This document shows, piece after piece, positions 1 to 5,689 of a DNA stretch of 5,689 bases; position 1 is the stretch's first letter, and every line of letters starts with the position of its first letter. The stretch spans positions 1 through 5,689 of IMG/VR virus record IMGVR_UViG_2778260996_000001. One strand, written 5' to 3'. Both the position numbers and the translations under genes were made by a program. Below the pieces are notes generated by a model. That model was not told where the DNA came from. It ran no database searches and was given only the letters and a program-made list of their open reading frames with translations. Source of the DNA: a virus (taxonomy: Duplodnaviria; Heunggongvirae; Uroviricota; Caudoviricetes).

Positions 1-501
1 AAAACCTGGTCCCTGACGCATCCGGTGGATGACGCAATTACCCTGCTGACACAGGGCGGCAGACTGACCTGTAAGTTCCGCCTGTCAGGCGCACTGACCA
101 ACAATCAGTTCGGGCTGGGGATTTATCTGTATACGGATGCTCCCGTTCCTGATGGTGTGGCGATGACGGGTACCGGTAATCCGTTCCTGATGTCGTACTT
201 CACTCAGACCACTGACGGCAGAGTGAATCTGATGCATCACAGGAAAGCCGGAAACACGAAGCTGGGGGAGTTCGGCGATTACGGTAACGACTGGCAGACG
301 CTGGAGCTGGTGTTCACCGCCGGCAGTGCCACGGTTACTCCGAAACTGAATGGAGTGGCTGGCCCGGCATTCCAGGTTATAAAAGACAGTCTGACACTGG
401 GACTGAATGCGCTGACGCTGACGGATGTTACAAAAAATGCAGCGTATGGCGTTGAGATAGAAAGTCTGGTGCTGGAGATAAATGCACCGGCATCATCATA
501 A
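1..501 (+). CDS. hypothetical protein, C-terminal portion (gene starts upstream of window); beta-rich, possibly lectin/carbohydrate-binding-like
   Basis: Reading frame 1 is open from nt 1 (KTWSLTHPV...) to the TAA at 499-501, so the GTG at 25 is probably internal. Gly/Thr/Val-rich composition suggests a beta-sandwich; no motif I can assign to a family. It sits immediately upstream of the lysis cassette, the slot where lambdoid prophages carry morons. Confidence 0.55.
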
Positions 502-586
502 AAAGTGAGCCAGTCAAATGGAAGGTATCGTTAAACTCACCGGTAGTGTCAGTGGGTCGTCTGAGACGCCTGCATGAGTTATCAGA

Positions 587-615
587 GCCATCAGTACTTA
601 ACTGGTGGCTTTTTT
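587..615 (+). terminator. intrinsic-terminator-like hairpin upstream of the holin gene (candidate late-operon tR'-type terminator)
   Basis: GCCATCAG (587-594) / 7-nt loop / CTGGTGGC (602-609) forms an 8-bp stem with one G-U pair, followed directly by TTTTTT (610-615). It lies 35 nt upstream of the holin ATG. Confidence 0.45.
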
Positions 616-650
616 ATTGTTGTCAGCTTCCGGATAACGGGAGACGGGGT

Positions 651-866
651 ATGTACCAGATGGAAAAAATCACAACAGGTGTGTCATACACCACGTCAGC
701 GGTGGGGACGGGATACTGGTTACTGCAGCTGCTGGACAAAGTCTCTCCGTCCCAGTGGGTGGCAATCGGTGTGCTGGGGAGTCTGCTGTTTGGCCTGCTG
801 ACGTATCTGACAAACCTTTATTTCAAGATTAAAGAAGATAAGCGCAAGGCTGCGAGAGGTGAATAA
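651..866 (+). CDS. S: class II holin / pinholin, phage 21 S21-like, with dual-start motif
   Basis: ATG at 651 preceded by GGGAGA (639-644) at 6-nt spacing. The 71-aa product [25 protein letters not shown]...[36 protein letters not shown] has two TMDs and a charged C-terminus, and closely resembles S21 / E. coli essD as I recall them. Met1 and Met4 give the antiholin/holin dual start. The GTG-extended ORF from 546 is rejected because it spans the terminator hairpin. Confidence 0.9.
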
Positions 867-1363
867 TGCCTCCATCATTACGAAAAGCCGTTGCTGCTGC
901 TATTGGTGGTGGGGCTGTTGCCATAGCGTCTGTGCTCATCACTGGTCCGAGTGGTGACGATGGCCTGGAAGGTGTCAGCTACATACCATACGAAGATATC
1001 GTTGGCGTATGGACTGTATGTCATGGACACACCGGAAAAGACATCATGCCCGGTAAAACGTATACCGAAGCAGAATGCAAAGCCCTCCTGAATAAAGACC
1101 TTGCCACGGTCGCCAGACAAATTAACCCGTACATCAAAATCGATATACCGGAAACAACGCGCGGCGCTCTTTACTCGTTCGTTTACAACGTGGGCGCTGG
1201 CAATTTCAGAACATCGACGCTTCTTCGCAAAATAAACCAGGGCGATATCAAAGGCGCATGTGATCAGCTACGGCGCTGGACATACGCTGGCGGTAAGCAA
1301 TGGAAAGGGCTGATGACTCGCCGTGAGATTGAGCGTGAAGTCTGTTTGTGGGGGCAACAATGA
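866..1363 (+). CDS. R: SAR endolysin (phage lysozyme, T4-lysozyme-like muramidase), R21-like
   Basis: ATG overlaps the holin stop (TAATG at 864-868). The N-terminus [27 protein letters not shown] is a Gly/Ala-rich signal-anchor-release domain, followed by a lysozyme core ([23 protein letters not shown] ... [21 protein letters not shown]). Near-identical to phage 21 R as recalled. Confidence 0.93.
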
Positions 1364-1797
1364 GCAGAGTAACCGCGATTATCTACGTTCTGGTCATCTG
1401 CCTCATCGTCTGCCTTTCATGGGCTGTTAATCATTACCGTGATAACGCCATCGCCTACAAAGAGCAGCGCGATAAAGCCACATCCATCATCGCTGATATG
1501 CAGAAGCGGCAACGTGATGTAGCAGAACTTGACGCCAGATACACAAAGGAGCTTGCTGATGCTAATGCGACTATCGAAAGTCTCCGTGCTGATGTTTCTG
1601 CTGGGCGTAAGCGCCTGCAAGTCTCCGCCACCTGTGCAAAGTCAACGACCGGAGCCAGCAGCATGGGCGATGGAGAAAGCCCAGGACTTACAGCAGATGC
1701 TGAACTCAATTATTACCGTCTCCGAGGTGGAATCGACAAGATAACCGCGCAGGTTAACTACCTGCAGGAATACATCAGGACGCAGTGCTTAAAATAA
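1360..1797 (+). CDS. Rz: Rz i-spanin (inner-membrane spanin subunit)
   Basis: ATGA overlap with the endolysin stop (1360-1363), GGGG at 1351-1354 as RBS. The product [39 protein letters not shown]... has an N-terminal TMD plus coiled-coil periplasmic region and strongly resembles lambda Rz from memory. The GTG at 1348 in the ORF track is a less likely start. Confidence 0.88.
1559..1744 (+). CDS. Rz1: Rz1 o-spanin (outer-membrane lipoprotein spanin), embedded in Rz in the +1 frame
   Basis: ATG at 1559 preceded by AAGGAG (1546-1551). The product [20 protein letters not shown]|[16 protein letters not shown]... has a signal peptide with lipobox-like VSAC followed by a proline-rich mature segment, the classic Rz1 architecture, and lies wholly inside Rz. 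Confidence 0.8.
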
Positions 1798-1837
1798 TTT
1801 TAATTTCACTGAAATTTAACAAGTGACTTTCAGGAAA

Positions 1838-1864
1838 ATGCCTCGCAGATGCGGGGCATTTTTG
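1838..1864 (+). terminator. rho-independent terminator downstream of Rz/Rz1 (possibly bidirectional)
   Basis: ATGCCTCGC (1838-1846) / AGAT loop / GCGGGGCAT (1851-1859) forms a 9-bp GC-rich stem with one G-U pair, followed by TTTT(G) and preceded by AAAA. Confidence 0.7.
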
Positions 1865-2015
1865 TACCGGTATTTCACCGCGCACCGCAGCGCACAATAA
1901 ACACCGAACCTGACCCTTTGGAATGGGCCTTTGAGGATACCAGTTAGTGCTGGCGAGCCTCGGTGGGCTGGTTTCCTGTGCGGCAAAGGTTCATTTCAAA
2001 GAAGCAGGCAACGCC

Positions 2016-2564
2016 ATGAATGAATTAATTGCGAATCATGACTTCGACTTTCGCCAGTTAGTTACCGCAGCAGAAGGTCAACCGGTAACTGACACCTTCC
2101 AGATTGCCAGGGCATTTGGTAAACGCCATCAGCATGTGATTAGGGCTATTAAATGTTTGAGATGTTCTGAGGAATTCTCGACAACCCATTTTTGGGCCGT
2201 CGAGAAAATCAATGGCTTAGGTATTTTTGACAAGAAACAGATTTACTACCGCATGGACTTTAGTGGCTTCGTTATGCTGGTTATGGGATTTAACGGGGCA
2301 AAAGCCGATGCTGTTAAAGAAGCCTATATCAATGCGTTTAACTGGATGTCAGCAGAACTCCGTAAGTACAGCGAAAGTTATGAAGCAGAACGTAACGCCG
2401 TAATGCTGGAGTACATGAAAGAGAAGGATGTCGCCAGCATGTCAGGCCGTCTGCTCAATCGCTGGGGGAGAACGAAAAAACCTCAATTGCTTGCAAAGCT
2501 GGAACGTCTGGAGAGACAGGGACAGTTTTTATTACCGGGATTCGATAAAGGTATTCAAGCCTGA
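2016..2564 (+). CDS. rha: Rha-family phage regulatory protein (antirepressor-like, Phage_pRha domain)
   Basis: The translation contains the Rha signature ...VTDTFQIARAFGKRHQHVIRAIKCL... and ...FSGFVMLVMGFNGAKADAVKEAYINAF.... ATG at 2016 (MNELIANHDFDF...) is chosen over the upstream GTG at 1947; both are possible starts. The position after the lysis genes matches where rha sits in P22-like genomes. Confidence 0.82.
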   Translation: MNELIANHDFDFRQLVTAAEGQPVTDTFQIARAFGKRHQHVIRAIKCLRCSEEFSTTHFWAVEKINGLGIFDKKQIYYRMDFSGFVMLVMGFNGAKADAVKEAYINAFNWMSAELRKYSESYEAERNAVMLEYMKEKDVASMSGRLLNRWGRTKKPQLLAKLERLERQGQFLLPGFDKGIQA

Positions 2565-2862
2565 CACATTATGCGCTGTATCGTCGCCGTATTCCCGCAT
2601 TAACCATGACCGTAGCCCGACAGGGAGACTCCTCTGCGCGAGTGTGCGGGGATAATCAAAAACGATACACACCGGGGTTTACCGCGTTAACGGAGCGCGG
2701 CGTTGTCCCCTCATGGTCGCTGGTTCGGTGCGATGGTGGAAGAAACCGGACGATGTGTTACCTCGCAAGACCTGTTATGTCATGTGTCTGATTTGTGATT
2801 TAAGTCGGATAATTGTCGTTGCCATTAAGCAGAGGATTGATGGCCGACAGGGTGGCATTGTT

Positions 2863-2879
2863 AGAATAAGACTTATTCT
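2863..2879. promoter_or_regulatory. perfect 8-bp inverted repeat with 1-bp spacer (candidate operator) in the promoter region of the TonB-C lipoprotein gene
   Basis: AGAATAAG-A-CTTATTCT at 2863-2879, about 20 nt upstream of the lipoprotein start. It overlaps a possible -10 (TAGAAT 2862-2867); a weak -35 candidate TTGATG lies at 2837-2842 with a long 19-nt spacer. Confidence 0.35.
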
Positions 2880-2899
2880 TATCTGTGCCGGGAATGAAA

Positions 2900-3226
2900 A
2901 TGAAAAGAAATCTTCCGTTAATTATTTTGTTGTCTTCTCTGGTTATGGGCTGTACGCAACATAAAACAGATATGCCCCGACAGTTGGTTAAGGCATTACC
3001 ACAATATCCGGCCTATGCAGCGGCAAATTATATAAAGGGACGGGTTGATGTGAAGTTTGATATTGGTGCTGATGGTACTGTCACCCGAATTGAGTTTATC
3101 CGTTCAGAGCCGCACCATCTGTTTGATGAGCAGGTTGTAAAGGCGATGGCAAAATGGCGATTTGAGAAGGACAGGCCGCGTAAAGGCGTGAAGAAAACGT
3201 TTATCTTTAGTCCTTCTGCACCCTGA
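2900..3226 (+). CDS. small secreted (probable lipo)protein consisting of a free-standing TonB C-terminal domain
   Basis: ATG at 2900 with GGGA (2890-2893) at 6-nt spacing; ATG 2894 and GTG 2885 are alternatives. Signal peptide MKRNLPLIILLSSLVMG|C with lipobox-like VMGC. The mature part LPQYPAYAAANYIKGRVDVKFDIGADGTVTRIEFIRSEPHHLFDEQVVKAMAKWRFE matches the TonB_C signature (compare E. coli TonB [55 protein letters not shown], from memory). No proline-rich linker or N-terminal ExbBD-coupling TMD is present. Confidence 0.8.
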   Translation: MKRNLPLIILLSSLVMGCTQHKTDMPRQLVKALPQYPAYAAANYIKGRVDVKFDIGADGTVTRIEFIRSEPHHLFDEQVVKAMAKWRFEKDRPRKGVKKTFIFSPSAP

Positions 3227-3357
3227 TTATTTCATCAGAAATTAATTATCACTCTGTTGTTATTCTGTACATTCCGGCTGGGTAAGTCTTGTTCCGCCGG
3301 GTATGAAGATGAAATATTGTTGGAGGACAGTGGGTACCTGCTCCTGTAACCGAACGT

Positions 3358-3558
3358 TCATTTCTCGTTATTTGTCATGCTGGCCGGACGCAGATGCGTT
3401 GCATCTGTTGCCAGCCTTCTCCTGCAGGCTTCAATAACCCACGCTGAAAAGTTACCGGAACCTTTATGTTCAAGGGCGATATTGATCTGTTCAATCATGT
3501 GATTGGGGAAACGGATATTGCGGATTGTGGTTCTGCGGGTCCGGTTTTTCGATGACAT
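3358..3558 (-). CDS. small basic ribbon-helix-helix-like DNA-binding protein (possibly YlcI/YnfO-like prophage protein family; family assignment from memory only)
   Basis: Minus-strand ATG (complement of 3556-3558) preceded by AGAGGA at 6-nt spacing. The 66-aa product has an Arg-rich N-terminus and a predicted beta-strand TIRNIRFP followed by two helices (MIEQINIALEHKG / NFSAWVIEACRRRL), an Arc/MetJ/CopG-like layout. No competing + strand ORF exists in 3227-3599. Confidence 0.65.
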   Translation of the reverse strand: MSSKNRTRRTTIRNIRFPNHMIEQINIALEHKGSGNFSAWVIEACRRRLATDATHLRPASMTNNEK

Positions 3559-3599
3559 TTTCTTTCCTCTGGTGACAAGCTATATGGAGAGGATTTTAC

Positions 3600-3965
3600 A
3601 TGGCTGTGCTTCGTACGTTACCGGGCAGAATCAAAACTCTGAACACCCGGCGGGTGAATGTCCTGAAGGGTGAACAGCGTCGGGTCAGTGGTAGTGCCCG
3701 GGTTTCCCTCAAGCGTCGTATCTGGCTGAGGGATGCCGGACAGTGCTGTCTCTGTGGGCGTGTGGTTGACCTTTGTGACAGTGAACTTGAGCACCGCATT
3801 GCACTTCAGTTCGGTGGTGGTAATGAGGAGACGAATCTCTGGACGCTCTGTACCGAATGCCATCGACAAAAGTCTGCTCGTGAAGCGGCGAGTGGTATGC
3901 CAGACCCGACGCTGCCGGAGGTGTCCGGAGGTAGTGGCAGAGCGGACGACATCATCGGACTGTAA
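3600..3965 (+). CDS. phage-associated HNH endonuclease (terminase-associated type)
   Basis: ATG at 3600 preceded by GGAGAGGA (3586-3593). The product carries an HNH/zinc-finger motif: CCLCG...DSELEHRIALQFGG...NLWTLCTECHRQK. Its position immediately upstream of the terminase small and large subunit genes is typical of HK97-like cos packaging modules. Confidence 0.9.
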   Translation: MAVLRTLPGRIKTLNTRRVNVLKGEQRRVSGSARVSLKRRIWLRDAGQCCLCGRVVDLCDSELEHRIALQFGGGNEETNLWTLCTECHRQKSAREAASGMPDPTLPEVSGGSGRADDIIGL

Positions 3966-4025
3966 CCCGACCCGGGGGGGGTATCATCCGGCGTAAAAAA
4001 AGATCGCTTTGGACACCGCCCCCCC
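3966..4025. other. candidate cos cleavage region: G8 run and C7 run flanking a 34-bp AT-rich segment
   Basis: GGGGGGGG at 3974-3981 and CCCCCCC at 4019-4025, non-coding, between the HNH stop and the GTTAAC repeat cluster. The assignment as cosN-like is inference from position only. Confidence 0.3.
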
Positions 4026-4057
4026 TCTCACGCAGAGAAAAAATTCCCGTTTCAGGG

Positions 4058-4185
4058 CAGTTAACATGTTAACTGGCTGTCCGGGCATTTTTGCGGTTTT
4101 TATCTTTATTATTCAGTTTGTTGTGCGGAAAAAATGTTAACTGGCTTTTTCAGCAAATGTTAACCAGGCAGCAGTTAACATTTGC
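4058..4185. repeat. cluster of five GTTAAC-containing repeats (18-bp perfect palindrome, 13-bp direct repeat, 12-bp inverted repeat): candidate terminase small-subunit binding sites (cosB/R-site-like)
   Basis: CAGTTAACATGTTAACTG (4058-4075) is a perfect palindrome. ATGTTAACTGGCT occurs at 4066-4078 and 4134-4146. GCAAATGTTAAC (4153-4164) and GTTAACATTTGC (4174-4185) are inverted arms with a 9-bp spacer. T-tract-rich bendable DNA lies between them (4085-4135). All of this sits directly upstream of the terS start. Confidence 0.5.
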
Positions 4186-4255
4186 GGCATGAGACGCCGG
4201 GAAAAATGGGCTGAACCATACCCGGCTGAGTGCGTTCTGGACCCGGGAGGAGGCT

Positions 4256-4819
4256 GTGCTGACAACGCAAAAACGAAAATTTGCGCTGGCGCTCATGTCC
4301 GGGAAAAACAAAACAGCGTCAGCCATTGCCGCTGGTTATTCGGCGAAGACCGCCAGGGTTAAAGGCTCGCAGCTGGCAAAAGATCCGGAGGTGCTTGCGT
4401 TTATAGCCCGTAAACAATGCGAGACGGTGGAGGTGGATGAGGTTCCTGTTTACCGGCAGAAAAAATCAGAGCAGGAGGATAAACCCCGTCGCCGTGAGGC
4501 GGCTGCAATACCACAGCCGGACGAAAACAATCCGGAGATGCCTCCGCCCGCGGTGATATCTCATGGTATTGAATATATGGAGGATGGTCTTCCCGATCCG
4601 GTGAAAGCGATGGGGCGTCTTCTGGTGGAGAACATTAATACCGACCCCAGGCTGGCGCTGGATGCGGCTTATAAGCTGGCGCAGTTCACGCACCACAAAA
4701 AAGGGGATGCCGGTAAAAAATCGGCAAAAGGTGACGCCGCGAAAAAAGCGGCTAACCGTTTTGCGGTGCCACCACCACCCCGCCTGGTGGTGAATAATGA
4801 TAATGAGGGCAACGGATGA
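4256..4819 (+). CDS. terS: terminase small subunit (phage Terminase_2/P27-type HTH small subunit)
   Basis: GTG at 4256 directly after GGGAGGAGG (4245-4253). The N-terminus KRKFALALMSGKNKTASAIAAGYSAKTARVKGSQLAKDPEVLAFI matches the small-terminase HTH signature (AGYS.K.A ... L.K.P.V..I). ATGA overlap with the downstream large-subunit gene (4816-4819). Confidence 0.85.
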   Translation: MLTTQKRKFALALMSGKNKTASAIAAGYSAKTARVKGSQLAKDPEVLAFIARKQCETVEVDEVPVYRQKKSEQEDKPRRREAAAIPQPDENNPEMPPPAVISHGIEYMEDGLPDPVKAMGRLLVENINTDPRLALDAAYKLAQFTHHKKGDAGKKSAKGDAAKKAANRFAVPPPPRLVVNNDNEGNG

Positions 4820-5616
4820 TACCTGTGTGGAGCACGGCCTGCCCGGACTGGGCAGAGCGCCTGAAAAAGGGGCTGTCGATTATTCCGGCTCCGATTTATC
4901 CGGAGCAGGCCGCACATGCCCTGGCGATTTTTAAACAACTGCGGATTGTGGATGCACCTGGTAGCCCTACGTTCGGGGAGTCCTGTGCACCGTGGGTGTT
5001 TGACCTGGTGGCGGCCCTGTTTGGCTCCTACGATGCGCAGACCGGTGTACGCCATATCAAGGAAGTTTTTATCCTTATCCCCAAGAAAAACTCGAAGTCC
5101 ACGCTGGCCGCGGGGATCATGATGACTGCACTGTTACTGAACTGGCGGCAGGCGGCGGGTTACACGATTCTGGCCCCGACTGTGGAGGTGGCGGCCAACG
5201 CCTTCAACCCTGCCCGGGATATGGTACGACGTGACGATGATCTGGATGACCTCTGCCAGGTACAGACCCATATCCGGACCATCACCCACCGGGTGACGGA
5301 CACCACCCTGAAGGTGGTGGCAGCCGATCCGAATACGGTGTCCGGTATCAAGTCCGTGGGTACGCTGATTGATGAGTTGTGGCTGTTTGGCAAGCAGTGC
5401 AAGGCGGAGGACATGTTACGTGAAGCCATAGGCGGCCTTGCCTCCCGCCCGGAAGGGTTTGTGGTGTATACGACCACCCAGTCGAATGAACCGCCCGCCG
5501 GGGTGTTCAGACAGAAACTGCAGTACGCCCGGGATGTGCGCGACGGCAAAATTCATGATCCGCACTTTCTGCCGGTGATATTTGAACACCCTCCTGAAAT
5601 GGTGGAAAGCGGGTAA
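4816..5616 (+). CDS. terL: terminase large subunit, N-terminal ATPase domain only; ORF ends prematurely (probably disrupted or pseudogenised)
   Basis: Translationally coupled to terS. Walker A-like P-loop ILIPKKNSKST and Walker B-like VGTLIDELWLFG (compare HK97 TerL GRKNGKS / IIDELHAH, from memory). The ORF stops at 5614-5616 after 266 aa and all three forward frames hit stops by 5665, whereas large terminases are typically over 400 aa with a C-terminal nuclease domain. Confidence 0.8.
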   Translation: MIPVWSTACPDWAERLKKGLSIIPAPIYPEQAAHALAIFKQLRIVDAPGSPTFGESCAPWVFDLVAALFGSYDAQTGVRHIKEVFILIPKKNSKSTLAAGIMMTALLLNWRQAAGYTILAPTVEVAANAFNPARDMVRRDDDLDDLCQVQTHIRTITHRVTDTTLKVVAADPNTVSGIKSVGTLIDELWLFGKQCKAEDMLREAIGGLASRPEGFVVYTTTQSNEPPAGVFRQKLQYARDVRDGKIHDPHFLPVIFEHPPEMVESG

Positions 5617-5689
5617 GCGTCGTCTCAGCACCGTCTGGCAGATCCTGAAATTCCTGAGAGAATAGTGGACACCAAATATGGTGGACGCT

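Follow-up and report, generated by a model that had tools for sequence, protein, structure and literature searches.

The 3' end of a nanS-p type esterase gene and a putative intrinsic terminator ahead of the lysis genes in a phage late region

The DNA considered here, referred to throughout as the window, is the whole 5,689-nucleotide stretch (positions 1 to 5,689) of the virus record IMGVR_UViG_2778260996_000001 (Caudoviricetes), and its first 650 bases carry the end of one gene and the non-coding DNA that leads into a lysis cassette (Table 1). On the + strand, frame 1 stays open from base 1 up to the TAA stop at 499-501, and its 5' end runs off the window, in keeping with an earlier sequence-only reading of these bases, which had the gene continuing upstream. 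What is left is the last 166 residues of the product, with a single Cys; the window does not include the gene's 5' two thirds. The esterase stop lies 149 nt 5' of the holin start, and Q is upstream in all relatives examined, which places the fragment between Q and the holin gene S in the late operon. The holin offers two Met codons, Met1 at 651 and the in-frame Met4 at 660. Rz is followed by genes for a Rha regulator, the TonB-C-like lipoprotein, an HNH endonuclease, and the small and large terminase subunits (Pfam). The best sigma-70-like match in the window lies elsewhere, on the minus strand at 3054-3027 (TTCACA-16-TATAAT, 11/12), antisense within the TonB-C-like lipoprotein ORF.

Table 1. 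Coordinates, strands and supporting evidence of the features discussed (positions are those of the window).
Feature	Position	Strand	Evidence or remark
nanS-p type sialate O-acetylesterase gene, 3' end (166 codons + TAA)	1..501	+	Pfam, DNA identity, PDB, AF2
DUF6645 profile match, fragment residues 16-126	46..378	+	Pfam
Non-coding spacer, esterase stop to terminator	502..583	+	
Predicted intrinsic (Rho-independent) terminator	584..618	+	scanner, folding energy, conservation, covariation
Small hairpin over holin Shine-Dalgarno	627..643	+	centroid fold
Phage-21-type class II holin (pinholin), dual start	651..866	+	Pfam Phage_holin_2_1, E 1.4e-32; annotations in relatives
SAR endolysin	866..1363	+	Pfam Phage_lysozyme, E 2e-45; Phage_lysis, E 1e-34
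Rz/Rz1	1360-1797		lysis cassette
TonB-C-like lipoprotein ORF	2885-3226		

The sole Pfam match of the 166-residue fragment is DUF6645 (E 4e-19), and NCBIfam gave no family for the fragment or for a full-length relative. A Q antiterminator, a Stx subunit or another regulator is therefore rejected as the identity of this protein; the first of these, for which no Q-family Pfam match was obtained, had already been set aside in the sequence-only reading. The composition which that reading described as rich in Gly, Thr and Val is so for Thr (12.7%) and Gly (10.8%), alongside Leu (12.7%) and Ala (8.4%), while Val is unremarkable at 6.6%. Identity at the DNA level leads directly to complete genes. The first 900 bases of the window are 98.8% identical to phage JLK-2012, in which they form the end of a 1854-nt gene annotated yjhS (617 aa), and over the first 650 bases the identity is 99.8% to several genomes of E. 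coli that produce Shiga toxin (STEC), including that of E. coli O26 RM10386, where the corresponding protein is the 617-aa WP_000023141.1. In the complete relative a DUF1737 domain (residues 4-50), a SASA domain (66-262) and a DUF6645 domain (467-577) occur in one ORF (Pfam). This three-domain architecture belongs to relatives that are 98.8-99.8% identical over the shared DNA, the window having the last 166 codons only.

Structural comparisons lead to the same family. Residues 59-379 of the complete relative match E. coli NanS (PDB 3PT5, E 8e-121), and residues 421-613 match the 'NanS-p' chain 6YP6_A (phmmer, E 4e-29 over 193 residues), which two reports describe as the C-terminal domain of vb_24B_21 of phi24B, an Stx phage (PMC10462455, PMC8065619). 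The AF2 model of the fragment, made from a shallow alignment of 6 sequences because the homologue search with the 166-aa fragment gave mostly partial or frameshifted entries, has moderate confidence (pLDDT 73, pTM 0.74) and is mostly beta, with nine strands and one helix, as the beta-rich composition had suggested to the first reading. Its best PDB match in a Foldseek search is again 6YP6 (TM 0.80, rmsd 2.7 A, 33% identity), followed by galectins, LG/LNS domains, PL7 lyases, CBM66 and the sialic-acid-binding domain of the V. cholerae sialidase. The conclusion is that bases 1-501 encode the C-terminal domain, a lectin-like jelly-roll, of a sialate O-acetylesterase of the NanS-p type. An esterase of this type with a carbohydrate-binding C-terminus had been named beforehand as one candidate, to be sought as an SGNH esterase or lectin-like domain; the search was positive on both counts, with the SGNH-type SASA domain found in the complete homologues and the 6YP6 match found for the domain in the window itself.

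Within the family, the window domain is only about 33-36% identical to the crystallised 933W/phi24B allele and is 92.8% identical, at the DNA level, to that of Stx2 phage 86. The phage 86 C-terminus has been classed as a separate group, 'CTR4' (Pascal et al. 2023), and the window domain belongs to this published allele group. Four aromatic residues have been put forward for the phi24B sugar site, namely Y510, Y515, Y540 and F611 (PMC10462455). By sequence alignment the window has F at Y510, Y at Y515, F at Y540 and L at F611, so that three of the four positions are aromatic, and an aromatic platform like that of phi24B is plausible. Even for the crystallised phi24B allele, sugar binding is a proposed function and not an experimental finding (PMC8065619). 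Comparison with more diverged alleles gives pN/pS values of 0.15-0.39, which indicate purifying selection, consistent with a functional domain.

The domains of NanS-p are also reshuffled independently of each other. Phage 86, which has a Traversvirus head, combines a 933W-type DUF1737 domain (99% identical, including the Tyr42 anchor loop) with a C-terminal domain of the window type; JLK-2012, 434 and strain Z1323 share a common DUF1737 variant in which the loop has three residues fewer and the linker is also shorter. (The DUF1737 alignment covered L003 3190-3429, L127 1727-1966, L001 4648-4887, L002 3648-3887 and L004 5648-5887.) The family as a whole is small, with 60 cluster representatives at E <= 1e-3 among 1.84 billion proteins, and its architectures include SASA with DUF6645, DUF1737 with SASA and DUF6645, and DUF1737 with DUF6645 without the esterase. 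The esterase-less proteins, P0050 (294 aa), P0075 (440 aa), P0010 (201 aa) and P0016 (195 aa), may have arisen from nanS-p by deletion, or may be decoration proteins of a natural 'anchor + lectin' type.

The N-terminal domain bears on where the protein acts. A recent preprint describes phi24B gp84 as a capsid-decorating virion protein that is anchored by DUF1737, the domain sitting as a hexamer on the T=9 capsid's central hexons, and reports that the C-terminal domain is present in fresh particles and lost on storage by slow proteolysis (bioRxiv 10.64898/2026.04.10.717836, 2026). NanS-p could accordingly be mainly a virion component, with the window domain as a distal glycan-binding head that holds the phage in mucus and a role that is not chiefly metabolic. 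The presence of gp84 in phi24B virions speaks for this, as do the esterase-less proteins, whose pairing of DUF1737 with DUF6645 is what would be expected of an anchor-plus-lectin decoration protein. Binding is reported, however, for the T=9 capsid of phi24B and not for a T=7 capsid, and the window's phage has a different head module, with HK97-like genes downstream. The same C-terminal allele moreover travels with three unrelated heads, lambda-type (434), Traversvirus (phage 86) and HK97-like (here), and the DUF1737 anchor loop of the nearest relatives is three residues shorter than that of phi24B and 933W. A mainly structural role is on this evidence rather unlikely for the window's protein, although it does not exclude an esterase or carbohydrate-binding role, with which it is compatible. 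A more far-reaching form of the proposal, which must be regarded as distinctly unlikely, would have a phage with an HK97-like head also display NanS-p on its capsid, the CTR4 domain being a head with a specificity unlike that of phi24B, and the family as a whole being primarily a modular 'anchor + enzyme + lectin' decoration for mucus adherence, with modules swapped independently and DUF1737-DUF6645 as its minimal form. The sequence-only reading had set an accessory function against a standard structural protein; that opposition is partly touched by the capsid location of gp84, which means that 'accessory moron' and 'structural protein' are no longer exclusive for the NanS-p family, and the identity of the window's gene as a nanS-p type esterase stands.

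The segment is common. At 80% or more coverage the 650 bases occur in 1211 of 5426 complete E. coli genomes, in up to 12 places per genome, and database annotations of the segment read SASA family carbohydrate esterase or 9-O-acetyl-N-acetylneuraminic acid deacetylase. The gene order in the STEC relatives is Q, tRNAs, a TerB-like gene, a DUF3927 gene and the 617-aa esterase, with the holin directly after. The window as a whole has a less simple ancestry. End-to-end matches to it are lacking among the complete E. coli genomes, where the best hit covers 86% with an identity of about 97%, and also among the viral loci that the holin pattern retrieved. It is a mosaic in which the best relative varies, with JLK-2012 over 1-1476, strain Z1323 over 657-2752 and other prophages over 2382-5613.

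Truncated pseudogenes annotated as 'DUF6645 domain-containing protein' are common in databases, where many DUF6645 entries are partial, frameshifted or annotated alone. Together with the mosaic structure and the lack of an end-to-end match among complete E. coli genomes, this would suit a decayed remnant, that is, a lone functionless DUF6645 fragment left in a cryptic prophage by deletion, frameshift or IS insertion. Against such decay, the 166 codons are uninterrupted and their translation is 100% identical to the products of intact 617-aa genes, the DNA being 99.8% identical to those in the STEC genomes named above, and the lysis and packaging genes downstream in the window are intact ORFs. 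That the window copy is a remnant is thus very unlikely, and the end of a probably intact nanS-p type gene is the reading retained here.

Beyond the esterase stop, the non-coding DNA contains a hairpin with the features of an intrinsic terminator. The core stem, GCCATCAGT/ACTGGTGGC, pairs 587-595 with 601-609 around the loop ACTTA (596-600) and is followed by T6 at 610-615 and then ATT; core and T6 occupy exactly the interval 587-615 that had been called a terminator from the sequence alone, right before the holin start at 651. Flanking A-U and G-U pairs lengthen the nine-pair core to 12 pairs (584-595/601-612). The folding energy is -17 kcal/mol against -5.7 +/- 2.3 for shuffled sequences (z -4.9), and none of 200 shuffles was as stable. 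The number of terminator-like sites in the window is in itself not significant (9 versus 6.1 +/- 2.4 expected), and the hairpin at 584-612 is the longest of them.

Conservation of the hairpin was followed in 120 viral contigs fetched by the start of this holin type. A hairpin with a T-rich tail was found 5' of the phage-21-type holin start at 123 loci, in 37 sequence variants and with the same spacing in most. In a covariation alignment of 26 variants, 92.5% of the cells are paired and five of the 12 pairs have changed on both sides, for example from A-U to G-C at the fourth core pair; the covariation score was reached by none of 500 shuffles, and pairing falls to 24-67% when the partner columns are slid. 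The T-run is degraded in some variants, e.g. ...CCCCTCTTGTTG, and the efficiency of termination probably varies among them. Upstream of the hairpin lies either the CTR4 esterase directly or an ORF like L0106 of 933W, and the hairpin is always 5' of the holin start. Because the upstream genes vary while the hairpin stays before the holin, it is to be counted with the lysis cassette, as its 5' edge, rather than with nanS-p. In the curated record of phage 434, a + strand terminator located 45 nt 5' of the holin start covers the aligned hairpin. Phage 21 has a non-homologous hairpin and U-run between the tRNAs and S21 (-25.5 kcal/mol, z -4.8); the occurrence of an unrelated hairpin at the same position argues for selection on termination itself. 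With its GC-rich stem, short loop and U-run, 584-618 is a predicted intrinsic terminator inside the late operon, and the holin is the first lysis gene that it would protect. Searching the literature on Stx phages for a terminator already described upstream of S gave nothing directly relevant.

The spacer between the esterase stop and the holin occurs in three sizes, 149 nt, about 285 nt and about 438 nt (window 502-583 as against L004 7499-7797 and L002 5499-5945). The long phage 434 spacer contains two similar units of A-run plus hairpin, annotated as minus-strand terminators.

Late regions of EHEC prophages produce terminator-ended small RNAs. That the hairpin is not primarily a terminator but an RNA 3'-end or stability element, the end of an sRNA from the nanS-p 3' UTR, or a mere recombination joint between mosaic modules would also suit its location exactly where similarity between phages begins and ends and the weak T-runs of some variants, but is highly improbable given that no Rfam family matched anywhere in the window at E <= 1, that compensatory changes preserve the canonical geometry (GC stem, 5-nt loop, T6), and that phage 21 has its non-homologous hairpin and U-run at the same position; a stabilising 3' end and a terminator are in any case not mutually exclusive roles. 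The predicted terminator is accordingly kept as the primary assignment.

A second, smaller hairpin follows at 627-643 (CUUCCG / GAUAA / CGGGAG), with the holin Shine-Dalgarno GGAG (640-643) in its 3' arm. Its energy alone is not significant (z -0.7). Across the 37 variants the stem is almost unchanged and the loop differs (GATAA, GATTG, AGTA, TTGCG, TAGTG). A dual start, S21-71/S21-68, is annotated in phage 21, and we infer for the hairpin a candidate role in regulating which of the two holin starts is used. A search of the literature on an S21 stem-loop returned nothing directly relevant.

The sequence-only reading had called the larger hairpin tR'-like, a description that is apt for its proposed function and fails for its position. 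In the phage 21 record the late promoter, a Q-binding element, a pause element and a terminator defined by experiment are all found no further than about 50 nt from the end of Q, and the same pR'/tR' sequence occurs in JLK-2012 (L001, about 3233-3275). In both phages the distance from the pR' start to tR' is no more than about 50 nt, tR' coming directly after pR'/Q. In the nearest relatives of the window the tR' that adjoins Q is about 2.8 kb before the point corresponding to window base 1 and about 3.3 kb 5' of the hairpin. The window hairpin is thus not tR'. Three more + strand terminators follow in JLK-2012, one after the tRNAs (3523-3542), one before nanS-p (4535-4553) and the window's hairpin (6584-6612), a layout that makes the window hairpin the fourth and last leader terminator that Q-modified polymerase would have to pass. 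In JLK-2012, nanS-p itself is bracketed by strong + strand terminators (L001 4535-4553 and 6584-6612).

The 3' arm and T-tract of the hairpin do resemble tR'21, as AAC(T)GGTGGCTTTTTTATT. Window bases 601-618, AACTGGTGGCTTTTTTATT, nearly repeat AACGGTGGCTTTTTTTATT of the phage 21 tR' (L005 3571-3590), and the local score of the hairpin against tR'21 is 26, as against 14-18 for unrelated terminators. Homology to the phage 21 tR' was not accepted, the likeness being limited to about 20 nt of a kind typical of terminators; it could reflect chance convergence of terminators or an old duplication.

A promoter of its own for nanS-p, as in a classical moron, was rejected: a crude scanner, which missed the experimentally known tR'21 and pR'21, detected no sigma-70-like site in JLK-2012 from the preceding terminator up to where the gene starts, nor in window 502-650. 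The evidence is consistent with the late-operon arrangement that had been proposed from the sequence, with the putative terminator placed serially before the lysis genes and no promoter found in 502-650.

Taken together, these observations are very probably explained by the end of a nanS-p gene and an intrinsic terminator located in a Q-dependent late operon before the lysis genes. The NanS-p protein would consist of an N-terminal DUF1737, a central SGNH/SASA esterase that would remove 9-O-acetyl groups from sialic acids, and the C-terminal lectin-like jelly-roll, which presumably tethers the esterase to sialylated mucin glycans and may be an outward-facing glycan-binding head when the protein sits on a capsid. 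For other alleles of NanS-p, esterase activity, growth on Neu5,9Ac2 and deacetylation of mucin O-glycans have been reported (PMC8065619). The Q-dependent late promoter would drive nanS-p along with the lysis genes. In the lysogen, serial terminators, the last of them at 584-618, would stop leaked, unmodified polymerase before the lethal holin and endolysin genes; after induction, Q-modified polymerase would read through, and the esterase, lysis and virion proteins would be made together. Mitomycin C raises nanS-p mRNA by 1-2.4 logs (PMC10462455), which fits a late gene, and z1466, the 933W allele, is induced alongside stx (PMC8065619).

The finding is already known, in that it concerns a widespread, annotated prophage gene and a terminator marked in curated phage records, and it is of little weight in itself. 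The NanS-p family nevertheless matters for STEC biology: its enzymes allow EHEC to use the O-acetylated sialic acids of mucin and may decorate the capsids of Stx phages, and its C-terminal domain is diverse, with alleles that run from CTR1, the group of the phi24B domain, to CTR4.

Among known systems, the closest are the NanS-p proteins of 933W (L0105/z1466) and phi24B (vb_24B_21/gp84; 6YP6), which belong to the same family, have the same domain and are encoded upstream of the holin in the Q-to-S region; their complete forms, like the complete relatives of the window's gene, read DUF1737-SASA-DUF6645. They differ in that 933W has the extra ORF L0106 between esterase and terminator, and in that one of the four proposed sugar-site aromatics of phi24B is Leu in the window allele. 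Unlike the stx-carrying phages, the nearest relatives of the window lack stx upstream, its place being taken by tRNAs, a TerB-like gene and a DUF3927 gene. Chromosomal NanS (YjhS, 3PT5) shares with the complete relatives a homologous catalytic SASA/SGNH domain (E 8e-121), but the match to its 337-residue chain covers the catalytic part only, so that it is without a counterpart of DUF1737 or DUF6645, and nothing in the window is homologous to it. The concanavalin-A-like lectin and CBM folds share with the window domain the beta-sandwich jelly-roll fold class (Foldseek), whereas TM scores are only 0.4-0.55 and identities 7-15%. The lambda-type tR', finally, resembles the window hairpin in being intrinsic, on the late-operon strand and 5' of the lysis genes, but the window hairpin is not adjacent to pR'/qut, and in the relatives tR' is followed by three further terminators.

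Follow-up and report, generated by a model that had tools for sequence, protein, structure and literature searches.

Two independently exchangeable cargo slots flank a conserved 179-nt non-coding element at a lambdoid lysis-to-packaging junction

The window analysed here, a 5,689-nt stretch of viral DNA (positions 1 to 5,689 of IMG/VR record IMGVR_UViG_2778260996_000001), carries 1.8 kb between its lysis and packaging genes, and the question is whether this stretch (1798-3599) is a single accessory island, as an earlier note on this DNA proposed, or is put together in another way. After a strong Rz terminator, it holds a Rha-family gene (+), a gene for a TonB-C lipoprotein (+) and a DUF3950/YlcI gene (-), i.e. 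all three genes that the earlier note had recognised, at or near its positions and in the same orientations. We find that two independently exchangeable cargo cassettes flank a conserved 179-nt non-coding element, the order being Rz, terminator, slot A, 179-nt element, slot B, ylcI (-) and packaging module. The 1.8-kb stretch is likely to be the accessory zone that lambdoid phages usually have between their lysis and packaging genes. Its features and those of its flanks are as follows:

651..1797, +, left constant flank, phage-21-type lysis cassette (Pfam and PHROG matches)
651-866, +, holin, P21-type (Pfam Phage_holin_2_1, E 1e-32)
866-1363, +, endolysin, SAR-type (Pfam/PHROG; 95% identical to phage 21 R)
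1360-1797, +, Rz (Pfam/PHROG)
~1559-1744, +, Rz1, embedded in Rz (lipobox LLGVSAC in the ORF)
1798..2015, +, slot A leader with intrinsic terminator behind Rz (fold z, alignment, coverage)
2016-2564, +, Rha-family regulator, slot A cargo (Pfam and TIGR02681 above cut-offs)
2573..2751, +, conserved non-coding element, 179 nt (coverage, genome survey, covariation)
2749..3352, +, TonB cassette, slot B cargo, 604 bp, low GC (coverage step at 2751/3350)
2749-2899, +, TonB cassette leader, ~148 nt
2900-3226, +, TonB-C lipoprotein coding sequence, 108 aa (Pfam TonB_C, E 5.5e-15)
3227-3352, +, TonB cassette 3' trailer
3358-3558, -, ylcI/ynfO-family (DUF3950) gene (Pfam, 71.7 bits against a cut-off of 25)
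3600..5613, +, right constant flank (Pfam and PHROG matches)
3600-3965, +, HNH endonuclease
3966-4255, +, cos/TerS-site region (ATGTTAAC repeat family)
4256-4819, +, terS (Terminase_2)
4816-5613, +, N-terminal part of terL

The Pfam and PHROG matches, together with the 95% identity of the endolysin, bear out the earlier description of the flanks as phage 21-like lysis genes and HK97-like HNH, TerS and TerL genes; the holin is 73% identical to that of phage 21. The terL gene is interrupted by an IS66-family element in this window, and the matches of all relatives end at 5613. In HK97-type packaging, the HNH protein has an established role in cos cleavage. The terminator that had been called behind Rz is also there, as a 13-bp stem (1834-1863) followed by a U run, with the surrounding 83 nt folding at z = -5.3. 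Scans of the whole window detected no tRNA and no Rfam 15 match at E <= 1 (AgvB, AsxR and STnc100 included).

We compared the junction with 85 related loci anchored on HNH and classified by tblastn and per-base coverage profiles; 78 of these carry both Rz and ylcI/HNH and were used for the Rz-to-ylcI distances and cargo counts. The distance ranges from 198 bp (empty) to ~2.5 kb over these 78 loci, as expected of the mosaic junction that the earlier note had seen here, and the cargo is TonB alone in 26, Rha alone in 2, both in 5 and neither in 45, so that the same three genes are not invariably present. For both slots, empty and filled states exist with identical flanks. In relatives, slot A holds bor/iss, KilA-N with an 85-aa ORF, a 74-aa ORF, ParDE, a gp49-like gene or nothing, and slot B is either empty or occupied by DUF1398/ybcW genes (lambda, DLP12). 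The loci of lambda, DLP12-type, VT2-Sakai and Salmonella S107 agree with this architecture. Conversion-type cargo, which had been proposed for such junctions, does occur at the same position elsewhere (bor/iss, PerC/Pch regulators and the ParDE toxin-antitoxin pair); PADLOC defence-system profiles gave no match for Rha, the TonB-C lipoprotein or YlcI. The GC content computed along the window is 0.43-0.47 for Rha, 0.42-0.44 for the TonB cassette and 0.48 for ylcI, against 0.57 for HNH, 0.54 for terS and 0.58 for terL, which confirms the lower GC relative to the terminase genes; the lysis genes are at 0.50-0.51, and the composition of the Rha and TonB cassettes thus differs from both flanks (0.50-0.58). 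The two long spacers of the earlier note, 2565-2899 and 3227-3357, are located where it placed them but are not anonymous: the former consists of the GC-rich (0.59) 179-nt element and then the TonB cassette leader, and the latter is mostly filled by the 3' trailer of the cassette. Overall, the Rha and TonB cassettes are exchanged independently and occupy two separate slots.

The third gene behaves differently. As ylcI is present in 85/85 HNH-anchored loci, always 41 bp from HNH, it belongs to a constant block on the packaging side in this lineage and is not cargo. In lambda, the gene corresponds to an unannotated ORF (complement 48,109-48,303). Its assignment is also above the NF041551 cut-off (35.3 against 30), and an alignment of the family displays a nearly invariant stretch over the first 50 residues followed by a hypervariable C-terminal tail. 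The AF2 model (pLDDT 72) comprises an extended segment (1-18) and two helices (19-32 and 34-55), for which the best Foldseek matches, to RHH proteins (the ParD2 antitoxin and the TCP domain), are non-significant (E > 2); no PDB sequence match was found, nor anything functional on ylcI, ynfO or DUF3950 in the literature. YlcI would be a small DNA-binding protein, probably of the ribbon-helix-helix type, with ties to the cos-proximal genome end.

The window itself is a recombinant between two E. coli prophage types, each contributing one half: 1301-2752 is 100% identical to locus L001, and 2571-3700 is 99% identical to locus L004, while any complete E. coli genome covers at most 86% of the window. 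Since the left and right identity tracts overlap only in the 179-nt element, the crossover that built the window lay, on this sequence comparison, inside it. Homologous recombination within the conserved stretches that surround the slots would account for the exchange of cargo.

We then considered what this element is. Present in 75/85 related loci and in 3096/5426 complete E. coli genomes (57%), it is also found in lambda-type, 434, 21, 933W-type and P22-like/Salmonella phages. All of 100 element-anchored copies lie downstream of Rz or of slot-A cargo, on the late strand and in a fixed orientation, and the packaging genes that follow are of Nu1 type in 37, of HNH type in 14 and of 933W type in 3. 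Because reference lambda retains only the 5' 115 nt and PerC-type loci lack the element, it is not essential. ORFs have been annotated across it in VT2-Sakai and elsewhere, but we rejected a coding sequence: there is no codon periodicity, 38 indel runs are of one nt, and no frame is open in all copies. A mobile element was likewise discarded (it lacks terminal inverted repeats, occurs once per junction and always has the same orientation), as were the known prophage sRNAs AgvB, AsxR, Pas, STnc100 and Esr41, which map upstream of the holin. Rfam yielded nothing for the element at E <= 1, the presumed Sakai gene numbers are not listed in the supplements of Tree et al (2014), and our literature search found no report of an RNA between Rz and cos.

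The element has a predicted structure of 44 pairs, derived from the same sequences as those used to test it; it includes a long helix 3 and a 3' hairpin (about 2722-2751). In the alignment, 97-98% of cells are paired, compared with 35-62% when the partners are slid, and 12-13 pairs are changed on both sides, compared with 5-7 in shuffles, none of the 500 shuffles reaching the observed number; these double-sided changes occur in several independent lineages. The strands are asymmetrical, with 97.5% of cells paired on the plus strand, 85.2% on the minus strand, and 188 G-U cells. The single-sequence fold gives z = -1.8. Among 95 unique copies, a mutual-information control places the predicted pairs above background (p ~1e-5), but of the 18 variable pairs only one ranks within the top 50 of 6786, and haplotype blocks of adjacent columns give the strongest signals. 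With moderate confidence, the pairing appears to be kept by compensatory changes, and the element is probably an RNA structure encoded on the strand of the late transcript. Folded in the late mRNA, it would influence processing or stability in cis, where the lysis part of the transcript meets the morphogenesis part.

Slot A is occupied here by the Rha-family gene, for which a PGAP-style GTG start at 1947 is an alternative. The protein combines an N-terminal Phage_pRha DNA-binding domain (Pfam, E 7e-21; 75 bits against a cut-off of 29.9) with a C-terminal ORF11CD3 domain (E 4e-23), scores 72.6 on TIGR02681 (cut-off 45.95), and is 84% identical to Rha of P22-like phages and 37% to that of phi80. 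The phi80 annotation and earlier literature describe Rha as inhibiting phage growth in IHF-defective hosts. The allele of the N-domain seen here is found in 2/85 related loci and 362/5426 E. coli genomes. The 5' flank of slot A is common to Rha and KilA-N cassettes: window positions 1301-2028 align at 92% to a KilA-N-bearing locus (L003), and the leader stretch 1798..2015 is covered by ~10-11 of the 85 loci.

That lambdoid phages carry accessory genes downstream of Rz is textbook knowledge. Taking the definition of a moron given in a review (PMC8065619), both slots are insertions between genes that adjoin in relatives, and ylcI is not. No sigma-70-like promoter was found on the plus strand of the region, and no terminator-like fold in the trailer behind the TonB gene; Rha and the TonB-C lipoprotein would be expressed from the late transcript antiterminated by Q.

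The TonB cassette in slot B lies between two AACCG direct repeats (2744-2748 and 3348-3352); where loci lack the TonB gene, the element runs straight into the ylcI side (...GAAACCG|AACGTTC...). We found the cassette in 36/85 loci and 417/5426 genomes, full-length at >=95% identity in 414. Translation most likely begins at the second ATG (2900), since a subfamily of 71% identity has ATA in place of the first. The protein has a lipobox (LVMGC) with T at +2, a linker of ~15 residues and a full TonB C-terminal domain, and this lipobox, T/S at +2, linker and domain are kept in three subfamilies (100%, 71% and 40% identity), the second of which also keeps the order element, leader, gene. All of its family matches are TonB_C families (56 bits on Pfam PF03544 against 24.6; 56.5 on TIGR01352 against 27.1), and it aligns to residues 153-235 of E. 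coli TonB (E 4.5e-16) and to PDB 1u07, 2grx and 2gsk (E ~5e-16); the residue aligned with TonB Q160 varies (L, Y or H). The subfamilies share two conserved leader blocks, which could serve as signals. An operator-like palindrome of 17 bp that directly precedes the TonB start was discarded, its right half being missing in subfamily 2. Fur-box and CRP-like matches in the leader, judged by eye only, are weak.

Lipoproteins are sorted to the outer membrane according to the residue at +2, and periplasmic C-terminal fragments of TonB inhibit TonB in a dominant-negative manner. The T at +2 thus predicts outer-membrane sorting of the TonB-C lipoprotein, which is probably a periplasmic TonB-box decoy. 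The TonB-like domain would bind the TonB boxes of TonB-dependent receptors and compete with TonB, and the decoy would keep TonB-dependent phages and colicins from entering, by analogy with the exclusion exerted by T5 Llp and Cor. Our literature search found annotation only, and no functional study of a TonB-C lipoprotein or TonB-like prophage protein. As a counterpoint, such a decoy would be expected to impair iron uptake by the host.

How do other readings of the junction compare? That Rha, the TonB-C lipoprotein and the small RHH-like protein form one contiguous three-gene island acquired together would fit with their lower GC compared with the terminase genes, with the Pfam and PHROG matches, none of which makes them a known lysis or packaging gene, and with the 5/78 relatives in which all three occur together. 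The independent distributions of Rha and TonB, and the conserved element lying between them, indicate that they are not parts of one such island; with ylcI fixed next to HNH in every locus and the two window halves differing in their nearest relative, the single island of the earlier note is very improbable and we replace it by two slots and a constant gene. Another possibility is that the genes belong functionally to the late programme, with the TonB-C lipoprotein as an accessory envelope or lysis factor and YlcI as a cos-proximal DNA-binding packaging accessory. PHROG 1267 indeed labels the former 'Rz-like spanin', TonB-C genes directly follow the lysis genes in phage 21 and, at 40% identity, in a Klebsiella phage, the TonB gene lies on the late strand and no separate promoter is predicted for it, and ylcI always adjoins HNH or lies a few hundred bp from Nu1 and cos. 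An i-spanin is made of an N-terminal TMD and a coiled coil, its partner o-spanin is a short proline-rich lipoprotein, and a u-spanin joins a lipobox to a C-terminal TMD. We rejected the spanin identity, as only the lipobox is in common and the body is a globular TonB_C domain. Against a part in the late programme, a complete Rz/Rz1 pair already lies upstream, the protein has neither a spanin-type C-terminal transmembrane segment nor a coiled coil, the TonB gene is missing in 44/78 close relatives whose lysis and packaging genes are the same, and ylcI is absent from phage 21 and not detected in 13 Nu1-type loci, where Nu1 follows the element by 250-307 bp; we therefore hold this reading to be unlikely.

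The decoy has to be weighed against a lysogenic-conversion envelope factor of the Bor/Iss kind, with roles such as serum resistance or outer-membrane to peptidoglycan tethering, or an iron-uptake modulator. Bor/Iss lipoproteins sit in the neighbouring slot in lambda, 21 and DLP12, and the TonB cassette is frequent in STEC and cattle isolates; the protein, however, has no sequence relation to Bor, and its sole recognisable domain is the full-length TonB-box-binding domain of TonB, so that we consider this reading doubtful and retain the decoy. For the element, the reading to be set against a structured RNA is a conserved DNA linker that persists through repeated use in, and homogenisation by, homologous recombination among lambdoid phages, or a protein-binding DNA site, the pairing being only apparent and arising from GC-rich composition and shared ancestry. 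This is consistent with the crossover of the window falling inside the element, with element borders that coincide with the cassette junctions, with haplotype blocks dominating the mutual information, with the modest fold of the single sequence, and with the truncation in lambda and loss from PerC-type loci. It accounts poorly for the paired cells and double-sided changes, for which the shuffle and slide controls are all lower, for the clear G-U strand asymmetry and for the orientation, fixed relative to late transcription in 100/100 copies. Of these alternatives the DNA linker is the most serious, while still the less favoured reading of the element.

The region is mostly known biology, and the island as such is ordinary. 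What the comparison adds is a junction map of two slots, a fixed landmark and a constant ylcI, valid across lambda-, 21-, 933W- and HK97-type packaging backgrounds, which explains the shuffling of bor/iss, PerC/Pch, ParDE and the TonB-C gene among STEC prophages. The element lies in very well-studied phages, where annotation pipelines have ignored it or covered it with spurious ORFs. Tentatively, it may be both a new structured RNA in the late transcript and a homology anchor, with a new kind of exclusion factor as adjacent cargo. If so, an RNA acting at the lysis/morphogenesis boundary would be encoded in more than half of E. coli genomes, and an outer-membrane-tethered copy of the TonB C-terminus would jam the TonB boxes of many receptors at once. 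The TonB-C lipoprotein of the classical phage 21 likewise suggests a simple mechanism for a broad exclusion of TonB-dependent phages and colicins.

Several parts of the junction have counterparts in known systems. The right flank follows the HK97-type order, HNH, repeat-bearing intergenic region, Terminase_2 terS and TerL, and differs by the IS66-family element in terL. The position of rha downstream of Rz is the classical arrangement of phi80 (Rz, terminator, rha) and of P22-like phage (Rz/Rz1, rha, terS) and was already known, although here the phage background is another one, a Stx-type late region with HK97-type packaging; the phi80 gene is annotated 'DNA synthesis inhibition in IHF- hosts'. 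As for the lambda bor/moron concept, the cargo lies in the same zone directly downstream of Rz, deviates in base composition and varies in presence between otherwise collinear phages, with bor/iss occupying slot A in lambda, 21 and DLP12; lambda bor, however, lies on the opposite strand and has expression signals of its own, whereas the cargo genes of the window are on the late strand. The element resembles AgvB, AsxR, Pas, STnc100 and Esr41 in being, if an RNA, a non-coding RNA of lambdoid prophage late regions, but these sRNAs lie 3' of PR', upstream of the holin, and are in Rfam, whereas the element comes after Rz.

For the TonB-C lipoprotein, the closest counterpart is phage 21 CPT_21_73 ('TonB C-terminal domain protein'), 71% identical, with the same lipobox, linker and domain, and likewise located between the conserved element and cos; the curated order there is Rz/Rz1, bor(-), element, TonB C-domain gene and cosQ. 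Phage 21 differs in the TonB-C subfamily, in its lambda-type packaging and in lacking ylcI. The counterpart in EDL933 is annotated 'partial tonB-like membrane protein encoded within prophage CP-933N'. The protein shares the C-terminal TonB_C domain with the TonB energy transducer, from which it differs by its lipoprotein signal peptide and short linker, in place of the ExbB/ExbD-coupling TM anchor and proline-rich spacer. T5 Llp and Cor (phi80, N15, HK022) are likewise small lipoproteins encoded by phages; like them, the protein of the window is predicted to lie in the outer membrane's inner leaflet and to work from the periplasm on a TonB-dependent receptor. Llp has been described as blocking FhuA from the periplasmic side (bioRxiv 10.64898/2026.03.26.714494). 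The protein of the window differs from them in being a TonB C-domain and in its genome position; while Llp and Cor target FhuA, it would target the TonB box common to many receptors.

The window is the late region of a Stx-type lambdoid prophage, whose lysis and packaging genes flank a variable middle:

25-501, NanS-p/DUF6645 esterase, C-terminus
651-866, holin of the phage-21 type
866-1363, endolysin
1360-1797, Rz, with Rz1 embedded
3600-3965, HNH endonuclease
4256-4819, terS
4816-5613, terL, first 266 codons

The endolysin and the holin are, respectively, 95% and 73% identical to the phage 21 proteins. Parts of the window recur in hundreds of phages, Stx and non-Stx alike, and in 5,220 of the 5,426 complete E. 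coli genomes, with coverage reaching at most 82% in any phage record and 86% in any complete E. coli genome, an incompleteness that gave the first sign of the variable middle. At the right end, positions 5614-5689 are the left end of an ISEc22-like IS66-family element (starting GTAAGCG...) that sits in terL after codon 266 and supplies its stop codon. This insertion, together with the end of homology with all relatives at 5613, indicates that the prophage is packaging-defective. The HNH-terS intergenic region (3966-4255) carries direct and inverted (A)ATGTTAAC(TG) repeats at 4057-4078, 4131-4146, 4153-4164 and 4171-4185 as well as G8 and C7 runs (3971-3980 and 4019-4025), which are probably the TerS recognition and cos sites of an HK97-type module.

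The earlier note had read 1798-3599 as an accessory (moron) island of three genes. These genes, encoding Rha, a TonB-C lipoprotein and a small DUF3950/YlcI protein, are all present in the orientations proposed (+, + and -) and with reduced GC: 0.43-0.47 for Rha, 0.42-0.44 for the TonB cassette and 0.48 for ylcI, versus 0.50-0.51 for the lysis genes, 0.57 for HNH, 0.54 for terS and 0.58 for terL. The terminator placed after Rz was also recovered, as a 13-bp hairpin (1834-1863) followed by U's within 83 nt that fold with z = -5.3, a convincing intrinsic terminator. We then compared 85 loci, five of them annotated in E. coli and 80 on viral contigs selected by their HNH protein, and classed them by tblastn. 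Among the 78 of these 85 loci that also contain Rz, the cargo between the shared Rz and HNH flanks differs, as the note had anticipated.

Content between Rz and ylcI in the 78 loci containing Rz
No query gene (gap of 198-1478 bp): 39 loci
TonB gene only: 26 loci
Rha and TonB: 5 loci
KilA-N, 85-aa ORF and TonB: 3 loci
KilA-N and 85-aa ORF: 3 loci
Rha only: 2 loci

Loci with no query gene hold a 74-aa ORF, a PerC/Pch-family activator (Pfam E 4e-44) or a second KilA-N type, or are empty at 198 bp; a ParD/ParE pair is additionally found in one TonB-positive locus, and a gp49-like gene in others. Per-base coverage over the 85 loci is 2 for the Rha N-domain, ~75 for 2565-2750, 36 for 2751-3350 and 85 from ~3400 on. 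The ylcI gene (3358-3558, - strand), which had been counted as variable cargo, is found in 85 of 85 loci at a fixed 41 bp from the HNH start. Overall, the variable accessory zone, already known in lambdoid phages, stands, and the single island gives way to two independently exchangeable cassettes, Rha in slot A after Rz and TonB (2749-3352) in slot B, with a conserved 179-nt non-coding element (2573-2751) between them and a constant small gene.

The position of the Rha gene is the classical site of rha and is already known biology: the gene order is Rz/Rz1, terminator, rha and on to cosQ in phi80, and Rz/Rz1, rha, terS in a P22-like phage. The protein's domain scores exceed the curated cut-offs, and it shares 84% identity with Rha of P22-like phages and 37% with that of phi80. 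The Rha and KilA-N cassettes have in common their 5' leader (to ~2028) and a brief stretch of 3' trailer (2544-2572), which fits an exchange of cassettes through homologous recombination between common flanking sequences. In slot B, loci without the TonB gene join ...GGAAGAAACCG directly to AACGTTCATTTCTCG, where ylcI has its 3' end; the same two join points lie 604 bp apart in the window, with AACCG at each (2744-2748 and 3348-3352). The TonB cassette behaves as one unit: it is found in 417 of 5,426 E. coli genomes, full-length in 414 and nearly always at ≥95% identity; 362 genomes carry the Rha N-domain allele. Positions 1301-2752 are 100% identical to a prophage with Rz, Rha, the element and ylcI and no TonB gene (L001, NZ_CP148357), and 2571-3700 are 99% identical to a locus with Rz, the element, TonB, ylcI and HNH and no Rha (L004, NZ_CP193495). 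Since these tracts overlap only at 2571-2752, the crossover falls inside the conserved stretch and the window is a recombinant.

YlcI alleles in alignment A2 agree almost throughout residues 1-50 and differ wholly in their C-terminal 15-30 residues; this hypervariable tail (3358-3420) places the slot B recombination junctions within the 3' end of ylcI. AF2 predicts two helices behind an extended N-terminus (pLDDT 72), and the best structural matches to this model, none of them significant, are RHH proteins. Lambda (NC_001416; locus L210, 2710-2904) has an intact 64-aa YlcI/DUF3950 ORF (complement 48,109-48,303, ~200 bp from cos) that is not among the annotated features of that RefSeq stretch; phage 21 lacks ylcI. 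Convergent ybcW-ylcI transcription is seen in K-12 RNA-seq (PMC12288877).

The element, which the note had counted as part of a non-coding spacer (2565-2899), is present in 3,096 of 5,426 E. coli genomes (median two copies), in lambda-type hybrids, 434 and mEp460, at 77-81% identity in the VT2-Sakai/933W type and at 75% in Salmonella S107/SPN3UB. Phage 21 carries it between bor and the TonB-C gene, and reference lambda has only its 5' 115 nt (~46,869-46,981). In a second, independent sample of 100 copies anchored on the element itself, all lie on the late strand downstream of Rz or slot-A cargo, followed by packaging genes of the Nu1 (37), HNH (14) or 933W type (3). It is absent at PerC-type loci: the seven HNH-type relatives with the PerC/Pch-family activator (L008, L014, L019, L023, L028, L029 and L033; Rz-ylcI gap ~935 bp) are exactly those lacking it. 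Some contigs, L098 (5058-5235 and 6008-6185) and L122 among them, have two copies ~950 bp apart around the 74-aa ORF, as if unequal recombination within the element had duplicated it.

A coding function was rejected, as the three codon phases hold similar shares of variable columns (38/59, 40/60 and 33/60), 38 indel runs are of a single nucleotide and no frame is open across all copies. Given these 1-nt indels and the lack of a shared open frame, the ORFs annotated over the element, VT2-Sakai orf48 (VT2-Sap50, "Rz-like spanin"; L087, 2479-2739) and "hypothetical proteins" in other phage records, are probably spurious. RNAalifold predicts 44 pairs, and sets of 33, 34 and 56 non-redundant copies have 97-98% of their cells paired, versus 35-62% with slid partners, the structure being derived from the very sequences used to test it. 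Pairs changed on both sides number 12-13 versus 5-7 in shuffles (reached by 0 of 500), and the fit is 97.5% on the + strand versus 85.2% on the - strand, owing to G-U pairs. A stricter control, a ranking of all 6,786 possible pairings of columns by mutual information, tempers this: the predicted pairs lie above background (p ~1e-5), but the top 50 include just one of them and consist mainly of haplotype blocks. On balance, a functional RNA structure is probable rather than proven, with the 3' hairpin as its best-supported part. The element has no match in Rfam, known prophage sRNAs map elsewhere, and our literature search found no paper describing it.

On the + strand of the region, the consensus scan detected no promoter. 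Rha and the TonB gene may be expressed in the lysogen or through Q-antiterminated late transcription alone. Antisense within the TonB-C gene (3054-3027, -), a sigma-70-like site close to consensus (TTCACA, 16 nt, TATAAT; 11/12) faces the element; promoter-like sites are not enriched over the window (2 found versus 5.3 expected). Structure is moderate in the TonB leader (z = -2.3), where two blocks are conserved between subfamilies, and not significant on either strand of the trailer. A 17-bp palindrome, AGAATAAG-A-CTTATTCT (2863-2879), closely precedes the TonB-C ribosome-binding site; the phage-21-type subfamily keeps only its left half.

A subfamily at 71% identity reads ATA in place of the first ATG of the TonB-C gene, so the second (2900; 108 aa) is most likely the start. 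The lipobox (LVMGC, T at +2) is followed by a linker of ~15 residues and then by a TonB C-terminal domain, which is complete and aligns to E. coli TonB ~153-235 (E ~5e-16 versus PDB 1u07, 2grx and 2gsk). PHROG 1267, matched by 2894-3226, holds TonB-C lipoproteins under the label "Rz-like spanin"; we judged this label not credible for the protein, and it looks like a carry-over from the genomic neighborhood that has since spread to RefSeq phage records. The family, a small one, is nearly confined to E. coli, and our literature search found no functional study of it. Both the element and the lipoprotein are uncharacterized, testable objects, ideally in phage 21.

The 71%-identical subfamily is that of phage 21, with the curated name "TonB C-terminal domain protein", and a Klebsiella phage has a 40%-identical protein after its lysis genes; all three subfamilies share one build. 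Unlike real TonB, the lipoprotein lacks the membrane anchor and the proline-rich spacer. In the mechanism we favor, it would be sorted to the outer membrane, where it would bind TonB boxes and compete with TonB, and the outcome would be an exclusion like that by Llp or Cor. In contrast to these, it would target a motif shared by many receptors.

Follow-up and report, generated by a model that had tools for sequence, protein, structure and literature searches.

A P22-type Rha gene with a canonical ORF11CD3 domain and a covarying 5' leader RNA in the late operon of a lambdoid Escherichia coli prophage

Rha has been described as blocking the growth of lambdoid phages in IHF-deficient hosts (PMC4936722), and the ORF11CD3 domain is counted among the domains of the Bro network (PMC10111431). 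RNA-seq and RT-PCR of P22 infections demonstrated an 89-nt RNA, P22F, whose 3' end lies 6 nt before the rha ATG (PMC13397905). Structured leaders are known from the c4-icd-ant locus of phages P1 and P7 and the IsrK-orf45-anrP locus of Gifsy-1, in which the leader keeps the ribosome-binding site of a Bro-network antirepressor-type gene inaccessible, pairing between a loop and its target sets the specificity, and a small RNA is made from the leader itself (PMC4825925; PMC12197685). A further comparison is offered by BstA, a prophage KilA-N abortive-infection protein that, like Rha, combines an N-terminal Bro-network DNA-binding domain with a phage-growth-blocking phenotype (PMC8585504). The C-terminal part of BstA differs from that of the protein described below; no sequence or profile similarity was found, and PADLOC gave no match.

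The stretch of DNA analysed here (the window, 5,689 nt) is a segment of the late operon of a lambdoid E. coli prophage (Table 1). Its rha gene occupies the slot between Rz and the HNH and terminase genes, as in P22-like phages, so that the P22 rha position assigned by the original prediction was right. The order holin, lysozyme, Rz-like, rha, terminase is shared with the P22-like phage Phi75. Positions 1900-2700 have 100% DNA identity to E. coli NZ_CP148357, in which the rha slot is conserved and the gene copy is annotated 'Rha family transcriptional regulator', and the flanks are common to phage JLK-2012 and many Stx phages. The window prophage carries HNH and HK97-type terminase genes, whereas P22 has the P22 packaging module. 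Lying between the lysis and packaging genes, rha is an accessory, non-structural member of the late operon.

Table 1. Positions of genes, protein domains and RNA elements in the window.
Feature	Position	Strand	Basis
SASA/DUF6645 esterase, C-terminus	25-501		
P21-type holin	648-866		
Endolysin	866-1363		
Rz	1348-1797		
Terminator-like GC hairpin and T-run, 3' of Rz and just 5' of the leader	1840-1865	+	Read from sequence
Conserved structured 5' leader RNA of rha, uncatalogued motif	1874-2015	+	Covariance model R1
CACCGA, 5' partner of long-range pairing, in 5' flank	1902-1907	+	Alignment-free test
Long irregular hairpin of leader (5' strand 1916-1943, 3' strand 1968-2001)	1916-2001	+	
P22F small RNA copy	1922-2010	+	88/89 identical to P22
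Small apical hairpin of leader	1949-1958	+	
TCGGTG, apical-loop partner of 1902-1907	1960-1965	+	Alignment-free test
Conserved purine-rich internal loop of leader	1978-1983	+	
CAGG, Shine-Dalgarno-like, 7 nt 5' of ATG, complementary to CCTG at 1909-1912	2005-2008	+	Read from sequence
rha CDS, 182 aa and stop, orthologue of P22 Rha/Orf201	2016-2564	+	ORF and translation
Rha (Phage_pRha) domain, residues 25-112, predicted winged helix-turn-helix	2088-2351	+	Pfam PF09669, TIGR02681
ORF11CD3 domain, residues 121-174, predicted antiparallel two-helix hairpin	2376-2537	+	Pfam PF10549
Small TonB_C protein	2885-3226		
YlcI/YnfO gene	3358-3558	-	
HNH endonuclease	3600-3965		
Small terminase	4256-4819		
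Large terminase, start of gene	4816 onwards		

A moron, an accessory gene that is autonomous within its phage operon, would have its own promoter and a flanking terminator. Upstream of rha the terminator-like hairpin at 1840-1865 was seen; a promoter scan of positions 1700-3400 found none preceding rha, with no sigma-70-like promoter in 1700-2016. The terminator-like hairpin downstream of Rz was not called by a consensus scan; a counterpart, again followed by a T-run, is present in most related loci, and Rfam matched this position weakly, with terminated RNAs aligned by their 3' ends. The window is enriched in matches to the IHF consensus (11 vs 4.2 expected), which cluster within rha. The exact match at 2207-2219 is uninterpretable, because it overlaps the conserved codons EKIN.

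The rha ORF is intact from the ATG at 2016 to the stop at 2562-2564, which agrees with the coordinates given earlier for the gene. The Rha-family call was likewise correct, since both Pfam PF09669 Phage_pRha (residues 25-112, E 7.2e-21, 75 bits vs a cut-off of 29.9) and NCBIfam TIGR02681 (72.6 bits vs a cut-off of 45.95) match above their cut-offs, and the conserved Rha motif that it had cited, FGKRHQHVIRAI, is present at residues 34-45. The profile phrog_518, 'Rha-like transcriptional regulator', aligns residues 1-181 as one unit (E 1e-86). P22 Rha, compared as the 201-codon ORF read from its own GTG, shares 84.1% identity over residues 1-176: 100% in residues 1-24, 81.8% across the Rha domain and 79.6% across ORF11CD3. 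The two proteins part only at their ends, over the last 6-8 residues, in the sense that these do not correspond. A protein of phage phi80 shares the name Rha. P22 Rha (Orf201) also combines Phage_pRha with ORF11CD3, follows the lysis genes and stands behind a leader that is 97% identical, P22F included, as in the window. With both domains, position and flanks in agreement, comparison at the sequence level identifies the window gene as an orthologue of P22 rha (Orf201).

RefSeq starts the protein at GTG 1947 (205 aa), which adds a 23-codon extension upstream of ATG 2016. This extension, also implied by the name 'Orf201', falls inside the leader RNA structure described below. An in-frame stop is found 6-33 nt 5' of the ATG in 11 of 23 leader types, and the aligned Met is the first residue of homologues from other genera; for these reasons ATG 2016 is the start, as the original prediction had it, and the RefSeq start is probably wrong. 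The same start is backed by P22F, which ends just upstream of the rha ATG. The probable start error concerns a protein family found in thousands of E. coli genomes.

The original prediction described the C-terminal half as a divergent tail of about 80 aa that could not be assigned. Pfam PF10549 ORF11CD3 matches residues 121-174 over its full length (profile positions 1-54 of 54, E 3.7e-23, 81.9 bits vs a cut-off of 25), which refutes the view that the tail is unassignable, and the identity to P22 Rha in this domain refutes divergence. The tail quoted was in fact 58 aa long (residues 125-182), and a domain search with the isolated tail, which had been proposed as a check, returned ORF11CD3 at 85.5 bits. 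Its description as basic and helical-looking stood: the region is predicted to be helical, and the second helix holds 8 K/R vs 2 D/E. In one database source a homologue goes by the name 'Bacteriophage P22 Orf201 C-term...'. The protein is an ordinary P22-type Rha with a catalogued, canonical C-terminal domain.

When 25 homologues were aligned, drawn from Escherichia, Salmonella, Klebsiella, Erwinia, Yersinia, Providencia, Shewanella and other genera, 39 columns proved invariant, 24 of which lie within residues 123-170; S, G, R, N, R, W and K residues of helix 144-168 are invariant. Codon analysis, read on pairs with saturated synonymous sites (pS 0.75-0.9), gave pN of 0.03-0.08 in the ORF11CD3 core vs 0.12-0.16 in the N-terminal part, where it reaches 0.41 for the pair with phage P13374. 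Selection acts on the protein, because non-synonymous divergence is low where synonymous sites are saturated. P13374 Rha is 85% identical to the window protein in ORF11CD3 vs 47% in the Rha domain. In these sequence comparisons ORF11CD3 emerges as the most conserved and most constrained part of the family.

An exhaustive phmmer search with the tail (1.84 billion representatives) returned just 22 clusters, without exception close Rha-type relatives or fragments, which gave the impression that ORF11CD3 is confined to Rha; this was ruled out by fusions to KilA-N and P22_AR_N found in Pfam scans of proteins from the neighboring slots. Stx2 phage 1717 and JLK-2012 hold a 165-aa KilA-N protein in the rha slot, and 1717 gp49 combines KilA-N with ORF11CD3 (47.5 bits). 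In P13374 a second nearby gene, Ant, combines P22_AR_N with ORF11CD3 (26.6 bits). In all three architectures ORF11CD3 is C-terminal to a Bro-network DNA-binding domain, and its core is shared, with N...A-S...L..W...K...L invariant and K-D and G nearly so. Thus 1717 gp49, JLK-2012 gp72 and P13374 Ant resemble the window protein in the C-terminal family with its core K-D-x-A-S...G..L..W...K, in their late-region neighborhood and in an upstream leader RNA; they differ in that their N-terminal DNA-binding domains are unrelated to Rha, and their ORF11CD3 copies are far more divergent (36% identity to the window for the KilA-N type, 19% for P13374 Ant). The swapping of heads with ORF11CD3 kept is 'Bro network' domain shuffling. 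The earlier picture of a variable C-terminal effector on a conserved DNA-binding scaffold is therefore inverted: ORF11CD3 is constant, and the heads Rha, KilA-N and P22_AR_N vary. Constancy through the exchange of heads makes the 54-residue hairpin a target for experiments on Rha function.

The finding of a divergent tail is itself of little weight; what was unexpected is a covariation-supported leader, absent from Rfam, which adjoins positions 2016-2564 and does not lie within them. The region between Rz and rha is 97% identical to P22, above the conservation of the coding sequence, and compensatory changes were seen on aligning the upstream regions of divergent loci. A covariance model, R1 (141 positions, 30 pairs), was built from 23 leaders less than 90% identical to one another. 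It matches the window at 1874-2018 with 115.8 bits, and matches of 67-130 bits were found in 73 of 73 sources, each ending exactly at the rha ATG. In the alignment of 73 distinct rows, which was fitted to R1 and whose figures therefore lean towards the structure, 86.3% of cells are paired, vs 32-54% with partners slid by 1-3 columns, and in 25 of the 30 pairs both partners have changed. The covariation score is 0.523, compared with at most 0.135 in slid controls, and none of 500 shuffles reached the observed value. The slid controls, and the compensations already present in a plain MAFFT alignment, speak for a real signal. The leader structure exists and covaries, and frequent G-U pairs on the + strand (e.g., 33 G-U at columns 64/144) suggest that it is a sense-strand RNA.

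Minimum free energy folds of single sequences gave the same stem in most of the 23 variants. Folded as a single sequence, 1922-2030 showed no gain in stability over shuffled versions (z = -0.38); support for the structure comes from covariation and not from energy. MAFFT with RNAalifold on the 23 leaders recovered only 9 pairs as a result of misaligned indels, which realignment with the covariance model was used to overcome. Rfam 15 yielded no family, either for the complete window (E up to 1) or for positions 1790-2040 (E up to 10).

A second, long-range pairing joins the apical loop to the 5' flank. Because the model-based alignment does not keep the two strands in register, an alignment-free permutation test was chosen. 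Cognate strands formed a Watson-Crick helix averaging 6.5 nt vs 3.65 nt for non-cognate combinations, a mean that none of 2000 permutations reached, and 30 distinct complementary pairs were present. Only 0-8 nt separate the 5' partner from the base of the stem, which is about 27 bp long, so a simple pseudoknot would need a sharp bend at the purine-rich internal loop. The long-range pairing could be an alternative conformer, or a cis or trans contact of the c4/IsrK type.

The basal stem extends 4-5 pairs into AAGG, the Shine-Dalgarno sequence, in 40 of the 73 distinct leaders. In the window leader 3 nt are inserted on the 5' side and a second insertion is present on the 3' side, and these two result in a separate CCTG/CAGG helix. 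Read by eye, the Shine-Dalgarno sequence of the window appears to lie outside the contiguous stem and to pair only through this 4-bp helix. Taken across the leader variants, the sequences suggest that the leader hides the ribosome-binding site of rha and that translation is occluded. It is rather unlikely, in our estimate, that the leader is a mere processing or stability hairpin of the late transcript (e.g., an RNase III site), with P22F as a stable by-product and rha translation uncontrolled. A long, irregular hairpin with internal loops between the genes of a polycistronic operon would suit such a role, as would the position of the window Shine-Dalgarno sequence and the extent of P22F, which covers the long hairpin except for its first six bases. 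However, the motif invariably runs up to the start codon and stops there, with the Shine-Dalgarno sequence at the foot of the stem and, in those 40 variants, drawn into it, and both the covarying loop-to-flank pairing of 6-8 bp and the conserved loop nucleotides would be superfluous for a simple cleavage site.

The leader is not confined to rha. R1 matches were found directly upstream of the KilA-N and ORF11CD3 fusion genes of phages 1717 and JLK-2012 (106.6 bits), P13374 ant (81.6 bits), a gene with an ANT/KilAC domain (L074, 79.3 bits), an ORF that matches nothing in Pfam (L125, 64.6 bits) and a TerB-family gene (L001 at 1511-1645, 53.8 bits) in a prophage of the same type as the window. Three prophages (L001, L006 and L074) have two copies each, and the long-range pairing sequences differ between the copies. 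A scan of viral contigs with a more distant homologue, P0192, found nothing. The leader is a 5' module that moves among accessory genes of the late operon, and the recombination junction is at the start codon. Since it precedes genes without ORF11CD3, it is not specific to Rha or ORF11CD3 and is uninformative on Rha function. It does offer a handle on how lambdoid phages dose accessory genes inside the late operon.

The likeness of the rha leader to the c4 and IsrK systems is by analogy only, with no detectable homology. The Rfam models C4 (RF01695), c4-a1b1 (RF03163) and isrK (RF01394) found nothing, whether on the full window (E up to 1) or on 1790-2040 (E up to 10); as a positive control, the same three models match Gifsy-1 at 69-79 bits. 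R1 gave one weak, core-less match in Gifsy-1, away from the isrK locus. The window leader differs further in having no conserved upstream ORF among the leader types examined, and Gifsy-1 AnrP is an ORF6N protein, as opposed to the Rha and ORF11CD3 protein here. By analogy, the leader may represent an undescribed class of portable phage riboregulator that occludes the ribosome-binding site of rha, kilA-N, ant or terB, in which the apical loop of the processed hairpin (P22F) would read a variant-specific target of 6-8 nt beside the anti-Shine-Dalgarno strand, in cis or in trans. We put this forward tentatively, as a proposal that is more likely to be wrong than right. Were it true, the approximately 30 loop and target specificities and the differing copies within a prophage would provide orthogonal control, and a mis-regulated leader switch could underlie the 40-year-old Rha phenotype.

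For the protein, AlphaFold2 was run as a monomer on the 25-sequence alignment (mean pLDDT 77, pTM 0.53). The Rha part of the model (pLDDT about 77-91) has helices at 27-33, 38-46 and 52-58, a beta-hairpin at 59-80 and a helix at 82-89; the C-terminal part consists of a 46-residue helix at 95-140, the turn A140-S-M-S-G144 and a second helix at 144-168. Foldseek of the model against BFVD returned Rha, 'regulatory protein', antirepressor, KilA-N, Bro-N and MSV199 models, so that the matches between these predicted folds are all Bro-network regulators or antirepressors. The predicted fold and statements in the literature together suggest DNA binding by the Rha domain. Foldseek of the whole model against the PDB gave nothing below E 0.27, and a PDB sequence search with the full protein gave no match. 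The ORF11CD3 profile hit one PDB entry, the NRPS docking domain 6ewv, at a marginal level (E 0.003, domain E 0.055), which was taken as chance similarity between helices.

We consider it moderately probable that the protein is a two-module Rha regulator whose ORF11CD3 domain oligomerises or binds a partner and whose production is throttled by the leader. The N-terminal Rha winged helix would direct the protein to DNA, with the exchangeable heads (Rha, KilA-N, P22_AR_N) fixing the DNA specificity, and ORF11CD3 would be the constant 'output' module. The predicted helical hairpin is consistent with oligomerisation or partner binding: ORF11CD3 might dimerise the protein into a four-helix bundle, contact a conserved partner, or do both. 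A stretch of 36 residues is extremely conserved across genera, and because the conservation exceeds the usual need of a dimer interface, a conserved host or phage partner is a serious alternative to dimerisation. The protein would then serve as a sequence-specific regulator or antirepressor-type factor acting late in infection. Its production would be throttled by the folded leader of about 140 nt, whose basal stem is predicted to pair with or abut the Shine-Dalgarno sequence.

Close homologues are named 'putative antirepressor' or 'anti-repressor' in the sources, P13374 Ant has the P22 antirepressor N-domain ahead of its ORF11CD3, and rha stands behind an RNA leader like the antirepressor genes under c4, sar and IsrK. 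These points would fit ORF11CD3 as an antirepressor-type module that inactivates the repressor of its own or a co-resident prophage, like P22 Ant and the Gifsy antirepressors, with the N-terminal domain secondary. We regard this as unlikely, as the homologue names are transferred annotation, expression from the late operon follows the lysis decision, at which point derepressing the own prophage is pointless, and no repressor partner is recognizable from sequence.

The suggestion that the tail might have toxin or abortive-infection activity found no support. No PADLOC-DB family matched the full protein or the tail alone at E up to 0.1, and PADLOC together with the PDB sequence, profile and fold searches yielded no credible match and no toxin or defense relative. 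We hold it to be quite improbable that the C-terminal region acts as a toxin or abortive-infection effector carried on a DNA-binding scaffold: its 54-residue two-helix hairpin has no enzymatic or toxin-like motif, the gene resides in the phage's own late operon and not in a defense island expressed in lysogeny, and the identical type of leader precedes unrelated genes. Such an effector would agree with the blocking of phage growth in IHF-defective hosts (PMC4936722) and with BstA as a KilA-N protein acting as an abortive-infection factor (PMC8585504). A leader occluding the ribosome-binding site fits a product to be kept low, and the very strong conservation could mirror a conserved host target.

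It is very doubtful that ORF11CD3 uses its basic second helix to bind nucleic acid, either as a second DNA contact or on the gene's own leader RNA in autoregulation. The charge and invariant residues of helix 144-168 would be compatible with this role, as would the co-occurrence of leader and ORF11CD3 genes at three N-domain architectures; yet the leader also precedes genes without ORF11CD3 (those for TerB, the ANT/KilAC protein and the ORF with no assignment), and the domain has no similarity to known RNA- or DNA-binding folds. With regard to harmfulness of the two-module regulator that we favor, only two hints were noted, both indirect: the classical Rha phenotype (PMC4936722) and the leader that may occlude the ribosome-binding site.

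Leaders at least about 80% identical to that of the window were detected by blastn in 958 of 5426 complete E. coli genomes (about 18%), among them O157 and other STEC strains. These matches precede genes annotated as 'Rha family' or 'KilA-N domain-containing' and carry no annotated RNA feature.

The leader RNA motif, the structured element 5' of rha (window 1874-2015), also lies 5' of other late-region accessory genes, and the sequences of its long-range loop/flank pairing differ between two leader copies of one prophage. The published isrK-orf45 leader of Gifsy-1 (34131-34329, minus strand) is matched by the Rfam models C4 and c4-a1b1 in addition to isrK; these additional matches indicate that the IsrK system of Gifsy-1 is, by sequence, a c4-type antisense module ahead of the ORF6N protein AnrP.

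Comparative evidence puts the start of rha at ATG 2016. The RefSeq/PGAP coding sequence (WP_027663731.1, positions 6048-6665 of L001, a prophage of the same type) starts at GTG 1947 in window numbering and encodes 205 aa, and the "Orf201" name in P22 stems from the corresponding N-terminal extension. The 1947-2015 extension of the RefSeq coding sequence sits within the structured leader. Directly 5' of the leader core is a conserved GCGC-N6-GCGC palindrome (1880-1893), whose arms covary in some loci (TGCC...GGCA, GCGCC...GGCGC) and contain G-T wobbles at a few; it could form an RNA hairpin. An A/T-rich stretch comes after it, and the two together could instead represent a palindromic protein-binding site followed by A/T-rich DNA.

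The IHF consensus WATCAANNNNTTR has 11 matches in the window vs 4.2 expected, five of them inside rha (2019-2339). One of these five is the sole exact match in the window (2207-2219). As the Rha phenotype is IHF-linked, the matches within this gene are intriguing, although the exact one coincides with the conserved codons EKIN.

Features of the window and leader motif copies in other source sequences searched with the leader covariance model
Feature	Position	Strand	Remarks
Leader motif copy	L001 1511-1645		Precedes TerB family gene
Leader motif copy	L006 999-1142		Precedes P22_AR_N+ORF11CD3 "Ant"
Leader motif copy	L074 1358-1500		Precedes ANT/KilAC protein gene
Leader motif copy	L125 2442-2560		Precedes ORF without Pfam match
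Leader motif copies	L002 1775-1921; L003 2385-2531		Precede KilA-N+ORF11CD3 genes
ORF nested in Rz, different frame	window 1529-1744	+	Lipobox-like LLGVSAC, proline-rich tail
Small ORF with TonB C-terminal domain	window 2885-3226	+	Pfam TonB_C, E 6e-15
Sigma-70 promoter-like site, near-consensus	window 3027-3054	-	TTCACA-16-TATAAT, 11/12
YlcI/YnfO (DUF3950) gene	window 3358-3558	-	
HNH endonuclease	window 3600-3965	+	Directly upstream of terS/terL

At its N-terminus the TonB_C ORF resembles a lipoprotein (LVMGC); in PHROGs its family carries the name "Rz-like spanin". Phage JLK-2012 carries the ORF; it is missing from the prophage in E. coli genome NZ_CP148357, which matches the window at 100% identity over 1900-2700 and where the Rha-to-YlcI gap is 190 nt vs ~800 nt in the window. 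This ORF is a candidate moron that would interfere with TonB-dependent uptake. The promoter-like site lies within it, in antisense orientation. The order of the HNH endonuclease and terS/terL follows the layout for HNH-assisted packaging that is usual in HK97-like lambdoid phages. The ORF nested in Rz resembles Rz1, the spanin subunit of the outer membrane.

Follow-up and report, generated by a model that had tools for sequence, protein, structure and literature searches.

The moron cassette and its place in the prophage

The window (the whole stretch of DNA that was analysed, 5,689 nucleotides) carries a gene for a 108-aa predicted lipoprotein with a TonB C-terminal domain (TonB_C). Its 5' neighbours are the holin, endolysin and Rz/Rz1 genes and a Rha-type gene, and its 3' neighbours are ynfO, HNH, TerS and TerL. 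The Rz gene was found at 1348-1797 (PF03245, 120 bits), with an embedded ORF for the proline-rich Rz1 lipoprotein at 1529-1744, and the TonB_C gene follows 1.1 kb downstream in the orientation of the late genes. The features of the locus are as follows.

2751..3403, no strand: moron cassette, an AT-richer insertion/deletion segment that comprises the promoter region, the gene itself and the 3' part of ynfO next to it (comparison with phage 2851, GC content)
2859..2867, + strand: putative extended -10, TGtTAGAAT (from sequence; conserved in window-type and phage-21-type genes)
2863..2879, no strand: perfect palindrome AGAATAAG-a-CTTATTCT, 8-1-8 nt, 100% complementary (inverted-repeat search)
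2865..2883, - strand: degenerate site resembling a Fur box, GATAAGAATAAGTCTTATT, which agrees with GATAATGATAATCATTATC at 13/19 and overlaps the -10 (consensus match and shuffles)
2900..3226, + strand: CDS of the 108-aa TonB_C lipoprotein, stop included (ORF list; RefSeq label 'TonB family protein')
2900..2953, + strand: predicted lipoprotein signal peptide (aa 1-17) and Cys18 (codon 2951-2953), lipobox pattern IILLSSLVMGC
2975..3214, + strand: TonB C-terminal domain, aa 26-105, equivalent to E. coli TonB 153-231 plus one residue (Pfam/TIGRFAM matches, gapless PDB alignments, AF2 and Foldseek)

A comparison with phage 2851 delimits the cassette. That phage matches the window at 2544-2750 and again at 3404-5613, and has 246 unrelated bp in between. 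The resulting segment of 653 bp has a GC content of 43.6%, against 50.4% in the left and 54.7% in the right flank. The sequence-only reading had described an AT-richer segment at 2760-3360 between the lysis and packaging modules; the composition and the position both hold, and its coordinates approximate the genuine insertion/deletion because the borders with phage 2851 fall at 2751 and 3403. The cassette is contained in all 80 of the 80 IMG/VR loci that were fetched, with differing upstream neighbours, and the matches of the IMG/VR scan were mostly near-identical E. coli prophage copies. We conclude with high confidence that the host element is a lambdoid prophage and that the TonB_C gene is a self-contained moron between its lysis and packaging genes. 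In this respect the gene resembles lambda Bor and other morons of the lysis/cos junction, which occupy the same slot and likewise consist of a small lipoprotein in an AT-richer, independent cassette; Bor is expressed from the prophage, as the TonB_C lipoprotein may be. In phage 21 and Perceval, bor is immediately followed by the TonB_C lipoprotein gene. A link to serum resistance is known for Bor/Iss. The fold of lambda Bor is unrelated, however, and the TonB_C domain points to the TonB system.

The neighbourhood probably also accounts for a label that the protein receives. A PHROG scan of the protein yields phrog_1267 (E=2e-42), labelled 'Rz-like spanin', and a small lipoprotein gene beside the lysis cassette, co-oriented with the late genes, would suit a lysis accessory or spanin-like protein. 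Nevertheless, the window already has a complete Rz with its embedded Rz1, the protein is a globular TonB_C domain and not a short proline-rich o-spanin, and its relatives on chromosomes are remote from lysis genes. We therefore reject the spanin identity, which is extremely improbable; the label was probably transferred on the basis of position.

A predicted lipoprotein with a TonB C-terminal domain

The CDS starts at an ATG at 2900, preceded by a Shine-Dalgarno-like GGGA at 2890-2893, and its stop codon is at 3224-3226; alternative upstream starts are an ATG at 2894 and a GTG at 2885. The N-terminus, MKRNLPLIILLSSLVMG followed by C, matches the PROSITE-type lipobox rule with predicted cleavage before Cys18. 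The cysteine is invariant in 30 of the 30 aligned relatives, down to 32% identity, and the residue at +2 is Thr in the window protein and S, T, A or V in the relatives, but never Asp. We infer that the protein is lipidated and cleaved at Cys18 and, from the non-Asp residue at +2, that it is sorted to the outer membrane. Only seven residues (TQHKTDM) lie between Cys18 and Pro26, the first residue that aligns to TonB, and neither a transmembrane anchor nor a proline-rich spacer is present in the 108 residues.

The remainder of the protein is a complete TonB_C domain. PF03544 (TonB_C) matches with E=5.3e-15 and 56.1 bits (cut-off 24.6), and TIGR01352 with 56.5 bits (cut-off 27.1) over profile positions 1-75 of 76. 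The NCBIfam TonB equivalog models reach 50-73 bits against cut-offs of 265-448, with the C-terminal part alone being matched. Pfam and PHROG scans return only TonB_C, TonB_2, phrog_1267 and phrog_34172; in the window as a whole no Rfam family was found at E<=0.1, nor any tRNA. The alignment with E. coli TonB's C-terminal domain (CTD) shows 39% identity over 79 residues with zero gaps. The AF2 model has a pLDDT above 95 in the domain and shows the alpha/beta fold with a three-stranded sheet that is known from solved TonB CTDs, and Foldseek superposes it on TonB in the BtuB complex (2GSK_B) and the FhuA complex (2GRX_C) with an rmsd of 1.0-1.1 Å and TM-scores, normalised by target length, of 0.91-0.92; the match to the TonB CTD in 1U07 has E=1e-8. 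Thus, the earlier description of an exported lipoprotein that is followed directly by a complete TonB_C domain, and that lacks the anchor and the proline-rich spacer of genuine TonB, agrees with the ORF, the lipobox pattern, the profile scores and the predicted fold, export itself being a prediction.

A closer comparison with the TonB CTD (E. coli residues ~150-239; 1U07, 2GSK, 2GRX) shows that the YP motif, the core aromatics and strand beta3 are kept. The protein is identical at the positions aligned to TonB Y163, P164, F180, G186, F202, W213 and F230 (TonB residue numbers are our own count along the E. coli sequence), and Y215 is conservatively replaced by Phe. The mature lipoprotein is also basic, with a computed pI of 9.8 compared to 10.4 for the TonB CTD. 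The differences from TonB are nonetheless considerable. The transmembrane anchor at the N-terminus of TonB (the His20 region) and the proline-rich spacer are both absent, and hence the protein has no connection to ExbB/ExbD; it is predicted to be anchored at the opposite membrane via its lipidated cysteine; and the last TonB strand (residues ~234-239) is missing. Moreover, the position aligned to Q160 is Leu here and variable across the family, and that aligned to R166 is Tyr.

The lack of conservation at Q160 raises the question whether the TonB_C fold has been reused for a ligand other than the TonB box. The candidates would be a strand of another periplasmic or outer-membrane protein, a substrate protein like the ferredoxin of FusB, or peptidoglycan, with an envelope role unrelated to the blocking of TonB. 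TonB-like CTDs do bind other partners, e.g. that of FusB binds ferredoxin (PDB 9HI3 and 7ZC8 are among the fold matches; see also PMC13253070), and the family has conserved motifs of its own, SEPxHLFD and KWRFE, which are distinct from TonB, and forms a separate clade. On the other hand, so short a tether would keep the domain close to the outer membrane, the closest relatives in sequence as well as structure are the enterobacterial TonB CTDs in their TonB-box-bound state, and Fur control (see below) fits the biology of TonB. We consider such a reuse of the fold rather unlikely.

The lipoprotein family, its conservation and its control

The window protein is, with high confidence, a prophage-borne member of a family of Enterobacterales proteins of ~110 aa, all built from a predicted lipid-anchored cysteine, a tether of ~8-10 residues and a complete TonB C-terminal domain. 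The family was found in seven genera, both as prophage morons and as chromosomal genes at conserved non-phage loci. The prophage members always sit between the lysis genes and the terminase, a slot that is common to unrelated prophages of Escherichia, Klebsiella, Rahnella, Sodalis and Serratia. Conserved non-prophage members are found in Klebsiella, Raoultella, Serratia and Pantoea. Such chromosomal proteins ('TonB family protein'), those of Erwinia included, have 32-51% identity to the window protein and share its length, lipobox and promoter layout; their genes, unlike the window copy, adjoin lacZ-lacI, dsbB-nhaB or a LysR-epimerase pair, and have Fur boxes of 14-17/19 where the window copy scores 13/19. 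The family is monophyletic and also occupies conserved non-prophage loci; the gene was thus probably not cut from tonB by the present phage.

In E. coli the gene is common. Window-type copies were found in 415 and phage-21-type copies in 1225 of the 5426 complete genomes, so that up to about 30% of these carry the gene. Frameshifted or truncated copies are common as well, including one cluster of 130 sequences without beta3, and the function must therefore be dispensable in many lysogens. These variants, and the earlier annotation of homologues as 'partial tonB-like' or 'TonB fragment', could suggest that a captured gene is decaying and has no current function in the present prophage. Against this, most by far of the ~1600 E. 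coli genomes have an intact ORF with a conservation of at least 99%, the lipobox is kept family-wide, and the pairwise dN/dS (Nei-Gojobori) between the two E. coli subfamilies, window and phage 21 type, is 0.12, which points to purifying selection. In addition, a homologue is transcribed in a lysogen: the Perceval copy, which is 72% identical, is reported to be expressed 8-fold above the prophage background in an LF82 lysogen (PMC9928086). Decay without function is thus very unlikely.

The region upstream of the gene provides a further functional association. The sole well-conserved block just 5' of the start codon, when window-type and phage-21-type genes are compared, is ATTGT[T/C]AGAATAAGAC. 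A simple -35/-10 scan of the + strand called no canonical promoter; there is no good -35 near TGtTAGAAT, and for that reason an extended -10 was missed by the scan. The window gene is probably driven by this promoter of its own, to judge from the motif, and late read-through during lytic growth is likely.

The sequence-only reading had also pointed to an upstream palindrome belonging to the gene, and a perfect inverted repeat of 8+8 nt is indeed present at 2863-2879, intact in 64 of the 69 readable IMG/VR copies. Its right arm is missing from the phage 21 and Perceval type, and the idea of an operator conserved across the E. coli subfamilies was therefore rejected. A comparison with the relatives suggests another explanation. 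Most of them have a Fur box of 14-17/19 at the equivalent position, ~30 bp upstream of the gene, a score that is reached by none or almost none of 500 shuffles, and at most of these loci, out of 12-16 kb, the promoter box is the sole site that scores 14/19 or more, or else the best one. The window site starts 35 bp 5' of the ATG and scores 13/19, a value that shuffling of the 200-bp upstream region reproduces in 12 of 500 trials. Since the relatives hold strong Fur boxes at the same offset, we reread the palindrome as the putative degenerate, decayed counterpart of their box. Fur repression would then be the ancestral control of the family, as the predicted boxes indicate, whereas the copies in E. 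coli phages have a degenerate box (13/19) or have lost it (11/19), and Fur regulation of the window copy may be weak or lost because of this decay. At two Pantoea loci (L013/L014) a gene for a 200-aa tyrosine recombinase lies upstream; a phase-variable promoter was considered there and rejected, as no flanking inverted repeats besides the Fur box were found.

The Fur boxes tie the family to TonB and the iron regulon. We argue, on the basis of the predicted boxes of the chromosomal relatives, that the original role of the family may lie in host iron and TonB physiology and not in phage exclusion as such. One way to read this is that the protein is an accessory that promotes or modulates TonB-dependent uptake, i.e. 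an iron-acquisition fitness moron from which the lysogen gains under iron limitation. Strong Fur boxes in most relatives, the chromosomal ones included, imply co-induction with the uptake machinery, and the Perceval copy is accompanied by the sitABCD iron/manganese transporter morons. Such an accessory could dock to or heterodimerise with the C-terminus of TonB, or could pre-organise TonB boxes, and thereby concentrate scarce TonB at the transporters or bias the choice of the transporters that are energised, a mode of action to which we assign a low probability. Dimerisation in crystals would favour it: short TonB CTD fragments crystallise as strand-swapped dimers. We know of no precedent, however, for an unenergised TonB CTD that stimulates transport, and the degeneration or loss of the Fur box in the E. 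coli phage copies also speaks against an accessory. The dimeric crystal forms are reported not to exist in vivo (PMC3005593), and inhibition is the only reported effect of free periplasmic TonB (PMC9841981). All in all we regard an accessory role as unlikely.

A possible natural antagonist of TonB

The explanation that we tentatively favour is that the lipoprotein antagonises TonB and in this way protects the lysogen from TonB-dependent entry, as the sequence-only reading had proposed. The short tether would hold the TonB-like domain near the periplasmic face of the outer membrane, where the TonB boxes emerge, and the domain would bind the beta-strands of these boxes by beta-augmentation on strand beta3, as TonB does. 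Its targets would be the TonB-dependent transporters, or incoming group B colicins and other invaders that bear a TonB box. As there is no link to ExbB/ExbD, no force could be transmitted, and the protein would act as a competitive antagonist of TonB. In a lysogen, phages of the T1 and phi80 type, group B colicins and certain microcins would then enter less readily by the TonB-dependent route, while siderophore and B12 uptake would suffer to some extent.

We deduce this function from the fold, together with reports that periplasmic TonB inhibits iron import when it is overexpressed. More specifically, overexpressed periplasmic TonB inhibited TonB-dependent iron import in E. coli, and TonB-box peptides lowered colicin killing and phi80 infection, as PMC9841981 states with reference to Howard 2001 and Tuckman 1992. 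In FhuA, BtuB and colicin M, the TonB box pairs with TonB through beta-augmentation, close to residue 160 and strand beta3 (PMC11658791, PMC2533080). The engineered periplasmic fragments (J Bacteriol 183:5885, Howard et al. 2001, cited via PMC9841981) provide a functional precedent, since they are energy-uncoupled periplasmic TonB domains too. Those constructs were soluble, overexpressed laboratory products, whereas the phage protein is natural, predicted to be lipid-anchored, much shorter and equipped with a putative promoter of its own.

Several lines of evidence favour antagonism and make it a plausible, if still tentative, explanation. The HMM identification of TonB_C, the modelled fold at ~1 Å from TonB, the conserved core residues and beta3, the short tether and the basic pI are consistent with a domain that may bind TonB boxes. 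The invariant lipobox cysteine, the absence of Asp at +2, the signature of purifying selection, the low-GC cassette with its presence/absence pattern and the recurrent prophage slot would likewise fit a selected, outer-membrane-directed moron. The Fur boxes of the relatives, with the link to TonB and iron that they suggest, and the reported expression of the Perceval copy in a lysogen also count in its favour. Other observations argue against it. Strong Fur boxes would switch on the orthologues of the chromosome at the very time when TonB-dependent uptake is needed, which is awkward for a pure inhibitor; because the host would thus induce an inhibitor of uptake during iron starvation, a pure anti-phage purpose is less obvious. 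The residue aligned to Q160 varies, R166 is replaced, and defective E. coli copies are frequent. Furthermore, none of the PADLOC-DB defence models matches at E<=0.01, the scan found no intrinsic terminator after the gene, and no linkage to cor was seen: in Perceval neither a cor gene nor an FhuA-type host-range link is annotated.

Phages are known to use lipoproteins against FhuA: T5 Llp and phi80/N15 Cor inactivate this receptor. The window protein is likewise a small phage-encoded lipoprotein, and its proposed location and purpose are analogous; Llp is located at the inner leaflet of the outer membrane and binds FhuA (bioRxiv 10.64898/2026.03.26.714494). There is no sequence relationship, however, the Pfam scan giving TonB_C and TonB_2 only. 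Moreover, Llp and Cor are each directed at one receptor, whereas the action of a TonB mimic would be generic: it would concern all TonB boxes, and the energy step instead of receptor conformation. The earlier statement that no phage exclusion factor of this architecture has been characterised agrees with our full-text searches, which found no functional study of any family member; the sole mention they gave is that of the lysogen-expressed 'TonB fragment' of phage Perceval.

The antagonism may even extend beyond the prophages. It is conceivable, though somewhat speculative, that the prophage and chromosomal proteins together represent a natural anti-TonB, an outer-membrane-tethered and unenergised TonB tip that would occupy the TonB boxes at the periplasmic mouth of every TonB-dependent transporter. 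The cell would thereby tolerate TonB-dependent phages, group B colicins and microcins broadly, whatever their receptor. Ancestrally, Fur would have switched such a protein on under iron starvation, the condition in which the cell is exposed to these parasites.

An anti-TonB of this kind would constitute a new class of superinfection-exclusion or bacteriocin-tolerance factor, aimed at energy coupling rather than at the receptor, and, if the protein is indeed a decoy, the interaction between TonB and its transporters would have its first natural inhibitor. It would then provide lysogens, O157:H7, O145, O103 and UPEC UTI89 among them, with a generic prophage shield against an entire class of phages, colicins and microcins. 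In return, the uptake of iron and B12 would probably be reduced, a trade-off with consequences for competition in the gut, for phage therapy and for siderophore-antibiotic conjugates. Whatever its function, the gene belongs to a Fur-box-associated family of TonB-like lipoproteins that spans seven genera of the Enterobacterales and that as many as about 30% of the complete E. coli genomes carry.

Architecture of the lipoprotein

The 108-aa product of the gene at 2900-3226 (plus strand) belongs to the TonB_C domain family. Indeed, the C-terminal domain announced by the sequence-only reading was recovered by profile search (Pfam TonB_C, E=5.3e-15, 56 bits, cut-off 24.6), and a match to TIGR01352 (56.5 bits) covers 75 of 76 profile positions. 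In RefSeq the 108-aa form is listed as 'TonB family protein'; a second possible ATG lies at 2894. The product starts with MKRNLPLIILLSSLVMG directly followed by Cys, which satisfies a PROSITE-type lipobox rule, as had been claimed. The membrane anchor and the proline-rich spacer are both absent, again as stated earlier, and since these two tests failed TonB proper was ruled out. Only 7 residues separate the predicted lipid-modified Cys from Pro26, the first TonB-aligned residue.

The alignment to E. coli TonB, for which structures have been solved, is gapless with 31 of 79 residues identical and spans TonB residues 153-231 (all TonB positions follow our own count along the E. coli sequence). 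Y163, P164, F180, G186, F202, W213 and F230 are kept, whereas Y215 is replaced by Phe, Q160 by Leu and R166 by Tyr. An AlphaFold2 model built from an alignment of 30 relatives has a pLDDT >95 across the domain and superposes at 1.0-1.1 Å on TonB in its complexes with BtuB and FhuA (TM-score 0.91-0.92, normalised by target length). By sequence and predicted fold, this is a TonB C-terminal domain.

The Leu aligned with Gln160 (in the stretch 2951-3000 of the window, aa 18-33) equals Q160L, a classical TonB suppressor of TonB-box mutations such as colicin M V6R (PMC2533080). The match may be a coincidence, because this column is variable across the lipoprotein family.

A cassette between lysis and packaging genes

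Gene calls and domain searches identify the window as the late region of a lambdoid prophage:

25-501, DUF6645 protein
546-866, P21-type holin
866-1363, endolysin
1348-1797, Rz i-spanin
1529-1744, Pro-rich lipoprotein ORF typical of Rz1, embedded in the Rz gene in the +1 frame
1947-2564, Rha/ORF11CD3 regulator, directly before the gene of interest
2900 (ATG) to 3224-3226 (stop), plus strand, TonB_C lipoprotein gene, 108 aa
3358-3558, minus strand, YlcI/YnfO (DUF3950) gene
3600-3965, HNH endonuclease
4256-4819, TerS
4816 onward, start of TerL

The proposed location between the lysis and packaging modules is thus borne out, with Rz/Rz1 and Rha upstream and ynfO, HNH, TerS and TerL downstream. 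Moreover, the interval singled out earlier (2760-3360) coincides with a true insertion/deletion cassette, because phage 2851 keeps both flanks and has 246 unrelated bp instead of 2751-3403. The cassette is indeed AT-richer, its GC content being 43.6% versus 50.4% and 54.7% in the flanks. PHROG 1267 labels the TonB_C family 'Rz-like spanin', but the window already has Rz and an embedded Rz1-type ORF; the label is therefore probably a positional mis-annotation, and a spanin role is hardly credible.

The Rha/ORF11CD3 gene is missing from all 80 IMG/VR loci that bear the same cassette; in JLK-2012, the single phage among them for which the annotation was consulted, a KilA-N gene takes its place. 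Wherever the cassette occurs a 180-bp block (2572-2750) goes with it, but this block is found in cassette-less phages too. The 3' end of ynfO (minus strand) contains an imperfect 16-nt hairpin (3382-3416, 75% complementary, 3-nt loop), close to the right cassette border (3403) on the inner side. Within the TonB_C gene an antisense sigma-70-like promoter was noted (3054..3027, minus strand, TTCACA-16-TATAAT, 11/12 match); chance alone would give about 1.8 sites of this kind in the region scanned.

Distribution, ancestry and Fur-like boxes

Of 5426 complete E. coli genomes, 415 have the window-type gene; O157:H7, O145 and O103 strains are included. A second type (72% protein identity) is carried by phage 21, Perceval (strain LF82), ev017 and several PhiR phages, and occurs in 1225 of the 5426 genomes, UTI89 among them. 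Nearly all copies within a type are at least 99% identical, and 179 viral contigs in IMG/VR hold a relative. Since the O157 genomes its annotation has read 'partial tonB-like membrane protein'. The pairwise dN/dS of 0.12 between the two types indicates purifying selection. Many phage-21-type copies are nevertheless frameshifted or truncated, one cluster comprising 130 sequences; the E. coli proteins P0010, P0012, P0013, P0018, P0019 and P0021 are frameshifted or C-terminally altered, many without strand beta3. Such copies could reflect decay in some prophages or assembly errors. For the gene as a whole, a functionless remnant is very unlikely, as it conflicts with the evidence of selection and conservation.

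Besides the TonB_C gene (L004 6004-6330), Perceval has the iron/manganese transporter operon sitABCD (L015 22393-25842); PMC9928086 gives both as lysogen-expressed morons.

An exhaustive search with HMMER and then one with a profile revealed relatives of about 110 aa (32-51% identity) in Klebsiella, Raoultella, Salmonella, Serratia, Rahnella, Pantoea, Erwinia, Sodalis and Pseudescherichia. All 30 aligned members have the lipobox Cys, and none has Asp at +2. In a rough neighbour-joining tree without bootstrap the lipoproteins form a single clade apart from genuine TonB C-terminal domains, in which phage and chromosomal copies interleave (a Serratia prophage with a Serratia chromosomal copy, the Sodalis prophage with Erwinia, the Klebsiella phage with Raoultella). 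Prophage copies always lie between lysis genes and terminase: in the window, in phage 21 and Perceval (after bor), in Klebsiella phage ST13-OXA48phi12.4, and in Rahnella, Sodalis and Serratia montpellierensis prophages, the last three with quite different terminase types. The chromosomal copies are non-prophage and syntenic across species, adjoining lacZ-lacI in Klebsiella and Raoultella and a LysR-epimerase pair in Pantoea and Erwinia, and lying between FAA hydrolase and dsbB-nhaB in Serratia grimesii. Given these two classes of context and the interleaved clade, the phage gene is best explained as a host lipoprotein gene travelling between chromosomes and a moron slot at the lysis/packaging junction, and is probably not a fragment cut from tonB by this phage.

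In a Pantoea MAG (L013 4208-6739) the chromosomal homologue adjoins genes for a 200-aa tyrosine recombinase and a pore-forming colicin domain (PF01024); on a related contig (L014) the recombinase gene is present without the colicin gene. Invertible-promoter repeats were looked for at these recombinase-linked loci and not found.

The 200 bp upstream of family members were scanned against the 19-bp Fur consensus GATAATGATAATCATTATC, with 500 shuffles as control. Matches of 17/19 (Sodalis prophage, S. grimesii, Pantoea MAG), 16/19 (S. montpellierensis prophage, P. agglomerans) and 15/19 (Klebsiella, Raoultella) were found, each equalled by none of the 500 shuffles. They lie directly upstream of prophage and chromosomal lipoprotein genes alike (L011 6965-6989, L024 5922-5946, L013 6965-6983, L016 5966-5990, L030 5924-5942, and others). 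A match of at least 14/19 lies within 120 bp of the start codon in 19 of 28 loci (6-16 kb each), in most of these as the sole or best such site of the locus. In most loci the box begins 25-37 bp before the ATG; for the copies of Serratia, E. typographi and P. bathycoeliae this distance is 48-79 bp. At several loci the box overlaps a -10-like hexamer. This pattern predicts that the TonB_C lipoprotein genes are an undescribed member of the Fur regulon.

The palindrome reported upstream of the window gene is present (AGAATAAG-a-CTTATTCT, 2863-2879) and intact in 64 of 69 readable IMG/VR copies, which are too alike to prove constraint. It overlaps a Fur-like site of 13/19 (GATAAGAATAAGTCTTATT, minus strand, 2865-2883; 12 of 500 shuffles reach 13/19) that starts 35 bp upstream of the ATG and also overlaps a putative extended -10, TGtTAGAAT (2859-2867). 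The phage-21 type has the left half only (ATTGTCAGAATAAGAC), its 11/19 being background. We infer that the family was ancestrally Fur-repressed and that the operator has decayed in the E. coli phage lineages, partly in the window and fully in phage 21 and Perceval. Such decay would fit PMC9928086 (Table 1), which reports that the Perceval gene is expressed by lysogens growing in LB. As far as we found in the literature, neither the Fur-box association nor the chromosomal branch has been described.

Elsewhere, sites resembling Fur boxes (15-16/19) lie near cos or ahead of the terminase genes in phage 21 (L002 7039-7063), a Klebsiella phage (L003 9601-9625) and a Sodalis prophage (L011 8674-8698); these may be only AT-rich cos or IHF-type sites.

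A possible competitor of TonB

The TonB boxes of FhuA, BtuB and colicin M engage TonB by beta-augmentation at strand beta3 and near residue 160 (PMC11658791, PMC9249621, PMC2533080). According to PMC9841981, overexpressed periplasmic TonB inhibits TonB-dependent iron import (citing Howard 2001), and colicin killing and phi80 infection are diminished by TonB-box peptides (citing Tuckman 1992). The lipoprotein combines a conserved lipoprotein signal with a short tether, and its gene is a cassette under purifying selection. The mature protein would hang from the inner leaflet of the outer membrane, where no more than a few nanometres would separate it from the periplasmic side of TonB-dependent transporters. 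There it would compete with TonB, because it would bind TonB boxes without the ability to pull. As a whole we infer this competitor tentatively, as possible but short of probable.

The main argument against it is the predicted Fur control of the chromosomal orthologues, because under iron shortage a host would then induce a protein that inhibits iron uptake. There is no conflict if the protein is really directed at invaders exploiting derepressed transporters, or if its affinity is tuned so that energised TonB wins. Fur-controlled orthologues would equally allow a positive or modulatory role, which we regard as rather doubtful, and a TonB_C fold with a different ligand, to which we likewise give little credence.

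The observation of the sequence-only reading is thus confirmed and its interpretation partly supported: the architecture holds, and the decoy function is a prediction. No PADLOC model matched the lipoprotein, full-text literature searches found no functional work on the gene, and it is unrelated to Llp, Cor and Bor. A preprint describes Llp of T5 as an inner-leaflet lipoprotein of the outer membrane that binds FhuA (bioRxiv 10.64898/2026.03.26.714494). Although the gene was already annotated, its prevalence, clean architecture, new regulatory link through the Fur-like boxes and ease of testing make it noteworthy. If the decoy mechanism is true, the protein would be a variant of the prophage lipoproteins that disable an outer-membrane entry route, aimed at the shared energy-coupling step, whereas the known ones each block one receptor.

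Follow-up and report, generated by a model that had tools for sequence, protein, structure and literature searches.

The minus-strand open reading frame (ORF) at positions 3358–3558 of the 5,689-nt stretch of Caudoviricetes DNA analyzed here (IMG/VR record IMGVR_UViG_2778260996_000001, positions 1 to 5,689; hereafter the window) is a real protein-coding gene under strong purifying selection, and not a chance ORF. The gene, ylcI, belongs to an already catalogued family of unknown function and most likely encodes a small regulator expressed from the prophage. We put at about an even chance the explanation that its product is a small dimeric, ribbon-helix-helix (RHH)-like DNA-binding regulator, expressed from the strand that opposes the late operon and silenced by late transcription. 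Under this explanation, the conserved core would fold as a small dimeric, RHH-like DNA-binding protein, with two helices after a basic arm and an N-I-R-F-P recognition strand. In a quiescent prophage, a weak leftward promoter belonging to ylcI would drive its expression, much as in a moron (an accessory gene that sits in a phage operon and is expressed independently of it), and Q-antiterminated late transcription would then silence ylcI. The role of YlcI would be that of a small regulator or repressor of transcription, with an operator that is unrecognizable beside the gene in this phage. The gene would be a portable occupant of the lysis/packaging junction of lambdoid phages with any terminase type, and no dedicated controller of HNH or terminase.

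The coding sequence (66 codons plus stop; 3358–3558, minus strand) was delimited from the ORF list, the Pfam, NCBIfam, and PHROG matches, and identity to WP_027663612.1, and its product is MSSKNRTRRTTIRNIRFPNHMIEQINIALEHKGSGNFSAWVIEACRRRLATDATHLRPASMTNNEK. Codons 1–50 (3409–3558, minus strand) form a conserved core, recognized from near-invariance in homologues, dN/dS, and an AlphaFold2 model. Its elements are, in order, a basic N-terminal arm, the N-I-R-F-P segment, a helix at residues 19–32, an NFS motif, and a helix from residue 37. Codons 51–66 and the stop (3358–3408, minus strand) form a variable, mosaic C-terminal tail, placed by the divergence of tails after about residue 50, and the tail holds an imperfect hairpin (3382–3397/3401–3416; a 16-nt inverted repeat, 75% complementary). 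The ribosome-binding site AGAGGA lies at 3565–3570 on the minus strand (TCCTCT on the plus strand), 6 nt upstream of the ylcI ATG at 3556–3558. The divergent intergenic gap (3559–3599) is exactly 41 bp because the HNH ATG is at 3600, and most of it is filled by two ribosome-binding sites, HNH's own being GGAGAGGA at 3586–3593. A first-pass annotation of the same DNA had given the range 3358–3599, which is the ylcI ORF plus this gap. Its claims of a genuine minus-strand gene, with an AGAGGA ribosome-binding site and a start 41 bp from that of HNH, all held, the first of them on the strength of the 66-aa ORF, the family matches, and purifying selection. The divergent neighbor, outside the ylcI unit and given here as context, is the HNH endonuclease gene (3600–3965, plus strand; Pfam HNH, E = 5.2e-6; PHROG 589), the first gene of the packaging module. 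Beyond the 3′ end of ylcI, the next gene is a TonB_C gene (2885–3226, plus strand), and the window holds no minus-strand ORF downstream of 3358.

Searches against family profiles placed the protein in Pfam DUF3950 (PF13132; E = 4.6e-20, 71.7 bits against a cut-off of 25), NCBIfam YlcI_YnfO_N (NF041551; 35.3 bits against a cut-off of 30), and PHROG 949, of unknown function (E = 2.7e-32). The DUF3950/YlcI family, which the first-pass annotation had proposed for a Pfam search, was thus correctly named. The protein is 100% identical to WP_027663612.1, annotated in E. coli O103 ML775, and the PGAP name of this identical protein, from an E. coli O103 Stx-type prophage, is “YlcI/YnfO family protein”; as the protein is already annotated, finding ylcI here is therefore no discovery. 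An NFS motif and a conserved Trp in a core of ~30 residues, within a short single-domain protein, are what we take to be the hallmark of DUF3950. N36, F37, S38, and W40 are all present in the window protein, and R16, F17, F37, S38, W40, and C45 are invariant across 82 sequences. At 66 aa, the window protein sits among family members that are mostly 54–81 aa. The window is an Stx-type lambdoid prophage, and the homologues lie in lambdoid prophages and in satellites, a setting that fits a gammaproteobacterial family of prophages and mobile elements. The family occurs in roughly one in four complete E. coli genomes, frequently with multiple copies, and is narrow overall, with 101 clusters (50% identity) at E ≤ 0.001 among 1.84 billion representatives, many of these clusters being error-ridden reads of lambda. 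True divergent members are 30–40% identical, keep the same invariant residues, and come from the Enterobacterales, Pasteurellaceae, and Gilliamella (Proteus, Providencia, Morganella, Serratia, Pectobacterium, Dickeya, Xenorhabdus, Yersinia, Klebsiella, Salmonella, Pasteurella, Aggregatibacter, and Gilliamella). In the literature searched, no function was reported for YlcI, YnfO, or DUF3950, and no direct expression, binding, or phenotype data were found for family members. The gene matters modestly, as a member of an uncharacterized family that is strongly constrained, widespread in E. coli, and carried without annotation by the reference phage lambda.

Residues 1–50 are nearly invariant among 120 close homologues and are followed, after about residue 50, by several unrelated tails; functional constraint is limited to only the first ~50 residues. 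Across codons 1–50, the window and lambda copies show 26 synonymous and 6 non-synonymous differences (Nei-Gojobori), and dN/dS against other copies is ~0.03–0.1 with synonymous sites saturated. Because this substitution pattern conserves the protein while synonymous sites are saturated, ylcI is neither a chance ORF nor a DNA-level recombination linker.

We examined the fold of the protein through an AlphaFold2 monomer model built from an 82-sequence alignment. The mean pLDDT of the model was 74.5, with values of 80–90 for residues 11–50 and below 50 for residues 60–66. It is extended to residue 18, has helices at 19–32 and 37–55, and ends in a disordered tail; an RHH strand would need a dimer. 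Foldseek against the PDB gave one match, the nickel regulator NikR (2bj3, E = 5.3), and a second structural match was VapB12 (7e4j). Both are RHH proteins, and both matches are below significance; BFVD added no structural match. In hhalign comparisons with Arc, Mnt, and CopG, I-R-F-P and helix A fell on the RHH β-strand and helix A every time, and the comparison with the Arc-family profile was in the correct register at P = 0.005 and a probability of 7%. Pfam returned no RHH family at E ≤ 1, phmmer and family-profile searches of PDB sequences gave no RHH or other meaningful match, and BLASTP against Arc gave no match, so that none of the sequence, profile, and structure searches yielded a statistically significant RHH match. 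The β-α-α RHH layout proposed in the first-pass annotation amounts to an interpretation of the sequence: the model has two helices after an extended arm, and the Pfam and profile searches do not assign the protein to an RHH family. An RHH-like fold is the most plausible reading of the model and the alignments, at clearly better than an even chance, and these matches stop short of demonstrating superfamily membership. P22 Arc and Mnt, RHH repressors of the Arc family, are comparable in that they are likewise small, phage-encoded, and equipped with a basic N-terminal arm; they share an N-[IL]-R-[FW]-P strand motif with YlcI, and the helices after it align in register. YlcI differs from them in having no significant sequence or profile similarity, Pfam assigning it to neither Arc nor RHH, and in having no adjacent operator or antirepressor operon under evident control. 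YlcI is probably a small DNA-binding regulator.

A relaxed scan found a single candidate sigma-70 promoter for ylcI (3593–3621, minus strand; 8/12 positions), which overlaps the HNH start codon. It consists of a −35 GTAACG at 3616–3621 (3/6, inside HNH codons 6–8), a 17-nt spacer, and a −10 TAAAAT at 3593–3598 (5/6). This candidate is weak and lies below the threshold of the consensus scan, which found neither a promoter-like nor a terminator-like site for ylcI. Because ylcI is opposite in strand to the late operon, expression from a weak leftward promoter of its own is most likely. As for the likeness to a moron, the opposite-strand orientation fits, the promoter candidate is weak, and no terminator was found in the scan. 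In lambdoid phages, HNH is read from the Q-antiterminated late transcript, which should make a local promoter unnecessary. Because late transcription is antiterminated by Q, the late transcript should silence a weak convergent ylcI promoter rather than come under its control. If an RHH regulator is expressed from prophages in this way, it would be an unstudied piece of lambdoid lysogenic gene expression.

Published reports of transcription concern the K-12 homologues and their neighbors, rather than the window copy. ExcludonFinder lists ybcW–ylcI as a convergent excludon in at least 50% of K-12 RNA-seq samples (PMC12288877), PdhR is needed for ybcV and ybcW mRNA (PMC7660256), and ydfO, which sits 57 bp downstream of ynfO, is strongly inducible by stress from an ionic liquid (PMC4077768). 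Lambda “orf-64” was considered as ylcI and rejected, as it is lambdap73, another ORF, between Q and S; its reported lysogen expression is consequently not transferable to ylcI.

The surroundings of ylcI were compared across lambdoid phages. Positions 3230–3700 match E. coli O103 ML775 at 100% identity, phage JLK-2012 is 96% identical to the whole window over 82% of the window's length, and matches of ~95% occur in many Stx1- and Stx2-converting phages. In ML775 and JLK-2012, no minus-strand gene other than ylcI is annotated from the lysis genes to terminase, in agreement with its earlier description as the only confident minus-strand gene. By tblastn, the YlcI protein was found in 153 phage records, including reference lambda. 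Lambda, the reference phage, carries an unannotated family member near its right end: positions 48109–48303 (minus strand) of NC_001416.1 hold an intact 64-codon ylcI ORF with the same sequence as K-12 YlcI, lying 199 bp from the right end, and the RefSeq record has no feature annotated under these positions. As the ORF is 199 bp from the end and nu1 starts at 191, ylcI is divergent from nu1 across cos, at 389 bp, in circular or prophage DNA. The layout in DLP12 (ylcI–nohD) and Qin (ynfO–nohA) is as in lambda, with nu1/nohD 388–389 bp away across cos.

The K-12 copies (YlcI of DLP12 and YnfO of Qin) and the lambda ORF belong to the same Pfam and NCBIfam family as the window gene, to which the lambda copy is 86.5% identical over residues 1–52. 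They too directly precede the packaging genes and run against the late operon, and this orientation, counter to the late genes, is found in the window, YYZ-2008, JLK-2012, lambda, DLP12, Qin, and ev099 alike. The K-12 and lambda copies differ from the window copy in having cos and nu1/nohD upstream where the window has HNH at 41 bp, in their C-terminal tails, and in the DUF1398 and bor genes that follow them and are absent after the window copy. In Nu1-type phages, ylcI is followed on its own strand by the DUF1398 gene (ybcV/ydfO/lambdap78) and bor, with opposite-strand ybcW/p79 inserted between ylcI and the DUF1398 gene in lambda and DLP12; with these genes downstream on its own strand, ylcI is the first gene of a small anti-late block where the lysis and packaging modules meet. 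Of this block the window retains ylcI alone, between the plus-strand TonB_C gene and HNH.

Alignment of the HNH-type copies (window and YYZ-2008) with the Nu1-type copies (lambda, DLP12, Qin, and ev099) showed homology from the ATG to about codon 50, with unrelated DNA upstream. The recognition segments, TIRNIRFPNH in the window and TTRNIRFPNQ in lambda, have two to three differences, and N-I-R-F-P is identical. The upstream regions of the two types have one 8-mer in common, against 2.9 expected by chance, and k-mer comparison of their cos and downstream regions showed nothing above chance. A shared operator for the HNH-type and Nu1-type copies was rejected, with no k-mer excess in flanks, cos, or downstream regions. 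From these alignments, ylcI is plainly a gene portable between packaging modules.

Such a position raises the alternative that YlcI is a DNA-binding accessory associated with packaging or cos, for example one modulating terminase access to cos or packaging specificity, which we consider unlikely but worth retaining. With either terminase type, ylcI invariably comes directly before the packaging module, and its distances are short (199 bp from the lambda right end, 388–389 bp from nu1/nohD, and 41 bp from HNH). A YlcI domain is also fused to a TerS N-terminal (Terminase_2) domain in two independent satellite proteins, P0197 and P0211, and this TerS domain is 62–66% identical to residues 2–54 of the window TerS. 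The satellite bearing P0211 is itself an element in terL of a window-type prophage. This satellite-like element of ~8.8 kb (locus L098, ~12787–21600; NZ_CP027459.1, E. coli 90-3040) is inserted at about codon 92 of terL, in a Walker-A-like IPKKNSKS segment, leaving two pseudogene pieces, and it encodes an integrase, an HTH protein, the YlcI–TerS_N fusion, a 60-aa YlcI, an Icd-like protein, a primase, a Terminase_2 TerS, and a capsid protein. The fusions and the satellite in terL keep a cos-acting role alive. Against such a role, the gene is on the strand opposite the late and packaging genes, and the stand-alone satellite homologue lies between alpA and primase, not beside terS. The fusions are moreover uncommon, being seen in 2 of 17 divergent representatives and in none of the best 120 matches, their YlcI part may supply dimerization alone, and the window cos region has no common sequence with lambda-type cos flanks.

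The satellite homologues have a conserved architecture of their own. At ~30 satellite loci (sampled at one genome per species), the homologue lies between alpA/int and the primase operon, always on the opposite strand. The region upstream of the satellite gene (~90 bp; alignment A7) is conserved across genera (L007, L005, L057, L070–L092, and others). At its distal end, a GGTG-N6-7-CAC palindrome abuts an invariant CACGTCAA, whose opposite strand contains TTGACG, a −35-like hexamer directed toward the primase operon. Toward the gene follow a T-rich spacer, a TATAGT −10 that a GTGT-N4-ACAC palindrome overlaps, and then the Shine-Dalgarno sequence and ATG; the two palindromes have the general form GTG(T)-N4-6-(A)CAC. 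The E. coli 90-3040 satellite has a TATAAT immediately ahead of the ATG, with a perfect GGTACGTACC palindrome on either side, the two being 33 bp apart; no other perfect GGTACGTACC site occurs in the 27 kb, and the observed count was reached in 0 of 100 shuffles. Covariation of recognition-strand residues with operator type among the satellites was considered and rejected, because a KNIRFP protein (L065) has a palindrome of the GTGT..ACAC class and a KNIRFE protein (L095) has GGTACGTACC.

Paired palindromes at divergent promoters are the architecture of an autoregulated repressor that shares a control region, and the layout suggests that the satellite YlcI homologues are autoregulated repressors. 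It supports a repressor role at the level of the family, YlcI being only the putative binding protein at these palindromes, and makes the divergent control region of the satellites a candidate genetic switch. The arrangement, in the satellite clade only, resembles SaPI Stl-Str and P4 immunity in that a small gene is divergent from a primase replication operon, with paired palindromes over its own −10 and by the opposing −35-like hexamer. It differs in having no sequence relationship to Stl or to the P4 functions, and binding in the satellites is only putative. The window phage copy is without this control architecture: CACGTCAA, GTGTNNNNACAC, and GGTACGTACC are not enriched in the window and none occurs near ylcI, and the window cos region has no meaningful DNA similarity to the satellite loci. 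Together with its operator-like palindromes, the satellite homologue is a testable candidate for the silencing of a Gram-negative phage satellite class, and this control region and the unannotated lambda copy are more interesting by-products than the window gene itself.

A broader proposal would make YlcI-family proteins the repressors of a widespread satellite class (Enterobacterales, Pasteurellaceae, and Gilliamella), binding the paired palindromes in the divergent ylcI/primase-operon control region. The lambdoid copies beside cos, including the unannotated lambda ORF and the window gene, would then be helper-side homologues engaged in cross-talk with satellites or packaging, by way of anti-satellite immunity or cos occupancy, for example. 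We regard this combined proposal as decidedly unlikely.

The narrower alternative, in which the phage protein itself is a helper–satellite cross-talk factor (serving anti-satellite immunity or induction control, or acquired from satellites), seems improbable to us. It draws on the conserved satellite homologues with their putative flanking operators, on the satellite with two DUF3950 genes in terL of a window-type prophage in E. coli 90-3040, and on the listing of YlcI/YnfO as an accessory gene of capsid-forming PICIs (cf-PICIs) of Enterobacter cloacae (PMC13612085). These points are purely contextual, however; the satellite palindromes were not found in the window, and the phage and satellite clades are only 30–40% identical.

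We rate as similarly improbable the proposal of the first-pass annotation that an autoregulated repressor or antisense transcription, through a promoter/operator over the 5′ end of HNH, tunes HNH/terminase expression. The 41-bp divergent geometry is real, the sole promoter candidate does overlap the HNH start codon and codons 6–8, and the HNH–ylcI junction is conserved at 95–100% in 401 E. coli genomes. The geometric argument, that a promoter for ylcI has to overlap the HNH 5′ end, is thus right, whereas an operator there has no counterpart in the sequence: no inverted repeat was found in the 41-bp gap besides the two ribosome-binding sites, and the RNA fold of 3545–3625 is ordinary (z = −0.95), on which ground a regulatory hairpin formed by the two opposed ribosome-binding sites was also rejected. 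The candidate promoter, moreover, matches at 8/12 positions only, and HNH, on a Q-dependent late transcript, should need no local promoter. A further point against modulation of HNH/terminase by the 41-bp geometry is that the same core, with homology beginning at the ATG, has unrelated upstream DNA in lambda, DLP12, Qin, and ev099, with no shared motif. Specific coupling to HNH/terminase control is not supported by these comparisons, and the preferred reading remains that of a small regulator gene carried at the junction.

We consider it very unlikely that YlcI is an RHH antitoxin orphaned from, or a remnant of, a type II toxin-antitoxin pair. The window has no co-directional ORF downstream of ylcI that could be an adjacent toxin gene, a result that agrees with the earlier view that no obvious toxin-antitoxin pair is present. 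In lambda and DLP12, opposite-strand ybcW/p79 separates ylcI from the DUF1398 gene; neither DUF1398 nor YlcI has a PADLOC match, and YdfO overexpression was reported to be protective, not toxic (PMC4077768). A defense function was likewise rejected, with PADLOC matching none of YlcI, TonB_C, Rha, DUF1398, and the fusion protein. Finally, a non-protein explanation, in which the conserved element is DNA, for instance a recombination linker between modules, and happens to be open, would suit the short conserved stretch (~150 bp) and the mosaic junctions on both sides, but it is effectively refuted by the excess of synonymous over non-synonymous differences from lambda (26 versus 6) and by the retention of the invariant residues in homologues of 30–40% identity from the Enterobacterales, Pasteurellaceae, and Gilliamella.

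Several further features were noted in the DNA around ylcI. The TonB_C gene (2885–3226, plus strand), between the lysis genes and ylcI, encodes a 113-aa protein with a lipoprotein-like signal (…LVMGC) and a TonB C-terminal domain (Pfam, E = 5.8e-15). The PHROGs label for its family, “Rz-like spanin,” looks to be a misnomer, and the protein may be the product of an accessory gene that interferes with TonB-dependent uptake. Inside this gene lies the best sigma-70 match of the region (3054–3027, minus strand; TTCACA, a 16-nt spacer, and TATAAT; 11/12), which points leftward and serves no obvious ORF. Just upstream of the TonB_C start, positions 2863–2879 form a perfect 8+8 palindrome, AGAATAAG-c-CTTATTCT, which the first-pass annotation had put forward as a possible YlcI site and which had no counterpart near ylcI in the other contexts examined. 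The presumptive cos/TerS-binding region between HNH and terS holds five GTTAAC-containing repeats (GTTAACATGTTAAC at 4061–4074 and AAATGTTAAC at 4132–4185). Upstream of the YlcI–TerS_N fusion (L098, 19440–19560) there are four to five GTT(T)AACAC repeats, which we compared with window positions 4061–4187; the GTTAAC repeats of L098 and the window may be a shared recognition motif of related TerS N-terminal domains.

In the lambda/DLP12 interval between ylcI and cos (~48,37x–48,47x), an inverted repeat, ATCAATTA-N17-TAATTGAT, follows just after an AATAAT −10-like hexamer, and there is also a Fur-box-like palindrome, ATGATAAT-A-ATTATCAT. These two sites are about 70–102 and 148–164 nt upstream of ylcI (L012/L002). 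The satellite-invariant octamer CACGTCAA is present in this interval, too.

Lambda DNA also turned up in assemblies of unrelated organisms, including Kitasatospora, Cohnella, Pedobacter, Streptomyces, Candidatus Nanosynbacter, and others. It made up about half of the 80 genome loci (L016–L043, L046, L047, L049, L050, L052, L063, and L068), many of them on contigs of ~3.5 kb. This looks like sequencing-control contamination, which would explain the many frameshifted “homologues” from ~3.5-kb ENA contigs.

Follow-up and report, generated by a model that had tools for sequence, protein, structure and literature searches.

The HNH–terS gap of a Pankowvirus-like Escherichia coli prophage is a cos region with a candidate small-terminase repeat array

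The stretch of DNA analysed here (the window; 5,689 nucleotides) is the late region (5.7 kb) of a lambdoid prophage of E. coli, of the Stx1/Stx2c-phage type, and shares 92–98% identity with BP-4795, phage 1717, phage 2851, YYZ-2008 and many Stx1a/Stx2c prophages. One relative, phi330, is classified in the genus Pankowvirus. A DUF6645 open reading frame is followed by holin, lysozyme and Rz reading frames, the last three named from their translations, and then by a Rha/ORF11CD3 protein, a TonB_C lipoprotein and a DUF3950 reading frame on the minus strand. The packaging module comes next, with all three genes on the plus strand. An HNH endonuclease gene (3600–3965; Pfam HNH PF01844, E = 5e-6) encodes the accessory nuclease of the module; records of related phages label it HNH endonuclease or DNase. 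Its stop codon ends at 3965 and is separated by a gap of 290 bp from the GTG start of terS at 4256. The small-terminase gene terS (4256–4819) encodes a Terminase_2 protein (Pfam, E = 1.3e-8) with an N-terminal helix-turn-helix (HTH) domain of the SF6 G1P type, and the large-terminase gene terL (from 4816; Pfam TerL_ATPase) follows. The packaging module is present in many Stx1, Stx2a and Stx2c phages, and 1,122 of 5,426 complete E. coli genomes contain a match covering at least 80% of window positions 3300–5689.

Only the N-terminal 266 codons of terL (4816–5613) are present in the window, and beyond 5613 the sequence no longer matches intact terL genes. The final 76 nt (5614–5689, plus strand) represent the left end of an ISEc22-like element of the IS66 family inserted in terL. 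A 78-nt query made from the end of the window matched up to 14 copies per genome, also on plasmids, and in NZ_CP028126 the window-end sequence lies directly upstream of the IS66 tnpA and tnpB genes and an ISEc22-family transposase gene. As terL is disrupted by this insertion, the window prophage cannot package its own DNA, and its intact cos could be used only in trans. The TerL fragment is 24% identical to HK97 gp2 over 181 residues in a pairwise comparison (E = 6e-6). This kinship is distant, since a phmmer search of the fragment against PDB chains returned nothing at E ≤ 0.01.

The gap between the HNH gene and terS had been flagged in a first-pass annotation as a candidate cos region rich in repeats, and every element listed there was recovered at its position. 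GTTAAC starts at 4060, 4068, 4136, 4159 and 4174, so that the gap holds five of the seven copies in the whole window, for which dinucleotide shuffles expect 1.16. Five copies within 126 bp compare with approximately 0.026 expected (Poisson P(≥5) ≈ 9e-11). Positions 4058–4075 hold the 18-bp perfect palindrome CAGTTAACA/TGTTAACTG; this element, P1 (CAGTTAACATGTTAACTG), is centred on ACATGT and, counted from the cut described below, carries the 8-mer ATGTTAAC at +34 on the minus strand and at +40 on the plus strand. The direct repeat occupies 4063–4078 and 4131–4146, with the exact 13-mer ATGTTAACTGGCT at 4066 and 4134, 68 bp apart from start to start. Its second copy, R1 (AAAATGTTAACTGGCT; 4131–4146, plus strand), carries ATGTTAAC at +108. 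The 12-bp inverted repeat GCAAATGTTAAC/GTTAACATTTGC occupies 4153–4164 and 4174–4185 with a 9-nt spacer and makes up R2 and R3' (4153–4185), with ATGTTAAC at +131 on the plus strand and an inverted copy at +148. Five copies of ATGTTAAC in both orientations, at −34, +40, +108, +131 and −148 (the sign gives the strand), therefore lie between the nick site and terS.

The G8 (3974–3981) and C7 (4019–4025) runs are present with 37 nt between them, but the G8 run does not flank the repeats. Within the T-rich spacer between P1 and R1 (4086–4130), which was read from the sequence, T tracts described as phased do occur (T5 at 4088, T5 at 4097, T3 at 4105 and T3 at 4117), but at intervals of 9, 8 and 12 nt their phasing is only rough. 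The suggestion of an IHF site in 4085–4135 found no backing: the consensus WATCAANNNNTTR with up to one mismatch is absent from the whole of 3966–4255, although a consensus search is a weak test of binding. There is thus no IHF consensus to account for a juxtaposition of P1 and R1, and we counted this against the array model proposed below. An RNA element or a terminator in the gap was rejected, as an Rfam search gave no match at E ≤ 1 and no terminator-like site was found. A mini-ORF at 4066–4140 (MLTGCPGIFAVFIFIIQFVVRKKC) was rejected as a gene, as it carries a 1-nt deletion in the related locus L115 and its ancestral ribosome-binding site is degraded.

A literature search with the string CGCCCCCC and the word “cohesive” retrieved the relevant end-mapping studies. 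The Stx1 phage Lys8385Vzw was induced and its termini were determined with PhageTerm to be 3' cohesive ends of sequence CGCCCCCCCT (Zhang et al. 2021, PMC7946995). Its record, MT225100, begins with CTCACGCAGAGAAAAAATTCCCGTTTCAGGGCAGTTAACATGTTAAC / CTCACGCAGAG, and the first base corresponds to window position 4027. From there rightward, the two sequences have no mismatch in 516 nt and four in 660 nt. The record ends with GGACACCGCCCCCCCT, whose last bases equal window positions 4017–4026. This identity places cosN, a 10-nt 3' cohesive end CGCCCCCCCT, at 4017–4026 (plus strand), with nicks between 4026 and 4027 on the top strand and between 4016 and 4017 on the bottom strand, so that the left end of the virion chromosome is 4027. 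The mapping stems from the identical sequence in Lys8385Vzw rather than from the window prophage, whose terL is broken.

Two more distant phages gave the same position. The Acinetobacter phage fEg-Aba01 has the 10-nt 3' end CGCCCCCCAT, established by PhageTerm and a heat/cool gel (PMC7354433); it is annotated on the record directly after GGACAC, at a position homologous to the window cosN, and the left end starts CGCACGCACAAAAAAAATTCCC. The record of the Burkholderia phage Bcep176 carries the 10 nt CGCACGTTCC at both ends, followed by CTCACGCGCAGAAAATTTTCCC, in the same place as the window cosN. Lys8385Vzw, fEg-Aba01 and Bcep176 thus provide three independent anchors for a cohesive end at 4017–4026, and their ends place the C7 run inside the overhang, which is polymorphic among relatives at two positions, 4020 and 4025. 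Sequencing of virion ends had been proposed as a check on the cos assignment, and Lys8385Vzw, with an identical cos, already supplies it. Its ends, equal to window 4017–4026, lie inside the flagged interval and are cohesive and not permuted, which bears out the view of the gap as the cos region of an HNH-cos-terS-terL module. The statement that the cleavage site cannot be read from the sequence did not hold, as homology places it at the C7 run, approximately 32 nt upstream of the first GTTAAC. From these comparisons, interval 3966–4255 is almost certainly cos, with cosN at 4017–4026.

Three elements around the cut recur far beyond the close relatives. In enteric, Acinetobacter and Burkholderia relatives, the G run (G8 in the window, 3974–3981) precedes the cut by 35–45 nt; HK97 also carries one (G9), 42 nt short of its right end, and has GAC-CGCC at that end. 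The length of this run varies from G5 to G13 among near-identical relatives, and the run is the ISEc20 insertion site in PPompW prophages. GGACAC (4011–4016), at the left flank of the cut, is invariant in 43 close relatives, and most of the distant relatives have GGACACC or GGAAACC there. [quoted passage not shown] The box spans Acinetobacter to Burkholderia phages and is common to fEg-Aba01 and Bcep176, both of which were retrieved through TerS protein similarity and not through the box pattern.

A scan for the box with the pattern CNCACGCNNANAAAANNTTCCC returned 120 viral contigs, nearly all of them with a G run (5–13), approximately 35 nt and GGACACC. Among species-representative genomes, 22 of 120 returned stretches had an upstream G run, and nearly all of these 22 showed the same upstream part. 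Since the upstream part is not contained in the search pattern, its recurrence is independent evidence. Pairing of G8 with C7, as a hairpin or symmetric site, was rejected, as the G run is kept in all lineages and the C run is not: the overhang reads CGCACGTTCC in Bcep176 and GGCGCACCCC in the lineages L077, L283 and L286. The box is retained in L076 and L111, whose TerS has a different, non-HTH N-terminal domain, and GTTAA repeats are absent from both. The repeats therefore accompany the HTH domain, unlike the box, which is linked instead to the conserved TerL, HNH and TerS-core proteins. We infer from these sequence comparisons that the G run and GGACAC form the left arm of cos, and that the A-tract box is the portion of cos associated with those conserved proteins.

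The distance between the cut and terS divides the relatives into two types. In the short type, to which most enteric relatives belong (e.g. Salmonella phage FSL SP-016), this gap is only 39 nt, and terS starts at +40 with the ATG inside GT(A/T)AAC-ATG-TTAAC, in the right arm of P1. In the window, the P1 palindrome is at the same place and the terS start lies 190 bp further downstream. Short-type phages have P1 only, so the distal repeats are not universally needed. Long-type loci were retrieved with TerS homologues of a Hafnia alvei prophage. As a MAFFT alignment of the seven long-type gaps misplaced the window spacer, offsets from the cut were obtained by counting copies of ATGT[TA][TAC]A[TC] directly, with a minus sign for the minus strand.

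These counts revealed a layout that is constant within 1–2 bp. The window has an inverted pair at −34/+40 and further copies at +108, +131 and −148, all with ATGTTAAC. The Hafnia locus, L077, has the pair at 34/40 and copies at 107 and 129 with the motif ATGTACAT. L279 has −33/+39 and copies at 83, 89, 107 and 129 (ATGTTTAT), and L282 has −34/+40 and copies at −57, 107 and 131 (ATGTTAAT / ATGTTAAC). In L283 and L284 the pair at −34/+40 is accompanied by copies at 108 and 130 (ATGTTTAT / ATGTTTAC), and in L286 a pair at −33/+39 (ATGTTAAT / ATGTTTAC) by copies at 107 and 129 (ATGTTTAT). L287 has −34/+40 and a single other copy, at +55 (ATGTTAAC). The inverted pair at +33/34 and +39/40 is thus present in all seven long-type lineages, as it is in the short type; copies at +107/108 (absent from L287) and at +129 to +131 each occur in six of the seven, and the inverted third copy, at +148, is confined to the window type. 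The P1–R1 distance stays within 1 bp even though the spacers have diverged. The 8-mer itself varies by lineage (ATGTTAAC, ATGTTAAT, ATGTTTAT or ATGTACAT), and the copies within a lineage have changed together.

Among 43 distinct close relatives, none of 30 GTTAAC core positions is variable versus 40 of 164 other gap positions (Fisher p = 5e-4). Conservation within this window-type group is only weakly informative by itself, because its sequences are 92–98% identical, and a further relative, L278, has a mutated core, GTAAAC. GTTAA-type repeats also occupy the corresponding interval in the Acinetobacter and Burkholderia relatives. More relatives with the ATGTACAT motif were sought in several ways: a terS-start pattern returned L077 only, a metagenome scan returned only chance matches in unrelated DNA, a pattern joining the box to ACATGTV returned L077 and one window-type point mutant, and the phage collection searched held none. 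In GC-rich lineages, TTA encodes the Leu within TTAAC at the terS start, although only 0–5% of Leu codons elsewhere in those genes are TTA; in the window and L077, the two long types in which the terS start is no longer a copy of ATGTTAAC, this codon is CTG. A general preference for AT-rich 5' codons could contribute to the retention of TTA. The array probably grew by recombination among ATGTTAAC copies.

We next considered TerS as a reader of these repeats. In its AlphaFold model, residues 1–55 (pLDDT 95–98) form four helices, of which H2 (19–25) and H3 (30–41) make up a helix-turn-helix. The best fold matches were the DNA-binding domain of SF6 G1P, 2cmp and 4zc3, with TM scores of 0.81–0.82 on the target and 29–30% identity, and the N-terminus of fEg-Aba01 TerS is 51% identical to that of the window protein. 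Membership in the Terminase_2 family and an HTH fold like that of SF6 G1P make TerS the obvious candidate. Residue 35 in H3 is V in the window, N in Hafnia, C in L279 and S in L283, L284 and L286. It was rejected as the determinant of motif specificity, as L279 (C35) and L283, L284 and L286 (S35) share ATGTTTAT. TerS residues 17–21 and 30 do track motif type, but with so few lineages this tracking is inseparable from common descent, and phylogeny confounds any link between TerS sequence and motif type. Although a single residue separates helix 3 of the Hafnia TerS from the short-type helix, the Hafnia motif is ATGTACAT. Taken together, the data support the first-pass proposal that the GTTAAC repeats are cosB-like small-terminase sites, and judging by repeat layout and the predicted fold we consider it rather likely that TerS binds the array.

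The account that we regard as clearly probable is that 3966–4255 is the cos of an HNH-cos-terS-terL module in a Pankowvirus-like prophage and that its GTTAAC cluster is an array read by TerS. Terminase cuts at 4017–4026, as identity with the mapped phage shows, leaving the 10-nt 3' overhang CGCCCCCCCT. The cluster (P1 at +34/+40, R1 at +108, R2 at +131 and the extra copy at +148) would be a lineage-specific recognition array comparable to cosB, read by the SF6-like HTH domains of a TerS oligomer. Such recognition would place TerL and HNH at cosN, both for the initial cut and for the stop at the next cos, and by analogy with lambda and HK97 packaging would run rightward into terS, terL and the head genes. 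That the region is not the packaging start at all, with headful (pac) packaging or a cut elsewhere, is highly improbable: the pac phages SPP1 and SF6 supply the best-known Terminase_2 small terminases, but PhageTerm found cohesive 3' ends at exactly this sequence in Lys8385Vzw, and fEg-Aba01 has homologous ends.

Two further readings accept the cos and differ on the repeats. In one, which we think unlikely, TerS recognises only the box at 4027–4048, and the array is read by another factor (HNH, a host nucleoid protein or a phage regulator) or acts mainly as an operator for terS and the late genes. The TerS site of HK97 is indeed a single 15-bp A-tract element at +15 to +29 (PMC11331095), and the window box has an A tract at +12 to +17, but the window TerS is of a different type from HK97 gp1. 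Helix 3 of TerS hardly varies between lineages whose motifs differ; however, where TerS carries another type of N-terminal domain, the box stays and the GTTAA repeats vanish. P1 of the short type includes the start codon of terS, where regulatory sites typically lie, and the repeat motifs make a weak promoter-like match on the minus strand. Against this, fixed distances from the cut fit a packaging element and not an operator, and no candidate regulator was identified. The other reading, which we hold to be less probable again, treats the extra GTTAAC copies as neutral relics of a duplication of the terS 5' end (ATGTTAAC...), after which the start moved approximately 190 bp downstream, leaving only cosN, the box and perhaps P1 functional. 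The ATG at 4066 is homologous to the short-type terS start, TGTCCGGG follows the motif at 4078 and again, inside terS, at 4296, and short types package with P1 only. Counted against a relic are the offsets of +107/108 and +129–131 kept in six of seven long-type lineages despite diverged spacers and differing motifs, the joint change of motif copies within each lineage and the invariance of the cores in 43 relatives.

The cos call, though correct, is ordinary, because work on Lys8385Vzw had already located the cut site of this phage lineage. The only new element is the fixed-position, motif-swapped repeat array, for which we hypothesize recognition by TerS. We give about an even chance to the fuller proposition, drawn from the locus comparisons, that a fixed-position array is read by an SF6-type HTH TerS in 3'-cos phages, with the 8-bp motif exchanged in concert and P1 holding the terS start of the short form. 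If true, these lineages would form a naturally occurring set of specificities that bears on whether a ring-shaped TerS wraps or threads the DNA that it reads, and recombination between repeat copies would explain how phages switch between short and long cos forms. The array is a modest lead for packaging specialists and leaves the system type unchanged. The practical value is in annotation of a very common packaging module: the cut can be placed from sequence by a G run, approximately 35 nt, GGACAC, 10 nt and CNCACGC..AGAAAAWWTTCCC, a signature that helps to orient phage genomes and to predict which defective prophages, the window one among them, or which satellites could be packaged in trans by co-resident phages.

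Compared with known systems, the closest is Lys8385Vzw, which is identical to the window from the cut rightward over the span given above and shares its 10-nt end, gene order and five GTTAAC copies. Lys8385Vzw has G7 where the window has G8, and the window is a prophage copy with terL broken by an IS66-family element. The paper on this phage reports the 10-nt end only, without a cosB-type analysis (PMC7946995). HK97 shares the 10-nt 3' overhang and the gene arrangement, with HNH (gp74) as the last gene before cos and terS and terL as the first after it (PMC9410871, PMC11331095). It also resembles the window in its G run approximately 42–45 nt upstream of the cut, GAC..CGCC at the cut, an A/T tract in the first 30 bp of the left end and a weakly related TerL (gp2). 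In contrast, its TerS, gp1, has no Pfam match and is unrelated to the Terminase_2 TerS of the window, its single 15-bp TerS site (PMC11331095) differs from the repeat array, and a pairwise comparison showed no significant similarity between the HNH proteins. The label “HK97-like” given to the arrangement is therefore apt for gene order, end type and left arm, but not for TerS and its site.

Lambda cos consists of cosQ, cosN and cosB, the last built as R3-I1-R2-R1 with IHF; its ends are 12-nt 5' overhangs, its TerS is the winged-helix protein gpNu1, and no HNH protein takes part. The likeness to the window is one of logic only, with an upstream element, a nick site and repeats in both orientations beside the small-terminase gene, and with a repeat sequence that differs among related phages. 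The window differs in its 10-nt 3' overhang, its Terminase_2 rather than gpNu1 TerS, the lack of an IHF consensus within the gap and the presence of HNH. fEg-Aba01 and Bcep176 share the TerS N-terminus, the G run, GGACAC, the position of the 10-nt 3' end, the 22-bp box and GTTAA-type repeats before terS. They differ in having three to five direct AAGTTAAAG copies or a single GTTAA-N5-TTAAC pair over the terS start, in short gaps of 39–86 nt, and in lacking the P1/R1/R2 layout. Finally, the G1P proteins of SPP1 and SF6 share the N-terminal HTH DNA-binding fold and the Pfam family Terminase_2 with the window TerS, but serve headful packaging from pac, whereas cohesive, site-specific ends are formed at a site identical to that in the window.

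The left-arm G run of cos, which is a G8 tract at window 3974-3981, ranges from G5 to G13 in near-identical relatives. In close relatives the 10-nt overhang (window 4017-4026) carries either C or G at its fourth and ninth positions (window 4020 and 4025), so that the cohesive ends differ between these phages. In O157 strains, the G run of the PPompW prophages is split by ISEc20, an IS110-family element (746-2204 of LC567822.1, equivalent to window ~3974-3981), leaving G7 and G5 on its two sides. The region upstream of this split G run lacks the HNH and lysis genes. In the locus L102 this flank leads directly into the G run, with no ISEc20 present.

The 14-mer AATGTTTATACCCC, which forms the distal repeats of the long-type lineages L279 and L283, is also present in the terS reading frame of short-type sequences, about +245 from the cut, in 23 of 38 cases (e.g. 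L139, L145 and L224). Here it encodes NVYTP within a variable linker. Since this copy is more conserved than its flanking sequence, it may be an intragenic recognition site.

The cos core itself, consisting of the G run, GGAAACC, 10 nt and the conserved 22-bp box, was also found on genome contigs of Pseudomonas, Polaromonas, Variovorax and Roseateles. In these loci it is followed by different repeats, namely CTTACC arrays and CAGCAAATG. Ten genome-contig matches (L130, L143, L148, L164, L166, L199, L212, L215, L218 and L236) have no Terminase_2 terS downstream; in L130 the next gene after the cos core lies on the other strand and encodes a PrtN-like activator. Loci of this kind may represent satellites, or else phages that use a different TerS type.

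Within the window, terL is broken off after codon 266 by an IS66-family (ISEc22-like) element, whose left end occupies 5614-5689. This makes the prophage packaging-defective in cis, even though it retains an intact cos. Between the lysis genes and HNH lie three minus-strand cargo or accessory ORFs (1947-2564, 2885-3226 and 3358-3558), which encode a protein resembling Rha/ORF11CD3 regulators, a small TonB_C-domain lipoprotein and a DUF3950 (YlcI/YnfO) protein, respectively. A hydrophobic 24-codon mini-ORF (MLTGCPGIFAVFIFIIQFVVRKKC; 4066-4140) begins at the ancestral terS ATG and is probably not a gene, as it is frameshifted in L115 and its upstream ribosome-binding site is degraded. In the record of the Stx1 phage Lys8385Vzw, the conserved MLT...QKRKFA start lies 45 nt downstream of the point where the deposited 'terminase' CDS (MT225100, 185-793) begins. 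Judged by the family alignment, a start matching the GTG at window 4256 fits better than the deposited one.

Follow-up and report, generated by a model that had tools for sequence, protein, structure and literature searches.

The sequence analyzed here is a stretch of 5,689 nucleotides (the window), which corresponds to the complete contig NJVV01000132.1 (5689 bp) of the draft assembly GCA_002461905.1, as identified by an exact protein match. Most of its length is occupied by genes of a prophage late region. The first gene, encoding a DUF6645 protein (1-501), is cut by the start of the contig, in addition to the break at the contig end that is the main subject of this report. An Rz-like spanin gene (Phage_lysis) is located at 1348-1797 (+), and within it lies a second ORF in the +1 frame (1529-1744, +), whose product combines a proline-rich tail with a lipobox-like motif (…FLLGVSAC…). 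Embedded genes for Rz1 o-spanins are usually arranged in this way. Between the genes for a Rha-family regulator and a YlcI/YnfO protein is a prophage cargo gene (2885-3226, +), whose predicted product of 113 aa combines a lipoprotein-like signal (…LVMGC) with a TonB C-terminal domain (TIGR01352, 2.8e-15). An ORF 99% identical to it occurs in prophages of O145:H28 and other E. coli, where it is annotated as a 'TonB family protein'. An HNH endonuclease gene (3600-3965, +) lies directly upstream of the terS and terL terminase genes, as in the HK97-type arrangement. The HNH gene also scored 30 bits against the NCBIfam IscB model, for which the cut-off is 175, and this weak match reflects the shared HNH domain only.

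The late region (1-5612) is mosaic. Its best match among complete genomes covers 87% of the region at ~97% identity, and at least 80% of the region is present in one place in only 4 of 5,426 genomes; each of the modules is common on its own.

Truncation of the TerL reading frame

The last gene of the window encodes the terminase large subunit, TerL, of the Pfam Terminase_1 lineage. As read from the sequence, its ORF extends from 4816 to 5616 and specifies 266 aa, ending with a TAA codon at 5614-5616. An earlier note on this DNA had drawn attention to this early stop and had observed that every forward frame is shut by 5665, leaving no contiguous nuclease domain. Both observations are borne out: the two remaining forward frames are closed by a TGA at 5655-5657 and a TAG at 5663-5665, and intact homologues of the protein have 553 aa.

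The truncated protein was compared with one of these homologues, WP_001296023.1 of E. coli strain 4/1-1, whose gene is preceded by an HNH endonuclease gene and then a small terminase gene, as in the window. The two proteins are identical at 263 of 266 positions (99%), without gaps, over residues 1-266. Walker motifs are found in the TerL translation at residues 90-96 (KKNSKST) and 184-188 (LIDEL), and residues 63-224 match the Pfam TerL_ATPase family (PF03354, E = 4.3e-12). On the intact homologue, the TerL_nuclease family (PF20441) occupies residues 276-535. The window ORF, ending at residue 266, has no C-terminal RNase H-like nuclease domain in the same polypeptide. The break site is in the inter-domain linker and the entire nuclease domain is lost from the TerL ORF. 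Since this domain is absent from the ORF and present in the intact homologue, terL is here a disrupted pseudogene that does not provide a functional TerL.

Intact terL genes sharing 95-100% DNA identity with the window copy are found in more than 1,200 complete E. coli genomes and in ~90 phage records, mostly of Stx-converting phages. In every match the identity of the window to the intact gene runs to 5613 and ends there. Alignment to intact TerL, which had been suggested as a way of locating the breakpoint, thus places it at window position 5613, with 99% identity before it. The idea that intact homologues might share the end point of the window ORF does not hold, as a single 553-aa gene continues through the breakpoint in these homologues. 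What remains of terL in the window, as judged by homology, is a 5' fragment (4816-5612, +) consisting of codons 1-265 and the first two bases of codon 266, and it includes the whole of the ATPase domain.

An IS66-family terminus at the end of the contig

The sequence that follows the break is that of an insertion sequence. The last 77 nt of the window (5613-5689, +) are 100% identical to positions 6003-6079 of a reference copy (L001), where they form the left terminus of a 2454-bp IS66-family element of the ISEc22 type. The edge of a mobile element had been one of the alternatives offered in the earlier note and, given this identity, it was the correct one. When 5,426 E. coli genomes were searched with the last 80 nt of the window, 1,781 of them contained matches, 3,816 in total and as many as 14 in a single genome; matches were also found in 1,341 plasmids from Escherichia, Klebsiella, Enterobacter, Citrobacter and Salmonella. 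More than 2,200 E. coli records carry the stretch. Such a spread over many chromosomal places and plasmids is typical of a mobile element. Mobility is likewise apparent from the presence of the element in multiple copies at unrelated sites: the 77 nt abut 47 other distinct flanks, including those in tail tape measure, gpJ, tail chaperone and hemagglutinin-repeat genes and in the IncFII repA region. Many of the chromosomal ISEc22 copies in E. coli are inside prophage morphogenesis genes (tape measure, gpJ, tail assembly chaperone and major tail; for example L001, L002, L008 and L009), and one ISEc22 insertion, in a hemagglutinin-repeat/two-partner-secretion gene, is common to many strains.

The 2454-bp element is annotated with tnpA (IS66-like accessory), tnpB (IS66 family accessory) and an 'IS66-like element ISEc22 family transposase'; the name ISEc22 in the full copies is that assigned by NCBI's PGAP annotation pipeline. 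Pfam matches to the products of its ORFs are HTH_Tnp_1, TnpB_IS66 (1.6e-38), and DDE_Tnp_IS66 (7.8e-107) accompanied by zf-IS66, LZ_Tnp_IS66 and DDE_Tnp_IS66_C. The tnpA, tnpB and tnpC (DDE) genes are seen in full copies that have the identical 77-nt left end, and their positions here fall past the end of the contig. The ATG of tnpA, at 6084 in L001, would correspond to window position 5694, which is five bases beyond the last base of the contig. Beyond its first 77 nt ISEc22 continues as ATCCATGAAATCCTTAACC..., and a full-length element is presumably present beyond the contig end.

The termini of the element are well defined in L001, where it begins with GTAAGCG, ends with CGCTTAC and is flanked by an 8-bp duplication, GGTTCAGG. 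Direct comparison of the left inverted repeat (IRL) of L001 with the reverse complement of the right one (IRR) gave 18 matches in 30 positions, the first 8 being identical; the automated repeat search did not report terminal inverted repeats for the IS, since they are too imperfect. From this comparison the imperfect IRL can be placed at 5613-5642 (+) of the window, where it starts GTAAGCGT, with GTAAGCG at 5613-5619. The IS and terL point in the same direction, with the IRL adjoining the 5' part of the gene. GTAAGCG is also the start of the inverted repeat in other IS66-family members, and a GTAAGCG terminus together with a TnpA/TnpB/DDE organisation matches the description of classic IS66 members (PMC12888890). 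Alignment with intact terL and with IS copies shows window position 5613 to be the first G of the IS terminus, so that the in-frame TAA of the truncated TerL (5614-5616, +) is supplied by the IS end, read as G-TAA-GCG.

The contig reaches exactly 77 nt into the IS, and several further IMG/VR draft contigs stop 95-103 nt inside the same element. Short-read assemblers usually end contigs a k-mer-sized distance into a multicopy repeat, and a k of 77 is common in de Bruijn assembly. The end of the sequence at 5689 is therefore probably an assembly break, produced because the assembler could not extend through the multicopy repeat.

It is highly probable that ISEc22, or an element very closely related to it that has an identical left end, has inserted in terL of a lambdoid E. 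coli prophage. The element would have transposed into terL of a prophage of the HK97 type (HNH-TerS-TerL), between the ATPase and nuclease domains, entering the gene after the second base of codon 266. The intact terL target reads ...GGTGGAAAGCGGGACTAACC, and perfect 8-bp target-site duplications (TSDs) were found for 14 of the 19 full ISEc22 copies that have readable flanks. By analogy with these copies, the TSD is predicted to be GAAAGCGG; its left copy would occupy 5605-5612, and its second copy would be found beyond the contig, at a distance of ~2.45 kb. The right junction of a simple insertion would then read as the right end of the IS (...GCACGCTTAC), followed by GAAAGCGG and by GACTAACCTGCTGATGG... 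(terL from codon 267 onward), which can also be written as ...TTGCTGCACGCTTAC / GAAAGCGG / GACTAACCTGCTGATGGAAAAC.... The left junction, between terL codon 266 and ISEc22, was absent from 5,426 complete E. coli genomes, from IMG/VR and from JGI metagenome contigs, and the predicted right junction was absent from IMG/VR. The insertion is probably strain-specific and recent, an assessment based on one assembly.

The insertion need not have remained in its original form. The IS may have entered terL and then, by later recombination between IS copies (deletion or inversion), the 3' half of terL and the downstream morphogenesis genes may have been displaced or lost. The element is well suited to such events, being multicopy with up to 14 places per genome, and 5 of the 19 full copies lack a TSD, their 8-bp flanks failing to match. 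In addition, 5 of 25 sampled left ends are without a normal right end at ~2454 nt, which would be expected of a truncated IS as well as of a rearrangement. On the other side, the 14 copies with a TSD are simple insertions, and we regard a rearranged locus as possible though rather unlikely. Exchanged flanks were seen for two copies in the same genome: L024 carries GAAAAGCG on its left side and TATTTACT on its right, and the latter is also the left flank of L041. The copies considered here are L024, L028 and L041 (IMG/VR UViG 2526164665 / 2526164663) and also L018, L019, L035 and L055. Such swapped or mismatched flanks indicate that IS copies inside prophage regions have recombined, by inversion or deletion.

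Far less probable is an assembly artefact, in which the final 77 nt would have been misjoined to terL and the gene would be intact in the organism. The junction is indeed at the end of a draft contig and was found nowhere else, but just 1-3 bases are common to terL and the IS at this point, which is not enough to confuse a k-mer graph. Moreover, the changeover from terL to the IS takes place at the very first base of the IS inverted repeat (GTAAGCG). A join at precisely this base is the signature of transposition, and is therefore what is expected of a transposition event, not of a random misjoin.

Short words shared by terL and the element

The earlier note had been led to a different cause by short sequences that occur on both sides of the break. 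The 15-nt sequence TCCTGAAATGGTGGA spans the last TerL codons (5592-5606). Its first part recurs as TCCTGAAAT at 5643-5651 (+), matching TerL 5592-5600, and its last part as ATGGTGGA at 5678-5685, matching TerL 5599-5606; these correspond to IS positions 31-39 and 66-73, respectively. A further word, ATAGTGGAC, is located at 5662-5670 (IS positions 50-58) and forms with ATGGTGGAC an IS-internal direct repeat with 16-nt spacing (5662-5686, +), the second copy of which is the one that matches TerL 5599-5606. This repeat is just upstream of the tnpA start, as are two occurrences of TCCTGA in the IS left end (at 5643 and 5652). The direct repeats of the left end (TCCTGA and ATAGTGGAC / ATGGTGGAC) may be regulatory or protein-binding sites of the IS.

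Sharing of this extent is rarer than chance. For a pre-specified flank of 53 bases, only ~5e-4 of real-DNA windows or shuffles have 15 or more bases covered by 8-mers that are also present in the following 77 nt. One explanation would be that IS66 elements choose targets by similarity to their own subterminal sequence, which would account for a 15-nt split match lying 7-21 nt upstream of the insertion. This would amount to an undescribed preference of the IS66 family for target DNA similar to the sites at which its own transposase or accessory proteins bind, and the ATGGTGGAC / ATAGTGGAC direct repeat in the IS end could be a protein-binding site. However, among the 47 other distinct ISEc22 left flanks, which were drawn from complete E. 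coli genomes, plasmids, GTDB genomes and IMG/VR contigs, none had comparable word sharing and just one shared a single 8-mer. A rule of this kind is unsupported by the survey and we consider it very doubtful. Given the survey, the match of the IS words to the last TerL codons is treated as a coincidence, an improbable one that was noticed after the fact.

The cause favoured in the earlier note, a small local insertion or duplication scar, is less probable again, to the point of being refuted. In that account the split copies of TCCTGAAATGGTGGA were a footprint of the event, and ATGGTGGA an 8-bp target-site duplication. The words do exist at the positions given for them and are shared exactly, and the rarity of such sharing could be taken in favour of a scar, but the downstream copies are part of the fixed interior of ISEc22. 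Of 11 IS copies sampled from unrelated sites, 10 have exactly this 77-nt stretch. Because the downstream words are invariant in IS copies elsewhere, they are neither a footprint nor a target duplication of the event in terL, and nothing has been duplicated. The split repeats TCCTGAAAT and ATGGTGGA are interior to the IS, at nt 31-39 and 66-73, rather than flanking it, and the true position for a TSD is the 8 bp abutting GTAAGCG. The cause is thus an insertion sequence rather than a scar. Nor would reading from the ATG at 5678 restore TerL: this codon is in a different frame from TerL and opens, in full IS copies, an ORF of only 13 codons (MVDAIHEILNRSA, then a stop) that ends before tnpA.

Finally, a naturally split terminase with separate ATPase and nuclease proteins, or a terL restored by frameshifting, an intron or an intein, might be considered in that the ORF ends at a domain boundary with nothing further, but it can be dismissed as exceedingly improbable, since the homologues at 95-100% DNA identity counted above have terL as one 553-aa gene, which refutes a natural split, and the interrupting DNA is an IS with a DDE transposase.

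Consequences and comparison with known systems

Insertion of ISEc22 would have several consequences for the prophage. The IS terminus brings an immediate in-frame stop, leaving a 266-aa fragment with the ATPase only, and the nuclease part (residues ~276-535) would be shifted ~2.45 kb downstream, without a start signal, or would no longer be adjacent. The IS would also part the late promoter from the downstream head and tail genes. A terminase without an ATPase-fused nuclease would presumably be unable to cut concatemers at cos. With the nuclease domain removed, the prophage should therefore be packaging-defective unless the IS is lost or a related resident prophage gives TerL in trans. The earlier note had reached the same view of packaging, and the absence of the nuclease domain supports it.

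The insertion, seen where a draft contig ends, involves a known IS and a known prophage gene; it is an ordinary event, of a kind already known, and matters little outside annotation. For annotation, terL should be recorded as a pseudogene interrupted by ISEc22, the prophage as probably packaging-defective and the end of the contig as a repeat-induced assembly break. The locus also illustrates that short 'repeats' beside a truncated gene at a contig edge can be intrinsic sequence of an IS end.

The element resembles ISEc22 in its 77-nt left end, its terminal GTAAGCG, its orientation and its distance to the tnpA start. It differs in that only the first 77 of 2454 nt are present here, so that another IS66 member or a derivative with the same IRL is possible. 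The interrupted gene is closest to the HK97-type TerL of lambdoid and Stx-converting E. coli prophages (WP_001296023.1; phage YYZ-2008; Stx1a/Stx2a-converting), with which it shares 99% protein identity over residues 1-266 and the gene order HNH endonuclease - TerS (Terminase_2) - TerL, although the window copy ends at residue 266 of 553, without PF20441. Compared with the IS-inactivated cryptic prophages of E. coli, the locus is distinguished by its terL codon 266::ISEc22 junction, which none of the 5,426 complete genomes, IMG/VR or the JGI metagenomes contain, and it has in common with them an IS inside a late or morphogenesis gene.
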